Shown here: piece after piece, positions 1 to 64,000 of the stretch
Numbering within the stretch: the first letter of the stretch is position 1
Layout: each line of letters begins with the position of its first letter
Assembly (NCBI GenBank): GCA_031255495.1
Contig: JAIRSK010000020.1
Coordinates: 9,367-73,366, forward strand
DNA from: Candidatus Endomicrobiellum devescovinae
GTDB lineage: Bacteria; Elusimicrobiota; Endomicrobiia; Endomicrobiales; Endomicrobiaceae
Reading direction: 5' to 3'
Length of the DNA stretch: 64,000 bases
Program-made: the position numbers and the translations under genes
Notes under the pieces: model-generated
Seen by the model: the letters and a program-made list of their open reading frames with translations, nothing else
Database searches by the model: none
Told to the model about the DNA's origin: nothing

Positions 1-944
1 CGACCATCTGTACGGACTCTTTTGTTTAAAACAAGTTCTCTAGCTTTCTTGTAAAAAATATCTTCTAGTATAGCATCAATAGTTGAAGCTAATTCTTGAG
101 GATACTTCTCAACAAGTCTTGTCGTTATATCTTTCTTAAAGGAAGCCCAGAAGAATTCTCTTTCGCCTTTCTCTTTAATTGTTACGCCTTCTTCGGCTTT
201 GGCTATAGCTTCAGCTTCAATATCAGCCTTTAAAGGCGCATTATATTGAGGCTCATGAACAATAGTCTTTACTTTTGTCGGAAAAGACTTCTGAATCAAA
301 CATATTGCCTTTATTGTCTCTCTTGCAAGGTTCAATGCTTCAAGCATATCCTCTTCGGAAAGCTCTTGTGCTCCTGCTTCAACCATAGTCAAAGCGTCTT
401 CAGTTCCGCTAACAACAAGATCTAAAACACTAAGTTTCTGCTCAGAAATAGTAGGATTTAAAACAAGCTTACCATCAATCTTTCCTACTCTTACAGCCGC
501 TATGGGCATATTAAACGGCAAATCCGACACGTATAAAGCTACTGAAGCTCCAATTATTGAAGCTATATCAGATTCATTTTCTCCATCATGAGAAAGCACA
601 ATAGCCGAAATTTGAGTATCGTTTCTCCAATACTCAGGAAACATAGGTCTAATACTTCTATCTATAAGTCTGCTTACAAGTATTTCGCTTTCTCTTGGTT
701 TAGCTTCCCTTTTAAAAAACCCGCCCGGTATTTTGCCGGCGGCATAAGTTCTTTCTCTGTAATCTACAGTTAAAGGCATAAAATCCACGCCCGGTTTTGG
801 ATCTTTTGAAGCCACCGCAGCAACTAAAACCATTGTGTCTCCGACTCTTACAGTACAAGATCCACTTGACTGCTTTGCAACTTTTCCGGATTCAACAATA
901 AATTTTTTACCGGCAACTTCCACTTCTTTCTTAAAATATTCCAT
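1..944 (-). CDS. pnp: polynucleotide phosphorylase, N-terminal part (gene runs off the left window edge)
   Basis: Absent from the ORF track because it is open at the edge. Reverse translation from ATG at 944 gives MEYFKKEVEVAGKKFIVESGKVAKQSSGSCTVRVGDTMVLVAAV...DFMPLTVDYRERTYAAGKIPGGFFKREAKPRE, a PNPase RNase-PH-type N-terminus. Classic rpsO-pnp synteny. Track ORFs 588..773 and 835..1026 (+) are its shadows. Confidence 0.85.
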   Translation of the reverse strand, partial: MEYFKKEVEVAGKKFIVESGKVAKQSSGSCTVRVGDTMVLVAAVASKDPKPGVDFMPLTVDYRERTYAAGKIPGGFFKREAKPRESEILVSRLIDRSIRPMFPEYWRNDTQISAIVLSHDGENESDIASIIGASVALYVSDLPFNMPIAAVRVGKIDGKLVLNPTISEQKLSVLDLVVSGTEDALTMVEAGAQELSEEDMLEALNLARETIKAICLIQKSFPTKVKTIVHEPQYNAPLKADIEAEAIAKAEEGVTIKEKGEREFFWASFKKDITTRLVEKYPQELASTIDAILEDIFYKKARELVLNKRVRTDG

Positions 945-981
945 TTTAACTCCATACCCGGCAACTTCTACACAAAAGATC

Positions 982-1014
982 CAAGCAAACGCTTATATTT
1001 CAAGCGTCTCCTTG
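982..1014 (-). terminator. rpsO-pnp intergenic stem-loop (rpsO terminator/attenuator, pnp leader)
   Basis: Imperfect inverted repeat CAAGCAAACGCTT / AAGCGTCTCCTTG around a 7-nt loop, between the rpsO stop and the pnp start. Confidence 0.35.
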
Positions 1015-1046
1015 CATCCTTTGTGAGCTTATGCCAAGTCTTTTAT

Positions 1047-1307
1047 TTACTTTCTAAGATCTAATTTTTTTATCAAGGTAGAATAGCTCTCCTTGTTGTG
1101 CTTCTTCAAATAATCCAGCAGTCTTCTTCTCTGACCTATCATCTTAAGAAACCCTACTCTTGAAGCAAAATCTTTAGGGAATTTCTGAAAATGATCTGAA
1201 AGATACTTTATTCTTGTGGTAAGAAGGGCGACCTGCACTTCAGGAGAACCTGTATCTGTTTCGTGAGTCTTGAATTTTTCAACTACTTCTTTCTTAGCAA
1301 ATGCCAT
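1047..1307 (-). CDS. rpsO: 30S ribosomal protein S15
   Basis: 86 aa; TGSPEVQVALLTTRIKYLSDHF...RRRLLDYL is the S15 signature; located upstream of pnp. Confidence 0.95.
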   Translation of the reverse strand: MAFAKKEVVEKFKTHETDTGSPEVQVALLTTRIKYLSDHFQKFPKDFASRVGFLKMIGQRRRLLDYLKKHNKESYSTLIKKLDLRK

Positions 1308-1436
1308 CTTTATTACTCCTTACTTTTCATTGCTTTTTAAGCGCATATTACTACAAGTTTAATTGTAACAAAATTTTTATTTCCTGTCCAATTTTTGTAG
1401 TATCTCGTAAAATAACAAAGTTTTTCATGGAGATTT

Positions 1437-3104
1437 ATGTTTTTACCTACTACTAAAGAAGAGATGCAAAAACTCGGATGGGACACGCCCGATATAATCT
1501 TAATTTCAGGTGACACTTATATTGACAGCCCTTTCATAGGAACGGCAGTAATAGGAAATTGGCTTTACACGCATGGCTTTAAAGTAGCCGTAATAGCACA
1601 ACCTGACGTTAAAACTGACGAAATCGCAAGACTTGGAGAGCCGAAGCTCTTTTGGGGTGTAAATGCTGGAGCAATGGACTCACTTGTTGCAAATTATACT
1701 GCCCTTAATAAAGTTAGAAATAACGATGATTTAACACCAGGAGGCATAAATAACAAGCGTCCCGATAGAGCGTGCATGGTTTATACAAATCTTATAAGAA
1801 GGTACTTTAAAAATACAAAACCTATAGTTCTTGGCGGACTTGAAGCAAGTTTACGAAGAATAACACATTATGACTACAGCGATAACGGTTTAAGACGTTC
1901 AATATTATTTGACGCAAAAGCTAACATTATAGTTTACGGAATGGGCGAAAGAGCCTCTTTGGAGCTTGCAAAACACATGAAAGAAGGAAAAGATTGGAAA
2001 GATATTAGAGGCATCTGCTATATTTCAAAAGAAAAACCTGAAAATGTTGATGAAATTTCATCTTTTGAAGAGTGTAAAGAAGACAAAGGCAAATTTTTTG
2101 AAGCTTTTAAAGTTTTCTACGAAAATGCGTGCAACCAAAACAGTAAAATTTTAGTTCAAAAACATGCAGATAGATACCTTATACATAACCCAAGACAAGA
2201 GGCTCTTTCACCGCAAGAGCTTGATAAAGTGTACGACATTGATTACACAAGAGAAGTACACCCATATTATGAAAAGTTTGGCAAAGTAAAAGCTCAAGAG
2301 ACAATAAAGTTTTCTATCACAACGCATAGAGGGTGTTTTGGAGAGTGCAATTTTTGCTCTATAGCCGTTCATCAAGGAAAAGAAGTAATTTCAAGAAGCG
2401 AAGAATCAATAATTAAAGAAGCAAAAAGAATTACACAATTAAAAGATTTCAAAGGATATATTACAGATTTAGGCGGACCTACGGCAAACATGTTTGAAAC
2501 AAAATGTTCCATCAATAAAAATGCAGGAAAATGCGAATATAAACGCTGTTTATTTCCAAAACCGTGCAAAAATCTTGTATTCGGACATGAATCTCAAATT
2601 AAACTTTTAGAAAAAGTAATGTCATTGCCAAACGTTAAAAAAGTGTTTATTTCGTCAGGTTTAAGATACGATATGATTTGCTCAGATAAAAATTATGGAC
2701 AAAAATATCTTGATAGTATAGTTGAAAATAATACGTCGGGACAAATGAAAATAGCTCCTGAACATTGTGATGATAAAGTATTAAATTTGATGGGAAAGCC
2801 CGAGTCAAAAGTTCTGACGCAATTTATAGAAATGTTTAAGAAAAGCGCTAAAAACAAACAATTTCTGACTTATTATTTTATAGCTGCATACCCCGACTGC
2901 GGTGATAAAGAAATGAGAAATTTACAGAATTTTATAGGAAGGAAATTAAAAATCCACCCTGAACAAGTGCAAATATTTACACCAACGCCCTCTACAAATG
3001 CGACGTTAATGTATTATTGTGGAAAAGATTTATTAGGAAATAAAATTTTTGTAGAAAAAGACAGAAATAATAAACAAAAGCAAAAAAGAATAATTTGCAG
3101 ATAA
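1437..3104 (+). CDS. ygiQ: YgiQ-family (UPF0313) radical SAM protein
   Basis: 555 aa; N-terminus MFLPTTKEEMQKLGWD..DIILISGDTYIDSPF is typical of YgiQ; radical SAM cluster motif CFGECNFCSI. Confidence 0.8.
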   Translation: MFLPTTKEEMQKLGWDTPDIILISGDTYIDSPFIGTAVIGNWLYTHGFKVAVIAQPDVKTDEIARLGEPKLFWGVNAGAMDSLVANYTALNKVRNNDDLTPGGINNKRPDRACMVYTNLIRRYFKNTKPIVLGGLEASLRRITHYDYSDNGLRRSILFDAKANIIVYGMGERASLELAKHMKEGKDWKDIRGICYISKEKPENVDEISSFEECKEDKGKFFEAFKVFYENACNQNSKILVQKHADRYLIHNPRQEALSPQELDKVYDIDYTREVHPYYEKFGKVKAQETIKFSITTHRGCFGECNFCSIAVHQGKEVISRSEESIIKEAKRITQLKDFKGYITDLGGPTANMFETKCSINKNAGKCEYKRCLFPKPCKNLVFGHESQIKLLEKVMSLPNVKKVFISSGLRYDMICSDKNYGQKYLDSIVENNTSGQMKIAPEHCDDKVLNLMGKPESKVLTQFIEMFKKSAKNKQFLTYYFIAAYPDCGDKEMRNLQNFIGRKLKIHPEQVQIFTPTPSTNATLMYYCGKDLLGNKIFVEKDRNNKQKQKRIICR

Positions 3105-3109
3105 ATTGT

Positions 3110-4078
3110 TTACCAAATAAAGCTCGTAGGGTTTAAAGACTTATCACCTTTCTTTATTGTAAAATGCAAATGCGGTCCGGTTACTCTGCCAGTAGCGCCA
3201 CTTTTGGCTATCATCTGCCCTTTTTTCACTTTTTGCCCTACTTTGACATGTATAGATGACAGATGTCCATAATGCGTAACATATCCGTTTTTATGATCTA
3301 TAAATACCGCTGTGCCGTAGTGTCCTACATTATGGCTGGCAACCGTAACTACTCCATCGGCTGCTGCCCCAACCCAAGAACCCGATGGAGCGGCAATGTC
3401 TAAACCGCCGTGAAAACTTGATTTGCCTGTTACAGGATGTTTCCTCTTACCGAAACCGCTTGAATATCTTCCTTTAAGTGGCGACCTAAACAAAGAGCGA
3501 AGCTCATATTTTGCCTGCATATCTTTATTCATCAAATCTATAGCAGGCTGTTTGCCGGGTATAAAAACATATTCACCCGGAACAAGCGTTAAAATACCAA
3601 AATTTACATCTTGCAGCATTTTTTCATCAACATCATATCTTTCAGCGATCTTGTGCCAAGTATCGTTGTCTTGTATCGGATGCAAAGAGCCACCTGATGA
3701 CGGCAATAAAATTTTCTGATTAAGATTTACATTGTAAGTCTTTAATTGAGGATTTGTTCCTATTATGCTATGCACTGTGTAGCCATATCTCTTAGCAATC
3801 TGCCACAAATTATCTTTCGGCTTTATGGAATATACAAAAAAATGCGTATCTTTAACACGCAAAGCAAGATATTTTGCTCTTGCTTCAACATCATTAAGAA
3901 GAACATCGTGTGTATAAGAAGGCATAGAAACTGCTGGGACAGAAGATAGAATAGCTGAAGCTTTTTTAGTAACTATAAATTGAGAAAAAACACAACAGGA
4001 AAGAATTAAAACTATAAAAACAGTCCATCTAATAATAATGTTCTTTATATTCTCAAACGCCATATTATATACTCCCAC
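3110..4078 (-). CDS. LysM-domain M23 family metallopeptidase (murein endopeptidase-like)
   Basis: 322 aa; N-terminal membrane anchor; two LysM-like segments (DNLWQIAKRYGYTV, DTWHKIAERYDVD); M23 motifs HGGLDIAAP and HYGHLSSIHVKVGQKVKKGQMIAKSGATGRVTGPHLHF. Confidence 0.85.
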   Translation of the reverse strand: MGVYNMAFENIKNIIIRWTVFIVLILSCCVFSQFIVTKKASAILSSVPAVSMPSYTHDVLLNDVEARAKYLALRVKDTHFFVYSIKPKDNLWQIAKRYGYTVHSIIGTNPQLKTYNVNLNQKILLPSSGGSLHPIQDNDTWHKIAERYDVDEKMLQDVNFGILTLVPGEYVFIPGKQPAIDLMNKDMQAKYELRSLFRSPLKGRYSSGFGKRKHPVTGKSSFHGGLDIAAPSGSWVGAAADGVVTVASHNVGHYGTAVFIDHKNGYVTHYGHLSSIHVKVGQKVKKGQMIAKSGATGRVTGPHLHFTIKKGDKSLNPTSFIW

Positions 4079-4256
4079 TGCAATTTAATTCTATGAAAAT
4101 ATTATAATAAATTTGCATATCAAAAGATAGAATAGAGTTGAATGATCCTACCTTTACAATTCCAGAGCTTCTTTGGCAAATTATGGATTTTAGGTTAAGT
4201 TAGGGTTATGCACGTTAAAATAACCAATTTCTACAGGTTTTGCTTACAAATAATAA

Positions 4257-4293
4257 GTTAGGGGTTGTCCCTCCAAATTTGATTTGGTAGAAT
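4257..4293 (+). repeat. CRISPR repeat R1 (cas-distal), carries a complete promoter-like motif
   Basis: GTTAGGGGTTGTCCCTCCAAATTTGATTTGGTAGAAT. Contains TTGTCC (4265-4270), a 17-nt spacer, then TGG-TAGAAT (4285-4293, extended -10-like). Internal hairpin CCAAAT-TTG-ATTTGG. Confidence 0.65.
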
Positions 4294-4362
4294 TGAAAAG
4301 AAGACCTAGATGATAAAATACATGGGGACATTTTGTCCTTAAATAAAAATAAGGAGCTTAAC

Positions 4363-4491
4363 ATGAAAAAATTTTTTGTATTAAGTTTTTGTTTCGTATT
4401 ATTCTTACCTTTTTTATTTAAATTTCTTTCAGGTGATGGTAGGTGCGGTTCATGGTGTGTTGATACTGGAAACACCTGTATTTGTAATTAG
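4363..4491 (+). CDS. 42-aa signal-peptide-bearing Cys-rich peptide (bacteriocin-like or small membrane toxin-like)
   Basis: Too short for the ORF track. AAGGAG (4352-4357) sits 5 nt before the ATG. Sequence MKKFFVLSFCFVLFLPFLFKFLSGDGRCGSWCVDTGNTCICN has a K-rich n-region, a hydrophobic core, and a C-terminal 18 aa with 4 Cys. Confidence 0.5.
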   Translation: MKKFFVLSFCFVLFLPFLFKFLSGDGRCGSWCVDTGNTCICN

Positions 4492-4493
4492 CC

Positions 4494-4682
4494 ATGGTTA
4501 TTGACGATACTTTACCTATAACTATTCGGAGCGCAATAGCGTCGGGCATTGTTACAACGGCAATATTGTGGGTAGGAACAAAATGGAACGAATTTTGGCT
4601 ATGGATTATATACATTATAGTATTAGCACAAATCTTTACAATATTATATTTTGGATACATTGTTATAAAAGGAACTATATGA
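4494..4682 (+). CDS. 62-aa two-TM membrane protein (possible immunity or partner protein)
   Basis: ATG lies 2 nt after the stop of the preceding peptide gene, suggesting coupling. Two hydrophobic helices (AIASGIVTTAILWVG, FWLWIIYIIVLAQIFTILYFGYIV). No family recognised. Confidence 0.45.
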   Translation: MVIDDTLPITIRSAIASGIVTTAILWVGTKWNEFWLWIIYIIVLAQIFTILYFGYIVIKGTI

Positions 4683-4718
4683 GTTAGGGCGGTATCGCCT
4701 ATACACATGTGGCTGTGT

Positions 4719-4754
4719 GTTAGGGTTGCCCCCCCAGATTTGATTTGGTAGAAT
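4719..4754 (+). repeat. CRISPR repeat R2 (cas-proximal)
   Basis: GTTAGGGTTGCCCCCCCAGATTTGATTTGGTAGAAT. Contains TTGCCC (4726-4731), 17 nt, then TGG-TAGAAT (4746-4754). Has a C7 homopolymer at 4729-4735. Confidence 0.65.
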
Positions 4755-4761
4755 ATCAGAT

Positions 4762-4886
4762 ACAGATTGTCGTCTAAGATGTTTAAGAATTTTTTAGAAA
4801 AAATGCCAAATCAGAGGCTAAGATTGAGGGCTTTCTTAAAAATTTTTAAAATTTAAAAGGGGTAACTCTAATAAGAGTTTTTTCGT
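4762..4886 (+). ncRNA. candidate small RNA from the R2 promoter to a weak terminator; weak tracrRNA candidate
   Basis: Predicted start about 7-9 nt after the R2 -10 box. AUGCCAAAUCA (4803-4813) is complementary to the repeat 3' part UGAUUUGGUA, and GAGGG (4826-4830) to CCCUC. Hairpin AACTCT-AATA-AGAGTT (4864-4879) is followed by a T-run. The repeat 5' third stays unpaired, so the assignment is weak. Confidence 0.3.
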
Positions 4887-4920
4887 AAGATGCTGGTTTT
4901 TACCAGTTCAAAGAAGTTTT

Positions 4921-5247
4921 TTAAAGAAGCGCGTCAAAAAAATCTGGTTGTTTAGGCTCGACTTTTAGTCTGCCATATAAATGCTTTGTCATCTTAAACA
5001 TTCTGTCTGTAAAGAACAAAAGACATATGTGTCCGTTGTCAGGTACGATTTGCTTAATTTGTTTTTCAATAAAATCGCATCTTTCCTTGCTAAAAGCATA
5101 ATAACTATAGACAGATTTTTGCAACATGATAAATCCTGCATTTTTTAATCTTTGTCTAAAGTTGTTAGCAATTCGCATTTGAGTTTTTGTTTTTACAGGC
5201 AAATCAAAAGCAACCAAAATCCACATTGTTTTATATTGAGAAATCAT
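4921..5247 (-). CDS. cas2: CRISPR-associated endoribonuclease Cas2
   Basis: 108 aa; MWILVAFDLPVKTK...QKSVY Cas2 beta-strand motifs; start overlaps the cas1 stop by 4 nt. Confidence 0.9.
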   Translation of the reverse strand: MISQYKTMWILVAFDLPVKTKTQMRIANNFRQRLKNAGFIMLQKSVYSYYAFSKERCDFIEKQIKQIVPDNGHICLLFFTDRMFKMTKHLYGRLKVEPKQPDFFDALL

Positions 5248-6137
5248 CTAAAAATTTTTGGCAAATTTATTTTTTCTTCTTGAATTAGAAAATAGACATA
5301 TGATTGAACATATCTTTGAATTCCTGCTGTAAAATTGAACGCTCCATCTTCAAAATATAAATTACTTTCTATTACGCTTGCTATATATTTTTTTGTCTGA
5401 GGCGTTAAGTCTTTTTCTTGTTTAAAAGGTTCAAGTTTGCTTTTTACCATAAAATCTATAATTGGACGAAACGGTTCCATTAAATCGTCAATTAAACAAA
5501 ATGGGTTGTGGTTTTTGCTGTGAAAAATACCAATAGCAGGATTAAGTCCGGCTGAAACAACCGCTCTTGCCATGCTGCTTCTAACTATCGCATAGCCGTA
5601 ATTTAACGCTGAATTTATAAAATCTCGCCCATTGGAACTTCTATAAAAATTAAAAAATAAATTTTCAAAATAGATCTTTGCGCCGATGCCTTCCTTAAAA
5701 GACGCATCGCCAGAACGAACCTGTTTTGCCATAGCAAAAATTGTTTCAGCCGCTTTATCTATGCCAAAAATTTTTAATACTTCGGCTTGATTATTTAATT
5801 TGCTTGTAATTATTTGTTGCCACGCTTGTTTTATTTTAGGTTTAGATGAATTTATTTGCAGTTGTAATCTTTGCCCGTAAATATTTGTAGTCCAAAACGA
5901 TAATAACATTCCAGCAGGCATATAAGTCTTATCGCAGAAAATAATAGGAACTTTATGTTCTAAACATTTTTGTATGCAAGAATTGGTAATCGTAATATTG
6001 TTTCCGTAAAGTATAATTGTATTTATATCGTCAAATAAACAATGCAATTTTTCTTGATTGTCTTTTACAGCGGAAAAATTATTGTTTTTAACGCATAAAT
6101 GATAACCATCTCCGCTAATGTCCAAAATTTTCCACAT
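5244..6137 (-). CDS. cas1: CRISPR-associated endonuclease Cas1 (type II)
   Basis: 297 aa; follows cas9 by 1 nt. Cas1 C-terminal catalytic region NSALNYGYAIVRSSMARAVVSAGLNPAIGIFH...NPFCLIDDLMEPFRP. Confidence 0.93.
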   Translation of the reverse strand: MWKILDISGDGYHLCVKNNNFSAVKDNQEKLHCLFDDINTIILYGNNITITNSCIQKCLEHKVPIIFCDKTYMPAGMLLSFWTTNIYGQRLQLQINSSKPKIKQAWQQIITSKLNNQAEVLKIFGIDKAAETIFAMAKQVRSGDASFKEGIGAKIYFENLFFNFYRSSNGRDFINSALNYGYAIVRSSMARAVVSAGLNPAIGIFHSKNHNPFCLIDDLMEPFRPIIDFMVKSKLEPFKQEKDLTPQTKKYIASVIESNLYFEDGAFNFTAGIQRYVQSYVYFLIQEEKINLPKIFR

Positions 6138-6138
6138 T

Positions 6139-9100
6139 TTATTTGCCTTTATTTTTTAGTATTGGCGAATAGTATTTTATAAGTCCGCAAGGGCTTAAAA
6201 TAACTTTTCTAGGATTATATTTTTGCATTGAATTTAGATTAAACGAATCATATGGCTTATATGAACTTTTTATTATATTGCTAAACCAAAGTTGAATATT
6301 ATCATTTTCAACTTCAGTGAAAGTATTAACTCTAATAAAAGTTCCATCTGGAAGAGCAGAACCACATCTATTTTTTAAAGATACTTTATCATTTATAGTA
6401 TAATCTAGTTCTAAAATATCTCCTCCATAAATTCTTTCAAACAATTTAAATTCTTGCTCTTTATATTTAGGCTTAATTTTTTTCTGAGCACCAATTTTTC
6501 TTATAATTTCTCCGCAAAGTTTGTTTTTATTGTAATACAAATCTATGCATAAACTATCGCCAGTATCATATCCGTATCCATATTGTTTCTCTTTTGGTTT
6601 GGAAATAGCAAAAAATTTGCTTGGTTCCTTTTTAGAAAGTTGCACATAAAACTTATTCGGCAACAAAGAAATGGCTTTTTTATATATGTTGGCATCGTCC
6701 ACTTTACATTCTTTCTTCCTTTCGGTTTTCGCTTTTTTATTTTCTTCTTCAATCAATTCTTTAGCTTCTTTAAGATTTCTTTGTATATCTTCAAATAGTT
6801 TTTTATTATTAACAACTTCTTTTTTTATTTTCTCATTTTTTAATTCGTTTTGTTTTCTTTCAAATTTTAAAAGAGCAGTTTCTAAAATTTCTTTTGGAGT
6901 TTTTTTCTTATCTATTAATTTTATTTCGCTTAACGATTTGCGGGCAGTTAAAATATACTCATCACTTGAATTATAAACTTTATACATTGTTGCTTTTAGA
7001 AGTTCGCCGTTATTATTATGATCGTGCTTAATGCTGATAAAAGAGTCTTTTAATGCTTGGTTTATAGAATTTTTAAAAGATTCTAATTCTAAATTATTTG
7101 GAGGAATTAAAATTTTAGAAAGCCAATTTTTATCTCTATAATTTATTTTATATCCTTGTCCGGCTAGCTTATTTAATAAATTGCCGTAACCTCTTGAAGC
7201 AAATGCTATAACTATAGCGTCTAACGCATGGTGTCTGTTATCTAATCTAATTTTTTTGTTTTTATTAACATCATCTTGAAACTTTTCTAATTCCTTATCA
7301 GATAGCAATTTTTCTGCAAAAGGGATTAGTAATCCTGATAATCCCCACGCTAAGCGCAGTTGAGCCGTCAAAGAGCCTTTAACACAAATTATATTTGGCT
7401 TCTCAAATAAGCATGAGAGATGTTTATGTGCGATTTTAGAGATATAAGAATTGTCTGTTTCAAATCTCTTTTTCATAGGCTTGTTTTCTATAAATTTTTC
7501 AAAAACTCCTTGATAAAAGCGCCAAGCTTTTTTAGGAAGATTCTTTTTAGCATTTGCAAGTATTTCGTTATAATTGTATTTAATATCCCCAAATTTTGGC
7601 GATGATCCGAAAGCGTTAAAAGGCGACTGCTTGCCTTTATTTTCATTACAGCTTGTATGCGAAATAACACGATTGTTCCTTGTATTATCTTCACTTTCAG
7701 AAATAGGAAATAAATGCTCTATATCAACTTTATTATTTATAATATCGTTAGCATTTATTTGCTGTAAACAAAATGGACAGATCTGATTTTGTTCTTCAAA
7801 TAAGTCAAATTTTAAAATATAGTTTTTTGGATTTTCATTTCTTGTTTTTATAGTTTGTTGGTGCTTTTCTATATACTCTTTATAAATTCTATTCCTCTCC
7901 GTTTCGTTATGGCTTTGCTCATTACTTAATTGCAACCTATCTTTAGCAGATTTTTTTAATTCTTTTGCAGTTTCCAAACCTATCTCTACAGGTTTCTTAC
8001 CAAAAATTTCTATAATTTCATTAACTAATTTGCGAAGCTCGTTTAGTGTTTGATGGACTACGGGATTTGCAATTCTTCCATAGTTTAATTCGTCTTTATT
8101 TGTATAAGGTGTTTTATATTTTCTTTCAGCAAATTGCTTTGAAAAACCTTTTGCAATTACTGCTTGCGTGCTTTCAGGCAAAACGGTACCATAATAAGGC
8201 AATTTGTCTTTAACAGATTGTTTGTCTTTTGTTAACTTACCTTCGTTTAAAGCTTCTTCTATTGCTTCTGTATAAGATAAACCATCTTTTATTTTCTCTA
8301 AAACTATTTTCATAGCGCTTTTGCCAACTGGCGCATATGAAGATGCTAGCACAAGTTTATCAAAAGCTTCATCTATTTCTTTGTCCGATAATTTGTATTC
8401 CTTTTTGAGTTTATCTTTCAAACTTTTTTCATCTGGACAAGAATTCCAATCGTATAAAAAGTGATCTTGTTGCTGTCCAGAAAATCTTTCCCAAAATGGC
8501 ATATCTTCCAGCACGCGTAATTTATAACCTTTTATTTTTTGTGTCTTTTTATCTCTTCCCTGTAGAGCAATATCTTGAGAGTCCACATTTTCTAACTCTA
8601 ACAATTTTTGTGTTTGTGATTGCGTTAATTCTTTTCCCGATAAAAGATGTGCAAATAATTTTTCTTTTTGTTCTTTTGAAAACTGTTTTTCTTCATAATT
8701 TGTAATTTCACCTGTGTCTTTATCAACAATAGCCTGCGAATATCTTGCATTATTTAAAGCTTCCCAAAGACGACGTTCTTCATTTAACTTATGGGAGCGA
8801 GGCAAGCGTTTTTCATTTTTAAAATATGGACAACATCTACTTTCAGGTATTAACTTTTCCGTTTCGTAATTTATCGCTTTAACAATTTGCTCAATATAAT
8901 CGTTAGCTAATTCTTTATAATATTGCGCTTGATTATTTAAAATTGATTGCGTTTCTTTAATTGTAAAATCTCTTGCGGGAAAAAATTGATGATTATCTGT
9001 AGCGTTGCTCACTTTTTCTCTTTTATGTTTTTCTTTGTTTTCAAATTTTTCTCTGTAAAGATATTCGCCGTAAGTTCTATAATGCTTCTCTTTCATTATT

Positions 9101-9678
9101 TGTCCAACACTTTTGGCTATTTTTTTATTTTTCGTATTTTCTTTTTGAGTTTCTTCAGAATCTTCTTCAAAAGTTCTTATTGCAGAAGAACCTCTATGAT
9201 TTGCGATATGGTATAAAGCATATCCTATTTCTTGCAGAGATAATTTTTCGTCAAGAGCCTTAACTCTTAGTTCATATACATCTTTTTGTAAAACTCCTAC
9301 AGGAAATCTTTTAGAAGAAGTTTCCTGATCCGATGAATTTTCTTTTTTGTCTAAATTATTTGGAACAGGTAAAGCTAACTTTTTAGATGCTAAAAGTTTC
9401 CATAAATAACGCATTCTTTCTCTAGTATGTCTATGATTATTCCTTTGCCCTCTTTGCATTCTTCTATTTATAGCACCATCAGACGCTTTGAAAATTCTTG
9501 AGCCGTTCATTATTATTTCTTTAGGTAACAAATTTTTCTCTGAGTTTTTTTCCATAGACACTATCGCAAAGCCTATGGAACCCACTCCTAAGTCTAGCCC
9601 TATACGATAATCTCTATTTCTTAATTTTTCTTTTATTTGCGCTAAATATTTCAGATAAATTTGATTTTTTGATTGCAT
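6139..9678 (-). CDS. cas9: Cas9, type II-C architecture (no csn2 or cas4 in the operon)
   Basis: 1179 aa. RuvC-I YRIGLDLGVGSIGFA (D29). Arg-rich bridge helix RRMQRGQRNNHRHTRERMRYL. HNH DIEHLFPISESEDNTRNNRVISHTSCNENKG. RuvC-III NRHHALDAIVIA. ATG preceded by AGGAAGGGA. Confidence 0.95.
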   Translation of the reverse strand: MQSKNQIYLKYLAQIKEKLRNRDYRIGLDLGVGSIGFAIVSMEKNSEKNLLPKEIIMNGSRIFKASDGAINRRMQRGQRNNHRHTRERMRYLWKLLASKKLALPVPNNLDKKENSSDQETSSKRFPVGVLQKDVYELRVKALDEKLSLQEIGYALYHIANHRGSSAIRTFEEDSEETQKENTKNKKIAKSVGQIMKEKHYRTYGEYLYREKFENKEKHKREKVSNATDNHQFFPARDFTIKETQSILNNQAQYYKELANDYIEQIVKAINYETEKLIPESRCCPYFKNEKRLPRSHKLNEERRLWEALNNARYSQAIVDKDTGEITNYEEKQFSKEQKEKLFAHLLSGKELTQSQTQKLLELENVDSQDIALQGRDKKTQKIKGYKLRVLEDMPFWERFSGQQQDHFLYDWNSCPDEKSLKDKLKKEYKLSDKEIDEAFDKLVLASSYAPVGKSAMKIVLEKIKDGLSYTEAIEEALNEGKLTKDKQSVKDKLPYYGTVLPESTQAVIAKGFSKQFAERKYKTPYTNKDELNYGRIANPVVHQTLNELRKLVNEIIEIFGKKPVEIGLETAKELKKSAKDRLQLSNEQSHNETERNRIYKEYIEKHQQTIKTRNENPKNYILKFDLFEEQNQICPFCLQQINANDIINNKVDIEHLFPISESEDNTRNNRVISHTSCNENKGKQSPFNAFGSSPKFGDIKYNYNEILANAKKNLPKKAWRFYQGVFEKFIENKPMKKRFETDNSYISKIAHKHLSCLFEKPNIICVKGSLTAQLRLAWGLSGLLIPFAEKLLSDKELEKFQDDVNKNKKIRLDNRHHALDAIVIAFASRGYGNLLNKLAGQGYKINYRDKNWLSKILIPPNNLELESFKNSINQALKDSFISIKHDHNNNGELLKATMYKVYNSSDEYILTARKSLSEIKLIDKKKTPKEILETALLKFERKQNELKNEKIKKEVVNNKKLFEDIQRNLKEAKELIEEENKKAKTERKKECKVDDANIYKKAISLLPNKFYVQLSKKEPSKFFAISKPKEKQYGYGYDTGDSLCIDLYYNKNKLCGEIIRKIGAQKKIKPKYKEQEFKLFERIYGGDILELDYTINDKVSLKNRCGSALPDGTFIRVNTFTEVENDNIQLWFSNIIKSSYKPYDSFNLNSMQKYNPRKVILSPCGLIKYYSPILKNKGK

Positions 9679-9811
9679 ATTCCCTTCCTAATTTTATTTT
9701 TATAGATTTAAAATCTGCTGAATGAGCATATATTTCTTTATTCATAATCAGTCTGTATTTTTAAATCAACAAATATCAACACAGCGTATAATAATGACAA
9801 CATTAACATGA

Positions 9812-9827
9812 TAAGAAAATTTTCTTA
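9812..9827. promoter_or_regulatory. perfect 16-bp palindrome upstream of cas9 (possible operator)
   Basis: TAAGAAAATTTTCTTA, about 135-150 nt upstream of the cas9 ATG. Function unknown. Confidence 0.2.
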
Positions 9828-9917
9828 GAATTATGCCAAACTCTACTTCGTCGGCAGGATTAATTAAGCACCTGCTGTATGAATTAAAAAGAGGAATGCA
9901 ACCTTTAGGCATTATAG

Positions 9918-9993
9918 AAAAAAAAAAAAATAGAAAATCTAGTATCTATAAAATTATTGTTCAGATATACTCATGTATGGCTGTGTATGAGTA
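9918..9993 (-). terminator. trp operon 3' region: hairpin plus T13 tract
   Basis: Minus strand has TACTCAT-N12-ATGAGTA (9968-9993), then a weak ATAGA..TCTAT hairpin directly followed by T13 (A13 on the plus strand, 9918-9930), downstream of the trpA stop. Confidence 0.35.
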
Positions 9994-10037
9994 ACTTTAC
10001 AGACGACAAAGTTAAAAATGTTTTAATAATTTTTATA

Positions 10038-10814
10038 TCAATTGAGTATAATAGCTTTTTTAAGTTCAGACGAATAATTTGCTAGTTTTACAGCCGCATT
10101 AACTTTATATTGTTCTATTATTTTTACAACAGCGCTGCCTATTATTACACCATCTGCACATTTTACAATTTCTTTTGCCTGAGAAGTTTTTGAAATACCA
10201 AAACCAACAACAACCGGAATATCTGTAACATTTTTTATTTCAGACATAATCGCTTTAATATCTGTAGTTATCCTATTTCTTAGTCCTGTAACGCCAAGCG
10301 ACGAAACAAGATATATAAATCCTTCAGCTTGTTTTGCTAAAATAGGTATTCTTTTTTTAGAAGTCGGAGCTATCAAAGTAATAATTGTTATGCTGTATTT
10401 TCTTGCAAAATGTTTAACTTCTTCCTGTTCTTCAAAAGGCATATCAGGAACAATTATTCCATCTAGTCCTACCTCTTTACATCTTTTAAAAAATTTCTCA
10501 TAACCATAAAAGAACATAGAGTTTAAATATGTCATAAAAACTAAAGGAATATCAGATTTTTTTCTGACATTGAGAACTATGCCAAAAATATCTTCTAAAT
10601 TTATATTTTTAGATAATGCTCTTACCATAGCGTTTTGTATTGTTTCCCCTTCTGCAACAGGATCTGAAAATGGAATTCCTATTTCTATTAAATCAGCTCC
10701 GTTTAAAGCCATCGCTAAAATATACTCTTCAGTTTTAGAAATATCAGGATCGCCAGCAGTAAGATATGTTATTAAAGCTTTATTATTTTTAAATATTTTA
10801 GTTATTCTATTCAT
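10038..10814 (-). CDS. trpA: tryptophan synthase alpha chain
   Basis: 258 aa; LITYLTAGDP...ADLIEIGIPFSDPVAEG...GFGIS motifs; last gene of the trp operon. Confidence 0.93.
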   Translation of the reverse strand: MNRITKIFKNNKALITYLTAGDPDISKTEEYILAMALNGADLIEIGIPFSDPVAEGETIQNAMVRALSKNINLEDIFGIVLNVRKKSDIPLVFMTYLNSMFFYGYEKFFKRCKEVGLDGIIVPDMPFEEQEEVKHFARKYSITIITLIAPTSKKRIPILAKQAEGFIYLVSSLGVTGLRNRITTDIKAIMSEIKNVTDIPVVVGFGISKTSQAKEIVKCADGVIIGSAVVKIIEQYKVNAAVKLANYSSELKKAIILN

Positions 10815-10815
10815 T

Positions 10816-11991
10816 TTATATAACTCCTTTATACTCAGCTATCATCGCAACGTCCTTGTCTCCTCTGCCAGAAATACAAACAACTATTATTTCATCTTTT
10901 GACATTTTTGGAGCAAGCTGCATTGCATAATACATTGCATGAGCAGATTCTATTGCCGGAATAATTCCTTCAGTTTTTGATAGAAATTCAAAAGCTGCAA
11001 CTGCTTCATCATCAGTGACGGGAATATATTCAGCTCTTTTTGTATCGTGCAGATAAGCATGCTCAGGACCTATGCCTGGATAATCAAGCCCTGCCGATAT
11101 TGAATATACGGGAGCAATTTGCCCATTTTCCGTCTGGCAAAAATAAGATTTCATTCCGTGGAATATCCCGACTTTTCCTTTTGTAATAGTGGCAGCCGTT
11201 TCTAAAGTATCAACGCCTTTGCCCGCAGCTTCACAGCCTATAAGGTTAACTTCTTTATCATTTATAAAATTATAAAAAGCACCTATTGAGTTTGAACCGC
11301 CTCCAACGCAAGCAATAACAACAGACGGCAGTTTTGATTCTTTTTTAAACAACTGTTCTTTTATTTCTTTGCTTATAATGCTTTGGAAATCTCTTACAAT
11401 GTGAGGATATGGATAAGGTCCCATTGCAGAACCTAAAACATAAAATGTATCGTCAATCCTGCTGCTCCATTCTCTCATTGTTTGGCTTACAGCATCTTTT
11501 AAAGTTTTTGTGCCAGTTTCAACAGAATTGACTTTAGCACCCAATAGTTGCATTCTAAAAACATTTAAAGACTGTCGTTCAATATCTTCTCGCCCCATAA
11601 AAATTTCACATTCCATATTAAACAGTGCAGCAGCAGTAGCTGTTGCAACGCCATGCTGCCCGGCGCCTGTTTCTGCTATAACTCTTGTTTTGCCCATCTT
11701 TTTTGCAAGTAAAATCTGTCCTAAAACATTGTTTATTTTATGAGATCCTGTATGATTTAAATCTTCTCTTTTTAAATATATTTTCGCACCGCCAAGTTTT
11801 TCAGTAGCATTTTTAGCAAAATACAATCTTGACGGTCTGCCTGCATATTCATTAAGCAAACATTTAAGCTCACTATTAAACTGCTTGTCATTTTTAAAAT
11901 GATTGTATGCCGTTTCCAATTCATTTACAGCATTCATAAGCGTTTCAGGTATATATTGACCACCGTATATTCCAAATTTTTCTTTTGACAT
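10816..11991 (-). CDS. trpB: tryptophan synthase beta chain
   Basis: 391 aa; [20 protein letters not shown] (PLP lysine), GGGSNSIG. Confidence 0.95.
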
Positions 11992-12001
11992 AGAGTATCT
12001 C

Positions 12002-12616
12002 CTATTTCACATCAGAATGTTTTCTAACAATTTGTATTATTTCTTTTATCTTCTTTAAATCTTTTATTCCGTTTATTTCAACTCCGCTACTTAAATCTAC
12101 ACAATAAGGTTTTAATTCTGTTAATGCATTTTCTATATTGTCCTTATTCAAACCTCCAGCAAGAAAAAATGGCTGTTTGTATTCTCTAATTAAATGCCAA
12201 TCAAAAACTTTACCACAGCCTCCATATTCAAAATTGCTGTACGTATCAAAAAGAACAAAGTCCGCTTTTGTGTTAATATCGCATATCTTTTCTTTAACTC
12301 TGATAACTTTTATAATAGGCTGTTTTACTTTTTCTTTTAATTTAGATATATAAAGTTCGTCTTCATCGCCGTGAAGCTGCACTAAATCAATAACACAATC
12401 TTTGCATAAGTTCAAAATATTATCCACATCTTCATTTGCAAATACCCCAACCGTTTGAATTTCTTTATTAAGCAAAAATTTCAACTTTGTAGCGATATTA
12501 AAATCTATTTTTCTCTTTTCCCCTGCAAAAACAAAACCTATATAATCAGGTCTTGCAATATTTACAAAACTTATTTCTTCTTCTCTTTTAAGACCACATA
12601 TTTTTATTTTTGTCAT
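12002..12616 (-). CDS. trpF: phosphoribosylanthranilate isomerase
   Basis: 204 aa; [10 protein letters not shown]...DYIGFVF...VQLHGDE pattern; operon position. Confidence 0.88.
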
Positions 12617-12626
12617 TTTTCTATTC

Positions 12627-13403
12627 CTAAGACATTAGCTCTTTAAGTTTTAAGTTAATATTGCCGCTTCTCATCAATTCTTCGCCAATTAAAACAGCAT
12701 TAATATTGTTTGCTTTTAGCATGTCTATGTGTTCTTTTGTTTTAATTCCGCTTTCTGAAACAAAAATTTTATCATTAGGCACAAGCTTGCGAAGTCTTAT
12801 AGTATTATTTAAATCCACTTTAAAATTTTTAAGATTTCTATTGTTTACTCCTATGATTTTAGCCCCAATGTTTAATGCCATATCAAGTTCTTTTTCATTA
12901 TGAACTTCAACAAGGCAAGATAGACCAAGTACATTTGCTATTTCAAAAAAATCTTTTAAAACTGGATTGTCTAAAATAGAGCATATTAAAAGTATTGCGT
13001 CTGCCCCTATAATTTTAGATTCATATATCTGATAAGAGTCTATTATAAAATCCTTACGCAATACAGGAACGGTAACAATATCTTTTATTTCTTTAAGATA
13101 ATCTCTGTTTCCAAGAAAAAAGTCAGGCTCGGTAATAACAGAAATTGCAGCAGCTCCAGAGTTTTGATATTCCATAGCTATTTCTTTATAATTAAAATTA
13201 TCTGAAATTAGCCCTTTTGACGGAGACGCTTGCTTTATCTCGCAAATAAAGTTTATGCTCGGTTTTGACAATGCTTCTTCAAATTTATAAGACAATTTTT
13301 CTGCTGTGTTTAATGCTTCTTTTTTTACTACATCAAAAGATTTTTTACTTTTCTCTTTATTTACTCTTATTCTTGTGGCAGCAACTATTTTGTCTAAAAT
13401 CAT
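12627..13403 (-). CDS. trpC: indole-3-glycerol phosphate synthase
   Basis: 258 aa; ILDKIV...FICEIKQASPSKG...LRKDFIID...LVEVH...IGVNNRNL. Confidence 0.92.
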   Translation of the reverse strand: MILDKIVAATRIRVNKEKSKKSFDVVKKEALNTAEKLSYKFEEALSKPSINFICEIKQASPSKGLISDNFNYKEIAMEYQNSGAAAISVITEPDFFLGNRDYLKEIKDIVTVPVLRKDFIIDSYQIYESKIIGADAILLICSILDNPVLKDFFEIANVLGLSCLVEVHNEKELDMALNIGAKIIGVNNRNLKNFKVDLNNTIRLRKLVPNDKIFVSESGIKTKEHIDMLKANNINAVLIGEELMRSGNINLKLKELMS

Positions 13404-13412
13404 ATAAACCTC

Positions 13413-14426
13413 TCAATTAAAACTGTTGGACATTTTGATAAAGTCATTTAATTTGTTTAAAGCTTTTTTGCTGTCTATCATCTCTTGAGCAATTTTTATA
13501 CACTCTCTTAGAGTTACGTCATTGTAAAACATATACAAACATACGGCGGAATTTAAAACGACAGTATCTCTCTTTGCTCCATGCTCGCCGTTTAACACGC
13601 TTAAGGCAATTTCTTTATTTTTTTCAGGAGATCCTCCTATAAGCTCAGATAATTTGCACCTTTTTAATCCAAACTGTTCAGGAGTAATAAAGAAACTGTT
13701 TATTTTGCCGTCATTTACTTCACAAACAGTTGTAGTATCAGACAAAGTAACTTCGTCAAGACCGTCATGTCCATGCACAACCATCGCTCTCTTTACGCCA
13801 AGGTTTGCAAGAACATTGGCTATAGGTTCAACAAGGTTCTCATCATAAACACCTATAAGCTCATAATTCGCTCTAGCAGGGTTTGCCAAAGGTCCTAAAA
13901 TGTTAAATATTGTTCTTATACCTAGTTCTTTTCTAACTTTAGCAACATACTTCATTGACGAATGAAATGTCTGAGCCATTAAAAAACATATGCCTGTTTT
14001 TTCTAATACTTCTTCACACTGATTAGGAGTAAGCATTACGTTTACACCTAAAGCTTCAAAAATGTCCGCACTACCACATTTGCTAGATACACTTCTGTTT
14101 CCGTGCTTTGCAACGGGAATTCCTGCAGCAGCAATTACCAAAGAAGATATTGACGAAATATTAAACGTTGCAAGTTCGTCCCCTCCTGTGCCTACAATAT
14201 CAAGCACATCATATTTAGGGTTTAACTTTTGACATTTTTCTCTCATAACCATTGCGCAAGCTGTTATTTCTTCTATTGTTTCACCTTTAAGCCTTAACGC
14301 CGTTAGAAAAGATGCAATTTGTGCGTCTGTAGCGGCACCGTCCATTATCTCGCTCATAACTTGTTTTGTTTTATCTATTGTAAGATTTTGTTTGTTTACT
14401 ATTTCGTATATTGATTCTGTTATCAT
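13413..14426 (-). CDS. trpD: anthranilate phosphoribosyltransferase
   Basis: 337 aa; DIVGTGGD, KHGNRSVSSKCGSAD, NILGPLANP motifs. Confidence 0.93.
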   Translation of the reverse strand: MITESIYEIVNKQNLTIDKTKQVMSEIMDGAATDAQIASFLTALRLKGETIEEITACAMVMREKCQKLNPKYDVLDIVGTGGDELATFNISSISSLVIAAAGIPVAKHGNRSVSSKCGSADIFEALGVNVMLTPNQCEEVLEKTGICFLMAQTFHSSMKYVAKVRKELGIRTIFNILGPLANPARANYELIGVYDENLVEPIANVLANLGVKRAMVVHGHDGLDEVTLSDTTTVCEVNDGKINSFFITPEQFGLKRCKLSELIGGSPEKNKEIALSVLNGEHGAKRDTVVLNSAVCLYMFYNDVTLRECIKIAQEMIDSKKALNKLNDFIKMSNSFN

Positions 14427-14434
14427 GTTTGCCT

Positions 14435-15013
14435 CTATTTAAAATTTTGTAACTTAAGAAAATTTTCAATTATTGTTATTCCGTTTTTTGTAAGTATTGA
14501 TTCAGAGTGAAACTGAACTCCATAAATATCAAAATCTTTATGTTTCACACCCATTGCCTGAGACTCTTCATCTTCGGCTATTACAAGTAAGTCATCTGAA
14601 AAACTAGCTCTACTAGCAACAAGAGAATGGTATCTTGCAGCTGTAATAACAGGAGAAAGACCTTTAAAAATAGGGCTGCCATTAGCAATGTGTATATTGC
14701 TTGTCTTGCCGTGCATCAACTTTTGCGCATATGTAATTTTTGCTCCGAAAACTTCGCATATAGCTTGATGCCCTAAACAAACGCCAAGTATAGGAACCCT
14801 CTCTTTAAAATATTTTATTGCCTCTTCACATATACCAGCAGCGTTTGGTCTTCCGGGTCCTGGAGAAATTATTAAATGTGTAAATTGCAAATTATCCATT
14901 TCCTTAACTGTCATTTCGTCATTCTTGACGACTCTAACATCTTTATTTATAGCTCCAACATATTGGTAGAGGTTATAAGAAAAACTATCATAATTATCTA
15001 TAATCAAAATCAT
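14435..15013 (-). CDS. trpG: anthranilate synthase component II (glutamine amidotransferase)
   Basis: Track ORF extends to 15073. ATG at 15013 (MILIIDNYDSF) has a GGAGG RBS and forms an ATGA overlap with the trpE stop. GATase motifs GVCLGHQ and HSES. Confidence 0.9.
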   Translation of the reverse strand: MILIIDNYDSFSYNLYQYVGAINKDVRVVKNDEMTVKEMDNLQFTHLIISPGPGRPNAAGICEEAIKYFKERVPILGVCLGHQAICEVFGAKITYAQKLMHGKTSNIHIANGSPIFKGLSPVITAARYHSLVASRASFSDDLLVIAEDEESQAMGVKHKDFDIYGVQFHSESILTKNGITIIENFLKLQNFK

Positions 15014-16476
15014 AATTCCTCCGTTTGCGCCAAATTCAATGCATTTATAATTGCTTGAGCTTTTTGACAACATTCGTTATATTCTTTTTCAGGATTGCTA
15101 TCTGCAACGATACCAGCGCCTGATTGAACATAAACTTTTCCATTCTGAAGTTTTGCCATTCTTATTGCAATACACATATCCATGTTTCCTGCAAAATCTA
15201 TGTAACCTATTGCGCCACCATAAGTTCCGCGTTTATGCTTTTCAAGTTTATTTATAATTCCGCATGCAGTTTTTTTAGGCGCTCCAGACAAAGTCCCTGC
15301 CGGCAAAACTGCAGATAAAGCGTCTAAATGATCGTATCCTTTCTTTATCCTTGATTTAATTACAGAAGTTATGTGGCTAACATGCGACAACTTTAGAATT
15401 TTCATATGTTCAGTTACTACAACGGAGCCAAATTCACTTATTTTGCCTAAATCATTTCTTCCCAAATCTACAAGCATATTATGCTCCGCAATTTCTTTTT
15501 CATCTTTTAGAAGCTGCGATATGAGCATTTCATCTTCAACATCATTTTCACCACGTCTGCATGTGCCGGCTAGAGCATAATTCGTTAATTCCCCATCTTT
15601 CAATGTAACAAGTGTTTCAGGAGAAGCACCTGCAATTTCAATATCTCCAAAATTTAAATAAAACATGTACGGCGATGGGTTTATAGTCCTTAATATTCTA
15701 TAAGCCTTGAGAAGACTGCCTTCAAAATCTGCTTCCGTTCTGTTTGATAGCACAGCTTGAAAAATATCGCCTTCAGAAATATGATGCCTTATCTTTCCAA
15801 CCATTATTTTAAATTCTTCTTTACTGTAAAGCATTTTAAAGTCTGATTTGAGTTTTGATTTATCATCTTTCTTTACTAATGTACTTTTTATAAGCTCTTC
15901 TACTTCTTTAATTTTTTTCTCTGTTTTCTTAAACTCATCTTCAAAATTTTCCACAGGAGTGTTTACTACAATAAAAATTTTTTGCTTTAAATGATCAAAA
16001 GTCACAACAGTATCAAAAAGCATAAGGTAAAAATCGTCAAAGCCATCATTGTTAGAATTTAAAAGATTTACAGATTTTTCGTTATATTTAAAAAAATCAT
16101 AAGAAAAATAACCGACAAAACCTCCTGTAAATAACGGCATATATTCAAGTCTGGGACTTTTATATTGAGAAATAATATTCCTCAACGATGTTACGGGATC
16201 ATTTGTAATTATTTCTTCCTTTTTTTCGCCGTCTATAAAAATTTTATTGTCTATGCATCTAACTGTAAGTTTTGGATTGGATCCAATAAAAGAATACCTA
16301 CCCCAGCTACGACTGTTTCCGACGCTTTCTAATAAAAAACTCTTTTTGTTTTTCTCCATAAAATTCTTGACAACTTCTACAGACGTTTTAATATCTGCGA
16401 AAATCTCTTTACATACAGGAATCACGGTGTAATTGCCAAAATACTTTTTTGCTTCCTCTACTTGAGGTTTAATCAT
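15010..16476 (-). CDS. trpE: anthranilate synthase component I
   Basis: 488 aa; LLESV...SPYMFYL...GTLSGAPK..A..II..LE...RG.YGGAIGY chorismate-binding signature. Confidence 0.93.
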   Translation of the reverse strand: MIKPQVEEAKKYFGNYTVIPVCKEIFADIKTSVEVVKNFMEKNKKSFLLESVGNSRSWGRYSFIGSNPKLTVRCIDNKIFIDGEKKEEIITNDPVTSLRNIISQYKSPRLEYMPLFTGGFVGYFSYDFFKYNEKSVNLLNSNNDGFDDFYLMLFDTVVTFDHLKQKIFIVVNTPVENFEDEFKKTEKKIKEVEELIKSTLVKKDDKSKLKSDFKMLYSKEEFKIMVGKIRHHISEGDIFQAVLSNRTEADFEGSLLKAYRILRTINPSPYMFYLNFGDIEIAGASPETLVTLKDGELTNYALAGTCRRGENDVEDEMLISQLLKDEKEIAEHNMLVDLGRNDLGKISEFGSVVVTEHMKILKLSHVSHITSVIKSRIKKGYDHLDALSAVLPAGTLSGAPKKTACGIINKLEKHKRGTYGGAIGYIDFAGNMDMCIAIRMAKLQNGKVYVQSGAGIVADSNPEKEYNECCQKAQAIINALNLAQTEEL

Positions 16477-16503
16477 TTCCTACTCCCTTTGCCAAAGACA
16501 GAC

Positions 16504-16819
16504 AAAAAAAACGTCCGTCCAAAGCACAAAATATGTCAAGGACAGACGTTAAAATTTGTCCGCGGTGCCACCTTGATTTATAGGCAAAGCAATAAAAAGC
16601 TAAACCTATACTCTTTTCAGAGCGCCAACACGCTCGTCGCAAGTAACGCATGCGATGCGTCGCGGAATACTAGGGATTTATAATCCTTTTGACCGCGCCC
16701 TCTCTGGTCCATTTGATAATCTGCGTTGTGCGGGAATCTCAGCTGCGCCCGCTCTTTGTAACTGCACAATTACCGTTATCTCCACATCAACGGTTTTGAG
16801 GGGAATACCCTCTATAGTC
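16504..16819 (-). promoter_or_regulatory. T-box riboswitch leader of trpEGDCFBA (putative Trp specifier)
   Basis: Minus strand carries the T-box consensus AAUCAAGGUGGCACCGCGG (rc of 16561-16579). A terminator follows: CGUCUGUCC...GGACGGACG (16512-16548, 9 bp including one G-U) plus U8 (16504-16511). Stem I-like AGAGAG/GGCGCGG elements lie upstream. Candidate UGG-A specifier at 16711-16708. Confidence 0.8.
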
Positions 16820-16825
16820 AATTTG

Positions 16826-16854
16826 ATATTAGTACAAGTTATACTAAATGTCAA
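16826..16854 (-). promoter_or_regulatory. sigma70-type promoter of the trp T-box leader
   Basis: Minus strand TTGACA (16854-16849), 17 nt, then TAATAT (16831-16826). Confidence 0.55.
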
Positions 16855-16905
16855 CTTTTAGTTCGGCAAAATCCTAAAGTTTATCGGATTAGATAGTTCA
16901 ATTGT

Positions 16906-19443
16906 TTAATTGCTTATCTTCTTTTCATAAAAATCTTTTTGGAGAATGTTAAATTTAAAATTTGCACCTACATTACAGTAAAATCCTCTTTTAATATCAA
17001 GGTCTGAGACAATACTGTTTAGATTTGCGTAAACCCCTAAATATTTAGTAATGTCATAAATTATTCCTAATCCGAATATAACATTGAATAGATCATTTTC
17101 TAAACCTTTAATATTCATCTCTTGCAAACCATTTTTTAATTTTGCTTTAACATCACCTGTCCTTCCATAAAGAAATAAATATGCCTTTAATTCTGCCTGC
17201 CATTTAAATTTTGACTCAATGCCATTGTTTACTCGCAATCCAAATAATGTTTCAGCCATATTATAAGAATTACTGAATACGTTCAAATCTGCGGCGTTAG
17301 CTCCTTTTTCAATAAAATCATCTGTATGAACATAACTGTAGAAAAGACTAACAAAAGGTTTTATACATAGCGTATTGTTATAGTAATGATTGTACGCTAG
17401 TTCCGCAGCAGCATTAACATTATACCCTGCAAATTCTGCCCCTGTTTTTCTTTTTAAAAATTTTACGTTTCTTTTAGAAGTGTATTTATCTCTACCGCCA
17501 ATAAGCAGAACTCTTGTCTCCAAATTATTATCAAAAAAATATGAACCATAGCAGCCAACATTATATCCATTTATATCAACTTTATCGTCATTCTGACTGG
17601 AATTAGAATCAACAGAGCCAACAGTTATACCAAAAACATGAGCATCTTCTTTTAATATGTCAAAGCCTACTTGAAAACCCTTCTGATATGATTTAAAGTC
17701 GTCCTGAGAATTATTGTCGCCTTTGCATAAATTATTTGCGCTATACCAATGACCCCATATATTTCTCTTGCTTAATGCGCCATCGTTTGAGAAATAGTTT
17801 CTTTCAAGTCTTGATAAAATATTATTTCTTACAGCGTTTAACGCCGGAACTGTAATCGCATTAGCGTAAACATATCCTGAAAGATCATTCAAAGCAGCTT
17901 TTATGTTTACAATATTATCCTTATAGTGCGGATCTATTTTATCTATCGTATCAATTATAAAAAATAAATCACCTACGGCATCTCCATAATCACTATCCAA
18001 AGCAAAAGCTACGCTACGTTCATTATCTGATAAACCGTCAACACTACTTAATTGATCAACTTGAAGCGTCAAATTAACTTCATGCCACAAGTTTGGATTT
18101 CCGCTAACGCCATAATCAATAGCCGAATGAACTCTAGTCATAAAACAACCTTCAGAATTAGTATTGTCAAAACTGATAGAGCCACTACCACCGCTGCCAC
18201 CAACACTTGTTGCCACAATTATATTGTATGTTACGCTTCCAGAATAAACACCTGAAAATACAGCTTTGATCTTGCTGCCATCCATTTGTGCCCTATTTTC
18301 AATAATTATTTTGTCTGAAAATTTATTCTCCAAATTTATGTCATAACATATAGAAGCTGAGGAAGTTAATTTGAAAAATTTCAACTCGCTTGAGCTTTGA
18401 GTTCTCATATTTATAAAAACGCCTGTCGCAAAATAAACCTCCCTAGCATAAAAAGTTGATCCATCACCAAAATTCATAACGCCTTCATAAACATTAAATG
18501 TTCTAAGATCAAAATCACCATTAAAAACAAGAGTTCCCTTTCCAGTTTTATTAACAATACTATCACTATTGTCACATAATATTCCGCCGTCAAGAGTTAT
18601 TGTTCGGGAAACAGCCGCATCAAAGATTAAAGTATTTCCTCCCTGTATGTATATGTCGTTTCTTATATAAGCACCAAGCTCATTTTGCATTGTATTGCCA
18701 GAAAATGACATATCTTTTGTTACGGCTTTAAATGTTGAAATACTTCCTCCATTTAGGAATATTGCGCCACCTAATCTGCTGGCTTTATTGTTAACAAAAT
18801 ATCCTCCGTCATTTAAACTAACATCGTTTGAATATACTGCTCCTCCCAAAGACGCTTCATTGCTTTCTGCCACAACATAAGAATTAAAAACTACGCTTCC
18901 TGAAGAACAATAAATAACTCCGCCGACTCCGCTTAAAGCGACATTTTCCTTAAATATTACATTGTCCGTAAAAGTTAGAGTCCCTGAAGATAAAAACACG
19001 GCTCCGCCGGAGCCTTCGCTGGCAGTATTTTGTATAAAAGACACATTCCCGTTTAATGTGAAATTCTCTCCGGGAACGCAAATTGCAGCGCCACCTCTAA
19101 AAGAACTTCCTTTATACGTACCGCCTTTTAAAACTAAACCGTCTATAGTTAAAGATGTATTCAAAGAATTTTCAGGAAGAGAAAAAAAGTTATTGTTTTT
19201 GTTTGCAGTAAGAGTTCTTATTATATTGGAATTGTTGGTAGAAAGTTTTCCACCTGATTGAAGAGCAACTGATGTTGACAGAAAAAAGTCGCCATAGAAA
19301 ATACCTGCGGTGTCAGCGTTAAGAGCTGCCCAATTAGCAGGGTTATCCACATCTGTTTGTGTTTTAAAATCTACAGCGTGCAGAAACGCTGTAATGTAAA
19401 AGAAAAAGCAAATAATAGATACTATTACTTTTAACTTTTTCAT
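16906..19443 (-). CDS. autotransporter outer-membrane protein with polymorphic-membrane-protein (Pmp) type GGA(I/V)/FxxN repeats
   Basis: 845 aa; signal peptide. Repeated GGAAICV, GGAVFLSSGTLTFTDN, GGVIYCSSGSVVFNS, GGAVYSN, LGGAIFLNGG. The C-terminal ~280 aa have alternating aromatic beta-strand patterns (autotransporter barrel). Confidence 0.75.
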   Translation of the reverse strand: MKKLKVIVSIICFFFYITAFLHAVDFKTQTDVDNPANWAALNADTAGIFYGDFFLSTSVALQSGGKLSTNNSNIIRTLTANKNNNFFSLPENSLNTSLTIDGLVLKGGTYKGSSFRGGAAICVPGENFTLNGNVSFIQNTASEGSGGAVFLSSGTLTFTDNVIFKENVALSGVGGVIYCSSGSVVFNSYVVAESNEASLGGAVYSNDVSLNDGGYFVNNKASRLGGAIFLNGGSISTFKAVTKDMSFSGNTMQNELGAYIRNDIYIQGGNTLIFDAAVSRTITLDGGILCDNSDSIVNKTGKGTLVFNGDFDLRTFNVYEGVMNFGDGSTFYAREVYFATGVFINMRTQSSSELKFFKLTSSASICYDINLENKFSDKIIIENRAQMDGSKIKAVFSGVYSGSVTYNIIVATSVGGSGGSGSISFDNTNSEGCFMTRVHSAIDYGVSGNPNLWHEVNLTLQVDQLSSVDGLSDNERSVAFALDSDYGDAVGDLFFIIDTIDKIDPHYKDNIVNIKAALNDLSGYVYANAITVPALNAVRNNILSRLERNYFSNDGALSKRNIWGHWYSANNLCKGDNNSQDDFKSYQKGFQVGFDILKEDAHVFGITVGSVDSNSSQNDDKVDINGYNVGCYGSYFFDNNLETRVLLIGGRDKYTSKRNVKFLKRKTGAEFAGYNVNAAAELAYNHYYNNTLCIKPFVSLFYSYVHTDDFIEKGANAADLNVFSNSYNMAETLFGLRVNNGIESKFKWQAELKAYLFLYGRTGDVKAKLKNGLQEMNIKGLENDLFNVIFGLGIIYDITKYLGVYANLNSIVSDLDIKRGFYCNVGANFKFNILQKDFYEKKISN

Positions 19444-19500
19444 CTAATAAGATTTTATATAATACTTTAAGATGTGTAAATAGGGATAGACAACTTAAAG

Positions 19501-19770
19501 TTAGTCATTAACCGAAAATCTGTACTCTATTTCGTCTGGCGATGCAACGTTTAATTCGCTGCGAACCATTCTTTCTAAATAAGAAGGCTCATTTTCAAGA
19601 TAATATATTCTTTTTTTAAGCAATTCGTTTTGATATTGAGCATATTTAATACCTCTATTTAATTTATTTATCTCAAAACATCGTCTAACAAGTGTCCTAT
19701 TTCCTTCATTAAAAATTAAAATCAAGAGAAAAACTAGCAATATAATATAACGAATTTTTATTTTTTTCAT
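19501..19770 (-). CDS. ftsB: septum formation initiator FtsB/DivIC family
   Basis: 89 aa; N-terminal TM helix then coiled coil; LENEPSYLERMVRSELNVASPDEIEYRF is typical of the family. Confidence 0.7.
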   Translation of the reverse strand: MKKIKIRYIILLVFLLILIFNEGNRTLVRRCFEINKLNRGIKYAQYQNELLKKRIYYLENEPSYLERMVRSELNVASPDEIEYRFSVND

Positions 19771-19796
19771 AGTTTTATTTTTAACAATATATTTAA

Positions 19797-20378
19797 TTAT
19801 TGCGCAGGAACTTTTTTTTCTGATATGCTAGTTGCGGAGCCAAAACCTTTAATAACCCTTCTTACAATATTTCTAGACATCTTAATCCAAACAATTTCTC
19901 TTGCCTCTTCTTCACTCATTCCATCATCTATAGAATCTTTTCCGCTTGGTCTTCTATTTATATCGCGATAAATTTGTATTCCTTCCATATTTGGCTCAGT
20001 CCATAGAGTTACATTATTGTCATTATCAACTAATGAAACACTTGCAATAATCCACATTTTATATTGCTCTGCGACATTGTTTATATCATAGGTAAGCGGC
20101 TGCAAAATGTATCTCTTAATTATCACCGTAAGAACTCCGTCTGCATCTTTTTCTTTGTTTACTAAAGATAAACGCCCGCTGTTAATTATTTCTTCTATAA
20201 CTTCGTTTGTAAATTTTGATTCTATCCCAAATTGGTTAGTATTATTCCCAAAAGGTTTAACATAAACTTTTTTAATATGTTCTGGCAAGAGTTGAACTGC
20301 TGGCTCATATAGAGATGTGCATGAACTGAGACTTATAAACAAAAAAGCCGCAAATAAATAAACAATAATTTTTTTCAC
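19797..20378 (-). CDS. lptE: LPS-assembly lipoprotein LptE-like
   Basis: 193 aa; lipoprotein signal LSSC; VYVKPFGNNT...GVLTVIIKRY...YKMWIIASVSLVD pattern; conserved position directly after leuS. Confidence 0.55.
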   Translation of the reverse strand: MKKIIVYLFAAFLFISLSSCTSLYEPAVQLLPEHIKKVYVKPFGNNTNQFGIESKFTNEVIEEIINSGRLSLVNKEKDADGVLTVIIKRYILQPLTYDINNVAEQYKMWIIASVSLVDNDNNVTLWTEPNMEGIQIYRDINRRPSGKDSIDDGMSEEEAREIVWIKMSRNIVRRVIKGFGSATSISEKKVPAQ

Positions 20379-20391
20379 AGAGCCTCCATAA

Positions 20392-22830
20392 TTACTTTAC
20401 CACTATAGTAACTATCTTATTTTTAACATATATAAATTTAACTACCTGTTTATCTTTTAAATAAGCTGATATTTTCTCATCTGAATTTACAGCTTTCTTT
20501 ACTTCGTCTTCTGGCGCATCGGCAGAAACAGTTATTCTTCCTTTTAATTTTCCATTTATTTGTATAGGAATTTCAATAGAAGATTCTTTGATCATACTTT
20601 CATCAAAAACAGGCCATGCATGAATTGAGATACATTCATTATTTCCAAGTTTTTCCCAAATTTCTTCACATAAATGAGGAGTAATAGGTGCAAGTAGTAA
20701 TATCAATGTCTTATATACTTCCAACGATACTCCGTCGTCATTAGCATGATATTTATAGGAATATAGTGCGTTCACAAGCTCCATAATTGATGAAATCGCA
20801 GTATTAAACTGAAATTCTTTTTCAATATCAGACGTAACTTTCTTTACGGTCTTATGCATAGTTCTCAAAATATCGTCTTTATCCTTTTGAGAAGCAGCAG
20901 CTATAGACTTTGTATTTACAACATCAAAAAGACGCCATACTCTATTTACAAATCTCCAACATCCTTCTATTCCATCGGAAGACCAATCAAGCTGTTTCTG
21001 AGGAGGCGCTGCAAAAAGAATAAACAATCTTGCTGTATCAGCTCCATACTTTGGAAGTATTTCGTCAGGACTTACAACGTTTCCTTTAGATTTTGACATT
21101 GCGCTGCCACCAAGAGTTACCATTCCTTGAGTTAGCAAATTCGTAAAAGGTTCATCGTATTTTACAAGACCTAAGTCTCTCATGACTTTAAACCAAAAAC
21201 GGGCGTATATCAAGTGCATGCAAGCGTGTTCTATTCCGCCGATATACTGATTTACAGGCATCCAATAATTTGCTTTTACGCTGCAAAAAGGAGCATTATC
21301 ATTGTGTGAGTCGCAATATCGTGCATAATACCATGAAGAGTCAACAAAAGTATCCATCGTGTCGGTTTCTCTGCTCGCATCTTTACCACATTTTGGACAT
21401 TTAACATTTACAAATGTCTTACTTGTCTTTAAAGGAGACTCGCCTGCTCCTGTGAATTCTACGTCTTCAGGAAGCAGAACAGGCAACTCTTTTTCAGAAA
21501 CAGGGACAATGCCGCAGTTATCACAATGAATCATTGGTATAGGAGCGCCCCAATATCTCTGTCTTGAAACTAACCAGTCTTTAAGTTTAAAATTTACAGT
21601 CTTTTTCCCAAAACCTTGTTTTTCAATCCAGCTTGAAACAACATCAAAAGCATCAGCAGATTTAACTCCAGAAAATTCTCCAGAATTTACAAGAATACCT
21701 TCATCTTCATAAGCATGTTTGCTTATGTCAGAATTATTGCCTTTTATTACTTCTATGACAGGAACATCAAACTTTTTAGCAAACTCCCAATCTCTTTGGT
21801 CGTGAGCAGGCACAGCCATAATAGCACCCGTGCCGTATCCAGTTAAAACGTAATCTGCTGTAAAAATAGGGATTTCTTTCCTCGTAGCAGGATTTAAGGC
21901 ATTTATGCCTTCCAGTCTTATTCCTGTTTTTTCTTTGCTTGATGCCCTTTCTATATTTGATTTTCTGCCGCTTGCAAGAATATATTGGGCAACTTGTTCA
22001 TAATTTTTAATTTTAGATTTTAACTCATTGATTATTTCATGTTCGGGAGCTACAACCATAAAAGTTACGCCAAAGATTGTATCAGGACGCGTAGTAAATA
22101 TTTTTAAATTTTTACCAGAACCTGAGATTTTAAAGTCCACTTCGGCTCCGTAAGATTTGCCTATCCAATTTTTCTGCATTGATAAAACTTGTTCTGACCA
22201 TCCGCCAAGCTGTTTGTGTCCTTCCAAAAGTTCATCTGCATAATCTGTGATTTTTATAAACCACTGCTCCAAGTCTCTATGCTCGGTATGGCTGTCGCAT
22301 CTCCAACATACGCCGTTTGAAACTTGTTCGTTTGCAAGAACTGTTTGACATGACGGACACCAATTAACATTAGCATTCTTTCTAAACACTAAACCTTTTT
22401 CCCACATCTTTATAAAAAACCACTGAGTCCATTTGTAATATTCAGGGTCGCATGTTGCGGTTTCTCTGCTCCAATCGTAGGAAAACCCTAAAGATTTCAA
22501 TTGTTCTCTCATACGGGCGATATTTTGTTTAGTCCATTTTGCAGGGTGTATTTTATTTTTAATTGCAGCATTTTCAGCAGGAAGACCAAAAGCGTCCCAG
22601 CCTGCTGTATATAAAACATTTTTGCCCTTCATTCTGTGAAAACGAGCGTAAACATCTCCTATGCTATAATTACGGACATGTCCCATATGCAGATTGCCTG
22701 AAGGATAAGGTAACATTTCCAGACAATAGTATTTTTCTTTTTTAGAGTCTTCTTTACTCTCAAATATTTTGCTTTCAGACCATTTTTTCTGCCACTTTTT
22801 TTCCACTTCTAAATGATTATATTCTGTCAC
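20392..22830 (-). CDS. leuS: leucine--tRNA ligase
   Basis: 812 aa; PYPSGNLHMGHVRNY (HIGH) and SKSKGNVV (KMSKS). Confidence 0.96.
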   Translation of the reverse strand: MTEYNHLEVEKKWQKKWSESKIFESKEDSKKEKYYCLEMLPYPSGNLHMGHVRNYSIGDVYARFHRMKGKNVLYTAGWDAFGLPAENAAIKNKIHPAKWTKQNIARMREQLKSLGFSYDWSRETATCDPEYYKWTQWFFIKMWEKGLVFRKNANVNWCPSCQTVLANEQVSNGVCWRCDSHTEHRDLEQWFIKITDYADELLEGHKQLGGWSEQVLSMQKNWIGKSYGAEVDFKISGSGKNLKIFTTRPDTIFGVTFMVVAPEHEIINELKSKIKNYEQVAQYILASGRKSNIERASSKEKTGIRLEGINALNPATRKEIPIFTADYVLTGYGTGAIMAVPAHDQRDWEFAKKFDVPVIEVIKGNNSDISKHAYEDEGILVNSGEFSGVKSADAFDVVSSWIEKQGFGKKTVNFKLKDWLVSRQRYWGAPIPMIHCDNCGIVPVSEKELPVLLPEDVEFTGAGESPLKTSKTFVNVKCPKCGKDASRETDTMDTFVDSSWYYARYCDSHNDNAPFCSVKANYWMPVNQYIGGIEHACMHLIYARFWFKVMRDLGLVKYDEPFTNLLTQGMVTLGGSAMSKSKGNVVSPDEILPKYGADTARLFILFAAPPQKQLDWSSDGIEGCWRFVNRVWRLFDVVNTKSIAAASQKDKDDILRTMHKTVKKVTSDIEKEFQFNTAISSIMELVNALYSYKYHANDDGVSLEVYKTLILLLAPITPHLCEEIWEKLGNNECISIHAWPVFDESMIKESSIEIPIQINGKLKGRITVSADAPEDEVKKAVNSDEKISAYLKDKQVVKFIYVKNKIVTIVVK

Positions 22831-22841
22831 GTTTCTCCCCT

Positions 22842-23582
22842 TTACTTTTCTAGTAAAACAAAATGTTCTAGGTTTCCTTTGGGTCCTTTAAGTTCTGAGT
22901 CAGCTTCAGAAATTATCTTAAAGCCCAAGCTTAAAGCAAAATTTTTAATTTTACTTATAGCTTTTTGCCTCAACTTTTCATCCCTTACAACGCCTTTCTT
23001 TATTTCCGAAGGTTCAAGTTCAAATTGAGGTTTTATCATAGCTAAAACAGAGCTATTTTCACAAATGGTTTTATATACCATTGGCAAAATCTTATCAAGC
23101 GAAATAAAAGAAACATCTATAGTCGTAAAATCTACTCTATCTTTTAATAAAGCATCGTCAAAATATCTAAAATTGACGTTTTCTATATTTATTACTCTTT
23201 TGTCATTTCTTAATTTATAATGAAGCTGCCCAGAACCGACATCAACAGAATAAACTTTAATGGCTCCCTTTTGAAGCATACAATCTGTAAAACCGCCTGT
23301 TGATGCCCCTATATCAAGACAAATATACCCTTTAACATCAATATTTAAAGACCTCAAAGCCGACTCTAATTTTAGTCCGCCTCTGGAAACATAAGGATTT
23401 ATATTTTTTATTTCAATTATATCTTCGTCGCCGACCAATACGCTCGGTTTGTACTGAACTTGATTATTTACAAAAACACTACCGCCCATTATAAAGGCTT
23501 GAGCTTTGGTTCTTGTTTCCGCAAAGCCTTTTTCAAACACTAAAATATCTAAACGTTTCTTCTTATTTTTTTCCATCTGCAA
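22842..23582 (-). CDS. tlyA: TlyA-family rRNA 2'-O-methyltransferase (S4 + FtsJ domains)
   Basis: 246 aa; KRLDILVFEKGFAETRTKAQAFI (S4); CLDIGASTGGFTDCMLQKGA (SAM binding). Confidence 0.88.
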   Translation of the reverse strand: MQMEKNKKKRLDILVFEKGFAETRTKAQAFIMGGSVFVNNQVQYKPSVLVGDEDIIEIKNINPYVSRGGLKLESALRSLNIDVKGYICLDIGASTGGFTDCMLQKGAIKVYSVDVGSGQLHYKLRNDKRVINIENVNFRYFDDALLKDRVDFTTIDVSFISLDKILPMVYKTICENSSVLAMIKPQFELEPSEIKKGVVRDEKLRQKAISKIKNFALSLGFKIISEADSELKGPKGNLEHFVLLEK

Positions 23583-25458
23583 ACATCTTTAAAGCTTTGT
23601 TGGCTACCCCTTCAGGTGTAAGACCGTACTTCTTTCTTAGTACTTTTACATTTCCATGCTCTATAAATTTATCTGGAAGCCCTATACATTCAACTTCAGC
23701 TCCTGTACCAAATAACACATTCTTTACGCTTTCGCCAAAACCGCCGATTAAAGAATTCTCTTCAACTGTAACAAATTTCTTAGTTTTTGAAAGAGCCTCT
23801 TTTATTATGTCAACATCCAAAGGTTTTAAAAACCTCATATTTATTACAGAAGCATTTATATTTTCCTTTTCTAACAGTTGGGCGGCTTTTAAACACGTAT
23901 TTACGTGGCTTCCTATAGCAAGAAAGCAAATATCATCACCTTCTTTTATAACAGTTCCTTTCCCGATTTTTAAAACACATGAAGATTTATCAAGTTTGCC
24001 CCCTACTCCAGCTCCTCTAGGATAACGTATGGCGCAAGGTTTATTGGAGTTTAATGCAGTTTTTAACATGTGCTGTAATTCGTTCTCGTCGGCAGGAGAC
24101 ATAATAATTAAATTAGGTATATAATTCAGATAAGACAAATCAAAAGCCCCGTGATGAGTTCCCCCGTCTTCACCAACAAGACCCGCTCTGTCCAAAGCAA
24201 AAGTAACTGAAAGATTCTGCAAAGCCACATCGTGTATAATATTGTCTATTGCTCTTTGCATAAATGTTGAGTAAATAGCGCAAACAGGTTTCATGCCGTC
24301 TGCTGCCATAGCGGCGGCAAAAGTAATGGCATGCTCTTCAGCAATACCTACGTCAAAATATCTGTTAGGGAACTCTTTAGCAAATTTATCAAGCCCAGTT
24401 CCTTCAGGCATTGCGGCAGTTATAGCAACTATTTTTTTATCGGAATGAGCAAGTTTTATAAGAGTGTCTGAAAAAACTTTTGTATATGTAACCTCATTAG
24501 TTTTTACAATTTCGCCAGTTTTTACGTCAAACTTGCCTACTCCGTGAAATTTTATCGGTTCAGTTTCAGCGGGAGTGTACCCCTTACCTTTTTTTGTAAT
24601 AACATGCAATAAAACAGGTCCTTCCATGTCTTTGATATTTTCAAGAATAACTGTTAAATTATTGATGTCGTGCCCTTGCACAGGACCAATATACGTAAAT
24701 CCCATTTCTTCAAAAAGCATGCCTGGAAAAAGTATTACTTTGGCTCTTTTTATAAACTTTCTAAAAGGCGAACCAAAACCGTGGAATCTACTTACAGTTT
24801 TCATCACCTTTTCTTCAACTTTTCTTGCCATACCCACAGTTAAAAGTTTAGCTAAATATCCCGCAACTGCGCCAACTTTTTGTGATATAAACATTTCATT
24901 GTCATTTAATATTACGAGCATGTTTTTTTTAAGATGTCCTGCATTTTGTAAACCTTCAAACGCAAGACCTCCAGTCATAGAACCGTCGCCAATAACTGCT
25001 ACTACTTTATAATCTTCATTCTTTATATCTCTAGCGGTTGCAAAACCCAAAGCCGCAGAAATTGAAGTTGAAGAATGCCCTACACCAAACGCATCATGCT
25101 CGGATTCAGATCTACGCGGGAAACCGCTAAGTCCATTATGAGTTCTTATTGTTTTGAATTTATTTTTCCTTCCGGTAAGAATTTTATGTGCATAAGACTG
25201 ATGACCAACGTCCCAAATTATCTTATCACGAGGCGAATCAAACACGTAATGCATTGCAACTGTCAATTCTACAACGCCAAGACTTGGGGCTAAATGACCA
25301 CCGTTTACTGAAATTGTATTTACTATTTCTTCTCTTATTTCCTTTGCAAGAAGAGAAAGCTCTTCTTTATTTAATTTTTTTAAATCTTGAGGATTATTCA
25401 CAGCGTCTAATATTTTCACTATTGCCCCTAATAAAAACATTGAAATAAAATATGACAA
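23563..25458 (-). CDS. dxs: 1-deoxy-D-xylulose-5-phosphate synthase
   Basis: 631 aa; GGHLAPSLGVVELT, WDVGHQSYAHKILTGR, GDGSMTGG. The first track codon is TTG (25458); an ATG at 25440 is an alternative start. Confidence 0.93.
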   Translation of the reverse strand: MSYFISMFLLGAIVKILDAVNNPQDLKKLNKEELSLLAKEIREEIVNTISVNGGHLAPSLGVVELTVAMHYVFDSPRDKIIWDVGHQSYAHKILTGRKNKFKTIRTHNGLSGFPRRSESEHDAFGVGHSSTSISAALGFATARDIKNEDYKVVAVIGDGSMTGGLAFEGLQNAGHLKKNMLVILNDNEMFISQKVGAVAGYLAKLLTVGMARKVEEKVMKTVSRFHGFGSPFRKFIKRAKVILFPGMLFEEMGFTYIGPVQGHDINNLTVILENIKDMEGPVLLHVITKKGKGYTPAETEPIKFHGVGKFDVKTGEIVKTNEVTYTKVFSDTLIKLAHSDKKIVAITAAMPEGTGLDKFAKEFPNRYFDVGIAEEHAITFAAAMAADGMKPVCAIYSTFMQRAIDNIIHDVALQNLSVTFALDRAGLVGEDGGTHHGAFDLSYLNYIPNLIIMSPADENELQHMLKTALNSNKPCAIRYPRGAGVGGKLDKSSCVLKIGKGTVIKEGDDICFLAIGSHVNTCLKAAQLLEKENINASVINMRFLKPLDVDIIKEALSKTKKFVTVEENSLIGGFGESVKNVLFGTGAEVECIGLPDKFIEHGNVKVLRKKYGLTPEGVANKALKMFADGKK

Positions 25459-25617
25459 AAACCTGACACTTAACTAAGGACAACTATTTCTCAACAACCA
25501 TAGATTATGTATATTGCGATTTTCGCAGAAATGACAGCACAACAAAGCCGCAACAACAAATTTCTGTACAAATCCTTAAATTGATTGATGACGACATATC
25601 AAAGACAAATTAAAAAA

Positions 25618-26511
25618 TCAGCAATTTCTTGATGTCATGTAATCTGCAAGATGTAGAAATATTTCGGCTTTATCTCCGAATATAGATAATGCATTTTTTG
25701 CTTTATTTATATGCCTGTACGCTATTCTTTCCGCTTCTTCTTTGCCAAACAACGAAAGAGCGGTCAGTTTATCGTTGTCTGCATCGCTGCCATTTTTACC
25801 TAAAAGTCTTTTATCAGCATAAACGTCCAAAATATCATCTGTAATTTGAAAAGCTATTCCTATATTTGTTCCGTAAGCTTCTAATGATTTTAAACCTTTT
25901 TCATCTGCGTCGGCTAAAAGTGCACCTATTTTTAAACTTGCAACTATCAACGCAGCAGTTTTTTTTATCTGTATAAATTTTAACTTTTTCTCTAAAATTT
26001 CTTTATTTTTCTCGCTCCAGCTGCCTGTCTCTAGAGTATCTTCGGCTTGTCCTGCAATCATACCTTTATATCCGCTGTAATCAGCGAGAACATTTACTGC
26101 TTTGTTAATATTCTTATCTTCAGCATTAGCTTTTGTTATAAGATTAAAGGCTTCCGTAAGCAAAGCATCGCCGCATAAAATAGCGGCAGCTTCGCCGAAC
26201 TTTTTGTGATTGGTAGGCATTCCCCTGCGCAAATCATCGTTATCCATAGACGGCAAATCATCATGAACTAACGAGTACGTATGCAAATATTCTACCGCAC
26301 AAGCCGCTGGAAGAACGTCTTTAGCTTTGCCGCCAAAAAGTTCTGCAGCTAAAAAAACACAAATAGGACGCAGTCTTTTTCCACCTGCCATAACGCTATA
26401 ACGCATACCTTGAGAAATTACAGAATTGTCTTTAGGCAAAAATCTTTTTAATGCCGAGTTTACATATTTTGCTTTTTTTGACAAATATTTCTTTAAATTA
26501 ACTTTTTGCAA
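25618..26511 (-). CDS. ispA: (2E,6E)-farnesyl diphosphate synthase (polyprenyl synthetase)
   Basis: 297 aa; LVHDDLPSMDNDDLRRG and FQITDDILD aspartate-rich motifs. Confidence 0.9.
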   Translation of the reverse strand: MQKVNLKKYLSKKAKYVNSALKRFLPKDNSVISQGMRYSVMAGGKRLRPICVFLAAELFGGKAKDVLPAACAVEYLHTYSLVHDDLPSMDNDDLRRGMPTNHKKFGEAAAILCGDALLTEAFNLITKANAEDKNINKAVNVLADYSGYKGMIAGQAEDTLETGSWSEKNKEILEKKLKFIQIKKTAALIVASLKIGALLADADEKGLKSLEAYGTNIGIAFQITDDILDVYADKRLLGKNGSDADNDKLTALSLFGKEEAERIAYRHINKAKNALSIFGDKAEIFLHLADYMTSRNC

Positions 26512-26514
26512 AAT

Positions 26515-26730
26515 TTACTCCTTAAAAGGCTTTACTTCTCCTGAAGAAGTTATAATTTCAATTTTCTTTTTTGTTTCGTTGAGTTTTTCGGAACAAAATT
26601 TTACGAGCTGTGCTCCTTCAGAAAACAAAGCCAATGCTTTATCTAAATCAGGCTCGGCGTTTTCCATTTCTGAAACTATAGCTTCTAGTCTTTGCAAAGA
26701 CTTTTCAAAATTTAATTGTCTTTTAGTCAT
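26515..26730 (-). CDS. xseB: exodeoxyribonuclease VII small subunit
   Basis: 71 aa; FEKSLQRLEAIVSEME...LDKALALFSEG..L...C..KL; overlaps the xseA stop. Confidence 0.9.
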   Translation of the reverse strand: MTKRQLNFEKSLQRLEAIVSEMENAEPDLDKALALFSEGAQLVKFCSEKLNETKKKIEIITSSGEVKPFKE

Positions 26731-27943
26731 AAGATTTTACCTCGGCATTAAAACCACCAGACGCAAGTTTTATGTTCACAATATCGCCTTTTTTGACTTC
26801 GTTTGAATTTTTAATAATTTTATTATTGCTGTCAAAACAAATTGAAAAGCCTCTTTCCAAAACAGCCAAAGGTGACAATATATTTAATTTATGAGCGGCA
26901 TTTTTCAATCTTTCAGATTTCGTTTCAAAAAGTCTTTCTGCATTATTTTTAAGTCTTTCGCCCATATCATCAACGTAAGCTATTTTATCTTCATATATTA
27001 AGTGCGGCTTTATTAAACTTCTTGAAGACTTCAATCTTTTAAATCGCTCAAGATAATTGTTGAATATTAAATCCATTGCGTCGTTTAAAGAATTTCGCAA
27101 CTGGTCTACTTGTCCGGATATAACGCTTCTTTTCCTTAAAACCATTTCTACTGCTGCAGACGGAGTCGGCGCTCGCATATCTGCAACAAAATCTGCTATT
27201 GTAAAGTCCACTTCATGCCCGACACAAGAAATCGTAGGTATTTTAGAGTTAAAAATTGCTCTAGCCACAACTTCTGTGTTAAACGCCCACAAATCTTCTA
27301 TTGAACCGCCACCGCGACCAATAAGAAGAACATCTAAATCTTTATAATTATCGTTTAAGTATTTTATAGCTTTTGTGATTTCCTTTTCAGCCTCGCTCCC
27401 CTGCACTCTTGCAGGACATATCAAAACTTCAACATCAATTTTCAAATTATATATAACGCGCAAAATATCATGTAAAGCTGCGCCGTCTTGAGAAGTAACA
27501 ACTCCAATTTTATTTACAATATCAGGAATTGTTTTTTTTACACTTTCGTCAAACAAACCTTCCAAATCAAGTTTTTTCTTAAGTTTCTCATATGCCTCGT
27601 AAAGTTCACCTTTACCATACTGCTCCATATGGTTTACAATAATCTGGTAATCGCCATATTTAGGGTATGAGCTGACTCTCCCATAAACTAAAACTTTCAT
27701 ACCGTCTTCAGGAGCAAAAGTCAACCCTGTATTTGCATTTTGAAACATTACGGCTTTTATTTGAGCGTTAGCGTCTTTAACACTAAAATACATATGCCCT
27801 GAGTTGTAAAGTTTAAAGTTTGAAATCTCGCCTTGTACCCAAACACATGGATAAGAATCTTCCAAAATAAGCTTTATTTCAGCGCTTATTTGAGAAACAG
27901 TATAAATCAAACGCTCGTCATTATCGCTATTCTCAATTCTCAT
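26723..27943 (-). CDS. xseA: exodeoxyribonuclease VII large subunit
   Basis: 406 aa; VSQISAEIK..LE.....VWVQGEISNFK...SGHMYFSVKD; GRGGGSIEDLWAFN. Confidence 0.93.
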   Translation of the reverse strand: MRIENSDNDERLIYTVSQISAEIKLILEDSYPCVWVQGEISNFKLYNSGHMYFSVKDANAQIKAVMFQNANTGLTFAPEDGMKVLVYGRVSSYPKYGDYQIIVNHMEQYGKGELYEAYEKLKKKLDLEGLFDESVKKTIPDIVNKIGVVTSQDGAALHDILRVIYNLKIDVEVLICPARVQGSEAEKEITKAIKYLNDNYKDLDVLLIGRGGGSIEDLWAFNTEVVARAIFNSKIPTISCVGHEVDFTIADFVADMRAPTPSAAVEMVLRKRSVISGQVDQLRNSLNDAMDLIFNNYLERFKRLKSSRSLIKPHLIYEDKIAYVDDMGERLKNNAERLFETKSERLKNAAHKLNILSPLAVLERGFSICFDSNNKIIKNSNEVKKGDIVNIKLASGGFNAEVKSYD

Positions 27944-27946
27944 ATT

Positions 27947-29491
27947 TTATTTGGCTATATCTTGCGCTCTTGTTTCCCTTATTACCGTTATTTTGATTTG
28001 TCCTGGATATTCAAGCTCTTGCTCAACTTTCTTGGCTATATCATGAGCCAAAACTTGAGCTTGCTTGTCGTCAACATGTTCAGGCTCAACAAGTATTCTT
28101 ACTTCTCTTCCAGCTTGGACGGCATAAGCTAAAGAAACACCTTGAAATTCTTTAGCCACTTTTTCAAGCTTCTCAAGACGCTTTAAATAATGCTCTACAG
28201 ACTCTCTTCTTGCTCCAGGTCTTGCAGCCGAAATTGCGTCTGCAGCAGCTATTACAAAAGCTTCAGGGCTTGCAGGAGCTTCAATTCCTTCATGGTGCGA
28301 CAAAATAGCATTTATCATCTTTTGAGATTCACCGTATTTCTTAGCTATATCCGCAGAAATCTGATGATGAGTTCCCTCAACTTCGTGGTCAACAGCTTTA
28401 CCTATATCGTGGAGCAAAGCTGCTTTCTTGCAAAACATAACGTCCAGACCAAGCTCCCCAGCTATAGCGCCAGCAAGCCATGTAACTTCTAGGGTGTGCT
28501 GAAGCTGGTTCTGACCATAAGACGTTCTATATTTTAATTTGCCCAACAATTTAATTATCTCAAGGTTAAGACCCGGAACGCCTGCGTCAATAGCAGCCTG
28601 TTCACCGATTTCTTTAAGGTGCTGGTCCATTTCCCTTTTAACTTTTGCAACAACTTCTTCAATTCTGGCAGGGTGTATTCTACCGTCCGCTATCAATCTT
28701 TCCAATGCAATTTTAGCCGTCTGTCTTCTTACGCCATCAAAAGCAGAAATAGTAATAGCTTCTGGAGTGTCATCAACTATCAAGTCCACTCCTGTGGCTT
28801 GTTCAAAAGCTCTTATATTTCTTCCTTCTCTACCTATAATTCTTCCTTTAATTTCGTCGCTAGGTATTTGAACGGTTGAAGTAGTAATATCTGCTGTATG
28901 GTCTGCAGCTATGCGTTGTATTGCAATGGAAAGAATTTCTTTTGATTTCTTATCCGCATTTTCGCGAGTTTCTTGTTCAAGTTTCTGAGCTAAAATAGCC
29001 GCATCTTGTCTTGCTTCTTTTTCCATCTCGTTTATTAGCGTCTTCTTGGCTTCTTCTCTTGTCATTCCTGATACGCGTTCCAAAACTTTTTTCTGTTCTT
29101 CTTTTATTCTGTCAACTTCGGAAAACTTTATTGTAAGATGATGTTCTTTGTTTGAAATTTCTTTCTCTTTACCTGCTAAATCTTTTTCTTTCCTATCTAT
29201 GGCGTCCATCTTGCGCTCTAAATTCTCTTCGCGCTGATTGATTCTATTTTCCATGTTTTGGACTGATTGTTTTCTTTCTTTTATATCAAGCTCAAACTCT
29301 TTTCTTTCTTTATCAACTATGACTTTTGCTTCAAGCAAAGCCTCTTTTGTTTTAGTCTCCGCAACCATTTTTGCTTCTTTTATTATTCTTTCTGAGACTT
29401 GCTCTGCAGATTTTGCGTTTACTTTTGCATAAACTAGACGCAAAACATATCCTGTAATTGCCGCTAAAACTCCTATAATAATCGCTCCCAT
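27947..29491 (-). CDS. rny: ribonuclease Y
   Basis: 514 aa; N-terminal TM; long coiled coil; KH ([13 protein letters not shown]) and HD (LLHDIGKA) domains. Confidence 0.95.
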
Positions 29492-29501
29492 CTTTCACTC
29501 C

Positions 29502-30092
29502 TCACTTTATAGTTTGTATGATCCTTTGCTCAGTAACGATAGTTCCAATCGGCAGATCATGTTTTCCGATTGGAAGTTTGTCCGTAATTTGAAAATCATA
29601 AGCAAGACCTACCGTCTTGCTTAAAGGCACGTCTTTTAACCATCTATCGTAATAGCCCTTACCGTAACCAAGTCTGTAGCCCGAAAGATCAAAAGCAATC
29701 CCTGGGATCAAAGCTAAATCAATAGAATCTTTTGAAGCAACATCGTCCGAATTTACTTCAGGCTGCCTTATTCCATAAACTAACTGATTGGCGTCTTCAA
29801 GCCCTACTATTCTTACAGTCTGCATAAACGAATCTCCGGGATTTTTTATCGCAGGAACAACAACATTTTTCCCTTCTTCAATAGCTGACTTCACAATAAA
29901 ATCAGTTATTACCTCAGAACCATAAGACAAGTAAATCATAAGAGTATTCGCCTGTTCGTATAGAGAAAACTTTTTAAGTGCGGCAAGAATAGCAGTACTG
30001 CAAACTAAAGCCGAAGTCGGATCAAGCCTGTTTCTCATAGACAAAAACTCAGATCTCACTTTTCTTTTTTCTAATTCCAAGTAATCGTTCAC
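29502..30092 (-). CDS. 5-formyltetrahydrofolate cyclo-ligase
   Basis: LIPGIAFDLSGYRLGYGKGYYDRWL motif. Track ORF (to 30230) overlaps rarA by 182 nt. GTG at 30092 is preceded by GAGGG (8-nt spacing) and restores the usual N-terminus (LEKRKVRSEFLSMRNRL). The start remains uncertain. Confidence 0.8.
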   Translation of the reverse strand: MNDYLELEKRKVRSEFLSMRNRLDPTSALVCSTAILAALKKFSLYEQANTLMIYLSYGSEVITDFIVKSAIEEGKNVVVPAIKNPGDSFMQTVRIVGLEDANQLVYGIRQPEVNSDDVASKDSIDLALIPGIAFDLSGYRLGYGKGYYDRWLKDVPLSKTVGLAYDFQITDKLPIGKHDLPIGTIVTEQRIIQTIK

Positions 30093-31368
30093 GTATTTTA
30101 CCCTCGTAGCCTTCTTTTGTAGGCGTATAAAGTTCCACAGGATCTGTCCAATATTCCTGTTTGACATAATGTCCTTCAAAATCGTGTGGATACTTGTAGC
30201 CTTTTCCGTGCCCCAGCTCTTTTCTGTCAAGAGTTGCGTCTTTTAAGTGATTCGGAACGTTTCTATCTTTGCCATTTTTAACCTCCGCCAACGCATTCTC
30301 AATTGCTAAGTAAGAAGCGTTAGATTTTGGAGCGCATGCAACATAAATAGCTGCCTGAGCTAAAATAATCCTCGCTTCAGGCATACCTACAAACTCAATA
30401 GCATTAAGAGCAGAAACGGCAAGAGTCAAGGCTCTAGGATCCGCTATGCCTACGTCTTCAGAAGCACAAATTATTATTCTTCTAGCGATAAAACGGGGAT
30501 CTTCCCCAGCGGCAAGCATCTTTGCCAACCAATAAGCAGTTGCGTCAGGATCTGTTCCTCTCATTGATTTTATAAACGCCGAGATATGATCGTAGTGAGC
30601 GTCTCCTGAACGATCATAAACAACTGCTTTTTTCTGCATTGATTCTTGAGCCACGTTTATGTCAAAAAACCTGACACCGTCCTTATTTACTTTTGTTGAA
30701 AGAACGCCTATTTCAAGAGCATTGAGAAGCTTTCTTGCATCGCCACCCGAATTGGCAATAAGATGTTTTTTTGCTTCTTCGGACATTCTGACATTGTACT
30801 TGCCAAGACCTTTATCTTTATTATTCAGAGCCGACTCCATAATCGCATATAAAGCTTTTTGCGACAAAGAATTAAACTCAAAAACAGTGCTTCTTGAAAT
30901 AATCGCCGCATTAATATAAAAAAACGGGTTTTCTGTTGTTATTCCTATTAGGGTTATGATTCCTCTTTCAACATCTGGAAGTAAAGCGTCTTGCTGAGAA
31001 CGATTAAAATGATGAATTTCATCAAGCATCAAGATAGTCTTTTTACCTGATAGTTCCGACCTAGATTTAGCTGACTCTATTATTTTTCTTATGTCGGATA
31101 TTCCTATAGTTACAGCATTTGCTTCTTCAAAATATGATTTTGTTTTTGAAGCTATTATTCTCGCCAATGCACTCTTTCCGCTTCCAGGTGGTCCAAAAAA
31201 TATAACAGAACCAAGATTGTCGGCTTCTATGGCGCGGCGCAACAGCTTGTCGTTTCCGACAATGTTGTCCTGTCCCATAAACTCTTCAAAGCCACAAGGC
31301 GCCATTCTTGCCGCCAATGGTTTATTTTTTTGGCTTGCCGCCTCACTAAAAAAATCTGTTTGTTTCAT
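30049..31368 (-). CDS. rarA: replication-associated recombination protein A (AAA+ ATPase)
   Basis: 439 aa; FFGPPGSGKSALA Walker A, LMLDEIHHFN Walker B, and the C-terminal MgsA domain (YDHISAFIKSMRGTDPDA). Confidence 0.93.
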   Translation of the reverse strand: MKQTDFFSEAASQKNKPLAARMAPCGFEEFMGQDNIVGNDKLLRRAIEADNLGSVIFFGPPGSGKSALARIIASKTKSYFEEANAVTIGISDIRKIIESAKSRSELSGKKTILMLDEIHHFNRSQQDALLPDVERGIITLIGITTENPFFYINAAIISRSTVFEFNSLSQKALYAIMESALNNKDKGLGKYNVRMSEEAKKHLIANSGGDARKLLNALEIGVLSTKVNKDGVRFFDINVAQESMQKKAVVYDRSGDAHYDHISAFIKSMRGTDPDATAYWLAKMLAAGEDPRFIARRIIICASEDVGIADPRALTLAVSALNAIEFVGMPEARIILAQAAIYVACAPKSNASYLAIENALAEVKNGKDRNVPNHLKDATLDRKELGHGKGYKYPHDFEGHYVKQEYWTDPVELYTPTKEGYEGKIRERLLGIRKKKSEI

Positions 31369-31375
31369 AAAATAG

Positions 31376-31527
31376 AAAAACCCGCAATGCCGTTAGTTTT
31401 AACCAGTTTAAAGCCCTCTTTGTTTAAGTGAGATACAGTGGCATAAGCCCACGAGCATACGCTCGACTGCTGTTCTCTAAAGTTGACTTGTAGGAATAAA
31501 CCGACTAAAACATCACCAACATCGCAG
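31376..31527 (-). ncRNA. ssrS: 6S RNA
   Basis: About 150-nt non-coding gap downstream of zapA and upstream of the rarA/5-FCL genes, matching the zapA-ssrS-5-FCL neighbourhood known from E. coli. On the minus strand, the 5' arm CUGCGAUGUUGGUGAUGUUUUAGUCGG pairs with the 3' arm CUGGUUAAAACUAACGGCAUUGCGGG over ~25 bp, with many G-U pairs valid on this strand only. Internal hairpin CGAGC-GUAU-GCUCG. TATAAT at 31536-31531. Ends in U5. Confidence 0.6.
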
Positions 31528-31544
31528 ATTATTATAAAAATATT

Positions 31545-31835
31545 TCAATTCGCGTAATCGGACTCGTCAAGTTGCCTAATTAGGTCTCTAATTTTCTTAT
31601 CATAATTATTTGAAATACTTTCTTGCAAATCTCTTAATTTAAGCAGTTCTGCCGCTATTTTCACAGCGGTTAAAGCCGCTATTTTCTGCGTGTCGGGCAC
31701 ATTAAAATTCTCTTTTTTTACTTCAATCCACTGCTCATTTACAAAATTTACGACCCTGTTAAAACTCAATTCATCTAAATTGTCTATATTAAATTCTATA
31801 TCTCTTCCCATTATTCTTTCGCGGGTAGTAGCCAT
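31545..31835 (-). CDS. zapA: cell division protein ZapA
   Basis: Start taken at ATG 31835 (MATTRERIMGRDIEF), 1 nt after the upstream stop. FNRVVNFVNEQW...KIAALTAVKIAAELLKLRD is typical ZapA. Confidence 0.8.
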   Translation of the reverse strand: MATTRERIMGRDIEFNIDNLDELSFNRVVNFVNEQWIEVKKENFNVPDTQKIAALTAVKIAAELLKLRDLQESISNNYDKKIRDLIRQLDESDYAN

Positions 31836-31836
31836 A

Positions 31837-32067
31837 TTACGAAACCCTTGCCGTATCAATCTTTTTCATTATTCTTTCTACTCTAGAGACTGTTTCTTTT
31901 GCGTTTCTTTTTAATGCCGCATATTCGCTTACAATGCTCCTATTGCGTTCATTTTCTTTTCTCAAATATTCAACTTCCAACTTTAATTTATGGTTTTCAT
32001 TCGTAAATTTTTTTAAATTTTCAGCTGCTTTTCTAACTTTAACAGCTAAAATTTCAATATTTTCCAT
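31837..32067 (-). CDS. small coiled-coil protein (ZapB-like)
   Basis: 76 aa, entirely heptad-like (LKKFTNENHKLKLEVEYLRKENERNRS); immediately upstream of zapA. Confidence 0.4.
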   Translation of the reverse strand: MENIEILAVKVRKAAENLKKFTNENHKLKLEVEYLRKENERNRSIVSEYAALKRNAKETVSRVERIMKKIDTARVS

Positions 32068-32180
32068 GCCAATATTCTATAAATTGCCCTAATGAATGTC
32101 AATGCGTTATTTTATATTTATGAAACATTTATATATGCCTAATCTTCCAGTTAGAACCTAAAAATTTATATATAAAATAA

Positions 32181-32216
32181 AAAACGAACGGACAAAGTAT
32201 ATTATCCGTTCGTTTT
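32181..32216 (-). terminator. rho-independent terminator after porB
   Basis: AAAACGAACGGA...TCCGTTCGTTTT, perfect 12-nt arms. On the minus strand it is followed by a TTTTTTATTTT run. Confidence 0.75.
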
Positions 32217-32242
32217 AAATATTGAAATTTACTAATAAAAAT

Positions 32243-33178
32243 CTATGCCTGACAGCCTGCTGAAGCTTTACGTTGCAAAAGCTCCCAACTGTTGTCAACA
32301 TTTTTCTGAATAGCTTCAAGAATTGGAGCATTCTCAGGCTTGAAAAGATGTTTGAATCTACCCTGAGGCTTTAAGAACTCCGTTACAGGTTTCTTTTCTT
32401 TGGGCATAACGTTTATTTTGTAAACACCATACTCAACTTCAAAAGAAGGCCAAATACAGGTTTCAACAGCAAGTCTTGCAAGAGACATTGTATCTTCAGG
32501 CTTATAGTTCCAGCCCAGTCTGCATGGCGTCAAAATATTTATAAACGACGAGCCGTCTATTGATAAAGCTTTTTGTACTTTTGTTATAAAGTCGTTCCAG
32601 TTTCCAACATACGCTTGAGCGACATAAGGAATATTATGAGCTACCATTATCTGTGTTAAATCTTTTTTGTTCTGCTCTTTTCCTTGGTGGGCTTTTCCAG
32701 CGGGAGCTGTGGTTGTATGCGCACCGAGAGGCGTTGCTCCAGATCTCTGTATGCCAGTGTTCATATATGCTTCGTTGTTGTAGCATATATAAAGCATTCT
32801 ATGCCCTCTTTCCATAGCTCCTGATAAAGACTGCAAACCTATATCGTACGTGCCGCCGTCACCGCCAAATGCAATAAATCTGATATCTTCCGTTATTTTT
32901 CCCTGCTTCTTTAAACTTCTGTAAGCTGTTTCTATACCGCTACATGTCGCCGCAGAATTTTCAAAAGCACTGTGAAAAAAGGAATTTTTCCAAGCCGTAT
33001 AGGGGAAGATAGTAGTAGAAACTTCCAAACAACCAGTCGCACTGGTAACAACGACCGGCGTGTTCCCTACAGCTATCATAGCCTGTCTAGCGACTATACC
33101 TGCTCCGCAACCTGCACAAAGACGATGTCCGCCTGTTACACGTTCCGGATTTTTACTCAAATCTTTTAAATTTGCCAT
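32243..33178 (-). CDS. porB: pyruvate:ferredoxin (2-oxoacid) oxidoreductase beta subunit (TPP-binding)
   Basis: 311 aa; CAGCG, GGDGGTYDIG TPP motif. Confidence 0.9.
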   Translation of the reverse strand: MANLKDLSKNPERVTGGHRLCAGCGAGIVARQAMIAVGNTPVVVTSATGCLEVSTTIFPYTAWKNSFFHSAFENSAATCSGIETAYRSLKKQGKITEDIRFIAFGGDGGTYDIGLQSLSGAMERGHRMLYICYNNEAYMNTGIQRSGATPLGAHTTTAPAGKAHQGKEQNKKDLTQIMVAHNIPYVAQAYVGNWNDFITKVQKALSIDGSSFINILTPCRLGWNYKPEDTMSLARLAVETCIWPSFEVEYGVYKINVMPKEKKPVTEFLKPQGRFKHLFKPENAPILEAIQKNVDNSWELLQRKASAGCQA

Positions 33179-33214
33179 TTTATATCTCCTAAAAGCTTAA
33201 GCTTTTAAAGCTTT

Positions 33215-34420
33215 CTATTTCTTTCTTACGTTTATATATTCTACTTGATTAGCTGGATTTTGGGCTCCTGAAGCTATCTTGTCAAGAGTCTCATAAACCT
33301 CAGATATATGCTTAGTATTGATTTCTCTTCCGCCAAGTCCATAAACATAATTTACAACTTTAGGGGTTGTAACTCCTGCAGCGTACAAAGAGGACACAAC
33401 ATCCGCATGTAGAGGAGCAAAAGCTCCCGAGCAAGAATCAGCTCTATCCAACACAGCTATAGCTTTTACATGAGCCAAATCTTTGGCAATCTGTTCCGTT
33501 GGGAAAGGTCTGAAAACTCTTATTTTCAAAAGACCGGCTTTAATACCTTTTTCTCTTAATTCGTTTACAACAACTTTTGCAGTTCCAGCTGTTGATCCGA
33601 TAACTACTATTGCAATTTCAGCGTCGTCAAGCATAAATTTCTCATACATTTCATACTTACGTCCAAACGTTTTCTCAAAGTCTTTGGCTACGTTTAAGAT
33701 TATGTCTTTTGAGTCTCTCATAGCTTGAGCAAGCTGGTATCTATGTTCAAAGTAATAGTCTTGCAAGTCAATTGAACCTAAAGTGTAAGGCTTTTTGGTG
33801 TCCAATAAGTATCTTTCAGGCTTATACTCACCTACAAAAGCTTTTACATCAGCGTCTGGATAGAGCTCTACTACTTCCATACAGTGAGAAATAATAAATC
33901 CATCGGTCGTTACAAGCGTAGGAAGTTTTGCCTTTTCAGCAATTCTTGTAGCTTGAATCATATTGTCATAAGCCTCTTGAGAATTTTCTGAATAAATTTG
34001 AATCCAGCCTGAATCTCTTGCACCCATTGTATCTGACTGGTCGCCGTGAATATTAAGAGGAGCGGAAATCGCTCTGTTAACTTCTGCCATAACTATAGGA
34101 AGCCTCAATCCCGAAGCGATGTAGAGCATTTCCCACATAAGGCATAATCCTTGCGAAGAAGTACCAGTCATAGCTCTAGCTCCAGCTGCAGAAGCCGCTA
34201 TAGTCGCTGACATTGCAGAATGTTCGCTTTCAACAGCTACATACTCGCTTTTTACAACGCCATCTGCGACAAACTGTGAGAATATCTGCACAATTTCTGT
34301 CGCAGGGGTTATAGGATACGCCGCTACTACATCCGGCTCTATTTGGCGCATTGCTTCCGCCATAACTTCGTTGCCTGTTTTTGCAACAAGTTTACCTTTT
34401 GAAAAAACTGTCTTTATCAT
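33215..34420 (-). CDS. porA: pyruvate:ferredoxin oxidoreductase alpha subunit
   Basis: 401 aa; GNEVMAEA...YPITPATEI...ESEHSAMS. Confidence 0.9.
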   Translation of the reverse strand: MIKTVFSKGKLVAKTGNEVMAEAMRQIEPDVVAAYPITPATEIVQIFSQFVADGVVKSEYVAVESEHSAMSATIAASAAGARAMTGTSSQGLCLMWEMLYIASGLRLPIVMAEVNRAISAPLNIHGDQSDTMGARDSGWIQIYSENSQEAYDNMIQATRIAEKAKLPTLVTTDGFIISHCMEVVELYPDADVKAFVGEYKPERYLLDTKKPYTLGSIDLQDYYFEHRYQLAQAMRDSKDIILNVAKDFEKTFGRKYEMYEKFMLDDAEIAIVVIGSTAGTAKVVVNELREKGIKAGLLKIRVFRPFPTEQIAKDLAHVKAIAVLDRADSCSGAFAPLHADVVSSLYAAGVTTPKVVNYVYGLGGREINTKHISEVYETLDKIASGAQNPANQVEYINVRKK

Positions 34421-34457
34421 TTCATTTAACCCCTTGAGGCAAAAAGCCTCTTAATAA

Positions 34458-34775
34458 TTATTTCTTTTCTTGTTCCATTGTAATAGCTTGAACTTTAACG
34501 GGACATTCTTTAGAGCAAATTCCGCAACCCTTGCAGTGATCGTAATCTATCCCCGTGACAACTGTTCCTTTTTTTTCGTCTGGAGCAATTTTTATGGAAG
34601 CATCAGGGCATGAAATCCAACAAGTTAAGCAATGTATGCACTTATCTTTGTTCCATACAGGTCTTATTGAACGCCAGCTCCCAGTATCAAAAGCTGTGGC
34701 TGTTCCCGGTTCTACATAATCCCCAACGGGGAGTTCCGCAGCAGTCAATTTTTTATTAGTACTTTCTTTATTCAC
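34458..34775 (-). CDS. porD: pyruvate:ferredoxin oxidoreductase delta subunit (2x[4Fe-4S])
   Basis: 105 aa; CIHCLTCWISCP and CKGCGICSKECP ferredoxin motifs. Confidence 0.9.
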   Translation of the reverse strand: MNKESTNKKLTAAELPVGDYVEPGTATAFDTGSWRSIRPVWNKDKCIHCLTCWISCPDASIKIAPDEKKGTVVTGIDYDHCKGCGICSKECPVKVQAITMEQEKK

Positions 34776-34820
34776 TTTATTCCTCCAAGGAGCAAAAGGC
34801 TCCCTATAGTATTTTTAAAT

Positions 34821-35402
34821 TTAACGGCTTTTTACTTCGTCAAAAGCGCGTTTTATAGATGAAAGATTCCCATCTATAACTTCAGGTTTGTGTCTGAATT
34901 TTGCCATAAGTTTACCTTTTGTATCTTCAAGAACACCGTTAATATCAAGTGTTCCTATTACTTTGACTAAAGCTCCAAGCATAGGCGTATTTGGTATGTC
35001 TTTTCCTATTGTTTCACGGGCTATTTGGCTTGCATTTACAACATAAACCTGATTTGCATCAATTCCGAGCTTTTTAGCAATTTCATCTGAGCTGAAAGAA
35101 GTATTTACTATAACTTTGCCGGTAGTTCCTATACCGTCTGTAACCGGCACTGATTCCATAAGAGAAGGATCCAATATAACAACATAGTTGGGATTTGTAA
35201 CGCCTGAATGAATTGTTATAGGGTCTTCGCTTACTCTATTGAAAGACTGAACTGGCGCTCCCATTCTCTCCGGACCGTATTCAGGAAAAGCCTGAATATA
35301 CTTACCTGTTGCTAAAACAGCTTCGGCAAATAAAAGCGCTGCTGTTTTTGCGCCTTGTCCGCCGCGTCCGTGCCAACGGACTTCAATCATTTTTGCTGAC
35401 AT
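34821..35402 (-). CDS. porC: pyruvate:ferredoxin oxidoreductase gamma subunit
   Basis: 193 aa; IEVRWHGRGGQGAKTAALL motif; first gene of the gamma-delta-alpha-beta order. Confidence 0.9.
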   Translation of the reverse strand: MSAKMIEVRWHGRGGQGAKTAALLFAEAVLATGKYIQAFPEYGPERMGAPVQSFNRVSEDPITIHSGVTNPNYVVILDPSLMESVPVTDGIGTTGKVIVNTSFSSDEIAKKLGIDANQVYVVNASQIARETIGKDIPNTPMLGALVKVIGTLDINGVLEDTKGKLMAKFRHKPEVIDGNLSSIKRAFDEVKSR

Positions 35403-35526
35403 TTTTATGCTCCTTTATTGAGAAGTAAAAAGCAAACAACGACATCAGATTAAGCTTATTTAAAGCTCTTTTCCAATCTCGCTTCTTCTTTTTACACTAA
35501 TTAATTTTGAGTTTAAAGAACACTCT

Positions 35527-36123
35527 TTACATCTCTTTGCGACCTGCAATTGCACGTGAAATAGTTACCTCATCGGCATATTCAATATCCCCGCCAACGG
35601 GTAAACCATATCCAAGCCTTGTTACTTTAATACCTAGTTTTTTTATAAGTTCCGCGAGGTAAACTGCAGTCATTTCGCCTTTAGAATCGGTATCGGTAGC
35701 AATTATTACCTCACTAATGTTATCACTTTTTAGTCGTTTTATCAAATTGTCAATTCTTATATCATCAGGACCTACTGCATCTAAAGGAGACAACGCTCCG
35801 CCAAGAACAAAATAGAGACCTTTATAATCCTTAACTTTGCTTACTGCTATTAAATCTTGAGGAGTTTCAACTACGCAAACAGTATTGCGATCTCTTGCTG
35901 AATCAGAACATACAGGACATGGGTCATGTTCACTTAGGTTATAGCAAATGCTACAACTTTTCATTGTCTGCCTTGCTTTGAGTATAGAATCTACAAGCCT
36001 GCTTACCTCATTCTCTGACATCTTTAATATATGATAACTTAAGCGTTCTGCCATTTTTGGTCCTACTCCCGGCATCCTTTTTATTATTTCAATCATTCTT
36101 TCTATGGATTGAGGTCTGTTCAT
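35527..36123 (-). CDS. recR: recombination protein RecR
   Basis: 198 aa; LPGVGPKMAERL (HhH), CSICYNLSE..CPVC zinc finger, Toprim VCVVE. Confidence 0.95.
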   Translation of the reverse strand: MNRPQSIERMIEIIKRMPGVGPKMAERLSYHILKMSENEVSRLVDSILKARQTMKSCSICYNLSEHDPCPVCSDSARDRNTVCVVETPQDLIAVSKVKDYKGLYFVLGGALSPLDAVGPDDIRIDNLIKRLKSDNISEVIIATDTDSKGEMTAVYLAELIKKLGIKVTRLGYGLPVGGDIEYADEVTISRAIAGRKEM

Positions 36124-36124
36124 A

Positions 36125-37744
36125 TTATTTATTGTCCGTGATCTTTTTAGCGGTAGATTTAAACTTCTTAGCTATATCTTCTATGTGTTTTGGCACAGCT
36201 GTCTTTGCCGTTTCTTTTAAATCTTCTTTAATTGTATATTCAACGGGAGATATAGGTTTTGCCTCTTTTACTACTATGTCTTCTTGCTTGTTTGGCAAAG
36301 CGTTTTTTTCAATCATAACTTTAATTTTTACATTTATTCCTGTCTTTCTTTGGAACAATTTTGTAATCTGCTCTTGGAATCCCATGATGCCTTCGTAGTC
36401 AAACTGTCCAGTAACAGACAACTGTATAGACGCATCGCCAGTAACCTTAATTACAGCCTTTTTTAAAGACTGCGCTGTAAGAGGATGTTTTTTCATTATT
36501 TCAGTAACCAATTCGTCCCATACGCTTATTAAGTCGGCAGTCGCAGCAACGTTGTAACTTTCTTTTATCTCTGCTTGTTCAGTCGCGGAGCTTTCAAAAC
36601 TGCTTTCCTTATTAATAGCATTCTTTTCAAGTTCGGCGATTCTATTTATAAGCTCACCAACGTTATAATAAGGTTCAGACATTTTAAGCAAATACATTTC
36701 AAGAAGAATTCTCGGCTGGTCATGCCAACGCATCTCTTCCAAAGCTTTTGACAACAAATTGTTCATTCTTATATGGCGTGAAACCGTGAACAAACTCTTT
36801 TGAATTTCAAAAAGTTTTTTATCTTCTGTAGAAATTTCCGCTACTTCTGGATTTATCAAGTAAATCATAACTTGTCTTAAGTGGTCTCGCAGATCTCTTG
36901 CAAACTGCAAAATATTATATCCATCATCGTTAATTTCCTTGACGATTTTTAAAATAGCTTGAATATCGCCTTTGGCAATATTTTCAGTAACCAAAGCAAT
37001 TATATCTTTTGGAAGAAGACCAAGAAGCCCTCTTATATATTCGCCTGTTATCTTTCCTGAATTTGAAGATACTGCTTGGTCTAATAAACTTAAGGCATCT
37101 CTCATAGAACCGCCAGAAGATGCGGTAATAATACTTAAAGCGTCAGAATCTATATCAAAACCTTCTTTTTGAGCGATGTTTTGTATAGCTGAAGCCATTT
37201 CTGAAGCAGATATAAGTTTAAATCTATATTTTTGACACCTTGAAAGAATAGTAACTGGAATTTTATGCTGCTCGGTAGTAGCCATTATAAAAATTACATG
37301 GGCAGGGGGCTCTTCCAAAGTTTTAAGGAGTGCATTGAACGCCTGAGTAGTTATCTGATGCGCTTCGTCTATAATATAAATCTTGTAATTTGAGTGAGCG
37401 CTTGCAAACTTTACGTTCTCTCTTAACGCTCTTATTTCGTCTATACCATTGTTTGACGCACCATCTATTTCTAATACGTCAACGCTTGAGCTTTTTGAAA
37501 CTTCAAGACAGTTTTCGCAAATGCCGCAAGGAATAGCAGTAGGACCATTTTTGCAGTTTAACGCTTTGGCAAGTATCCTTGCCATAGTTGTTTTCCCACA
37601 GCCTCTGGGACCGCTAAACAAATAAGCATGCGATATTCTTTTTTCAGAAATAGCGTTTTTAAGAGTTTGGGAAATATGGTCCTGCCCTATGACTTCGTCA
37701 AAGTTTTGAGGTCTGAATTTTCTTGCTAATCCAAGGTATGACAT
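36125..37744 (-). CDS. dnaX: DNA polymerase III subunits gamma/tau
   Basis: Start taken at ATG 37744 (MSYLGLARKFRPQNFDEVIGQ) with an AAAGGTG RBS; the track ORF adds 11 aa. GPRGCGKTT Walker A; zinc module CKNGPTAIPCGICENC. Confidence 0.93.
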   Translation of the reverse strand: MSYLGLARKFRPQNFDEVIGQDHISQTLKNAISEKRISHAYLFSGPRGCGKTTMARILAKALNCKNGPTAIPCGICENCLEVSKSSSVDVLEIDGASNNGIDEIRALRENVKFASAHSNYKIYIIDEAHQITTQAFNALLKTLEEPPAHVIFIMATTEQHKIPVTILSRCQKYRFKLISASEMASAIQNIAQKEGFDIDSDALSIITASSGGSMRDALSLLDQAVSSNSGKITGEYIRGLLGLLPKDIIALVTENIAKGDIQAILKIVKEINDDGYNILQFARDLRDHLRQVMIYLINPEVAEISTEDKKLFEIQKSLFTVSRHIRMNNLLSKALEEMRWHDQPRILLEMYLLKMSEPYYNVGELINRIAELEKNAINKESSFESSATEQAEIKESYNVAATADLISVWDELVTEIMKKHPLTAQSLKKAVIKVTGDASIQLSVTGQFDYEGIMGFQEQITKLFQRKTGINVKIKVMIEKNALPNKQEDIVVKEAKPISPVEYTIKEDLKETAKTAVPKHIEDIAKKFKSTAKKITDNK

Positions 37745-37907
37745 GTATGACACCTTTAACAGCGGTAATAAAAACAAAAAAATTACTGTGTTTTAAGTTT
37801 AGCAAATATAGGACTTTTATTACAATTTTTTGCAATTTTTTTACACAAGAAAGCATTTTTAATAAAAATATGCGCCTCAGTTTTTTGTTGGGGCACCAAA
37901 TATAATT

Positions 37908-37936
37908 TTGACACAGATACGTTTTTTGTGTAGAAT
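37908..37936 (+). promoter_or_regulatory. sigma70-type promoter for the 38054-41611 operon
   Basis: TTGACA (37908-37913), 17 nt, then TAGAAT (37931-37936); about 110-nt leader. Confidence 0.5.
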
Positions 37937-38053
37937 TTCTTTCGTTATCTTAATCTTACGCGTTTTTCTAATTTTTAACTTTTTAGAGAAACTTTGGATC
38001 ATCTCAAAAAACTTTTCTTTTTGTTTCTAAGTCAATTATAAAAAGAGGTTCTC

Positions 38054-39613
38054 ATGTCTTCCAAGCGTGCGATAATTATTGGGGCAGGTCCTGCAGGGCT
38101 TACGGCAGCTTATGAACTCTTAAACAAAACTGATATCAAACCAATAATAATTGAAGCATCAAAAGAAATCGGTGGAATTTCAAAAACATACAATTATAAA
38201 GGTAATAGAATGGACATGGGAGGACATAGATTCTTCTCAAAGTCTAACAGAGTATTGCAGTGGTGGCTTGATATTATGCCGTTGCAAACAATGCCTTCAA
38301 AAGATGATATATTATTAAACAGAAAACTTATCTTCAAACAATCTAATACGCAAAATAATCCTGAAACTGAAGACAAAGTAATGTTAATGCGAAGAAGATT
38401 ATCAAGAATTTTCTTCTTAAGAAAATTTTTTGATTACCCAATATCTTTAAGTTATAAAACAATAAAAAACCTTGGTATTACTAGAATTCTTAAGTCAGGC
38501 ATGAGTTATATATATTCTTTTTTTGTTAAAGGAAATGAAAAATCTCTTGAAGATTTTATTATAAATAGATTTGGTAAAGATTTGTATTCAACATTTTTTA
38601 AAGATTACACGTATAAAGTTTGGGGAATAGAACCAAATAAAATACCAGCAGACTGGGGTGTTCAAAGAATAAAGGGTGTTTCTATAATAAAAGTTTTAGA
38701 AGATGCATTAAGAAAATTGTTTAACATAAAACAAAAAAATATTGAGACTAGTCTTATAGAACAATTCTATTATCCTAAATATGGACCAGGTCATTTTTGG
38801 GAAACTACGGCAAACGAAATTAGAAAAAAAGGTGGGGAAATAATTTTTGACCAAACCGTATGCAAGATAGTTACAGAAAACAATAAAATAGTGTCTGTTT
38901 CTGCAAAAGATCATTTAGGAAACTTACAGAATTATAAAGGTGATTACTTTATATCCTCAATGCCTGTGAAAGATTTGATAGAGGCGTTTGACACAAAAGA
39001 CAAGGAAGTTGAAACTACGGCAAACGGTTTAGTTTATCGTGACTTTATAACAGTAGGATTACTTATGAAAAAGCTTGAACTTTTAAATGATACAAGAATA
39101 CCATCATATAAGAACATAACTCCTGACTTATGGATTTACATTCAAGAAAAAGATGTAAAAATAGGGCGTCTTCAAATATTTAACAACTGGAGTCCATATC
39201 TTGTAAAAGATTATGAGAATACTGTATGGATAGGGCTTGAATATTTTTGCAATGAAACCGATGATTTATGGAGTATGAATGAAAATGATTTTATTAATTT
39301 TGCAATAAGCGAACTTGAAAGAATAAACATAATAAAGAAAGAGAATGCTATTGATCGTTGTTTAGTAAAAGTGCCTAAAGCATATCCAGCCTATTTTGGC
39401 TCTTATAATAATTTTGATTTGATAAGAAATTTTACCGATAAATTTGAAAATCTGTTTCTAGTCGGAAGAAATGGTATGCATAAATATAACAACATGGATC
39501 ATTCTATGCTTACGTCAATGATAGCTGTTGAGAACATAGCTAACAATATAAAGTATAAAGACAACATATGGAAAGTAAACACTGAAGCTAATTACCATGA
39601 ACAAAAGCAATAA
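38054..39613 (+). CDS. NAD(P)/FAD-dependent oxidoreductase (amine-oxidase/UDP-galactopyranose-mutase-like fold)
   Basis: 519 aa; dinucleotide-binding [16 protein letters not shown]; co-operonic with GtrA and a GT-C-like membrane protein. Confidence 0.65.
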
Positions 39614-40001
39614 TATTACAATTCAATTTATAAAATATTTTTTTGCGAGTGCTTTGGCATTAATAACGGATTTTGCACTTCTCTATATTTTGACAGAATT
39701 CTTAAGTTTCTACTATCTGGTTTCTGCTTCTTTGTCATTTACTGCAGGTCTGTTAGTAACGTATATTTTAAGCAAGAAATATATATTTGCAGAAAGTACT
39801 ATATCAAATACGAAATATGAATTTGCAATTTTTGCAGCAATAGGCATTGTAGGACTTGGAATAAACAGTTTATCTTTGAAATTTTTGACAGAAAAATTAA
39901 GTCTTTATTATATGTACTCTAAATTTATAACTGCATTTATTACATACCTTTGGAATTTTTTCTGTAGAAAATATATCCTTTTTAACAGGAGAAACTCTTG
40001 A
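39597..40001 (+). CDS. GtrA-family membrane protein
   Basis: 134 aa; four TM segments; [17 protein letters not shown] and [10 protein letters not shown] are typical GtrA ends. Confidence 0.75.
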
Positions 40002-41611
40002 TAATAAGCTTCTTTAGAAACGAAAAAATAAATTTTTCCGTATTAGCTTTCTGTCTTTCGGCAATTATTTTTGCTGTTTATTTTCACGCTCTTGATTTTG
40101 GTTTCACAAATCTAGATGACAATAACAGTCTGCACAGGGTTGCTGGCGACTTGGCAAAAAAAACAGCTTTTATAGATGTATTTAAAAAAGACGTTATGCT
40201 TGGCAAATCTCCAACACCTTACTATCGTCCTATGGTAGCGCTGTCTTTTGTATTTGATTATAAAATAGCAGGCGAATCGGAATGGTATTCCCATTTTTCA
40301 TGCATAGCTCTTCACTGCATAACCACAATTCTGATATTCTTGTTTCTCAAAAAATATTTATTTAAAAAACTGTTGCCATCTTTTTTAGCCGCTCTCGTTT
40401 TTGCTGTCCACCCTTCTTGTATGTACACAGTCATATGGGCTACAGGAAGAAATGAATCTCTTCTTTTAATGAACTTCTTAATATCTTTGATGTTTTTCAT
40501 TGAATACGTAAATACCAAAAAGCTAGGATTTCTTGTTGCACATATGTTTTTTATTTTACTGTGCTTCTTTACAAAGGAATCTGGCATTATATTTCCATTT
40601 GTTACTCTTCTTTACTTTTTTCTTACAAAAGAAAAAAACCAACAACTTAAGATATATATTTATTTGATTTGGATTGCTTTGATTTTGTTCTTTATGATTT
40701 CAAGGAAGTTGGCTGTCAACTCCGGAGGCTTTTCAATTCCATTTTGCAAAGACGGTATAGTTATGTTTTTTGATTATTATTCCTCAATGTTTTTTTTTAG
40801 AACCCCTTTCGGCGTAGCTAACATGAGTTTAAAGTTATTTTTTTTGGGTCTTTCGGGATTCTTGCTTTCTTTATTTTTTGCTTTCTACAATGTAACAGAC
40901 AAAAAAATTATAAAGAGAAACTCTTTCTTTGTACTCTTAACCCTTATAAGCATAGGCACAAACTGCATGACAGGAACAAGATTATGGTTTCAAGGCAATA
41001 GGATGTATGTTCCAATGTTGGGTGTAATAATTGTCTTCATATCTTTCTTAACTCCGTATTTAGAAAACAAAAAAACAAAATCTTGGATTATTTATTGTTT
41101 TTCTGTTATTATGCTAATTTGTGTTGCAACAAATGTTAAAGCATCGTATAAATTCAAAAATAGTATCGCATTTTGGGGAAATGTCATAAATGAAAACGGA
41201 TCTACTGAAATTACTTCTTATAAATTTCACGCTTATGCATTAATGGATAACGGAAGATTTCAAGAAGCTGTAAATGAATTACTGCCTATAGCTCAAGGAC
41301 TAAACTTCGGCTATAGCGAAGTAAACTATGCATTAGGAAGCGCTTTTATGTTGAATAAGGATTATGCAAATGCCGCAAAAATATTTGAAATAATGGTTCA
41401 AACTAGACAAATGCTTATACCGCAAGTATATGCAAACATCATTTTGGCAATGCATTTTTCAAACAATGAAGAAAAGGCAAATTATTACTTTAACGAGTTT
41501 ATGAAAACCACAAATTTGGATAACACCGCTGCAAACGCTTATATAAACAACTTCAATAATTTTATAAATACTCAAAGAGAAGTTGATCTCTCGCGACCAA
41601 AAACTGTATAA
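39998..41611 (+). CDS. polytopic membrane glycosyltransferase-like protein (GT-C/PMT-like) with C-terminal TPR repeats
   Basis: 537 aa; TTG start overlapping the gtrA stop; about 10 TM helices with an early loop (NLDDNNSL..YYRP); TPR-like C-terminus. Confidence 0.55.
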   Translation: MIISFFRNEKINFSVLAFCLSAIIFAVYFHALDFGFTNLDDNNSLHRVAGDLAKKTAFIDVFKKDVMLGKSPTPYYRPMVALSFVFDYKIAGESEWYSHFSCIALHCITTILIFLFLKKYLFKKLLPSFLAALVFAVHPSCMYTVIWATGRNESLLLMNFLISLMFFIEYVNTKKLGFLVAHMFFILLCFFTKESGIIFPFVTLLYFFLTKEKNQQLKIYIYLIWIALILFFMISRKLAVNSGGFSIPFCKDGIVMFFDYYSSMFFFRTPFGVANMSLKLFFLGLSGFLLSLFFAFYNVTDKKIIKRNSFFVLLTLISIGTNCMTGTRLWFQGNRMYVPMLGVIIVFISFLTPYLENKKTKSWIIYCFSVIMLICVATNVKASYKFKNSIAFWGNVINENGSTEITSYKFHAYALMDNGRFQEAVNELLPIAQGLNFGYSEVNYALGSAFMLNKDYANAAKIFEIMVQTRQMLIPQVYANIILAMHFSNNEEKANYYFNEFMKTTNLDNTAANAYINNFNNFINTQREVDLSRPKTV

Positions 41612-41621
41612 ATTTATATTT

Positions 41622-44231
41622 TTAATTCAAATGTTTCTTTTTGAATTCCAGCTCTTCTTTGTTGCTTCTTGTAAAATTAACGGTAATTTTATCCCCTTCT
41701 TTGAACTCGCCAGCGATTAGTTTTGAAGAAAGAGGATTCAGTAAATATATCTGTATTGCTCTTTTTAAAGGTCTGGCTCCAAAAGCAGGATCATAGCCTT
41801 TTGATGAAATAAAATCTTTTGCTTTATCCGTAAGCTCAACATTTATTTTCCTGTCATCTAAACGTTTTTCAAAAGATTTAAGCTGTATATCAATAATTTT
41901 GTTTAATTCTTTTTCGCCTAAGCTCTGAAATATTATAGTCTCGTCTATTCTGTTTAGAAATTCAGGTCTAAAATATTTATGCAGCTCCTGCATTACTTTA
42001 TTTTTCATATCTTCGTAATTGTCATACTCTTGAATATATTGAGAACCGATATTTGACGTCATTATTATAACAGTATTTTTGAAATCAACCGTTCTTCCTT
42101 GACCGTCAGTAAGTCTGCCGTCATCAAACAATTGAAGCATAACATTAAATACTTCAGGATTTGCCTTTTCAACCTCGTCAAACAAAACCACGCAGTACGG
42201 TCTTCTTCTTATAGCTTCAGTAAGCTGACCGCCCTCTTCAAAACCAACATATCCCGGAGGAGCGCCTATAAGACGGGCAACGCTGTGTTTTTCCATATAT
42301 TCAGACATATCTATTCTAACTATATTTTTTTCGTCATCAAACAAAAGTTCGGCTAAAGATTTTGCCAACTCAGTTTTACCGACGCCGGTAGGTCCTAAAA
42401 ACAAAAACGACCCTATGGGTTTATTTGGATCGGAAAGCCCAGAACGAGAACGGCGCACAGCATTTGATATTGCAGTTACTGCCTCGTCTTGACCTATAAC
42501 TCTCTCATGAAGTCTTTCTTCCATTTTAAGAAGCTTCTGCGTTTCTCCTTCCATCATACGAGTAACGGGAATGCCAGTCCATTTGCTCACAACTTCAGCT
42601 ATATCCTCTTCGTCAACTTCTTCTTTTAACATTTTCTTTTCGTTTTGAAGCTTAAGAAGTTTTTTGTTTTCTTCTTCCAACTGTTTTTGCATATTTGGAA
42701 TTTTTCCATAACGAATTTCGGCAACAGCGTTTAAGTTGCCACTTCTCTCAGCTTTCTGCTCTTCAATCTTCATATTTTCAATATCTTCTTTCAAACGTCT
42801 GATTTGCGAAATTGAAGATTTTTCTTTCTCCCAATGAACTTTCATACCTGCAAAATCGTGCCTTAACTTGTCTATTTCTTTTTCCATGTTTGCAAGACGC
42901 TCTTTTGACGCAGTGTCGTTTTCTTTTTTTACCGCCTGCTTTTCAATCTCAAGCTGTCTTATCCTGCGCTCTACAGCGTCAAGCTCCGTAGGCATAGAAT
43001 CTATTTCTATTCTGAGCTTACTTGCAGACTCGTCAACCAAATCTATGGCTTTGTCGGGCAAATATCTATCTGTTATATATCTTGCGCTAAGAGTTGCTGC
43101 AGCAACCAAAGCCGAATCTTTTATTTTTACCCCATGGTGAACTTCGTATTTTTCCTTGATCCCTCTAAGAATTGCTATCGTATCTTCAACAGACGGTTCG
43201 CCTGCATAGACAGGCTGAAAACGCCTTTCCAATGCTGCATCTTTTTCAATATATTTTCTATATTCGTCTAATGTCGTAGCACCGACAAGCTTAAGCTCGC
43301 CTCTGGCAAGCATAGGCTTTAGCATATTTGCCGCGTCAACGGCTCCTTCGGAAGAGCCTGCTCCGACTATCGTGTGTAGCTCATCTATAAAAAGAATTAT
43401 TCTGCCTCCCGCGACCTGAATTTCTTTAAGCACTGCCTTTAATCTATCCTCAAATTCTCCTCTGTATTTGGCGCCTGCAATTAAAGCTCCCAAATCTAAA
43501 GCTATAACTTCTTTATCCTTCAAACTCTCAGGAACATCGCCCGAAACTATGCGTTGAGCCAAACCTTCAACTATGGCAGTTTTTCCTACTCCGGGCTCGC
43601 CGATTATTACTGGATTGTTCTTTGTTCTTCTGGATAGTACCTGCACACATCTACGAATCTCTTCGTCTCTGCCTATCACTGGGTCAAGCTTGCCTCGTTT
43701 AGCTAAGTCAGTTAAATCTTTGCCATATTTCTCTAAAGCTTGGTATTTATCTTCAGGGTTTTGATCCGTCACTCTCTGATCGCCTCTTATGCTTACAAGG
43801 TTTTTTAGAACAACATCTTTTGTAAGTCCGTATTTTTTAAGTATTTTTGAAGCTATTTCTGAAGATTCATCTGCTATTGCAATAAGTATATGTTCCGTAG
43901 AAACGTAATCATCTTTCAAATTTTTTGCCAATTTTTCGGAATTGTTTAAAATCTTTGTAAGTCCTTGAGAGAGATATACGTTTCCACCTGAAACTTTTAC
44001 TTTTTTTTCTATCTCGAAAACTAAATCTTTTGATATGTTTGAAAACAGCATATCTTCCTGACCAGTAGCAGCACTTTTCCTTATAATTGCCCCAACTATG
44101 CCGTCTTGTTGTTTAACTAAAGCGTACAAAACATGTTCGGCGGCAATTTCTTGATTACCATACTCAGACGCTATATTTTGCGCATCTGCCAACGCCTCTT
44201 GGGATTTAATCGTAAACTTAGAAAGATTCAT
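41622..44231 (-). CDS. clpB: ATP-dependent chaperone ClpB
   Basis: 869 aa; two AAA modules ([20 protein letters not shown]) separated by a long coiled-coil middle domain. Confidence 0.96.
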
Positions 44232-44273
44232 AGGTTTCCTCCGTCTGATAAAACCGCGATAAGTGTTGATATA

Positions 44274-44963
44274 TTATTTATTTGAAATGGACTTTATTTT
44301 TTCTTCAAGAAGTCTAATTCTATCCGCTATTTTTCGTTCTAGCATTTTTTGTTCTTCCAAAACAAATTTCATAGCTTCAGATATTGGGTCTGGCAGTTTT
44401 GCATGCTCAAGCTTATTTACCTCGTCAGGACTATGTCCGAGGCTTATTCTAGCAGGAACTCCAATAGCGGTGGCATTTGCAGGCACATCGTGTGTAACTA
44501 CAGAAGCTGCAGCTATTATGGCGTTTTTACCTATATTTATGGCTCCTAAAAGTATGGCATTTGAGCCTAATACCACATTATCGCCAATAGTAGGATGTCT
44601 TTTTTTCTTTTCCAAAGTCGTCCCACCTAGAAGAACGCCCTTGTATATTAGAACATCGTTGCCTATTTCTGAAGTCTCGCCTATTACAACCCCCATTCCG
44701 TGATCAATAAAAACTCTTCTTCCTATTACTGCACCAGGGTGGATTTCTATTCCAGTTACAAACCTGCTTGTATGGGAAATAAACCTTGCCATAAAATAAA
44801 ATTTATTTTTCCAAAGTTTGTTGGCAAATCTGTGCAGAATAACAGCATGTAGTCCGGGATAAGAAAATATAACTTCCAACTTTGATCTCGCTGCAGGGTC
44901 TTTGAGAAAAACGGTTTGGATATCTTCTCTTATCAGCTTAAACATAGTGGTGCGATTATACAA
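44274..44963 (-). CDS. cysE: serine O-acetyltransferase
   Basis: 229 aa; [10 protein letters not shown]...YPGLHA...[10 protein letters not shown]...[17 protein letters not shown] hexapeptide pattern. Confidence 0.92.
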
Positions 44964-45141
44964 AATAATAAAGAATTATTACAGAAATAGAAGTATTTGT
45001 AGGCTAAATTTAGAGGAAGAACTAAATTTTTTTTCTTAAATCTATCTTTTTTATAAAAAATTCACAAACTTAAAGAATATTATATAAAGAACTTAGTATA
45101 AAATAATTAGAAAATAAAAATTTTGTAGAAGAGGTACATTT

Positions 45142-46350
45142 ATGACCAGAATGAAAAAGAAAATTATGTGTTTGGCTTTGTCTCTTGCGTTTGGGGTGAT
45201 GTCTTCACAAGCACAAGCCATTGGTAATTCAACCCAAATTCTGGCAGAAATAGATTCAACAATTTTAAAGTTTCGTGATTTGGGAGGTTTTGGTTGGCGT
45301 TCTCAGCCACGTTCAATTGTTTTTCATCCTTATTATGTCAAAAATTCTGAAGATTTCAATATTTACATCTCTTATGTAAAGTCATTATTGTTATCCAACC
45401 AGCGATGGACACCGTACGCTATTCTCGGCACGATAGAACACACTAAAAAAATAATTGAGGAAAAAAATTCGTTGGCGACGAATCTATTTGGCTCGTTGCG
45501 GCAAATTGCAATTGCTACCGACGGGAAATATACACGCGGAGGGACGCAAATTTTAGAACAGTTGACTTCCGATAAACACGACTTAGCTAAAATTGGTGAA
45601 GGAATTGGGTACATTCTTAAGGGCATGGGTTGGCGTTACTATTATCCATTTATTGGATCCTCGCAGTCTTTAGTCTCGTCATATCGCGCATTCTTCACCC
45701 CTATTCGCACTCAGCATTATGCTCCATCAACTGTTTACGACGAGCTTACAGAAATTCCTAAACAGATAGGCGCAATCATTGACATGACACTTGGAATGAA
45801 TACTGCACGGCGTAATTTATTTTACAGCATTAGAGGGACAATGGGGTCAGGCGAACAGCTGACACGTATGTTGTTGAATTATGATGTTATGGACGAACCT
45901 ACATGCAGAGTTTTAACGCACGGGCTACGCGGAGTGCGGCATGGACTCGCAGTGGCGACTCCGATATGGACTGCAGCATACTGGTTTGGGTCGCGTCCGT
46001 TAGTTATAGGTGGCGCTATATTTTACAGTGCGGCTATGGTGGGCTCGTGGATGCATTCAATATTTACTCCCTCTTCCGACGAAACCGATATTATTCCGCC
46101 CTATTTAAATATTACTCTTCCTCGCATAATTAAAATCTCAGTAAATGAAAGAGAGCAAGATGCAGAATCTATAAAGATTTTAAGACATTATGGGCATAGA
46201 TATTTTGAACTCCCCAAAGAAGAGGTTGCACAACTTAAGAGTGAAAAAGGGTGGGAAGCACTCCACATAGACATCAAGTATTTAAATTTTCCACGTTACT
46301 TTATATTACGAGACAATAATGATCCTAATCCCAACACTAGAGATTTATAA
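45142..46350 (+). CDS. hypothetical secreted/membrane protein, compositionally atypical
   Basis: 402 aa; signal peptide MKKKIMCLALSLAFGVMSSQAQA; two hydrophobic helices near residues 270-310; no family recognised; local GC spike (see findings). Confidence 0.6.
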   Translation: MTRMKKKIMCLALSLAFGVMSSQAQAIGNSTQILAEIDSTILKFRDLGGFGWRSQPRSIVFHPYYVKNSEDFNIYISYVKSLLLSNQRWTPYAILGTIEHTKKIIEEKNSLATNLFGSLRQIAIATDGKYTRGGTQILEQLTSDKHDLAKIGEGIGYILKGMGWRYYYPFIGSSQSLVSSYRAFFTPIRTQHYAPSTVYDELTEIPKQIGAIIDMTLGMNTARRNLFYSIRGTMGSGEQLTRMLLNYDVMDEPTCRVLTHGLRGVRHGLAVATPIWTAAYWFGSRPLVIGGAIFYSAAMVGSWMHSIFTPSSDETDIIPPYLNITLPRIIKISVNEREQDAESIKILRHYGHRYFELPKEEVAQLKSEKGWEALHIDIKYLNFPRYFILRDNNDPNPNTRDL

Positions 46351-46404
46351 TAATTCTTTTAGGCTAAAAAAGTGAATTGAGTTTTATTGAATAGTCTTCT
46401 GAAC

Positions 46405-46443
46405 ACAACATAGCTGGAATAAAATTCAGCTATGTTGTTTTTA
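46405..46443 (+). terminator. rho-independent terminator between convergent genes
   Basis: ACAACATAGCTG-N10-CAGCTATGTTGT (12-bp perfect stem) followed by TTTTTAT. Confidence 0.75.
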
Positions 46444-46454
46444 TATGGTAAATT

Positions 46455-47711
46455 TTACGACGACAAATCAAGAGCTGGCAATGCCCCTCCAAATTCACTC
46501 GTTAAATGAGCTAATTCTACAAGACCCATATCTATCCAAATTTTTACATCTTCTGCAGTAGGTTCTTCATTTTCAGCAAGTTGTAATACTAATTCTTTTC
46601 TTTCATTTTTAAATATTGTTACTTGCCCCTTTCTTACATCCCATATTCCAACTAATTGCCCTTTGTAATATAAATTTTTGCTTATTAACTCGTTATCATA
46701 CGTAGTATATAATGTTTTTCCATCAATATCATACCATGTGGTTTCGTGGTTTGTTCTGTTAAATGTATATATAAGTTTTGAGCCGTTCCACATATAATCT
46801 GTAATTATTGCGCCTGAAGCATTTTTAGTGTACTGTTGTTTACCGTTTTTGTAGAAAGTAGTTTCTCTAGTTGATGGATCGTATGAACTTAAAAGTACAT
46901 AGTTGCCATTTTGATCATATTCATAGCTATATCTAGCAATAACTAGACCTTCTTTATTTTCGGTGTATGTTACGTTTTGTTTGTCATCGTAATGAGTTTT
47001 GTTACCGTACATGTCAGTTTTTAACGCAAGCCTATTGTTGGCGTCGTATTGATATACCGCCGTACGGTTGCCTTCAAAATCTTCATCGTACTTAGCAAGC
47101 CCATGTTCAAAGACAGTTCTGCCTTTGGTCATCTCATCTGTTACATAAGACAGATTTTTCCCATAAGTATCGTACGTATAAGACTTTGTAAGATTTTTAT
47201 CTTTATCATATTCTTTTACAATATTTCCGCCAAACCCAGTTTCTTTATACGATATTGTTTCTCCAAACTCGTTCTTAACAACTTTCATATTTGTTCCAGC
47301 AATATTCTCTTCAGTACTTACAATATTTCCTTGCGCGTCAACAGTTTTTGACATATTTGCAAGATTAAACGTAACATGCCCGTCTTTTGATATGCTTACA
47401 GACATTTGTCCACTAGGAGTATAATATTGTCTATTTCCTGAAGAATCCGTCGCAGTAACAGGTCTGTTTGGGAGTACTTCAAACATTTGATTTGGTTTTG
47501 CAAAATCTCTTAAATCTTCAACTGTTCTACCTTCGGGTCCTATATTGTAGGGATTGTGCTGCTGCACAGGCAGCTGAGCGTTTGCAACAGAAACTGCAGA
47601 AATTGTTGCCAATAGCAATAGTCCAAAGACGCAAAAATACAAACGCCTTACCAAAATGTATCTCTTAAATATAGTATCAAAAAAGAGGAGTTCTAATGCT
47701 GTCTTCTTCAT
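46455..47711 (-). CDS. YD-repeat (Rhs-like) secreted protein
   Basis: 418 aa; N-terminal hydrophobic signal/anchor. Repeated YxYDxxGN-type motifs (YTYDTYGKNL, YQYDANNRL, YSYEYDQNGN, WYDIDGKTL). Confidence 0.65.
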   Translation of the reverse strand: MKKTALELLFFDTIFKRYILVRRLYFCVFGLLLLATISAVSVANAQLPVQQHNPYNIGPEGRTVEDLRDFAKPNQMFEVLPNRPVTATDSSGNRQYYTPSGQMSVSISKDGHVTFNLANMSKTVDAQGNIVSTEENIAGTNMKVVKNEFGETISYKETGFGGNIVKEYDKDKNLTKSYTYDTYGKNLSYVTDEMTKGRTVFEHGLAKYDEDFEGNRTAVYQYDANNRLALKTDMYGNKTHYDDKQNVTYTENKEGLVIARYSYEYDQNGNYVLLSSYDPSTRETTFYKNGKQQYTKNASGAIITDYMWNGSKLIYTFNRTNHETTWYDIDGKTLYTTYDNELISKNLYYKGQLVGIWDVRKGQVTIFKNERKELVLQLAENEEPTAEDVKIWIDMGLVELAHLTSEFGGALPALDLSS

Positions 47712-47794
47712 AAAGAACCTCTTTTATCCCAAATAGGGAGTTCATTCTAAATAAAGTAGCAAATAAATCCATACTATTCCCGTCTTTATTTGCG

Positions 47795-48184
47795 CTATTT
47801 TGTTAATTCAAAATTTACTACGCCTATGCGCATTCTTACAGGGTTACCTTCAATTTTTGCGTTATCTGTACCTTTAGCTACATCGTCGTTAACAATAATA
47901 TTTCCAAATACTGTAACTTTTTTATCCTTATTTTTTACCAAGTCAGTAAGTTTATCGCCAAGTAAAATATAATACAGATTATTGTCGCCTTTTAAATAAA
48001 GAGTATTATCTTTTGTTTGTTTTATTGTTCCTGTTACTTTTATCATAAAATCAACACTGGAAGGTTTTTGCCATTCTTTGTGGCGCTTGCCTATCAACGC
48101 GGGAACAGTTGCTATCAAAACAACTACAGCAGCTATAGCACCGAAAACTATCAACTTTTTGCCTTTGTTCTTTTTAGGCTCCAT
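47795..48184 (-). CDS. hypothetical membrane-anchored protein
   Basis: Start taken at ATG 48184 (MEPKKNKGKKLIVFGAIAAVVVLIA) with a GGAGG RBS; the track ORF (to 48286) overlaps the upstream gene. One TM helix plus a ~90-aa beta-rich domain. Confidence 0.5.
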   Translation of the reverse strand: MEPKKNKGKKLIVFGAIAAVVVLIATVPALIGKRHKEWQKPSSVDFMIKVTGTIKQTKDNTLYLKGDNNLYYILLGDKLTDLVKNKDKKVTVFGNIIVNDDVAKGTDNAKIEGNPVRMRIGVVNFELTK

Positions 48185-48231
48185 TATATGCCTCCGTTTG
48201 CTTATTATTTTATCTATTTTTTCATGTTTTT

Positions 48232-50736
48232 CTATCTGTTGCCACCGCCAGCCAATCGAGCTAAAGCTGCCCAACCGTCTTTCCAATCTTTCAAGTAACC
48301 GCTGAAATCAACAGCCCCAGCAGCTTGGAATATACCTTGATTTGTTTTTGTATTTTTATATACCCATGAACCTTCTTCCTTGCTAAGCCTATCAATTTCA
48401 TCAATCATACCACCGACTTGATTGCCAATTGCATATCCTTTGTTGCCTGTTGAATCAAGTCCAAAACCAACACCTGCACCGTTAGTAGTATTATAAACCT
48501 GCATTGTCATTTTTCCGTCAATATCGTTTGTAACTACGCCAACAACCATTACTTGGGCGCCTGTACCTACAGCACCTTTAAAGGCGTCAAACATAGTCAT
48601 ATCTTCAACTGCTACAAATATCTGTTCTCCATCTTTGGGATTTACGACATCTTTAAACCCAGCACCGTCAAACATATTTATTGACTGTGGGTTTAGCTGT
48701 ATATATACTTGCTGACCGTTAGCTATCATTTGTCTAGCAGCATCTTCGTTTAAAATGTTGCCGTCAGCATCAACAAAAGCTTGAGCTTGACCAACAACCG
48801 CAGGATCGTAATAATAAGTTTCTCTTGTTCCTTCAACTTCTCGTTTTACTTCTCCTGTTTTTTCAGAGCTTACAGTTCTAAGGTTAGAAGCAGTCTTACG
48901 AACTCCAGGCGTGGTAGGATCGTCATATTCAAAAGAAAACTTCAAGGTTTTGTCTAAATACTCTTCAAAATATCCGTACGTTACCTCATCTACCATATAT
49001 TGTCCCTTGTTGTCTCCTTCTCCATGGAACTGCAAATCTCCAGGAGCTGTACCGCTTGGTATGCCACTACTTAAATCCACATTGTGTCCATCCTTGTCAT
49101 AGTCTGCCACATGTTCTCTGCCTGCCACTTTACCTTCAGCCCGACGATCTTGCAATTCAGTTTCTCTTCTGGTTGGATCTTCTACCTCATGAGTACTTTG
49201 CCCTGATTCAATCTTAACTTGAAATGGTCTTTTTTGTTTTGAAAGAACATCATACATTTCTTTCACGATTTTATAGGCTTGTGCTGCATCAGAAGCATCC
49301 TTACCTTTTTGTTTGTACTCCTCACTTTTTTGTTTGTACTCCGCAATTATTGCATCAATAGCCGCTTGGGGGGTTGTACCTTCGCCCAAAGCAGCCATCT
49401 TTGCTTCTACTTCAGATTGTTGTTGTTCATCTAAAAAAAACGTCATATATACATATGGATTGCTTAAGTCCTGAGCGGTAAGATTAATTTGGGTTATGCC
49501 ATTGTTATAAAGATATTTCAAAAGATTATCAGCTGCATCGTGAGAATTTAAATTCTTTATCATGTTGTAAGCAGTATCAAGCTGTTTAAATAATGTTTCA
49601 GGATCTTGTGTTGTTCCAACCCCTAAAACTGCACCTTTTGGAGAATACACATATACGCTTTCCTGTACTCCTGTACTATTATTGAAATTTATAATAGTCC
49701 TTAAAGTACCTCCTGCATAATATGTATATCTGGCTGTGACAGTCTTATGACCTGTGTCAGGATTAATATGAACAGTCTCTATAGGCTTGCCATAACCATA
49801 GTACGTAACATTATTTTTTTCTAAATCTCTTTCAGCTATTTTTGACCCATTTTTATCATATTCATACACAGTTGTTTGAACCTGCTTGTCATAATCTAAG
49901 TGATAGTCTTTAGGAAAACTTTTAAATTGAGAACCGCCTTTAGTATCATCAATTACATCGCATCTGAAACTAGAGGTTTCCATACCGCGATCATTATAAT
50001 ATGTTACAGTCGCAATCCATTTTTCAGGTGTTTTTTCAGTAGCGGCAGAATAGGAATAAACTATACTTTGTTGCAAAGCACCTGTCGTTTTATCATAAAT
50101 CCATTCTGCTGATAAATCTCCGTTGGAATCAAATGTACTTTGAGGCTTTCCATCATAATTTAAAGTACATCTTAGATTTCCTGTGGCATCGGGCGCAAAA
50201 CTAAAAGAAGAGTTAAGTCCTTTCTCTTGTAAAAAACTAATAATACTTTCTCCCATTTTATCGCCGATAGCATGCGCACCACCAATTACCTCATCAAAAC
50301 CCAATTTTGCCAAATAACCTCCTAACCATTGCGCTGCACCATCTTTTTTTACTGCGTCCCAATCCACATCAGTATATCTCAATTGCATATTAGTTATTTC
50401 AAACTTTCCGCTGCCTGCTTCGGTTTCAGATAATGTCGCTCTATAACCGCCGGCATCATACAAAGCAATGCTGCCGTCTCGTTCTTGTATTGCAACTAAT
50501 TGCCCTACTCTGTAGTGCATAACAGATGTAATTTTGCCAATTAATAAATTCTTATCCATTTCATCAATTGACAAAACATTAAGCGCCGTCTTATCAGAGT
50601 TTAAGTTATTGTTATTTAGAACTTCCTGTCGGAATTTACTGGCATCGGAATAAGCATCTCCTGCAGATAAAGCATTTCCAGAATATCCGCATGCCAACAT
50701 AAAAGCTAAAGCAATACTAACAAGTTTTTTTCTCAC
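48232..50736 (-). CDS. large secreted protein with degenerate YD-like repeats
   Basis: 834 aa; signal peptide MRKKLVSIALAFMLACGYSGNALSA. Motifs TVYEYDKNGSKIAERD, VTYYNDRGMETS, RYTYYAGGTL. Gly-rich C-terminus. Confidence 0.6.
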   Translation of the reverse strand: MRKKLVSIALAFMLACGYSGNALSAGDAYSDASKFRQEVLNNNNLNSDKTALNVLSIDEMDKNLLIGKITSVMHYRVGQLVAIQERDGSIALYDAGGYRATLSETEAGSGKFEITNMQLRYTDVDWDAVKKDGAAQWLGGYLAKLGFDEVIGGAHAIGDKMGESIISFLQEKGLNSSFSFAPDATGNLRCTLNYDGKPQSTFDSNGDLSAEWIYDKTTGALQQSIVYSYSAATEKTPEKWIATVTYYNDRGMETSSFRCDVIDDTKGGSQFKSFPKDYHLDYDKQVQTTVYEYDKNGSKIAERDLEKNNVTYYGYGKPIETVHINPDTGHKTVTARYTYYAGGTLRTIINFNNSTGVQESVYVYSPKGAVLGVGTTQDPETLFKQLDTAYNMIKNLNSHDAADNLLKYLYNNGITQINLTAQDLSNPYVYMTFFLDEQQQSEVEAKMAALGEGTTPQAAIDAIIAEYKQKSEEYKQKGKDASDAAQAYKIVKEMYDVLSKQKRPFQVKIESGQSTHEVEDPTRRETELQDRRAEGKVAGREHVADYDKDGHNVDLSSGIPSGTAPGDLQFHGEGDNKGQYMVDEVTYGYFEEYLDKTLKFSFEYDDPTTPGVRKTASNLRTVSSEKTGEVKREVEGTRETYYYDPAVVGQAQAFVDADGNILNEDAARQMIANGQQVYIQLNPQSINMFDGAGFKDVVNPKDGEQIFVAVEDMTMFDAFKGAVGTGAQVMVVGVVTNDIDGKMTMQVYNTTNGAGVGFGLDSTGNKGYAIGNQVGGMIDEIDRLSKEEGSWVYKNTKTNQGIFQAAGAVDFSGYLKDWKDGWAALARLAGGGNR

Positions 50737-50769
50737 ATCTTCCTCCTTGTTATATCAATCTTTAATCCT

Positions 50770-51114
50770 CTATCTTATTATTACAAGCTTTGAGACTTTC
50801 CCACTGGCATCTTTTATTTTCCATAAATAAACACCGCTTGCAACATACTCTCCATTATTATTTTTTCCGTCCCATTTAACGTTTTTATTTCCGCTTTCCC
50901 AATACAATTTTCTAACTAATTCTCCCATGGAGTCGTATATGTATATTTCACCTCCAGAATTATCTAAATCGTCAAAAGTAATACCTTCAGATATTGTACC
51001 TTGATTTTTATTTTTGCCCTCAGGTATCCAAGGGTTTGGATATGCCTTTGCTGCAAAAGATAATTGAACGCAAGTAAGCAAAAAACACAATGAAAACATT
51101 ATTTTTTTTGTCAT
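50770..51114 (-). CDS. signal peptide + stand-alone FlgD-Ig / T9SS-CTD-like domain protein
   Basis: 114 aa; AYPNPW...GEIYIYDSMGELVRKLYWESG...WDGKNNNGEYVASGVYLWKIKDASGKVSKLVIIR matches the Por-secretion-tail/FlgD-Ig pattern. No cargo domain. Start overlaps the upstream gene by 4 nt. Confidence 0.65.
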   Translation of the reverse strand: MTKKIMFSLCFLLTCVQLSFAAKAYPNPWIPEGKNKNQGTISEGITFDDLDNSGGEIYIYDSMGELVRKLYWESGNKNVKWDGKNNNGEYVASGVYLWKIKDASGKVSKLVIIR

Positions 51115-53264
51115 TGCATCTTCTCCAAAGCTCTTTTAACTTCCATTTTATCAGGTCTATAAACTAAAGCCTTCCTCAATAATACAGCCGCATTTGTAAA
51201 ATCACCCCTGCTATAATAAGACATGCCTTGTTCATAATATTTTTGCGCAATATTGTCCGCAGTTTTATTATATTCTGCAACAGCCGACGCATTTGACGGA
51301 TTATATTCTATTGCAAGTTTATATTCTTTAAAAGCTTCTTCAAATTTATTTTTGCTAAAAAACTCAAAACCCTTTCTATAATAAATATCAGATAAGTCTT
51401 TGCTTATTTTGGACATATACTCGCGCGAACTTTTTGAATAATCAGCAAAATTATATTTATCTGCAAGTTCTTTGCTCTTTTTGAAATATACCATCGCTTT
51501 GTCAAGATTGTTTTCATCGTAATAATTTAATGCTCGTTCATACATCTTGTCTAATTTATCTCTTACTTTTCCCTGAGCAATAGTAGCTTTTTTATCGTTT
51601 TTATATTGAACTGCATTTTTTACATTCTTTTTTGCCGACGCCAATAAACCTCTAACATCGGCTCTTGAAGGCGACGCAATGACAATCGCCTCAAAGTATC
51701 TTATAGAATCTTCATAGTTGCCTTTGTCAAACAAAGCTCTACCCTTGTTATAAAGTTCAGAAATTTTATCAGATGCAATTTTTGCAAGCTGATTGTCAAC
51801 ATTTGTCATTTCAGTTTTTGCCGCATCATTTTCATGGTCAATGTCCAAAATAAATGCAAGAGATTCTTTAGCGTTTACAAGATCTCCATCCTTGTAAAAC
51901 TTCTTAAATCTCTTCCATAAATATTCTATTCTCTTTCTATTTTTGTCTCTGTTTCTTTCTTTTAAAACTTCTGAAGTATATGCTTCGGTCTTTTCTATGC
52001 CGCTTTTGGCAAGCAAATTTTCAGGATCCATAGACAAAACTTTATTGTAGTACCTCCTTGCTTTTACAACATCGCCCAAAGCAAGAGCATTATTGGCTTT
52101 AGTCATATACTTACTATTTAAACTTGCATTATAAGCATCAACGTAAGATAACTCTTCGTTAATCTTTTTCAAATATTTTTGCGAAGCAGCATGGTCTGGA
52201 TAAACAGCTAAAATTTCGCCAAATGCTTCTCTCGCTTTTATATAATCTTTCCTATTATATATATTAACTGCTTTTCTAAAATGTTCTTTAAGATAATAAT
52301 CATACGCAGTCTTTTCAGAAGCAAAACTCCCTAAAGCACAGCTTAAATTGACACTGTGTGTTCCATCTATATTTTGCCCTGGAGCATAAGAGTAGTCTAT
52401 AGTTACGCTTTGAATCTCCAAAGCAAATCCCATTCTGAAATCTGTGTCTAAAGATTTTTCAGCAAGCTTTACACCTGATCTTAAATCTAAGAAGTATATA
52501 GGAGAAAAAGAAGCGCCCGCAGAAAAGAAGTTGCCGGAATATATCTGTGAATTATAGTCTATTGCAACTTTTAAATTAAAAAAATCCTTTTCGCTATAAG
52601 CAGCCCCAACCGACAAAACTTGAGGTAAATCGTAACTTTCTTTTATAAATTTCATTTTTGAGCCAAAATTTTTATAAGCTACTCCAAGAGATATATTGTC
52701 AAAATCGGCAAACCTGAAAATTCCTCCTATGTCAGCAGCAAAAGCTTCCGCACTGTAATCAGCAAGATTAGACCTTAAAAGTTTTAAGTTTACACCAAGT
52801 CCACCGTACATAAATTCAACTGGCATAGTTTCTTTTAAGTCAATTGAATAATTTAAGATCAAGCCTAAATCGTTAGAAGATGCCATATTTACAGAGTTAC
52901 CGGAATTATCAAGATGGTCTATATTGCCAAACCCGGCGTACATAAATGAAATGCCGAAATTTCCAATAGAAGAAGGGAATTGAGCGCCCAAAAAGTTATA
53001 TTGAATTGTGTTGAATATTAAAGAGTTGTTTATTGAACCTGTTATTCTATAAGTATCTATTGTTGAAGCTGGATTTAAGATTGATGAAGATGCATTTCCT
53101 GAAATCAAGGCAACACCAGCATCACCCATAGCTGAAGTTACAGGATTTGGGTTATACGAAAACATCCTTCCTCCTGTTACGCCCACAGCGGCGAAAACCG
53201 AAGAGTCAGATCCTAACAATACAATCAAAGCCGCAGCTAAAGAAACTAATCTTTTTTCTAACAT
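51111..53264 (-). CDS. PorV/PorQ-like outer-membrane beta-barrel fused to a long TPR domain
   Basis: Start probably ATG 53264 (MLEKRLVSLAAALIVLL; AAGGG RBS); the track ORF begins at 53288. The N-terminal ~310 aa resemble PorV/UPF0164-type barrels (SAMGDAGVALISGNASSSILNPAS ... TIDYSYAP). The C-terminal ~400 aa are TPR repeats. Confidence 0.6.
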   Translation of the reverse strand: MLEKRLVSLAAALIVLLGSDSSVFAAVGVTGGRMFSYNPNPVTSAMGDAGVALISGNASSSILNPASTIDTYRITGSINNSLIFNTIQYNFLGAQFPSSIGNFGISFMYAGFGNIDHLDNSGNSVNMASSNDLGLILNYSIDLKETMPVEFMYGGLGVNLKLLRSNLADYSAEAFAADIGGIFRFADFDNISLGVAYKNFGSKMKFIKESYDLPQVLSVGAAYSEKDFFNLKVAIDYNSQIYSGNFFSAGASFSPIYFLDLRSGVKLAEKSLDTDFRMGFALEIQSVTIDYSYAPGQNIDGTHSVNLSCALGSFASEKTAYDYYLKEHFRKAVNIYNRKDYIKAREAFGEILAVYPDHAASQKYLKKINEELSYVDAYNASLNSKYMTKANNALALGDVVKARRYYNKVLSMDPENLLAKSGIEKTEAYTSEVLKERNRDKNRKRIEYLWKRFKKFYKDGDLVNAKESLAFILDIDHENDAAKTEMTNVDNQLAKIASDKISELYNKGRALFDKGNYEDSIRYFEAIVIASPSRADVRGLLASAKKNVKNAVQYKNDKKATIAQGKVRDKLDKMYERALNYYDENNLDKAMVYFKKSKELADKYNFADYSKSSREYMSKISKDLSDIYYRKGFEFFSKNKFEEAFKEYKLAIEYNPSNASAVAEYNKTADNIAQKYYEQGMSYYSRGDFTNAAVLLRKALVYRPDKMEVKRALEKMQ

Positions 53265-53334
53265 TTCTGCCCTTGTTAAAAATAACAACAGACTTCTGTA
53301 AAGTTAGAACTGCTTCTGGGTTTTGTGTACGCTT

Positions 53335-54027
53335 TTATTTCTTATCTGGATCAAATCTAAAACCAACTCCAAAAATGGTTTTAATATGTTTTCTTCCCCA
53401 AGGTTTTAAAGAGTTTCTTAAATTCTTTATATGGGTATCAATGGTTCTGGTAGTAACCGATATGTTATACTCAAAAACGTTTTCCAAAATAAATCCTCTG
53501 TTTAGAACAACTCTAGGTTTTTGTAAAAATAAGTAAAGCAAATCAAATTCTTTTGGTCTTAATTGAACTTCTTTTCCATTAAGAAAAACAGTTCTTGATT
53601 CCAAAGATAATGAAAGATTGTCTATTTCAAAATTATTGACTTTATCTTTACGTTTGGAACGCCTGAGCAAAGCCTTAACTCTAGCAACTAGTTCTCTATT
53701 GCTGAAAGGTTTCGTTAAATAATCGTCAGCGCCAGAATCAAGACCTGTAACTTTATTAGTTTCAGTAGATTCCACTGTAAGCATTATTATAAGAATATTT
53801 TTTAAAGCAGGAGTTTGCCTTATTGTTCTGCAAAATTCTATTCCGCCTATCGTAGGCATATTAATATCTACAATTGCAAGATCTGGCTTAGATTTTAACA
53901 TCCTCTCATATCCTTCATCAGTATCTTTACATGTGATAACCATAAAACCTTCGCCTTCAAGAAGGTTTTTCACCAAACTTCTTAAACTTTCTTCATCGTC
54001 AACCACAATAACTTTTGTTTCTACCAT
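53335..54027 (-). CDS. OmpR/PhoB-family response regulator
   Basis: 230 aa; receiver DLAIVDINMP and TKP; winged-helix LRPKEFDLLYLF...GVGFRF. Confidence 0.92.
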   Translation of the reverse strand: MVETKVIVVDDEESLRSLVKNLLEGEGFMVITCKDTDEGYERMLKSKPDLAIVDINMPTIGGIEFCRTIRQTPALKNILIIMLTVESTETNKVTGLDSGADDYLTKPFSNRELVARVKALLRRSKRKDKVNNFEIDNLSLSLESRTVFLNGKEVQLRPKEFDLLYLFLQKPRVVLNRGFILENVFEYNISVTTRTIDTHIKNLRNSLKPWGRKHIKTIFGVGFRFDPDKK

Positions 54028-54041
54028 AAAAAATCCTTTTG

Positions 54042-55259
54042 CTAAATAAAAACTGGCAAAATAAATTTAATTGTTGTGCCTTCACCGACTTTGCTTTCCG
54101 CCCAAATAGTACCCTTATACAAAGATATTATCTCGCTTGTCAGAGAAAGCCCCAAACCACTTCCTTTTAATTTTTCAAATTTATTTCTTTTTATTTGATA
54201 AAACTTTTCAAAAATCTTCTTTAACAACTCTTTAGGGATCCCTATTCCAGTATCGGAAATCCAAACTTCAACAAACTTATCGCCATAATCCTGAGATAAC
54301 ATAGCTTTTACAGAAATTGCATCTCCTTCCTTGGTAAACTTAAAAGCATTGTTTAAAATACCAGACACTGCAAGACCAAGCAAGCCAGCATCACCCAACA
54401 CCGGAGGAAGCCCATCAAGTATATCAATTATAAATTTTTTCTTTTCTAAACTCGCAACAGATTTAAAATTGCGACTCTCTTGTTCAACAACTTCGTCTAT
54501 ATAAGCTGAAGTTCCTTTCGCTTTAACTTTTCCAGCTCTAAATTCTTCTGAACTTAAAACATTGTTTATAAAACACTTAAGCCTACCTGTAGAATCTTTT
54601 ATTGTATTCAATCCTTCAAGCATATCCTGAGAACCGCTCTTTTTAGCTTTCTCCATCATTAAATCTGAGTAACCTTCTATAGCAGCCAAAGGACTTTTAA
54701 ACTCATGTGAAACACTTACAAGAAAATCATCTTTGAAACGTTTCTCGGACTCTTCAAAACTTTTAGTAAAACGTTTAGAAACCAAAAATACTATCAAAAT
54801 ACTCAATAAATAGATAAAAAGAATTTTATTTAAAATAATATAAAACAACCTTCTTGCTTGAGCATCATAATAAGATCTGTAAAACCCTACCAATAAAGTT
54901 CCTGCAATTTTTCCGTCTATAGTTGTTACAGGGTGCGAATATTTATATATACTCTCTTCTTCTAAAACGCTTTCTTCACCTAAAGAAAAAACTTCGCCTG
55001 ACGAAGAAAGAAAAGATACATAAGCAACACCTGAATCAAAAACATCAAATATTGAATTAAAAAATGATTTCTCTTTTTCTAACTTTGTCAAACTTCCATA
55101 AGAACTGACAAATGATTTTAAAAATTTTTTACTTTCTGCTTGAACAGCAATATTGAAAAGAAAAGTTCTACAGCTAAAAAAAATAGCTAAGTTAGTGAAA
55201 AACACAAAAATAAATAACAAAAAAAGAGAAAATAAAATAAATTTAATTTTCAAATTCAT
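54042..55259 (-). CDS. sensor histidine kinase
   Basis: 405 aa; two TM helices; H-box SVSHEFKSPLAAI; N-box LNNAFKF; G-boxes DTGIGIP and GSGLGLS. Confidence 0.9.
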   Translation of the reverse strand: MNLKIKFILFSLFLLFIFVFFTNLAIFFSCRTFLFNIAVQAESKKFLKSFVSSYGSLTKLEKEKSFFNSIFDVFDSGVAYVSFLSSSGEVFSLGEESVLEEESIYKYSHPVTTIDGKIAGTLLVGFYRSYYDAQARRLFYIILNKILFIYLLSILIVFLVSKRFTKSFEESEKRFKDDFLVSVSHEFKSPLAAIEGYSDLMMEKAKKSGSQDMLEGLNTIKDSTGRLKCFINNVLSSEEFRAGKVKAKGTSAYIDEVVEQESRNFKSVASLEKKKFIIDILDGLPPVLGDAGLLGLAVSGILNNAFKFTKEGDAISVKAMLSQDYGDKFVEVWISDTGIGIPKELLKKIFEKFYQIKRNKFEKLKGSGLGLSLTSEIISLYKGTIWAESKVGEGTTIKFILPVFI

Positions 55260-55261
55260 TT

Positions 55262-55322
55262 TATAAAACTTAAAATTCAGGCTACTCCGACAACAAATTT
55301 ATCCTGATGGAGCAGCCTGAAA
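55262..55322 (-). terminator. rho-independent terminator
   Basis: TTCAGGCTGCTCC...GGAGTAGCCTGAA (one mismatch), followed on the minus strand by a TTTTAAGTTTTAT run. Confidence 0.6.
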
Positions 55323-55328
55323 ATTCCA

Positions 55329-55625
55329 TTATTTATCTTTAGGCTCAAGAGATATAACAACACTACTGTTCAATTTTGAAGCTACAAAATTATAAAGCCA
55401 TGCTACAACAAGTGCTCCTATTGCCATTATAACTGTGTAAAGCACTACAAATATAACCCAAGACAACAACTTTGCGCCAAAACCAAGCCCTGCAGCCAAA
55501 TCGGTTGGGAAAAAGAAGAACGTAACCAAACCTATAAGAGCTCCTAAAATTGCAAAAACAACAGGTAATACTTTAAGGACTGAAACTACTTGGACTTTTT
55601 TCACATCGTAAAGGGACATTTGCAA
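55329..55625 (-). CDS. small integral membrane protein (3 predicted TM)
   Basis: 98 aa; hydrophobic segments VLKVLPVVFAILGALIGLVTFFFF, LLSWVIFVVLYTVIMAIGALVVAWLY. Confidence 0.55.
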   Translation of the reverse strand: MQMSLYDVKKVQVVSVLKVLPVVFAILGALIGLVTFFFFPTDLAAGLGFGAKLLSWVIFVVLYTVIMAIGALVVAWLYNFVASKLNSSVVISLEPKDK

Positions 55626-55759
55626 CCTCCTTTATTTTGTCTTCCAACCAAGCGATTGCTTTACGATAAAATAGTAACAGAATATTTTTTCAAAGTCAAA
55701 TTTAAAAGATATTTCTTACATTCTTGTCACAATCACAAAGCTGAAGATAAAAACTAAAA

Positions 55760-56755
55760 TTACTTAGAACCATATTCTTTTTTCATATCTTCAAGAGTCT
55801 TAGGAGCATAATCCTTTGCATGTCCTGCAGTCCCAAAATCTTTCATTTTTGAAATTATAAGATTTGTAAGAGCAGTTCTTGCAGGTCCTAGGTAATCTCT
55901 TGGGTCAAACTTCTCAGGAGTTTCCGTAAATACTTTTCTTATTGCAGCCGTAATAGCAAGCCTTCCGTCAGTATCAACATTAATTTTTGATACGCCAAGT
56001 TTAACCGCTTCTTGAAGGCTAGCCATAGGTACACCAGTTGCTCCCGGCATTTTTCCGCCGTATTTGTTTACTTCGTCAATCAATTCTTTAGGAACTGAAG
56101 AAGCGCCGTGCAATACAATAGGAATATTTATCAACCCTCTTATTTTTTTCAAAACATCAAAGGCAAGATTTGCCGCTCCTTTAAATTTATAAGCACCGTG
56201 CGAAGTTCCTATAGCTATAGCTAAAGAATCAACGCCTGTTTCATCTACAAATTTCTTTGCTTCGTTGGGATCAGTCAAATGAATTTTGCCTGAACCAACA
56301 CCATCTTCAAGTCCGCCGAGAGTTCCTATTTCTGCTTCAACGGAAACACCTCTGGCATGGGCATATTCAACAACAGAACGGGTAACTTTTACATTATAAT
56401 CATAAGTGGAAGCAGTTTTGCCATCTTCCATTAAAGATCCGTCTATCATAACAGATGAAAAACCTAAGTCTATCGCCTTTATAGCAGATTCCAAAGAGTT
56501 GCCGTGGTCTAAATGCATAGCTACTGGAATATCAGGATTTTCAATAACAGCGGCTTTCATTAAATATCCCAAATAAGTAAAGTTAGAATATTTCAAAGCA
56601 CCTCTGCTGGCTTGAATAATTACTGGGGACTGAGTCTCTTTTGCAGCAGCCATAATAGCCTGAATCTGCTCCATGTTATTGACGTTGTAAGCGCCTACCC
56701 CGTAACCTTTCTTTTGCGCTTCTTCCAAAATTTGTTTTGCCGGTACCAATGCCAT
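55760..56755 (-). CDS. fba: class II fructose-1,6-bisphosphate aldolase
   Basis: 331 aa; GAYNVNN, MHLDHG, LHGASS, VDTD motifs. Confidence 0.93.
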   Translation of the reverse strand: MALVPAKQILEEAQKKGYGVGAYNVNNMEQIQAIMAAAKETQSPVIIQASRGALKYSNFTYLGYLMKAAVIENPDIPVAMHLDHGNSLESAIKAIDLGFSSVMIDGSLMEDGKTASTYDYNVKVTRSVVEYAHARGVSVEAEIGTLGGLEDGVGSGKIHLTDPNEAKKFVDETGVDSLAIAIGTSHGAYKFKGAANLAFDVLKKIRGLINIPIVLHGASSVPKELIDEVNKYGGKMPGATGVPMASLQEAVKLGVSKINVDTDGRLAITAAIRKVFTETPEKFDPRDYLGPARTALTNLIISKMKDFGTAGHAKDYAPKTLEDMKKEYGSK

Positions 56756-56764
56756 GTAATCCTC

Positions 56765-57757
56765 CTATTTTTTCTTCATCTTTTTATTATTTTTCTTAGA
56801 CGAAGCTTCTTCATAAATTCCTATATTTCTAAATCTTAAATATCTTTCTTGAACAACTTTTTTGCTGTTCATCCCATTGTAGGCATGGAGATATTTGCTT
56901 AAAACCGTCTTTATATTTGCAGCAGTCTTGTCATGATTGTAATGCGCTCCGCCAAGAGGCTCTTTTATTATTTCATCTATAACTTTTAGTTTAAGCAAAT
57001 CTTTTGAGGTAAGTTTTAAAGCATCTGCCGCGTCTGCAGCTTTTGAACCGTCTCTGAAAAGTATAGCGGCACAGCCTTCAGGTGAGATAACAGAATAATA
57101 AGAATTTTCTAAGCACAAAACCTTGTTTGAAATGCCTATCCCTAAAGCACCGCCTGAACCGCCTTCGCCGATAACAACTGTTATAATAGGAACTTTTATG
57201 TTGGACATTTCTTTTAAATTTGTTGCAATGGCTTCAGCTTGTCCTCTTTCTTCAGCGGCAATTCCGGGATAAGCTCCCGGAGTATCTATAAATGTTATTA
57301 TAGGGCGATTAAACTTTTCGGCAAGGCTCATTACTCTCATAGCCTTTCTATAACCTTCAGGGTGAGCCATACCAAAATTTCTGTCTAAGTTTTCTTCAAG
57401 GGTTCTACCTTTTTGATGCCCAATTACAGCTACTGGTTTCTCATCAAGCTCGGCTATTCCACATAAAACGGCTGGATCATCGCCAAAACATCTGTCGCCA
57501 TGAAGTTCAACAAAATTTTCAAAAATAAGTTTTATATAGTCTTTAGAATAAGGTCTTTGTGGGTGTCTAGCAATTTGTATGCGCTGCCATGACGACAACG
57601 AGCCATAAATTTTTTGTTTCAATTCGTCTCTTGTTTTCTCAAGATCTTTAATCTGTTCTGACAAATCTATGTTTTGTTCCTGAGCAGATTTCTTTAATTC
57701 TTCAATTCTTTTATCAATTTCCACTATAGGCTGTTCAAAATCAAAAGTTATATCCAT
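56765..57757 (-). CDS. accA: acetyl-CoA carboxylase carboxyltransferase alpha subunit
   Basis: 330 aa; [27 protein letters not shown]. Confidence 0.94.
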
Positions 57758-57794
57758 TTACCCTCTTTCTTTAAAACTATACAAATGTTCCTAA

Positions 57795-58502
57795 CTAAAA
57801 TTTACCTAAATAACTTATCCTTATCACTCTTTCATCTGGAACTCTTCCTGAGCCCTTTTTCCCCCAACAATCTCTTACAATGCAATCTATATCTAAATAT
57901 TCCGTCACAGAAAACCTTAAACCAGAGTTAAGCCTTGCATCAGGGAAATAGTTCACGTTGTCATACTCAAGCATAAAAGATACAAATTCTTTATATAAAG
58001 GCACTGTTGCGTTTGAAAACCAATAAATTTTTGGCTTAGAAAAATCGTTCACGTTAATACCTAAGTTAAACATCAACCCTTCAATGAAAAATTCCCTACC
58101 TGTAACAAAGTACAATCCTTTGCATCTTTGCACATATCCGCCGTCATAATCTCCATTTATAAAAGTTCCCTGCCCATCATAGCCTAAAGCAAATCCTGGC
58201 AGGGTCATACTTCCTCCATAAAGCCTAAGTTTTACATGGAGAGCGGGAACAACTGCTTTTATGTTTTCATGTCCTATAAACTTATCTAATTCCCAAGACA
58301 CTCCTAAATCTAAGGGCTTAAAAACACCAAAATTAATCTCTGAAATTACGTTTCCGTATGAGAAAAACCTGAAGTCAGCGCTGTACGAACCGTAACTTAA
58401 TATGCCCGTAGTAGGCGTATCAAGCACATATGTTTTGCTGGCATAAAGAAAAGAAACACAACATAAGACCGCAGCAAACGACCCTAATATTTTCTTCAAC
58501 AT
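57795..58502 (-). CDS. hypothetical outer-membrane beta-barrel protein
   Basis: 235 aa; signal peptide; alternating aromatic beta-strand pattern; C-terminal ...ISYLGKF (terminal Phe). Confidence 0.5.
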   Translation of the reverse strand: MLKKILGSFAAVLCCVSFLYASKTYVLDTPTTGILSYGSYSADFRFFSYGNVISEINFGVFKPLDLGVSWELDKFIGHENIKAVVPALHVKLRLYGGSMTLPGFALGYDGQGTFINGDYDGGYVQRCKGLYFVTGREFFIEGLMFNLGINVNDFSKPKIYWFSNATVPLYKEFVSFMLEYDNVNYFPDARLNSGLRFSVTEYLDIDCIVRDCWGKKGSGRVPDERVIRISYLGKF

Positions 58503-58578
58503 TTATATCTCCTCTCAGCCTGTCTAATTATATAACTTACAACGTCTAAAATCAATTTTTAGCTTTGTAAAAAACTGA

Positions 58579-59085
58579 CTAATAGTGGTGTAGAGAGTTT
58601 AAAATATTATTTACAACTTGTCTCGGCGTTAATCCATCAGTATTAAAGGCATAATCGCAGTCTGAATATACTTCTTTTCTTAATTCTAAAAGTCTTTTTA
58701 TTTCATCTAAAGGATTTTCGTGCTTTAAGAGCGGTCTTGTTGAATCAGATTTGACTCTGTAATATATCACTTCGGGAGAAGCGTAAAGATTTATTATTAT
58801 TCCCTTATTTCCTAAAAGTTTAATGTTTGACGGATTAAGAACAGCCCCTCCTCCGCAAGATATTACAGAAGGGTGCTCTTGTTGCGATAAAGTTCTTATA
58901 ATTTCTGATTCCGTTTGTCTAAACTCTTTTTCGCCAAACTTTTCAAAAATCATGCTTATTGAAAGCCCTATTTTTTTCTCTATCAAAGCGTCAGTATCAA
59001 AAAAAACTCTGTGGAGTTCTTCTGAAAGAAGCTTCCCAGTAACAGATTTTCCGACACCCATAAAACCTGTTAAAACTAAATTCAT
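58579..59085 (-). CDS. aroK: shikimate kinase
   Basis: 168 aa; LTGFMGVGKS Walker A; DTD; GGG. Confidence 0.9.
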   Translation of the reverse strand: MNLVLTGFMGVGKSVTGKLLSEELHRVFFDTDALIEKKIGLSISMIFEKFGEKEFRQTESEIIRTLSQQEHPSVISCGGGAVLNPSNIKLLGNKGIIINLYASPEVIYYRVKSDSTRPLLKHENPLDEIKRLLELRKEVYSDCDYAFNTDGLTPRQVVNNILNSLHHY

Positions 59086-60242
59086 TATAACGATTTTATC
59101 CTTTCTTTGTAATCGCTTACTCTTTTCTTAATATCTTCAATAGAATCTCCACCGAATTTTTCTGCTAAAGCTTTAGCAAGCTCTATGGCAACTGAAGCCT
59201 CAGCAATAACACCCGCAGCAGGAACCGCACAAACGTCACTTCTAACAGTCTCTGCTTTTGCTGATTCTTTTGTTTTTAGATTTACTGAGTTAAGGGCATT
59301 TACAAGCGAAGGTATGGGTTTCATTGTACAAGTTATAACTATAGGCTCACCATTGCTCATTCCACCTTCTATACCGCCAGCTCTGTTAGTTTCTCTATAA
59401 AAACCTTTTGTTTTATCGTAGAAAATCTCATCATGAGCTTTTGAACCGAAAAGCTCTGCAAGTTTGACTCCATCTCCAAACTCAACAGCTTTCATAGCCT
59501 GAATAGAAATTAAGGCTTGGGCAAGTCGTCCGTCAAGTTTTAAATCATGCTGGACATGGCTTCCAAGACCAACGGGAACATTCTTAGCTACAACTATAAT
59601 CTTACCACCAAGCGTATCACCCTTTAAAGAAGCTACTTCTATCAATTTTTTCATTTTCTTATCAGCTTCAACATCTGGAGATCTCAGCTCAGAGCTTTCA
59701 ACATTATCCCAAAACTTTTCTTCTTCAATTGAAATGTTTTCAACAGCAACGCTTCCAATTTGCGAAGTGTAAGACATAACACTTATACCAACCTCTCTTA
59801 AAAGAGCTTTGCACACAGCTCCAGCTGCCACTCTAGCTGCTGTTTCTCTAGCAGACGCTCTTTCAAGAATATCTCTAAAATCTTCTAAACCGTACTTCAT
59901 AAGACCAGGCAGATCAGCATGCCCGGGGCGAGGACTTAAAAGAGGAGCGCTACTAGACTCTTTTGAAAAAGGCGACATTATGTCTGCCCAATTTTTAAAA
60001 TCTTTATTGAAAATAAGCATAGCTACTGGAGAACCCAAAGACTTGCAGCGGCGTATGCCTGATAAAATTTTTACTTTATCAGTTTCTATACGCATTCTTT
60101 TGCCCCTGCCATAACCTTTTTGTCTTCTCGCAAGTTCTAAATTTATATTATCAATATCTATAATAAGTCCAGCAGGAATCCCTTCAACAATTGCTACCAA
60201 AGCTTCTCCGTGAGATTCTCCAGCAGTAGTAAACCTGATCAT
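59085..60242 (-). CDS. aroC: chorismate synthase
   Basis: MIRFTTAGESHG start at 60242 with a GGAG RBS; the track ORF adds 4 aa. RPGHAD; RSDVCAVPAAGVI. Confidence 0.93.
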   Translation of the reverse strand: MIRFTTAGESHGEALVAIVEGIPAGLIIDIDNINLELARRQKGYGRGKRMRIETDKVKILSGIRRCKSLGSPVAMLIFNKDFKNWADIMSPFSKESSSAPLLSPRPGHADLPGLMKYGLEDFRDILERASARETAARVAAGAVCKALLREVGISVMSYTSQIGSVAVENISIEEEKFWDNVESSELRSPDVEADKKMKKLIEVASLKGDTLGGKIIVVAKNVPVGLGSHVQHDLKLDGRLAQALISIQAMKAVEFGDGVKLAELFGSKAHDEIFYDKTKGFYRETNRAGGIEGGMSNGEPIVITCTMKPIPSLVNALNSVNLKTKESAKAETVRSDVCAVPAAGVIAEASVAIELAKALAEKFGGDSIEDIKKRVSDYKERIKSL

Positions 60243-60300
60243 AATTTTCTCCACAGCAAATTAATGTGTATATATTAATTATTATAACATAAGTATTTTC

Positions 60301-60341
60301 AATACAAAAATTCCCACGTAAATTTTAACGTGAGAGTTTTT
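60301..60341 (-). terminator. possible purB terminator (bidirectional hairpin)
   Basis: TTCCCACGT-N8-ACGTGAGAG imperfect stem flanked by A5/T5 runs, about 160 nt after the purB stop. Confidence 0.3.
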
Positions 60342-60501
60342 GTTAAATATATGAAAAGTTTTTCTTGTTAAACTAAACGACTTTTTTCTTAAACTTATGT
60401 TCAAAATATCTTGCTACTTTACTAAACTTGAGCGCTTTGACGCAGGATAGAGAAATCGTAGAGTGCAATCTTTAAATCTTTGCAAGCATTGCACGTTGAC
60501 T

Positions 60502-61797
60502 TTATTTTTTAAATACTCGTTTAAAAATATATCCTACATTTTTAAATTGAGATTTTACGGCGCAATCTTTTCTGATCTCATCAGGATTCATATATTTTTT
60601 TATGTCTTGGCTTCTAAGACATGCTTCCTCAAAAGATATTTTGTTATCCCTTGCATCAAATGCTGCAGCCTGTGTCATTGCATAAGCATCTTCTCTAGAT
60701 ACGCCTTTGTCCACCAAAGAGAGAAGCGCAGTCCCAGAAAAAATAATATCTTTTGTTTTGTCTATGTTTGCCTGCATGTTTTTAGGGTAAACATTAAGAC
60801 CTGACAATAACCCTTGCATTCTGATAAGCATGTAGTGTAAAACTATTGAAGCATCGGGAAACATAATCCTTTCCGTGGAAGAATGGCTTATGTCGCGCTC
60901 GTGCCACAACGCTATATTTTCCATAGCGGTAACAGCATATCCCCTTAAAAGGCGAGCAAGTCCGCAGATATTTTCCGAAATTATAGGGTTTCTTTTGTGC
61001 GGCATAGCAGACGATCCTTTTTGCCCTTTCGTAAACGGCTCTTCAGCTTCCGCTACTTCCGTCCTTTGTAAATGTCTTATTTCTACGGCAATCCTTTCAA
61101 GACATGCACCGACGTGTGCCAAAGTAGAAAAATAAATTGAATGTCTGTCGCGGGGAACGATTTGCGTAGAAACAGGTTCTGGCTTCAATCCCATTTTTTT
61201 GCATACATACTTCTCAACGCTAGGATCCAAATGAGCCATAGTGCCAACTGCACCTGAAATTTTACCATAGCTTACAGTCTCAAGAGCAAAATTCAATCTA
61301 TTTAAAGACCTCATAATTTCACTGTACCAAGAAGCTACCTTTAATCCAAAAGTCATCGGCTCTGCATGCACACCGTGAGTTCTTCCCATTATAGGAGTCA
61401 TCTTATACTTATTTGCCAACTTTGCCGTTATAACAGACAATTTCTTAGTCTCTTCTATAAGAAGTTCTGTAGCTTGTCTAAGCTGCGCACCAGTAGCTGT
61501 GTCTAAAACATCGGAAGACGTCATACCTAAATGTAAAAAACGTCCTTCATGACCAACAGTCTCAACAACGCTAGTAAGAAAAGCTATAACGTCGTGCTTA
61601 ACTGTAAGTTCTATTTTGGCTATTCTTTTAACATTTATTTTTGCTTTTTTCTTTATGGTCTCCACAGCTTTTTTGGGAACTGTGCCTAACTTTGACATAG
61701 CTTCCGCTGCAAAAATTTCAACTTCAAGCATTTTTTTAAATCTGTTTTCATCTGACCAAACTGCAGCCATTTCAGGCTTAGTATAACGAGAAATCAT
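60502..61797 (-). CDS. purB: adenylosuccinate lyase
   Basis: 431 aa; MISRYTKPEM; GMTSSDV; GSSAMPHKRNP signature. Confidence 0.95.
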   Translation of the reverse strand: MISRYTKPEMAAVWSDENRFKKMLEVEIFAAEAMSKLGTVPKKAVETIKKKAKINVKRIAKIELTVKHDVIAFLTSVVETVGHEGRFLHLGMTSSDVLDTATGAQLRQATELLIEETKKLSVITAKLANKYKMTPIMGRTHGVHAEPMTFGLKVASWYSEIMRSLNRLNFALETVSYGKISGAVGTMAHLDPSVEKYVCKKMGLKPEPVSTQIVPRDRHSIYFSTLAHVGACLERIAVEIRHLQRTEVAEAEEPFTKGQKGSSAMPHKRNPIISENICGLARLLRGYAVTAMENIALWHERDISHSSTERIMFPDASIVLHYMLIRMQGLLSGLNVYPKNMQANIDKTKDIIFSGTALLSLVDKGVSREDAYAMTQAAAFDARDNKISFEEACLRSQDIKKYMNPDEIRKDCAVKSQFKNVGYIFKRVFKK

Positions 61798-61868
61798 TTT
61801 TAACCTCTTAAATTTTCTTCTACAACTTTTTTAATTGCCTGTGGGTATATTTTATGCTTTATTCTTAT
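61798..61868 (-). pseudogene. duplicated purN 3' end fragment (stop codon + last ~20 codons) retained upstream of purB
   Basis: 61801-61860 equals 62944-63003 with one mismatch over 60 nt. Contains the AAGAGG that serves as the purB RBS. Confidence 0.8.
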
Positions 61869-61877
61869 ATTTCTAAA

Positions 61878-61900
61878 TTTTCCAGACAATATCTAGAAAA
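61878..61900 (-). terminator. hairpin after the DUF1016 gene
   Basis: Minus-strand RNA UUUUCUAGAUA-U-UGUCUGGAAAA forms 11 bp including two G-U pairs, 5 nt after the stop. It is a diverged copy of an in-gene palindrome. Confidence 0.4.
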
Positions 61901-61904
61901 TTTT

Positions 61905-62909
61905 TTAATCATTTAATATTTCTTTTACTTTGTTTTCTAATAATTTCTTATCAGGTAAATATAACTGATATTTTGAAACAAAAATTTTATTTGAAAGTCC
62001 GCCTGTAGCATATTTTACAAGAAATTCATTTTTATCAGCGGCTATAATGATTCCTATTGGATCATTATCACCTTCAACATTTTCTTCATCCTTAAAGTAA
62101 TTCAAATACAGATTCATTTGCCCAATATCTTGGTGTTTAACTTTTGAAGATTTTAAGTCAATAAGAACAAAACATTTTAATATTCTGTGATAAAAAACTA
62201 AATCAATGTAATAATGCTCGTTATCTATTGTAATTTTGTGTTGCCTTGCAACAAAAGAGAAGCCATTGCCTAATTCTAATAGAAATTTCTGCAAATTATC
62301 AATCAATTTCCTTTCCAAAGTTCTTTCTTTAATAATTTGCCCTTTTGGTAATTCATAAAATTCAAAAATATACGGATCTTTGATGGTATCTTTTGGACTT
62401 GCTATTTCTTGCCCTTTGTTTGCAAGAGCCAACACTCCCTTTTTATCTTTGCTTAACGCTAATCGTTGAAACAAAGCTGTTTTTATCTGTCTTTTTAATT
62501 CTCTGAAACTCCAATTTTCTTTTATTGACTGCTTCTCATAAAAAGACCTTGCTAAATCGTCGGATACCGTTAAAAGTTCTGAATAATGGCTCCAACTTAA
62601 TTTTCCAGACAGTGTCTGGAAAATTGGGTATTTAATATAGAACTGTCTGCATAAATATATTGAACTTTTACTAAAACCATTACCATTTTTATATTTCAAA
62701 TCTTTTGAAATTTTTGATAACAGAGAACTTCCGTAAACTGCTTTTTCTTTACCCTTCTGTTCGTATTCAACAATATATCTTCCGATTTCCCAATTTGCTT
62801 TTATCAATTCATTATTTATAGCTTTAAAAGCATTTTCCTTTGCTCTTTGAACTAAATTTGTAATATTATTGATAAGTTGATTGTACATCTTATTATTGGT
62901 AAGTTTCAC
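61905..62909 (-). CDS. PDDEXK nuclease, DUF1016 (YhcG) family
   Basis: 334 aa. N-terminal YhcG-type helical region (AINNELIKANWEIGRYIVE...SWSHYSELL). C-terminal PD-(D/E)xK core (YYIDLVFYHRILKCFVLIDLKSSK). Confidence 0.8.
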   Translation of the reverse strand: MKLTNNKMYNQLINNITNLVQRAKENAFKAINNELIKANWEIGRYIVEYEQKGKEKAVYGSSLLSKISKDLKYKNGNGFSKSSIYLCRQFYIKYPIFQTLSGKLSWSHYSELLTVSDDLARSFYEKQSIKENWSFRELKRQIKTALFQRLALSKDKKGVLALANKGQEIASPKDTIKDPYIFEFYELPKGQIIKERTLERKLIDNLQKFLLELGNGFSFVARQHKITIDNEHYYIDLVFYHRILKCFVLIDLKSSKVKHQDIGQMNLYLNYFKDEENVEGDNDPIGIIIAADKNEFLVKYATGGLSNKIFVSKYQLYLPDKKLLENKVKEILND

Positions 62910-62942
62910 TAAATACCTCTATTATATTATCCTTATGCCCAT

Positions 62943-63542
62943 TTAACCTCTTAAATTTTCTTCTATAACTTTTTTAATTGCCTGTGGGTATATTTTATGC
63001 TCTACTTCTAAAACTTTTCTTGCCACTTCTTCAGGAGTATCGCTCTTAGAGACTTCTACTTCTTTCTGCAGAATTATTTTGCCAGAATCATATTCTTCAT
63101 TTGCAAAATGCACAGTTGCTCCAGATTTTTTTTCCCCTGCTTTTACAACAGCCTCGTGAACAAAATGCCCATACATACCTTTGCCGCCAAATTTTGGAAG
63201 AAGAGCAGGGTGAATGTTTAAAATTCTTCCATTATAAACATCTAATATTTCTTTATCTATCATTCTCATATAGCCAGCAAGGCAGACTAAGTCGGCATTT
63301 GCGGCTTGAAGTTCTGTAAGAACTTCCTTGTTAAAAGATTCGTCATCTTTAAAACTCTTTCTTTCTATACAAACAGATTTTATATTTTCTTTTTTTGCTC
63401 TTTCCAAAACAAAAGCATTTGTATTGTTTGAAATAACCAAAACGACTTCAGCCAGACCTTTTAATACGCCGAACTTATGCGCATCTACTATAGCTTGCAT
63501 ATTAGAGCCGCCGCCGGAAGCTAAAATTACAAGCCTAATCAT
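62943..63542 (-). CDS. purN: phosphoribosylglycinamide formyltransferase
   Basis: 199 aa; VLASGGGSN; NIHPALLP; start overlaps the purM stop (ATGA). Confidence 0.93.
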   Translation of the reverse strand: MIRLVILASGGGSNMQAIVDAHKFGVLKGLAEVVLVISNNTNAFVLERAKKENIKSVCIERKSFKDDESFNKEVLTELQAANADLVCLAGYMRMIDKEILDVYNGRILNIHPALLPKFGGKGMYGHFVHEAVVKAGEKKSGATVHFANEEYDSGKIILQKEVEVSKSDTPEEVARKVLEVEHKIYPQAIKKVIEENLRG

Positions 63543-64000
63543 ATAATTTCAACGCCTCTATTTCCTTTTTTAGTATAACCTATGGCTTTAGCACCCTTGA
63601 AAAACTTTTTAACTTGCAAAGCTGTTTCAGGGCGAACAATCAAAACCATTCCTATTCCCATGTTAAGAGTTCTATAAATATCATCCTGCGGAACTTTTCC
63701 TTTTTCTTGAACAAGTTTAAAAATTTCAGGAACTTTCCAAGAATTTTTTTCAATTACTACTCTAATACTTTCTGGGAGAATTCTTTCTATTTTATCGTAA
63801 AAACTTCCGCCTGTAATATGGGCTATGCCGACTATATTTTGTTTGTTTGAGTTAAACTTTGAAAGAGCTGCTAAAACTTCTTTAACATAAATTTTAGTCG
63901 GAGCAAGTAGCTGTTTTGAGTATCTTTTAAGTTCTGCGTCAGAAAAAACTTTTCTTATAAGAGAATATCCATTTGAGTGCGGACCGCTTGAAGGAAGACC
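63539..64000 (-). CDS. purM: phosphoribosylformylglycinamidine cyclo-ligase, C-terminal part (gene runs off the right window edge)
   Basis: Open at the edge, so absent from the track. Reverse translation gives ...LPSSGPHSNGYSLIRK...GIAHITGGSFYDKI...RTLNMGIGMVLIV..., the AIR synthetase C-domain. Confidence 0.85.
   Translation of the reverse strand, partial: GLPSSGPHSNGYSLIRKVFSDAELKRYSKQLLAPTKIYVKEVLAALSKFNSNKQNIVGIAHITGGSFYDKIERILPESIRVVIEKNSWKVPEIFKLVQEKGKVPQDDIYRTLNMGIGMVLIVRPETALQVKKFFKGAKAIGYTKKGNRGVEII

Follow-up and report, generated by a model that had tools for sequence, protein, structure and literature searches.

How does an apparently intact CRISPR-Cas operon come to stand beside only two diverged repeats? 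This question is raised by a locus of a termite-gut Endomicrobium, which we analyzed within a window of 64,000 nucleotides (the whole stretch of DNA considered here). The original prediction had described a complete type II-C cas9-cas1-cas2 set whose array was either decaying or repurposed as a mini-CRISPR. The cas genes are arranged as follows:

6139-9678, minus strand: cas9, 1179 aa, full length, with RuvC-I D29, HNH and RuvC-III motifs
5244-6137, minus strand: cas1 (type II, NMENI class), 297 aa
4921-5247, minus strand: cas2, 108 aa, with a 4-nt overlap with cas1

That the operon looks intact was borne out by the full-length ORFs, the cas1/cas2 overlap, the catalytic motifs and the profile matches. 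Profile searches assigned Cas9 to TIGR01865 (512 bits, model 1-1070 of 1070), Cas1 to the type II family TIGR03639 (250 bits, model positions 1-277 of 278) and Cas2 to TIGR01573. In the Cas9 translation, D29 lies within IGLDLGVGSIG, and the HNH motif reads DIEH...SCNENKG and RuvC-III NRHHALDA. The protein aligns end to end, with 72% identity, to P0004, the Cas9 of a relative carrying a normal array. The named proteins closest to it come from Endomicrobium, Elusimicrobiota, Treponema and Epulopiscium MAGs, and the Cas9 of Endomicrobium phylotype MdMp-027 is 55% identical to it. Five conspecific contigs encode an identical Cas2 protein. The adaptation module consists of cas1 and cas2, with neither the csn2 of II-A nor the cas4 of II-B; the three cas genes form one contiguous block, with trpA at one end and, at the other, the tracrRNA, the repeats and an M23 peptidase gene. 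Judged by its sequence, the module is a member of type II-C and its array is vestigial.

The anatomy of the array region was observed directly. It holds two repeats:

4257-4293, plus strand: R1, the cas-distal repeat, 37 nt, with one extra G and three substitutions; TTGTCC-17-TGGTAGAAT
4719-4754, plus strand: R2, the cas-proximal repeat, 36 nt, with a C7 tract; TTGCCC-17-TGGTAGAAT

As originally noted, R1 and R2 differ by three substitutions and one indel, they are 425 nt apart (4294-4718), and the window has no canonical array: TRF detected no further array in the 64 kb, and a regular array with spacers of about 30 nt is missing from the window while being present in conspecific strains and in the relative L001 (a canonical array of 15 repeats). 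Nor does the 64-kb window contain a further copy of the repeat. Aligned by hand, R2 and the L001 repeat agree at about 31 of 36 positions, a likeness beyond chance, and both lie 166 nt from the cas2 stop. That the 36-mer should be a REP-like element scattered over the genome independently of cas is almost inconceivable. The 15-mer common to R1 and R2, TTGATTTGGTAGAAT, occurs in exactly two copies in 64 kb; the repeat has no exact match in GTDB genomes, JGI metagenome contigs or IMG/VR; beside homologous cas operons it builds canonical arrays with a 66-nt period; and it pairs with a co-varying tracrRNA.

A promoter scan recovered the layout described for each repeat, TTGTCC-17-TAGAAT at 4265-4293 and TTGCCC-17-TAGAAT at 4726-4754, with TG before both -10 elements; a consensus match with TG is also found in the L001 repeat. 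Two features of the repeats had been regarded as peculiar. The hairpin CCAAAT/ATTTGG is energetically indistinguishable from shuffled sequence (z -0.5 to -0.6) and is thus not unusual. The C7 tract is real but is no oddity of R2: it represents the ancestral state of the repeat (C6 in L001), and the run varies from C6 to C8 across strains.

Three elements had been overlooked: a tracrRNA gene, the cassette nature of the 425 nt and a partial repeat at 4199-4207. The first comprises:

~4859-4922, plus strand: tracrRNA candidate between R2 and cas2, 3′ end approximate
4824-4852, plus strand: promoter-like site TTGAGG-17-TAAAAT, a consensus match only, placed for a tracrRNA start near 4859

The candidate is composed of an anti-repeat GGGGTAACTCTAAT (4859-4872), the conserved AAGAGTTTTTTCGTAAGATG, a hairpin (4893-4906) and a T-run (4917-4922). 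The anti-repeat is complementary to nucleotides 1-14 of the repeat; its duplex with R2 has an energy of -22.2 kcal/mol, against -6.2 ± 2.3 kcal/mol for shuffled anti-repeats, while the pairing with R1 is weaker (-15.3 kcal/mol). The element had no match in Rfam and is kept in five to six related loci, including L001, L005, L007, L014 and L016. Covariation was observed together with this complementarity: the hairpin shows a compensatory C-G to U-A change among related loci, and in L014 the repeat change G10C is answered by a C-to-G change in the anti-repeat (sequences read by eye). These data indicate that the locus includes a predicted tracrRNA whose anti-repeat can pair with the repeat.

The DNA between and upstream of the repeats contains the following features:

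4138-4203, plus strand: remnant of an antitoxin gene of the HI1420-downstream type, whose last six codons (MDFRLS) and stop run into the first repeat
4199-4207, plus strand: GTTAGGGTT stub, the first 9 nt of the repeat, abutting the conserved flank
4208-4256, plus strand: 49-nt insert between the GTTAGGGTT stub and R1
4363-4491, plus strand: 42-aa ORF with a signal-peptide-like N-terminus and a four-cysteine C-terminus; Shine-Dalgarno sequence AAGGAG 6 nt before the ATG
4494-4682, plus strand: 62-aa membrane ORF with two hydrophobic stretches (by eye)
4683-4689, plus strand: GTTAGGG stub, the first 7 nt of the repeat, where homology to the cas-less L021 ends
4690-4718, plus strand: 29-nt spacer-like remnant directly upstream of R2, the sole possible guide

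L011 and L021 have an intact antitoxin gene (114 aa). These two loci are without the 49-nt insert, which is present in runs X6 and X8; a 42-nt stretch of it (4216-4256 plus the R1 base 4257) recurs elsewhere in another genomic context with three to five mismatches. The 29-nt remnant had no match in the 64-kb window or in IMG/VR. Neither ORF matched Pfam or NCBIfam; database searches returned no homologues of the 42-aa ORF and none outside the species for the 62-aa ORF. Relatives of the 42-aa ORF are an L011 variant with another mature part and a paralogue in another context in run X7. The L021 copy of the 62-aa ORF differs by one synonymous and one stop-codon change, and the L011 copy is truncated and has no start codon. 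From its sequence, the 425-nt interval reads as a small gene cassette followed by a 7-nt stub and the 29-nt remnant, and not as a spacer.

The cassette, in which a small Cys-rich secreted peptide precedes small membrane ORFs, recalls bacteriocin/immunity cassettes in its general layout only. An assignment as a bacteriocin plus immunity cassette was rejected, as homology to known families and matches to Pfam or NCBIfam were not found. An insertion of a transposon, IS or MITE was likewise rejected: 4294-4682 contains no transposase ORF and the cassette ends carry no terminal inverted-repeat pair. As regards a target-site duplication, the 7-9-nt direct repeats near the cassette are the CRISPR repeat's own 5′ end.

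Comparison with related genomes revealed normal arrays with an R2-type repeat at the same locus in sister strains. Among conspecific contigs of 98.6-99.7% nt identity, an allelic series was observed: a normal array with 30-nt spacers, repeat-cassette-repeat, a lone repeat, a split cas1 or cas9, and no cas genes. In runs X7, X1, X8 and X2, exact R2-type repeats are joined by 30-nt spacers, and the antitoxin end and tracrRNA region known from the window flank them. L009, L010 and L012 have a lone repeat and are missing window positions 4208-4718; cas1 is split in L010 and L012. L011 has a repeat, a longer cassette and a repeat, with cas9 split into 777 and 389 aa and with trpA and trpF broken. 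In L021 the first repeat and the cassette remain, but window positions 4684-9929 are missing, and with them the tracrRNA, cas2, cas1 and cas9. All three cas genes and the tracrRNA are intact in L009, L013 and the window, which is compatible with continued function. The normal arrays of sister strains could represent re-growth instead of the ancestral state.

A rival explanation is an assembly artefact, either a collapsed normal array or two strains joined at a common repeat, in which case no single genome would have the two-repeat structure. In X1, the run best holding the window, the depth of repeat-core words is about 1590 against 53 for the flanks, the Logan contigs break at R2, the R2-tracrRNA junction of this very strain was not recovered independently, and the exact window sequence 4755-4892 was not found at ~53x. 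The samples also contain sister strains that have real arrays. However, the window-type allele was seen independently in X8 and in a 3374-nt contig of X1, in which R1, cassette and R2 are contiguous and identical (no mismatch over 3800-4754). The window-type R2-tracrRNA junction occurs in five conspecific contigs; the order cassette-R2-tracrRNA-cas2 is contiguous in L011 (a 19.7-kb contig), as is lone repeat-tracrRNA-cas2 in L009, L010 and L012. Moreover, a collapse cannot make a unique 425-nt insert or two diverged repeats, and a commoner strain (208-300x, about five repeats) explains why the repeat is so deeply covered in X1. We therefore regard an artefact as very improbable.

Within the population, and on few substitutions, the pN/pS of cas9 was 0.8-1.5, compared with 0.4-0.6 for the flanking housekeeping genes. 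This ratio of about 1 suggests that cas9 evolves near-neutrally, although diversifying selection could also produce it. Taken with the conspecific allelic series, near-neutral cas9 evolution, as estimated from sequence, strongly supports the decaying-array alternative of the original prediction.

The stubs could have another origin, namely aberrant Cas1-Cas2 integration that left partial repeat duplications, with the second cut made 7-9 nt into the repeat and not at its far end; the cassette, too, may have been taken up as an over-long spacer. The 64 kb contain five copies of GTTAGGG, four of them within 530 nt here, with about 3.5 expected for the whole window. Each of the two extra copies is an exact repeat 5′ end, beyond which come non-repeat DNA (49 and 29 nt) and a complete repeat. 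The 49-nt insert stems from another genomic site, like a misacquired self fragment, and complete repeats or repeat starts bound the cassette in four alleles. However, the 4199 stub, GTTAGGGTT, differs from the R1 start, GTTAGGGGT, and the second stub requires integration at an internal repeat, R2. About 6 of 36 positions differ between R1 and its L021/L011 counterpart while the flanks are 97-99% identical, a divergence suggestive of recombination among unlike repeats. GTTAG also precedes the other copy of the 42-nt stretch, and microhomology-mediated recombination would explain the junction equally well. Aberrant integration, which concerns origin and is compatible with decay, is an unlikely account.

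For the other half of the original prediction, a repurposed mini-CRISPR, we found no direct support. In that case R1 would be kept as an embedded extended -10 promoter driving the peptide and membrane-protein cassette, the downstream repeat and tracrRNA may set the 3′ end of the cassette mRNA, and the two-repeat unit would be a selected expression module instead of debris. The cassette always lies directly 3′ of a complete promoter-bearing repeat (window, L011, L021, X6), and this order holds even in L021, which has no cas gene at all. The AAGGAG before the peptide ATG matches the consensus and follows the R1 -10 element by about 70 nt. The peptide ORF looks like a real gene family because it has a paralogue elsewhere, a conserved signal-peptide part and a mature part swapped between alleles. 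The near-identity of the 62-aa ORF in L021 also speaks for an expression module. On the other hand, the cassette lesion differs per allele: L021 has a Cys to Tyr change, a 51-aa ORF is missing from the window and from L021, and L011 has the truncated, start-less 62-aa ORF. The cassette is wholly lost in the single-repeat strains, its ORFs have no homologues, and a second -10-like site, TGATAAAAT (4313-4321, by eye), could serve without R1. We consider this reading quite unlikely; like aberrant integration, it is less likely than array contraction and decay.

The locus, then, is a genuine type II-C locus whose array has probably contracted to two repeats and decayed under relaxed selection. As a step in a series of decay that sister strains also display, it is mostly ordinary. 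The allele would have arisen by recombination and deletion between repeats once selection for defence was relaxed. The promoters embedded in R1 and R2 would both fire on the plus strand, toward cas2. The R1 transcript, starting near 4299, would be the cassette mRNA and would run through the 29-nt remnant into R2, whose first 14 nt would pair with the tracrRNA 5′ end; at most one atypical, 5′-extended crRNA could then load Cas9. The R2 transcript would meet no repeat downstream and would only run into the tracrRNA gene, so that the interference memory would be practically empty. Cas1-Cas2 could in principle still re-grow the array.

Contraction and decay have precedents. In Neisseria and Campylobacter the array is transcribed in the direction opposite to cas, and the present repeats share their promoter layout and this orientation, in agreement with the original prediction. 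As in N. meningitidis and C. jejuni, the operon is cas9-cas1-cas2 without csn2 or cas4, the 36-nt repeats end in an extended -10 (TGnTAnAAT) with a -35-like TTG at 17 nt, and the tracrRNA anti-repeat ends in ...AAT AAG.... The repeat-embedded promoters that start crRNAs in those systems, at the sixth nucleotide of each spacer in N. meningitidis (PMC12477760), are represented here by a consensus match only. Unlike those systems, the present locus has only two repeats and no normal spacer, its tracrRNA lies between array and cas2, its demonstrable anti-repeat is just about 14 nt, and its Cas9 is only distantly related to theirs. N. meningitidis arrays contract naturally, repeat-repeat recombination included; a single-repeat allele makes no crRNA, and with short arrays Cas9 is mostly without guides (PMC12477760). 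The shortening of arrays by repeat recombination is a likeness to the present series, whose alleles, however, are natural variants in a lineage also losing cas genes, while those of N. meningitidis were lab-engineered or lab-selected in a strain under defence selection (PMC12477760).

Decaying type II-C systems have already been described from endosymbionts of the same genus and habitat, 'Ca. Endomicrobium trichonymphae' and other phylotypes, in which cas9 is pseudogenised (split) and CRISPR regions have been lost (Izawa et al. 2016, PMC5174739). That comparison took in two genomovars and three draft genomes, and it attributed differences between near-identical genomovars to a relaxation of selection for defence. 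It reports neither a two-repeat allele enclosing a gene cassette nor repeat stubs or a tracrRNA. Non-spacer DNA also lies between CRISPR repeats where Tn7-like transposons target them (PMC11837452) and where prophages integrate in S. pyogenes CRISPR loci (bioRxiv 10.1101/2020.10.09.333658). In contrast, the insert here is 0.39-0.56 kb without a transposase or integrase gene, no terminal inverted repeats were noticed, and it contains small endogenous ORFs whose family has a further member at another genomic site.

Simple decay does not explain why a cassette lies exactly between complete repeats and is kept in four alleles, a cas-less one included. It is conceivable, if distinctly improbable, that the cassette reached the spacer position by aberrant Cas1-Cas2 integration, with the 7- and 9-nt stubs as footprints, and that it is expressed from the promoter of the upstream repeat and retained together with this repeat even in cas-less strains. 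If this were true, a CRISPR repeat would have been exapted as the promoter of a secreted peptide gene.

Three contiguous cas open reading frames lie on the minus strand, cas1 and cas2 overlapping by 4 nt:

6139-9678, minus strand: cas9, 1179 aa; TIGR01865, 512 bits, full model
5244-6137, minus strand: cas1 (type II), 297 aa; TIGR03639
4921-5247, minus strand: cas2, 108 aa; TIGR01573

The claim that cas9 keeps its catalytic motifs was borne out by the translation (D29 within IGLDLGVGSIG, the HNH motif DIEH...SCNENKG, and NRHHALDA) and by the full-model match, and the family matches and the overlap likewise agree with full-length, coupled cas1 and cas2. Homologues of this Cas9 came from MAGs of termite-gut Endomicrobium and Elusimicrobiota, and over its full length the protein is 72% identical to the Cas9 of L001, a relative with a normal array. 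A Cas9-based search for related loci in GTDB genomes returned one partial locus only, and exact-protein look-up gave no record for the window Cas9 or for the 42-aa peptide described below. About 250 nt upstream of cas9 (9679-9929) are conserved, at 75%, in a relative (L004, and L008 9621-9834) whose cas operon occupies another genomic neighbourhood than that of the window. This stretch travels with the CRISPR-cas module, which is found at different chromosomal sites among Endomicrobium lineages.

Beyond cas2, only two repeats are present, 425 nt apart and differing by three substitutions and one indel:

4257-4293, plus strand: R1, the cas-distal repeat
4719-4754, plus strand: R2, the cas-proximal repeat

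A 15-mer common to both had no further copy in the 64 kb and TRF detected no other array in the window, in agreement with the description of two diverged repeats and no canonical array. A consensus scan located TTGTCC-17-TAGAAT inside R1 and TTGCCC-17-TAGAAT inside R2, each with an upstream TG, confirming the layout by which the repeats had been read as promoters; the original prediction for the locus is confirmed as an observation, as written. In L001, an array of 15 repeats with a period of 66 nt is read opposite to cas. Its repeat, GTTAGGGTTGCCCCCCGAGTTTGAACTTGGTAAAAT, shares about 31 of 36 positions with R2 (hand alignment), and the first copy stands 166 nt after the cas2 stop codon, a distance identical to that of R2. 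Judged by these sequence features, R1 and R2 are true CRISPR repeats. Since the C-run is also present in the L001 array repeat, the C7 tract of R2, which had been called unusual, is the ancestral state and no oddity. The run is polymorphic (C6, C7 or C8; window 4728-4734, the conspecific contigs L009 and L011, and the termite-gut sequencing runs X1 and X8), and with its length the -35 to -10 spacing varies between 16 and 18 nt. The hairpin ascribed to the repeat exists, with 6 bp and one compensatory pair relative to L001, in the spacer region of the embedded promoter, but its stability does not exceed that of shuffled sequences (z -0.5 to -1.5), and as a feature it is not established. The repeat pattern CCARATTTGATTTGGTAGAAT had no match in GTDB genomes or JGI metagenome contigs, collections that evidently lack, or mask, samples holding this species; the conspecific contigs L009 and L010 contain the pattern and were reached solely through protein look-up. 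Four single matches of a repeat 16-mer in IMG/VR were taken to be chance.

Between R2 and cas2 lies a segment, GGG(C/T)AACTCTAA(T/C)AAGA.TTTTTTCGTAAGATGC(C/T)GG...CC(G/A)GTTC, conserved in six relatives (L001, L003, L005, L007, L014 and L016):

4824-4852: promoter-like TTGAGG-17-TAAAAT, which would start the predicted tracrRNA near 4859
4859-4872: anti-repeat GGGGTAACTCTAAT, 5′ part of the conserved segment, pairing with the first 14 nt of R2

The duplex of the anti-repeat with R2 reaches -22.2 kcal/mol, versus -6.2 ± 2.3 for shuffled anti-repeats, and only -15.3 kcal/mol with R1, which has an extra G. Two compensatory changes support the element: CTGG/CCAG in the window hairpin replaces CCGG/CCGG found elsewhere, and in L014 a C at repeat position 10 is matched by a G in the anti-repeat. 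Rfam gave no match anywhere in the window, and the free RNA folds no more stably than shuffled sequences (z -0.36). We take the segment to be a candidate tracrRNA, newly delimited here, with support from conservation and pairing and none from fold energy. Further complementarity to the repeat is found in UGCCAAAUCAGA (4803-4814 against R2 positions 21-32; 12 bp, -17 kcal/mol), located 45 nt upstream of the main anti-repeat, with the predicted tracrRNA promoter in between. This stretch is not conserved in L001, and may be left over from a longer anti-repeat or belong to a long tracrRNA isoform transcribed from R2. In L014 (Elusimicrobiota, Cas9 58% identical; 10755-10925), two tandem tracrRNA-like copies come after cas2 and are followed by the repeat with the compensating base. 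L016, an Endomicrobiia genome in which Cas9 (57% identical) and Cas1 are both shortened, has a tracrRNA-like element after cas2 (10486-10842) and zero repeats before the next gene.

The 425 nt between R1 and R2 are not a spacer. They hold a cassette of two small open reading frames, and a stub, that is, the start of a repeat standing alone, occurs both here and upstream of R1:

4199-4207: stub GTTAGGGTT, 49 nt upstream of R1
4363-4491: 42-aa open reading frame; AAGGAG 6 nt before the ATG, hydrophobic signal-like N-terminus
4494-4682: 62-aa hydrophobic open reading frame
4683-4689: stub GTTAGGG, the first 7 nt of the repeat
4690-4718: spacer-like remnant of 29 nt, directly before R2

Four of the five copies of GTTAGGG in the window fall inside this 530-nt stretch. 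The possibility of a degenerate full repeat at 4683-4718 was dismissed, its resemblance being confined to the first 7 nt and its score at background. Neither open reading frame had a homologue by word-index search or a match in Pfam, NCBIfam, or the phage and plasmid collections, and the hits of an exhaustive HMMER search with the 42-aa peptide were limited to junk translations of repetitive sequence and a WCxDxGN..CN motif shared by chance. IMG/VR contained no exact match to the 29-nt remnant, the 49-nt insert or two sister-strain spacers, and no target was found for the remnant there or in the window. The peptide carries four cysteines within its last 16 residues. A 786-nt contig of run X7 carries, in different surroundings, a copy of window 4346-4431 that is 94% identical, with the same Shine-Dalgarno site and signal peptide and a different cysteine-rich mature part (SNNKCGVCVY). 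With its conserved signal part and variable mature part, the 42-aa peptide looks, from sequence, like a member of a small secreted-peptide family of this species without database relatives.

The stubs might be footprints of Cas1-Cas2 integration, an origin that we consider improbable and that is compatible with decay. Each stub is followed by non-repeat DNA and then a full repeat, as a misplaced second cut would leave, and 42 nt (4216-4256 of the 49-nt insert plus the first base of R1, 4257) recur at another genomic site. However, that other copy is itself preceded by GTTAG, R1 and its counterpart in L021 and L011 disagree at about 6 of 36 positions although their flanks share 97-99% identity, and repeat-repeat recombination or microhomology accounts for the junctions equally well. 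The copies at the other site (runs X1, X2, X3 and X7) have 3-5 mismatches; the one in X2 is on a 12.7-kb contig at chromosomal depth, with ...GACGTTAGATTAAGCGTAG and AATTTATATATAATC... as its flanks there.

In the type II-C system of N. meningitidis, transcription of crRNAs begins at the 6th nucleotide of each spacer, driven by promoters within the repeats, a single-repeat allele yields no crRNA, and arrays contract naturally, repeat-repeat recombination being among the routes (PMC12477760). By analogy, the R1 promoter would direct a transcript from about 4299, the cassette mRNA, extending across the 29-nt remnant and entering R2. If R2 pairs with the tracrRNA, Cas9 could be loaded with one guide (...ACACATGTGGCTGTGT) bearing a long 5′ extension. 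The transcript of R2 itself, predicted to start near 4760, would meet no further repeat and read into the tracrRNA gene, whose own start is expected near 4859. No more than a single crRNA species is predicted, with GUUAGGGUUGCCCC at its end. Among RNA sequencing runs, none contained the region. With no more than one guide and no further repeat after R2, we infer a system whose proteins are intact and whose memory is almost empty.

Conspecific contigs, found by exact look-up of Cas2 and of the 62-aa protein, have flanks 98.6-99.7% identical to the window and carry three other arrangements:

Lone-repeat allele (L009, L010, L012): M23 peptidase, antitoxin remnant, one repeat (C8), candidate tracrRNA, cas2-cas1-cas9
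Repeat-cassette-repeat allele (L011): antitoxin, repeat, longer cassette, R2 (C6), candidate tracrRNA, cas2, cas1, split cas9
cas-less allele (L021, GCA_031267795.1): antitoxin, repeat, cassette, 234 nt of unrelated DNA, trpA

The lone-repeat allele is missing window 4208-4718, and cas1 is split in L010 and L012. In the L011 cassette the peptide has another mature part, a further open reading frame of 51 aa is present and the 62-aa one is truncated. In L021, the peptide has a Cys to Tyr change and the 62-aa frame is identical; window 4684-9929, including the tracrRNA and all cas genes, is absent, and homology stops exactly at the stub. Logan contigs of eight termite-gut runs were also examined. 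Exact R2-type repeats with different 30-nt spacers, flanked by the antitoxin end and tracrRNA region of the window, occur in X7 (three repeat-spacer joints at 33-38x, repeat core 225x), X1 (a strain at 208-300x), X8 and X2. The window-type allele recurs in X1 (a 3374-nt contig with no mismatch over 3800-4754) and X8, and X6 holds a mosaic of stub, 49 nt, R1 and full cassette followed by an L021-type flank. Together, sister contigs and runs establish four forms in one species: normal array, repeat-cassette-repeat, lone repeat and cas-less. More distant relatives follow the same trend, L016 keeping the tracrRNA without a repeat.

These independent assemblies, in which the structure is found again, argue against an array collapsed during assembly, and a collapse could not generate 425 nt of unique sequence between two repeats that have diverged. 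There is a single weakness: for the exact window strain, X1 does not span the R2-tracrRNA junction, since its contigs end at the repeat and most of the depth comes from a more abundant sister strain.

On its cas-distal side the array is flanked by a decayed toxin-antitoxin module (window 4138-4203). A 114-aa antitoxin of the HI1420-downstream type is intact in L011 (11017-11361) and L021 (5300-5769), its stop codon lying inside the first CRISPR repeat (in L011, within its GTTAG); the window and L009 keep only the last ~20 nt of the gene. Upstream of it in L021, a short stretch resembles, by eye, the C-terminus of a partner toxin. The 234 nt replacing the cas module in L021 (6190-6424) contain a 34-nt inverted repeat, TTGTCAACGGCTGG...CCAGTCGTTGACAA, and begin with a degenerate repeat-like GAAAGGATGCCCCTTCAAAT at the expected repeat position; its score of 24 is reached by chance in the window, and it is suggestive only. 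In L011, trpF, trpA and cas9 are each interrupted (2635-2889, 4437-5214, 5570-9109), which fits the general accumulation of pseudogenes in a lifestyle of reductive evolution.

Nei-Gojobori counts between the window and sister contigs, which are small, gave a pN/pS of 0.8-1.5 for cas9 versus 0.4-0.6 for the flanking trp, M23 and radical-SAM genes pooled. Taken together with the independent pseudogenes, this indicates relaxed constraint. The original prediction had offered a decaying array or a repurposed mini-CRISPR; the sister-strain alleles and pN/pS favour decay. Exaptation of the CRISPR repeat as a promoter for the peptide cassette is unlikely, slightly more so than the integration origin of the stubs. 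In four alleles the cassette is framed precisely by complete repeats or the beginnings of repeats, and with its upstream repeat it persists in the cas-less genome L021. Cassette and stubs form the one unusual element, whose importance depends on a demonstration that it arose by integration or serves as an exapted promoter module.

Type II-C loci in which cas9 is split and the array has been lost are known from Endomicrobium endosymbionts (PMC5174739). The ordinary explanation, array contraction and defence decay, is the most likely one for this locus, a new example of a known process. The example includes a well-resolved allelic series, the newly delimited candidate tracrRNA and, as its one curious feature, the cassette and stubs inside the array. 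The Cas9, tracrRNA and repeat defined here represent an unstudied Cas9 lineage with a short anti-repeat, and the short-array alleles are natural counterparts of the engineered Neisseria ones. At one site in one species-level population, strains have an array that looks functional, a remnant of two repeats, a single repeat, a damaged cas1 or cas9, or nothing at all. This series supports and extends the existing picture for Endomicrobium endosymbionts, and the locus offers a fine-grained natural snapshot of a Cas9 system dying in a symbiont.

Follow-up and report, generated by a model that had tools for sequence, protein, structure and literature searches.

The only inter-repeat interval of a near-empty type II-C CRISPR array in “Ca. 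Endomicrobiellum devescovinae” (positions 4294 to 4718, 425 bp, between the repeats R1 and R2) holds an operon of small proteins. The stretch analyzed, called the window throughout, comprises 64 kb of contig JAIRSK010000020.1. We think it probable that these 425 bp are the reduced copy, kept by the window strain, of a small operon restricted to Endomicrobium and lodged in the sole spacer slot of a decayed array. The products of the operon would be a peptide of 18 to 22 residues with four cysteines behind a Sec-type signal (ORF-A) and, in addition, one or two very small membrane proteins (ORF-B and ORF-C), and the array would have lost all its other spacers, with the operon filling the single slot. 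The features of the locus are the following (window coordinates, strand).

4183 to 4198, plus: remnant of an antitoxin gene, ATGGATTTTAGGTTAA, the 3′ end of an HI1420-type gene; the window has lost the remainder of the toxin-antitoxin module
4199 to 4256, plus: partial repeat GTTAGGGTT and 49 nt of unique sequence, in the window and L011 only
4257 to 4293, plus: R1, GTTAGGGGTTGTCCCTCCAAATTTGATTTGGTAGAAT, 37 nt, the upstream and oldest “extra” type II-C repeat
4265 to 4270, 4285 to 4286 and 4288 to 4293, plus: R1 promoter elements from the promoter scan, −35 TTGTCC, TG and −10 TAGAAT
4294 to 4362, plus: 5′ UTR, between R1 and the ATG of ORF42
4311 to 4319, plus: second −10-like box, TGATAAAAT, in the 5′ UTR
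4326 to 4338, plus: hairpin GGACA-TTT-TGTCC, in the 5′ UTR
4351 to 4356, plus: ribosome-binding site (RBS) AAGGAG, six nt upstream of the ATG at 4363
4363 to 4491, plus: ORF42, the window's allele of ORF-A, 42 aa, predicted signal peptide MKKFFVLSFCFVLFLPFLFKFLSG and then DGRCGSWCVDTGNTCICN; stop TAG at 4489 to 4491
4494 to 4682, plus: ORF62, equal to ORF-C, 62 aa, starting 2 nt past the ORF42 stop
4683 to 4718, plus: truncated repeat GTTAGGG and a spacer-like insert of 29 to 30 nt, CGGTATCGCCTATACACATGTGGCTGTGT (52% GC), in the window and L011 only
4719 to 4754, plus: R2, GTTAGGGTTGCCCCCCCAGATTTGATTTGGTAGAAT, 36 nt, the downstream repeat, nearest the cas genes and the leader-like region
4726 to 4731 and 4749 to 4754, plus: −35 and −10 of the R2 internal promoter, same layout as in R1
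4755 to 4858, plus: leader-like region between R2 and the tracrRNA, conserved in an alignment of three Endomicrobium species
4824 to 4852, plus: promoter-like site TTGAGG-17-TAAAAT from the promoter scan, inside the leader-like region
4859 to 4922, plus: candidate tracrRNA, with anti-repeat GGGGTAACTCTAAT (4859 to 4872), stem-loop (4892 to 4906) and T-run (4917 to 4922)
4921 to 5247, minus: cas2, intact, Pfam CRISPR_Cas2 match
5244 to 6137, minus: cas1, intact, Pfam Cas_Cas1 match
6139 to 9678, minus: cas9, intact, Pfam HNH_4 and RuvC_III matches

The CRISPR-Cas set is made up of cas9, cas1 and cas2 only, without csn2 or cas4, as in type II-C systems, and its neighbors are trpA and an M23 peptidase gene. 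Instead of an array with repeats separated by spacers of ca. 30 nt, there are two full repeats, 461 nt apart, and at most one spacer-like unit of 29 to 30 nt (4689 to 4718). No further CRISPR array was found elsewhere in the 64-kb window, and sister strains have one or two repeats each. The same layout, through R2, is present in an independent assembly (L011, from SRR14710884). The candidate tracrRNA region, with its putative anti-repeat, is conserved across three species, and the terminal stem has one compensatory change (C-G to U-A) between the window and L001/L002. The predicted duplex of R2 with the anti-repeat reaches −26.8 kcal/mol, versus −10.0 ± 3.0 for shuffled repeats; the predicted pairing of R1 with the tracrRNA is weaker (−19.3 kcal/mol). 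Rfam gave no family match across the whole window. On the other side of the array, L003, L007 and L020 have an intact 114-aa antitoxin gene, matching TIGR02684/PF21716 and ending ...GMDFRLS* at the point of the window's remnant.

R1 and R2 differ by three substitutions and one indel, and a sigma-70-like promoter was scored in both (TTGTCC or TTGCCC, 17 nt, TG-n-TAGAAT). The related functional array of L002, with 15 repeats, has the same layout (TTGCCC-17-TGnTAAAAT). Since type II-C repeats carry a promoter of their own, as documented in Neisseria meningitidis and Campylobacter jejuni (PMC5965381), R1 most likely transcribes the operon. An intrinsic-terminator-like site was sought on the plus strand between R1 and R2 and none was found; the transcript would enter R2 because nothing terminates it earlier. 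The operon is therefore placed directly 3′ of a predicted repeat-borne promoter and 5′ of a repeat predicted to pair with the tracrRNA. The second −10-like box in the 5′ UTR might replace the −10 of R1, and there is a weaker promoter-like site inside the cassette (4623 to 4650). The window-type UTR is conserved in L003 and L007, while those of L013 and L015 differ from it and have a longer hairpin. All 12 repeat copies recovered from these strains keep the 3′ TTTGATTTGGTAGAAT unchanged, with positions 21 to 36 invariant, and the approximately nine independent changes all fall at positions 1 to 20. This pattern is not specific evidence for the recruitment of R1 as a promoter because the same clustering is general in type II-C arrays, where mutations gather in the first 15 to 20 nt of the upstream “extra” repeat (PMC12080349).

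A preliminary description of the locus had located R1, R2 and the 425 bp between them at the positions given above. It had also read from the interval a 42-aa ORF (RBS AAGGAG, start at 4363, hydrophobic N terminus and four cysteines) and a 62-aa ORF with two transmembrane segments (4494 to 4682), both in the direction of the R1 promoter with no terminator before R2. We found all of these again. By hydropathy, ORF42 has one hydrophobic segment (residues 1 to 25), and ORF62 has a weak one (9 to 25) and a strong one (32 to 59). When the 425 bp were shuffled 5000 times preserving dinucleotides, a non-overlapping pair of plus-strand ATG ORFs of at least 62 and at least 42 aa appeared in 0.06% of cases. 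Among the six frames, ORF62 scores best for codon usage, at a value close to the 5th percentile of real genes. The codon-usage score of ORF42 is poor (−0.34 per codon), with another frame scoring better, and this ORF is absent from the gene-caller predictions on record.

In other Endomicrobium strains, a cassette of three overlapping ORFs (A, B and C) is found exactly between two repeats. That of L013 has the three ORFs intact between two full repeats, forming a “spacer” of 562 nt in which the stop of ORF-C abuts R2. Six alleles of ORF-A were recovered (window, L003, L007, L013, L014 and L015), with the motif [DN]x[KR]CGx(1-2)Cx(6-8)CIC. The framework C, G, C, C, I, C is kept across all of them, while the loops and even the signal peptide vary, and five of the six invariant residues show synonymous codon variation (TGC/TGT, GGT/GGC, ATT/ATC). 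The window allele is the most divergent and is without the terminal GxW; in the sister strain L003, one cysteine has been lost (C27Y). The alleles have a K-rich N terminus, a hydrophobic core of 17 to 25 residues (mean Kyte-Doolittle hydropathy, 2.2 to 2.4) and small residues preceding the predicted signal junction (LSG/D, VGA/D, FGA/D, LSS/N), where a putative Sec-type signal peptide would be cleaved. The predicted mature peptides have 18 to 22 residues, four cysteines and a net charge of −2 to +2, being mostly acidic or neutral. In a diderm bacterium, a Sec-exported peptide gets no further than the periplasm.

The constant partner of ORF-A in the relatives, missing from the window allele, is ORF-B, a 52-aa protein with one hydrophobic segment. 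Its four alleles (58 to 96% identity) all keep this segment, the motif LFGYGL..DV..G.YKEY.KHK and a GTG start that overlaps the end of ORF-A. ORF-C overlaps or abuts the preceding ORF. ORF62 is identical in L003 and differs by four amino acids from the version of L013 (three synonymous and four non-synonymous changes, pN/pS of 0.39, approximately 4% nucleotide divergence). Across the comparisons of cassette ORFs, pN/pS ranges from 0.14 to 0.69, with substitution counts too few for a significant dN/dS test. Conservation of the two ORFs in relatives had been put forward as a check on the preliminary description: the ORF-A and ORF-B families are conserved, and three allele contexts have an intact ORF-C, against two with a broken one (frameshifted and truncated in L007, degenerate in L014). 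No second copy of the cassette exists in the 64-kb window. The neighborhood of the cassette family contains toxin-antitoxin, restriction-modification and CRISPR genes.

The conserved families ORF-A and ORF-B are both confined to Endomicrobium. When 5.8 billion and 1.8 billion proteins were searched, the only matches, besides spurious repeat proteins, were the cassette proteins themselves or relatives on Endomicrobium-like termite-gut contigs. For ORF62, only its own cluster was found among the 5.8 billion proteins. The matches of ORF42 among the 1.8 billion representatives were multi-repeat proteins and a beta-trefoil-like CADEGN motif, all judged spurious, and a match on a viral contig (L004) was a high-GC chance match to DGRCGSWC. 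Sequence searches against Pfam, NCBIfam, PADLOC, PHROGs and PDB chains gave nothing meaningful (the best was DUF983, E = 0.11), and no sequence or profile similarity of the cassette proteins to bacteriocin, immunity, toxin or defence families was detected in these collections. Two scans of a metagenome collection (ORF42 plus ORF62, and an ORF-B profile) found nothing; this collection is evidently without the JGI termite samples holding the relatives. Phage and plasmid collections had no match to positions 4150 to 4950. The pair had been said to look like a bacteriocin/immunity cassette or a small membrane toxin with a partner, and part of this stands: the architecture resembles a secreted peptide with a membrane partner, and ORF-B and ORF-C provide the small membrane-protein neighbors of a bacteriocin-type cassette, with a putative immunity role, but similarity to known families is lacking. 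A toxin/immunity-like role for a polymorphic, predicted secreted peptide and its membrane partner can be suggested only tentatively.

Among the strains, the cassette and the cas genes have been gained and lost independently of each other. L013, in which the tracrRNA, cas2, cas1 and cas9 are deleted, keeps R1, intact ORF-A, ORF-B and ORF-C, and R2. L003, also without cas genes, keeps R1 and both ORFs, and its R2 is decayed but recognizable (shuffle P = 0.003). Conversely, L005, L006, L008 and L020 have cas genes (with a split cas1 in L006 and L008), one repeat and no cassette. The single repeats of L020 and L005 are chimeric, with an R1-type SNP (GTTAGAG) and an R2-type C-run and flank, indicating that the cassette was deleted by recombination between repeats. 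In L007, the cassette, with intact ORF-A and ORF-B, lies beside a split cas9. Finally, in L014 and L015 the operon is found outside the CRISPR locus, with no cas genes on their contigs. The sequence upstream of these two cassettes is in the right register for a repeat vestige, with a similarity to the repeat that is not significant (P about 0.2), so the operon can evidently exist without a full repeat. Type II-C loci that are decaying or missing have already been reported among genomovars of “Ca. Endomicrobium trichonymphae” (Izawa et al. 2016, PMC5174739).

Of the two interpretations offered in the preliminary description, its null hypothesis of a cassette within a decaying array gives the best fit, as cassette and cas genes vary independently. 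We refine it in that the arrangement is old, located exactly between repeats and originally made up of three ORFs. The cassette would function independently of Cas9, persisting after cas deletion and being lost via R1 × R2 recombination where cas remains. The other interpretation, offered as speculative, coupled the stability of the mRNA to the processing of R2 by the CRISPR machinery, with a resemblance in concept to CreTA. In the form weighed here, a toxin peptide would be controlled by Cas9, tracrRNA and RNase III at R2, or by a crRNA-like guide, and the loss of cas would be penalized. In the window, the intact cas genes and tracrRNA and the position of R2 at the predicted 3′ end of the transcript, where it would pair with the anti-repeat at the energy given above, are compatible with such coupling, and the C27Y change of L003, the sole cas-less strain with a window-type allele, is readable as toxin inactivation. 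However, the strain distribution goes against it: L013 and L003 retain the module after cas loss, which is not the behavior of an addiction module, four strains have cas without the cassette, ORF-A and ORF-B are intact in L007 despite the split cas9, and the operons of L014 and L015 are away from any cas genes on their contigs. The only candidate guide consists of the 30 nt that precede R2. With either strand of positions 4150 to 4400, which include the operon promoter and UTR, it has at most 5 consecutive nt in common, and the best 12-nt seed has four to five mismatches, so the complementarity of a CreTA guide was not found. Moreover, the 36-nt unit before R2 is limited to the window lineage. 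These comparative data largely refute CreTA-like guarding, which we consider very improbable, and exclude an obligatory dependence of the cassette on the CRISPR machinery. As a negative result, the population data show that the cassette is not a type II counterpart of CreTA.

A looser connection could be imagined in cas-positive strains, where a chimeric mRNA/pre-crRNA starting at R1, coding for the peptides and ending in R2 would be cut by Cas9, tracrRNA and RNase III, setting the 3′ end of the mRNA. Such a transcript would be the main expression route for the window's sole spacer-like unit because the truncated repeat before this unit has lost its own promoter, although the weaker promoter-like site at 4623 to 4650 might also serve it. 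We regard this as quite doubtful. If true, a CRISPR repeat would have been recruited as a protein-gene promoter that strains without cas still retain (L003, L013), and in those with cas the production of guides would be physically linked to the expression of the peptides.

The absence of ORF-B and the high divergence of ORF-A suggest that the window allele may be partly degenerate. It might even be a decaying relic, i.e., a drifting, non-functional remnant of a once functional A-B-C cassette, with ORFs that are open from recency alone. The loss of ORF-B and of the GxW tail, the C27Y change of L003, the disruption of ORF-C in L007 and L014, the deletion of the cassette in four strains and the poor codon score of ORF42 all point in this direction, and the defence loci of Endomicrobium are known to decay quickly (PMC5174739). 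The intact ORFs shared by the window and L003 are uninformative here because the two are only about 0.5% apart. On the other hand, the junction left by the loss of ORF-B preserves the ORF42 stop, the ORF62 ATG 2 nt downstream and an intact RBS; ORF62 is still intact in L013 at the divergence mentioned above, and the window allele still has the four cysteines and the CIC although its loops have diverged heavily. We consider a dead relic unlikely and prefer to see in the window a reduced copy of the operon.

Two partial-repeat units, unmentioned in the preliminary description, flank the cassette, one just upstream of R1 (4199 to 4256) and the other forming the last 36 nt of the “spacer” (4683 to 4718). 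Both open with the first 7 to 9 nt of the repeat. In L003, L007, L013, L005 and L020, the sequence ...GGTTAA runs directly into R1 or the single repeat, without the 4199-to-4256 unit. No protospacers for the 29-nt and 49-nt inserts were found in viral contigs or in the fetched loci of relatives, and the 4199-to-4256 unit had no match in phage, plasmid or viral collections. New spacers enter type II-C arrays at the downstream end (PMC12080349), and the position of the unit before R2 fits this polarity. Off-ruler integration by Cas1-Cas2 at the 5′ edge of the repeat, with a short target-site duplication, was also considered for both units and dropped for the one before R2 because polarity explains it more simply, by a spacer acquired in the normal way, after which the older repeat lost 29 nt.

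The operon itself may have arrived through the repeats, either as a mobile element, now decayed, that integrated site-specifically in a repeat or as an aberrantly long “giant spacer” inserted by Cas1-Cas2. This origin is compatible with the reduced-operon reading. There is a precedent in phage PhiAP1.1, which integrates in type II-A repeats via an 8-bp core (bioRxiv 10.1101/2020.10.09.333658). In L013, each edge of the cassette coincides exactly with a full repeat and no spacer remnant is recognizable, and the partial units of the window could be footprints of an attachment site. Besides, in all three of its different genomic contexts the cassette has a toxin-antitoxin module of the HI1419/HI1420 type as a neighbor, and this suggests a mobile island. 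Nevertheless, none of the loci showed an integrase, a transposase or a partner for an attachment site, and nothing similar appeared in phage, plasmid or viral collections. The first nt after R1 and the last before R2 could be remnants of spacers, so the exact boundaries of the cassette are unprovable. To our knowledge, no spacer of hundreds of bp exists in type II systems. Entry by way of the repeats seems to us rather improbable.

The cassette represents an unannotated family in which four-cysteine peptides, predicted to be exported, are paired with very small membrane proteins; it occurs only in Endomicrobium symbionts of termite-gut protists. The family shows swapping of alleles in the mature peptide and may take part in interactions between strains, or directed at the host, within an intracellular symbiosis. 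Sec-dependent small bacteriocin/immunity pairs and small disulfide-rich exported peptides, such as the heat-stable enterotoxin, are classes for comparison. Like them, the cassette combines a predicted N-terminal Sec-type signal, a short cysteine-rich mature peptide and adjoining genes for tiny membrane proteins, with translational coupling and allelic diversity concentrated in the mature peptide. Unlike them, it has no family similarity, its peptides are mostly acidic or neutral, its vicinity has no genes for export or processing, and the bacterium that carries it is a diderm symbiont living inside cells.

As to its position between repeats, PhiAP1.1 of Streptococcus pyogenes is a whole prophage with an integrase that splits the repeat at the 8-bp core (bioRxiv 10.1101/2020.10.09.333658). 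Both cases have foreign DNA between type II repeats, often in arrays cut to one or two repeats, but here the cassette is only 0.4 to 0.6 kb, has no recombinase, is flanked by two complete repeats and is conserved across strains. CreTA modules, toxin-antitoxin RNA pairs under CRISPR repression, guard type I cas genes; their repeats flank a pseudo-spacer that directs the effector to the toxin promoter, which is thereby repressed (PMC8501985, PMC9458426). As in CreTA and cr-like regulatory RNAs (bioRxiv 10.1101/2023.03.03.530964), degenerate repeats by the cas genes flank a non-ordinary spacer, with a potentially toxic small product nearby. However, in Endomicrobium it is the genes that lie between the repeats, the promoter has no matching guide, and strains can lose cas with the cassette left intact (L013, L003).

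A parallel in layout is found in the type II-C arrays of N. meningitidis and C. jejuni, which have a promoter in each repeat (Zhang et al. 2013, Dugar et al. 2013, reviewed in PMC5965381). The window shares with them the cas9-cas1-cas2 operon, an array transcribed toward the cas genes, a candidate tracrRNA with an anti-repeat and a 36-nt repeat ending in the extended −10 box TGnTAGAAT, together with the mutated upstream “extra” repeat of type II-C arrays (PMC12080349). In contrast to both species, the Endomicrobium array has at most one genuine spacer, and some strains keep the repeats without any cas genes; the persistence of the arrangement in strains without Cas9 adds a further outcome of CRISPR array decay. 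Were R1 confirmed as the operon's promoter, Endomicrobium would offer a clear example from nature of protein-coding genes placed under the control of a recruited CRISPR repeat: where the repeat promoter of N. meningitidis and C. jejuni is followed by a 30-nt spacer, here it is followed by 389 to 562 nt with an RBS and two or three proteins.

One small operon (here the cassette, with genes ORF-A, ORF-B and ORF-C) was located exactly between two type II-C CRISPR repeats, R1 upstream and R2 downstream, wherever both sides persist, i.e., in the window and at loci L007 and L013 of its relatives. Since a decayed R2 is still recognisable at a further locus, L003, this arrangement must be older than the divergence of these strains. 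The window comes from an Endomicrobium genome (Elusimicrobia), and at species level its Cas1 is nearest to those of “Ca. Endomicrobiellum porotermitis” (90%) and “Ca. Endomicrobium neocapritermitis” (77%), both represented by MAGs.

CRISPR-Cas locus around the cassette in the window
4257-4293, read on plus: R1 repeat, 37 nt, downstream of cas2
4294-4718, plus: sequence between R1 and R2, 425 bp
4719-4754, plus: R2 repeat, 36 nt
4755-4858: conserved leader-like stretch, from R2 to the tracrRNA
4859-4872, plus: candidate tracrRNA anti-repeat, GGGGTAACTCTAAT
about 4892-4922, plus: candidate tracrRNA terminal stem-loop with T-run
4921-5247, minus: cas2
5244-6137, minus: cas1
6139-9678, minus: cas9

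The predicted duplex of R2 with the anti-repeat has -26.8 kcal/mol (-10.0 +/- 3.0 for shuffled repeats), and that of R1 is weaker (-19.3). No further CRISPR array and no match to Rfam families were found in the 64-kb window. The leader-like stretch, ca. 100 nt, is strongly conserved in three Endomicrobium species (L001 and L002 carry the equivalents), e.g., TTAAAAATTTTTTAGAAAAAA, and probably holds the promoter of the tracrRNA along with a type II-C leader or acquisition site; a 5'-extended tracrRNA is also possible, since R2's own promoter points into this region. The C tract within the repeat, where most substitutions fall (e.g., at 4729-4735 in the window and about 770-780 in L020), has between 6 and 11 C depending on the strain and may be a slippage hot spot or partly an assembly artefact. 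Type II-C systems decay rapidly in “Ca. Endomicrobium trichonymphae” genomovars (PMC5174739), and the window locus fits this picture. The trp operon genes beside the cas locus decay too in sister strains: in L013 (7554-8608) a chorismate-binding (trpE-like) gene is fragmented and the genes from there to the cassette are deleted, and in L007 (437-1214) trpA is split.

The layout of the operon given in the preliminary description was recovered in full. The AAGGAG ribosome binding site is at 4351-4356, ORF42 (the ORF-A allele of the window) at 4363-4491 and ORF62 (its ORF-C), 2 nt past the ORF42 stop, at 4494-4682, both co-oriented with the R1 promoter, and no plus-strand terminator-like site was found before R2. 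By hydropathy, ORF42 has a single hydrophobic segment, residues 1-25, and ORF62 has two, at 9-25 and 32-59. A comparable ORF pair appeared in 0.06% of dinucleotide-preserving shuffles, and an independent assembly, L011, is identical to the window through R2. The top promoter-like site of the region, TTGTAA-16-TATAAT (10/12), lies on the minus strand inside ORF62 (4614-4641) and would yield RNA antisense to ORF62 and ORF42; in DNA this rich in AT, promoter-like matches are frequent (7 found, 4.8 expected).

Termite-gut metagenomes, MAGs and SRA assemblies, searched for relatives with profiles and by exact-protein look-up, provided fifteen further loci (L005 to L020 without L012), with L010 and L016 duplicating the contig of L003, L017 that of L005 and L019 that of L006. 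Their flanking genes are 98 to 99.7% identical to those of the window.

Arrangements of the cassette and its repeats
Type i (window, L011): cas intact, R1, ORF42, ORF62, truncated repeat plus 29 nt, R2
Type ii (L007): cas9 split, antitoxin gene intact, R1, ORF-A allele, ORF-B, frameshifted ORF62 shortened by R2
Type iii (L013): R1, ORF-A, ORF-B, intact ORF-C, stop codon abutting R2
Type iv (L003, L010, L016): no cas, R1, ORF42 with C27Y, identical ORF62, R2 heavily decayed (P = 0.003)
Type v (L005, L006, L008, L020): cas and tracrRNA, single repeat, no cassette; cas1 split in L006 and L008
Type vi (L014, L015): ORF-A and ORF-B in other genomic contexts, next to toxin-antitoxin and restriction-modification genes; ORF-C degenerate or absent

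The ORF-A of L007 has the signal peptide of the window and a different mature peptide (DDRCGVCRYDSDLGRCICGNW), followed by the additional ORF-B (51 aa, one hydrophobic segment). In L013 the signal peptide itself differs (DGKCGEVCRWDDFLNRCICGEW) and ORF-C is ORF62 with four amino acids changed. In L003, 236 bp of unrelated sequence (6190-6425), with a 34-nt inverted repeat, now occupy the site of the cas genes and of most of R2; L014 and L015, the island contigs, share short matches with this sequence, which suggests that cas was lost by recombinational replacement and not by simple deletion.

The preliminary description had speculated that processing of a transcript ending in R2 would couple the cassette to the CRISPR machinery, similarly to CreTA, a CRISPR-repressed toxin-antitoxin RNA pair guarding type I cas genes. 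The operon, the promoter position and the predicted transcript end stand, but the coupling does not: in all the combinations observed, the presence of the cassette is independent of that of the cas genes. The most telling case is L013, where a deletion beginning 43 nt past R2 has removed the tracrRNA, cas2, cas1, cas9 and part of the trp operon, and the cassette with both repeats is wholly intact. Neither the operon promoter nor its UTR is complementary to the only candidate guide in the window (the 30 nt before R2). Taken together, these sequence comparisons contradict both a CreTA-like guard and an obligatory dependence on Cas9. Closest to the truth is the null hypothesis of that description, a cassette inserted into a decaying array, with the refinement that the arrangement is conserved and the repeat promoter probably drives the cassette. 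The single repeats of type v combine the R1-type substitution GTTAGAG (as in L007 R1) with the R2-type C-run and downstream flank, a chimera that reads as the signature of R1 x R2 recombination deleting the cassette.

R1 and R2 both carry TTG(T/C)CC, 17 nt, TG-n-TAGAAT, a layout found also in the functional 15-repeat array of L002 and like the repeat-borne promoters described for the type II-C arrays of N. meningitidis and C. jejuni (PMC5965381). That R1 probably drives the cassette is supported by its complete set of -35, TG and -10 elements 70 nt ahead of the ATG, by the invariance of the 3' sixteen nt of the repeat (TTTGATTTGGTAGAAT, identical in 12/12 copies, with about nine independent changes in positions 1-20) and by the retention of R1 in two cas-less lineages. 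However, type II-C arrays in general have mutations of the upstream “extra” repeat clustered in its first 15 nt (PMC12080349), the 5' UTR contains another -10-like box (TGATAAAAT, 4311-4319), and the L014 and L015 copies do without a recognisable repeat (no significant similarity upstream, P about 0.2).

Two partial-repeat units had been overlooked. At 4683-4718, only in the window lineage, GTTAGGG is followed by 29 nt at 52% GC. Type II-C arrays gain spacers at the transcription-downstream end (PMC12080349), which here adjoins the leader-like region and tracrRNA, and so the best reading of the unit is that a normal spacer acquisition took place once the cassette was there, and that a deletion of 29 nt then took away the greater part of the older repeat, its promoter included. 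The spacer-like 30 nt (4689-4718) are absent from the other cas-positive strains. Their 3' nine nt (TGGCTGTGT) recur on the plus strand at 9978-9986, inside a small palindrome between trpA and cas9, about 300 nt upstream of the cas9 start (10/12 nt match); such a match occurs in 0.04% of shuffles of this 359-nt region, a comparison made after the match was noticed. The other unit (4199-4256), directly upstream of R1 and only in the window and L011, consists of GTTAGGGTT, the first 9 nt of the repeat, and 49 nt of unique sequence; no match to it was found anywhere, and it misfits a 36+30-nt repeat-spacer unit.

Among the relatives, the ORF-A and ORF-B families are conserved, whereas ORF-C is less secure as a gene. 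The pN/pS values of all comparisons, 0.14-0.69, come from very few sites. The six ORF-A alleles vary in loops, length (18-22 residues) and even signal peptide, and C, G, C, C, I and C are invariant except for C27Y in L003, with synonymous codon variation at 5/6 of these residues. This pattern is of the kind that selection on a disulfide or metal-binding framework would give. None of the four ORF-B alleles (58-96% identity) has lost the hydrophobic segment or the motif LFGYGL..DV..G.YKEY.KHK, and each begins with a GTG that overlaps the ORF-A end. An intact ORF-C occurs in three contexts and a broken one in two, and one context lacks it; window and L013 differ in ORF-C by 3 synonymous and 4 non-synonymous changes (pN/pS 0.39), and its codon-usage score is the best among six frames, yet at the low edge of the real-gene range. 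The window cassette lacks ORF-B, elsewhere the constant companion of ORF-A, and its ORF-A is the most divergent allele (shorter loop, no GxW tail), so this version is derived and possibly weakened. No homologues of the cassette proteins were found outside the Endomicrobium clade or in any family library.

An HI1419/HI1420-type toxin-antitoxin module adjoins the cassette in all three genomic contexts.

Sites of the toxin-antitoxin module
Window 4183-4198: only 16 nt left
L003 5300-5769: toxin truncated
L020 786-1429: intact, 100-aa toxin and 114-aa antitoxin
L014 5511-6217
L015 4096-4767

The deletion junction CAAATT|ATGGATTTT is common to the window, L005, L006, L008, L011 and L013. The constant company of module and cassette suggests that the cassette is part of a mobile island; no recombinase was found on the loci examined. 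Phage PhiAP1.1 is a precedent for mobile DNA integrating into type II repeats; the cassette, 0.4-0.6 kb, may have come to its place exactly between two repeats in a similar way. From its architecture, a toxin/immunity-like role can be proposed tentatively, as a rather doubtful option: a Cys-rich, predicted exported peptide is accompanied by one or two tiny co-translated membrane proteins, and window and L007 have exchanged mature peptides downstream of a 5' region that is conserved, which, like the degenerate ORF-C left behind, resembles polymorphic toxin/immunity loci.
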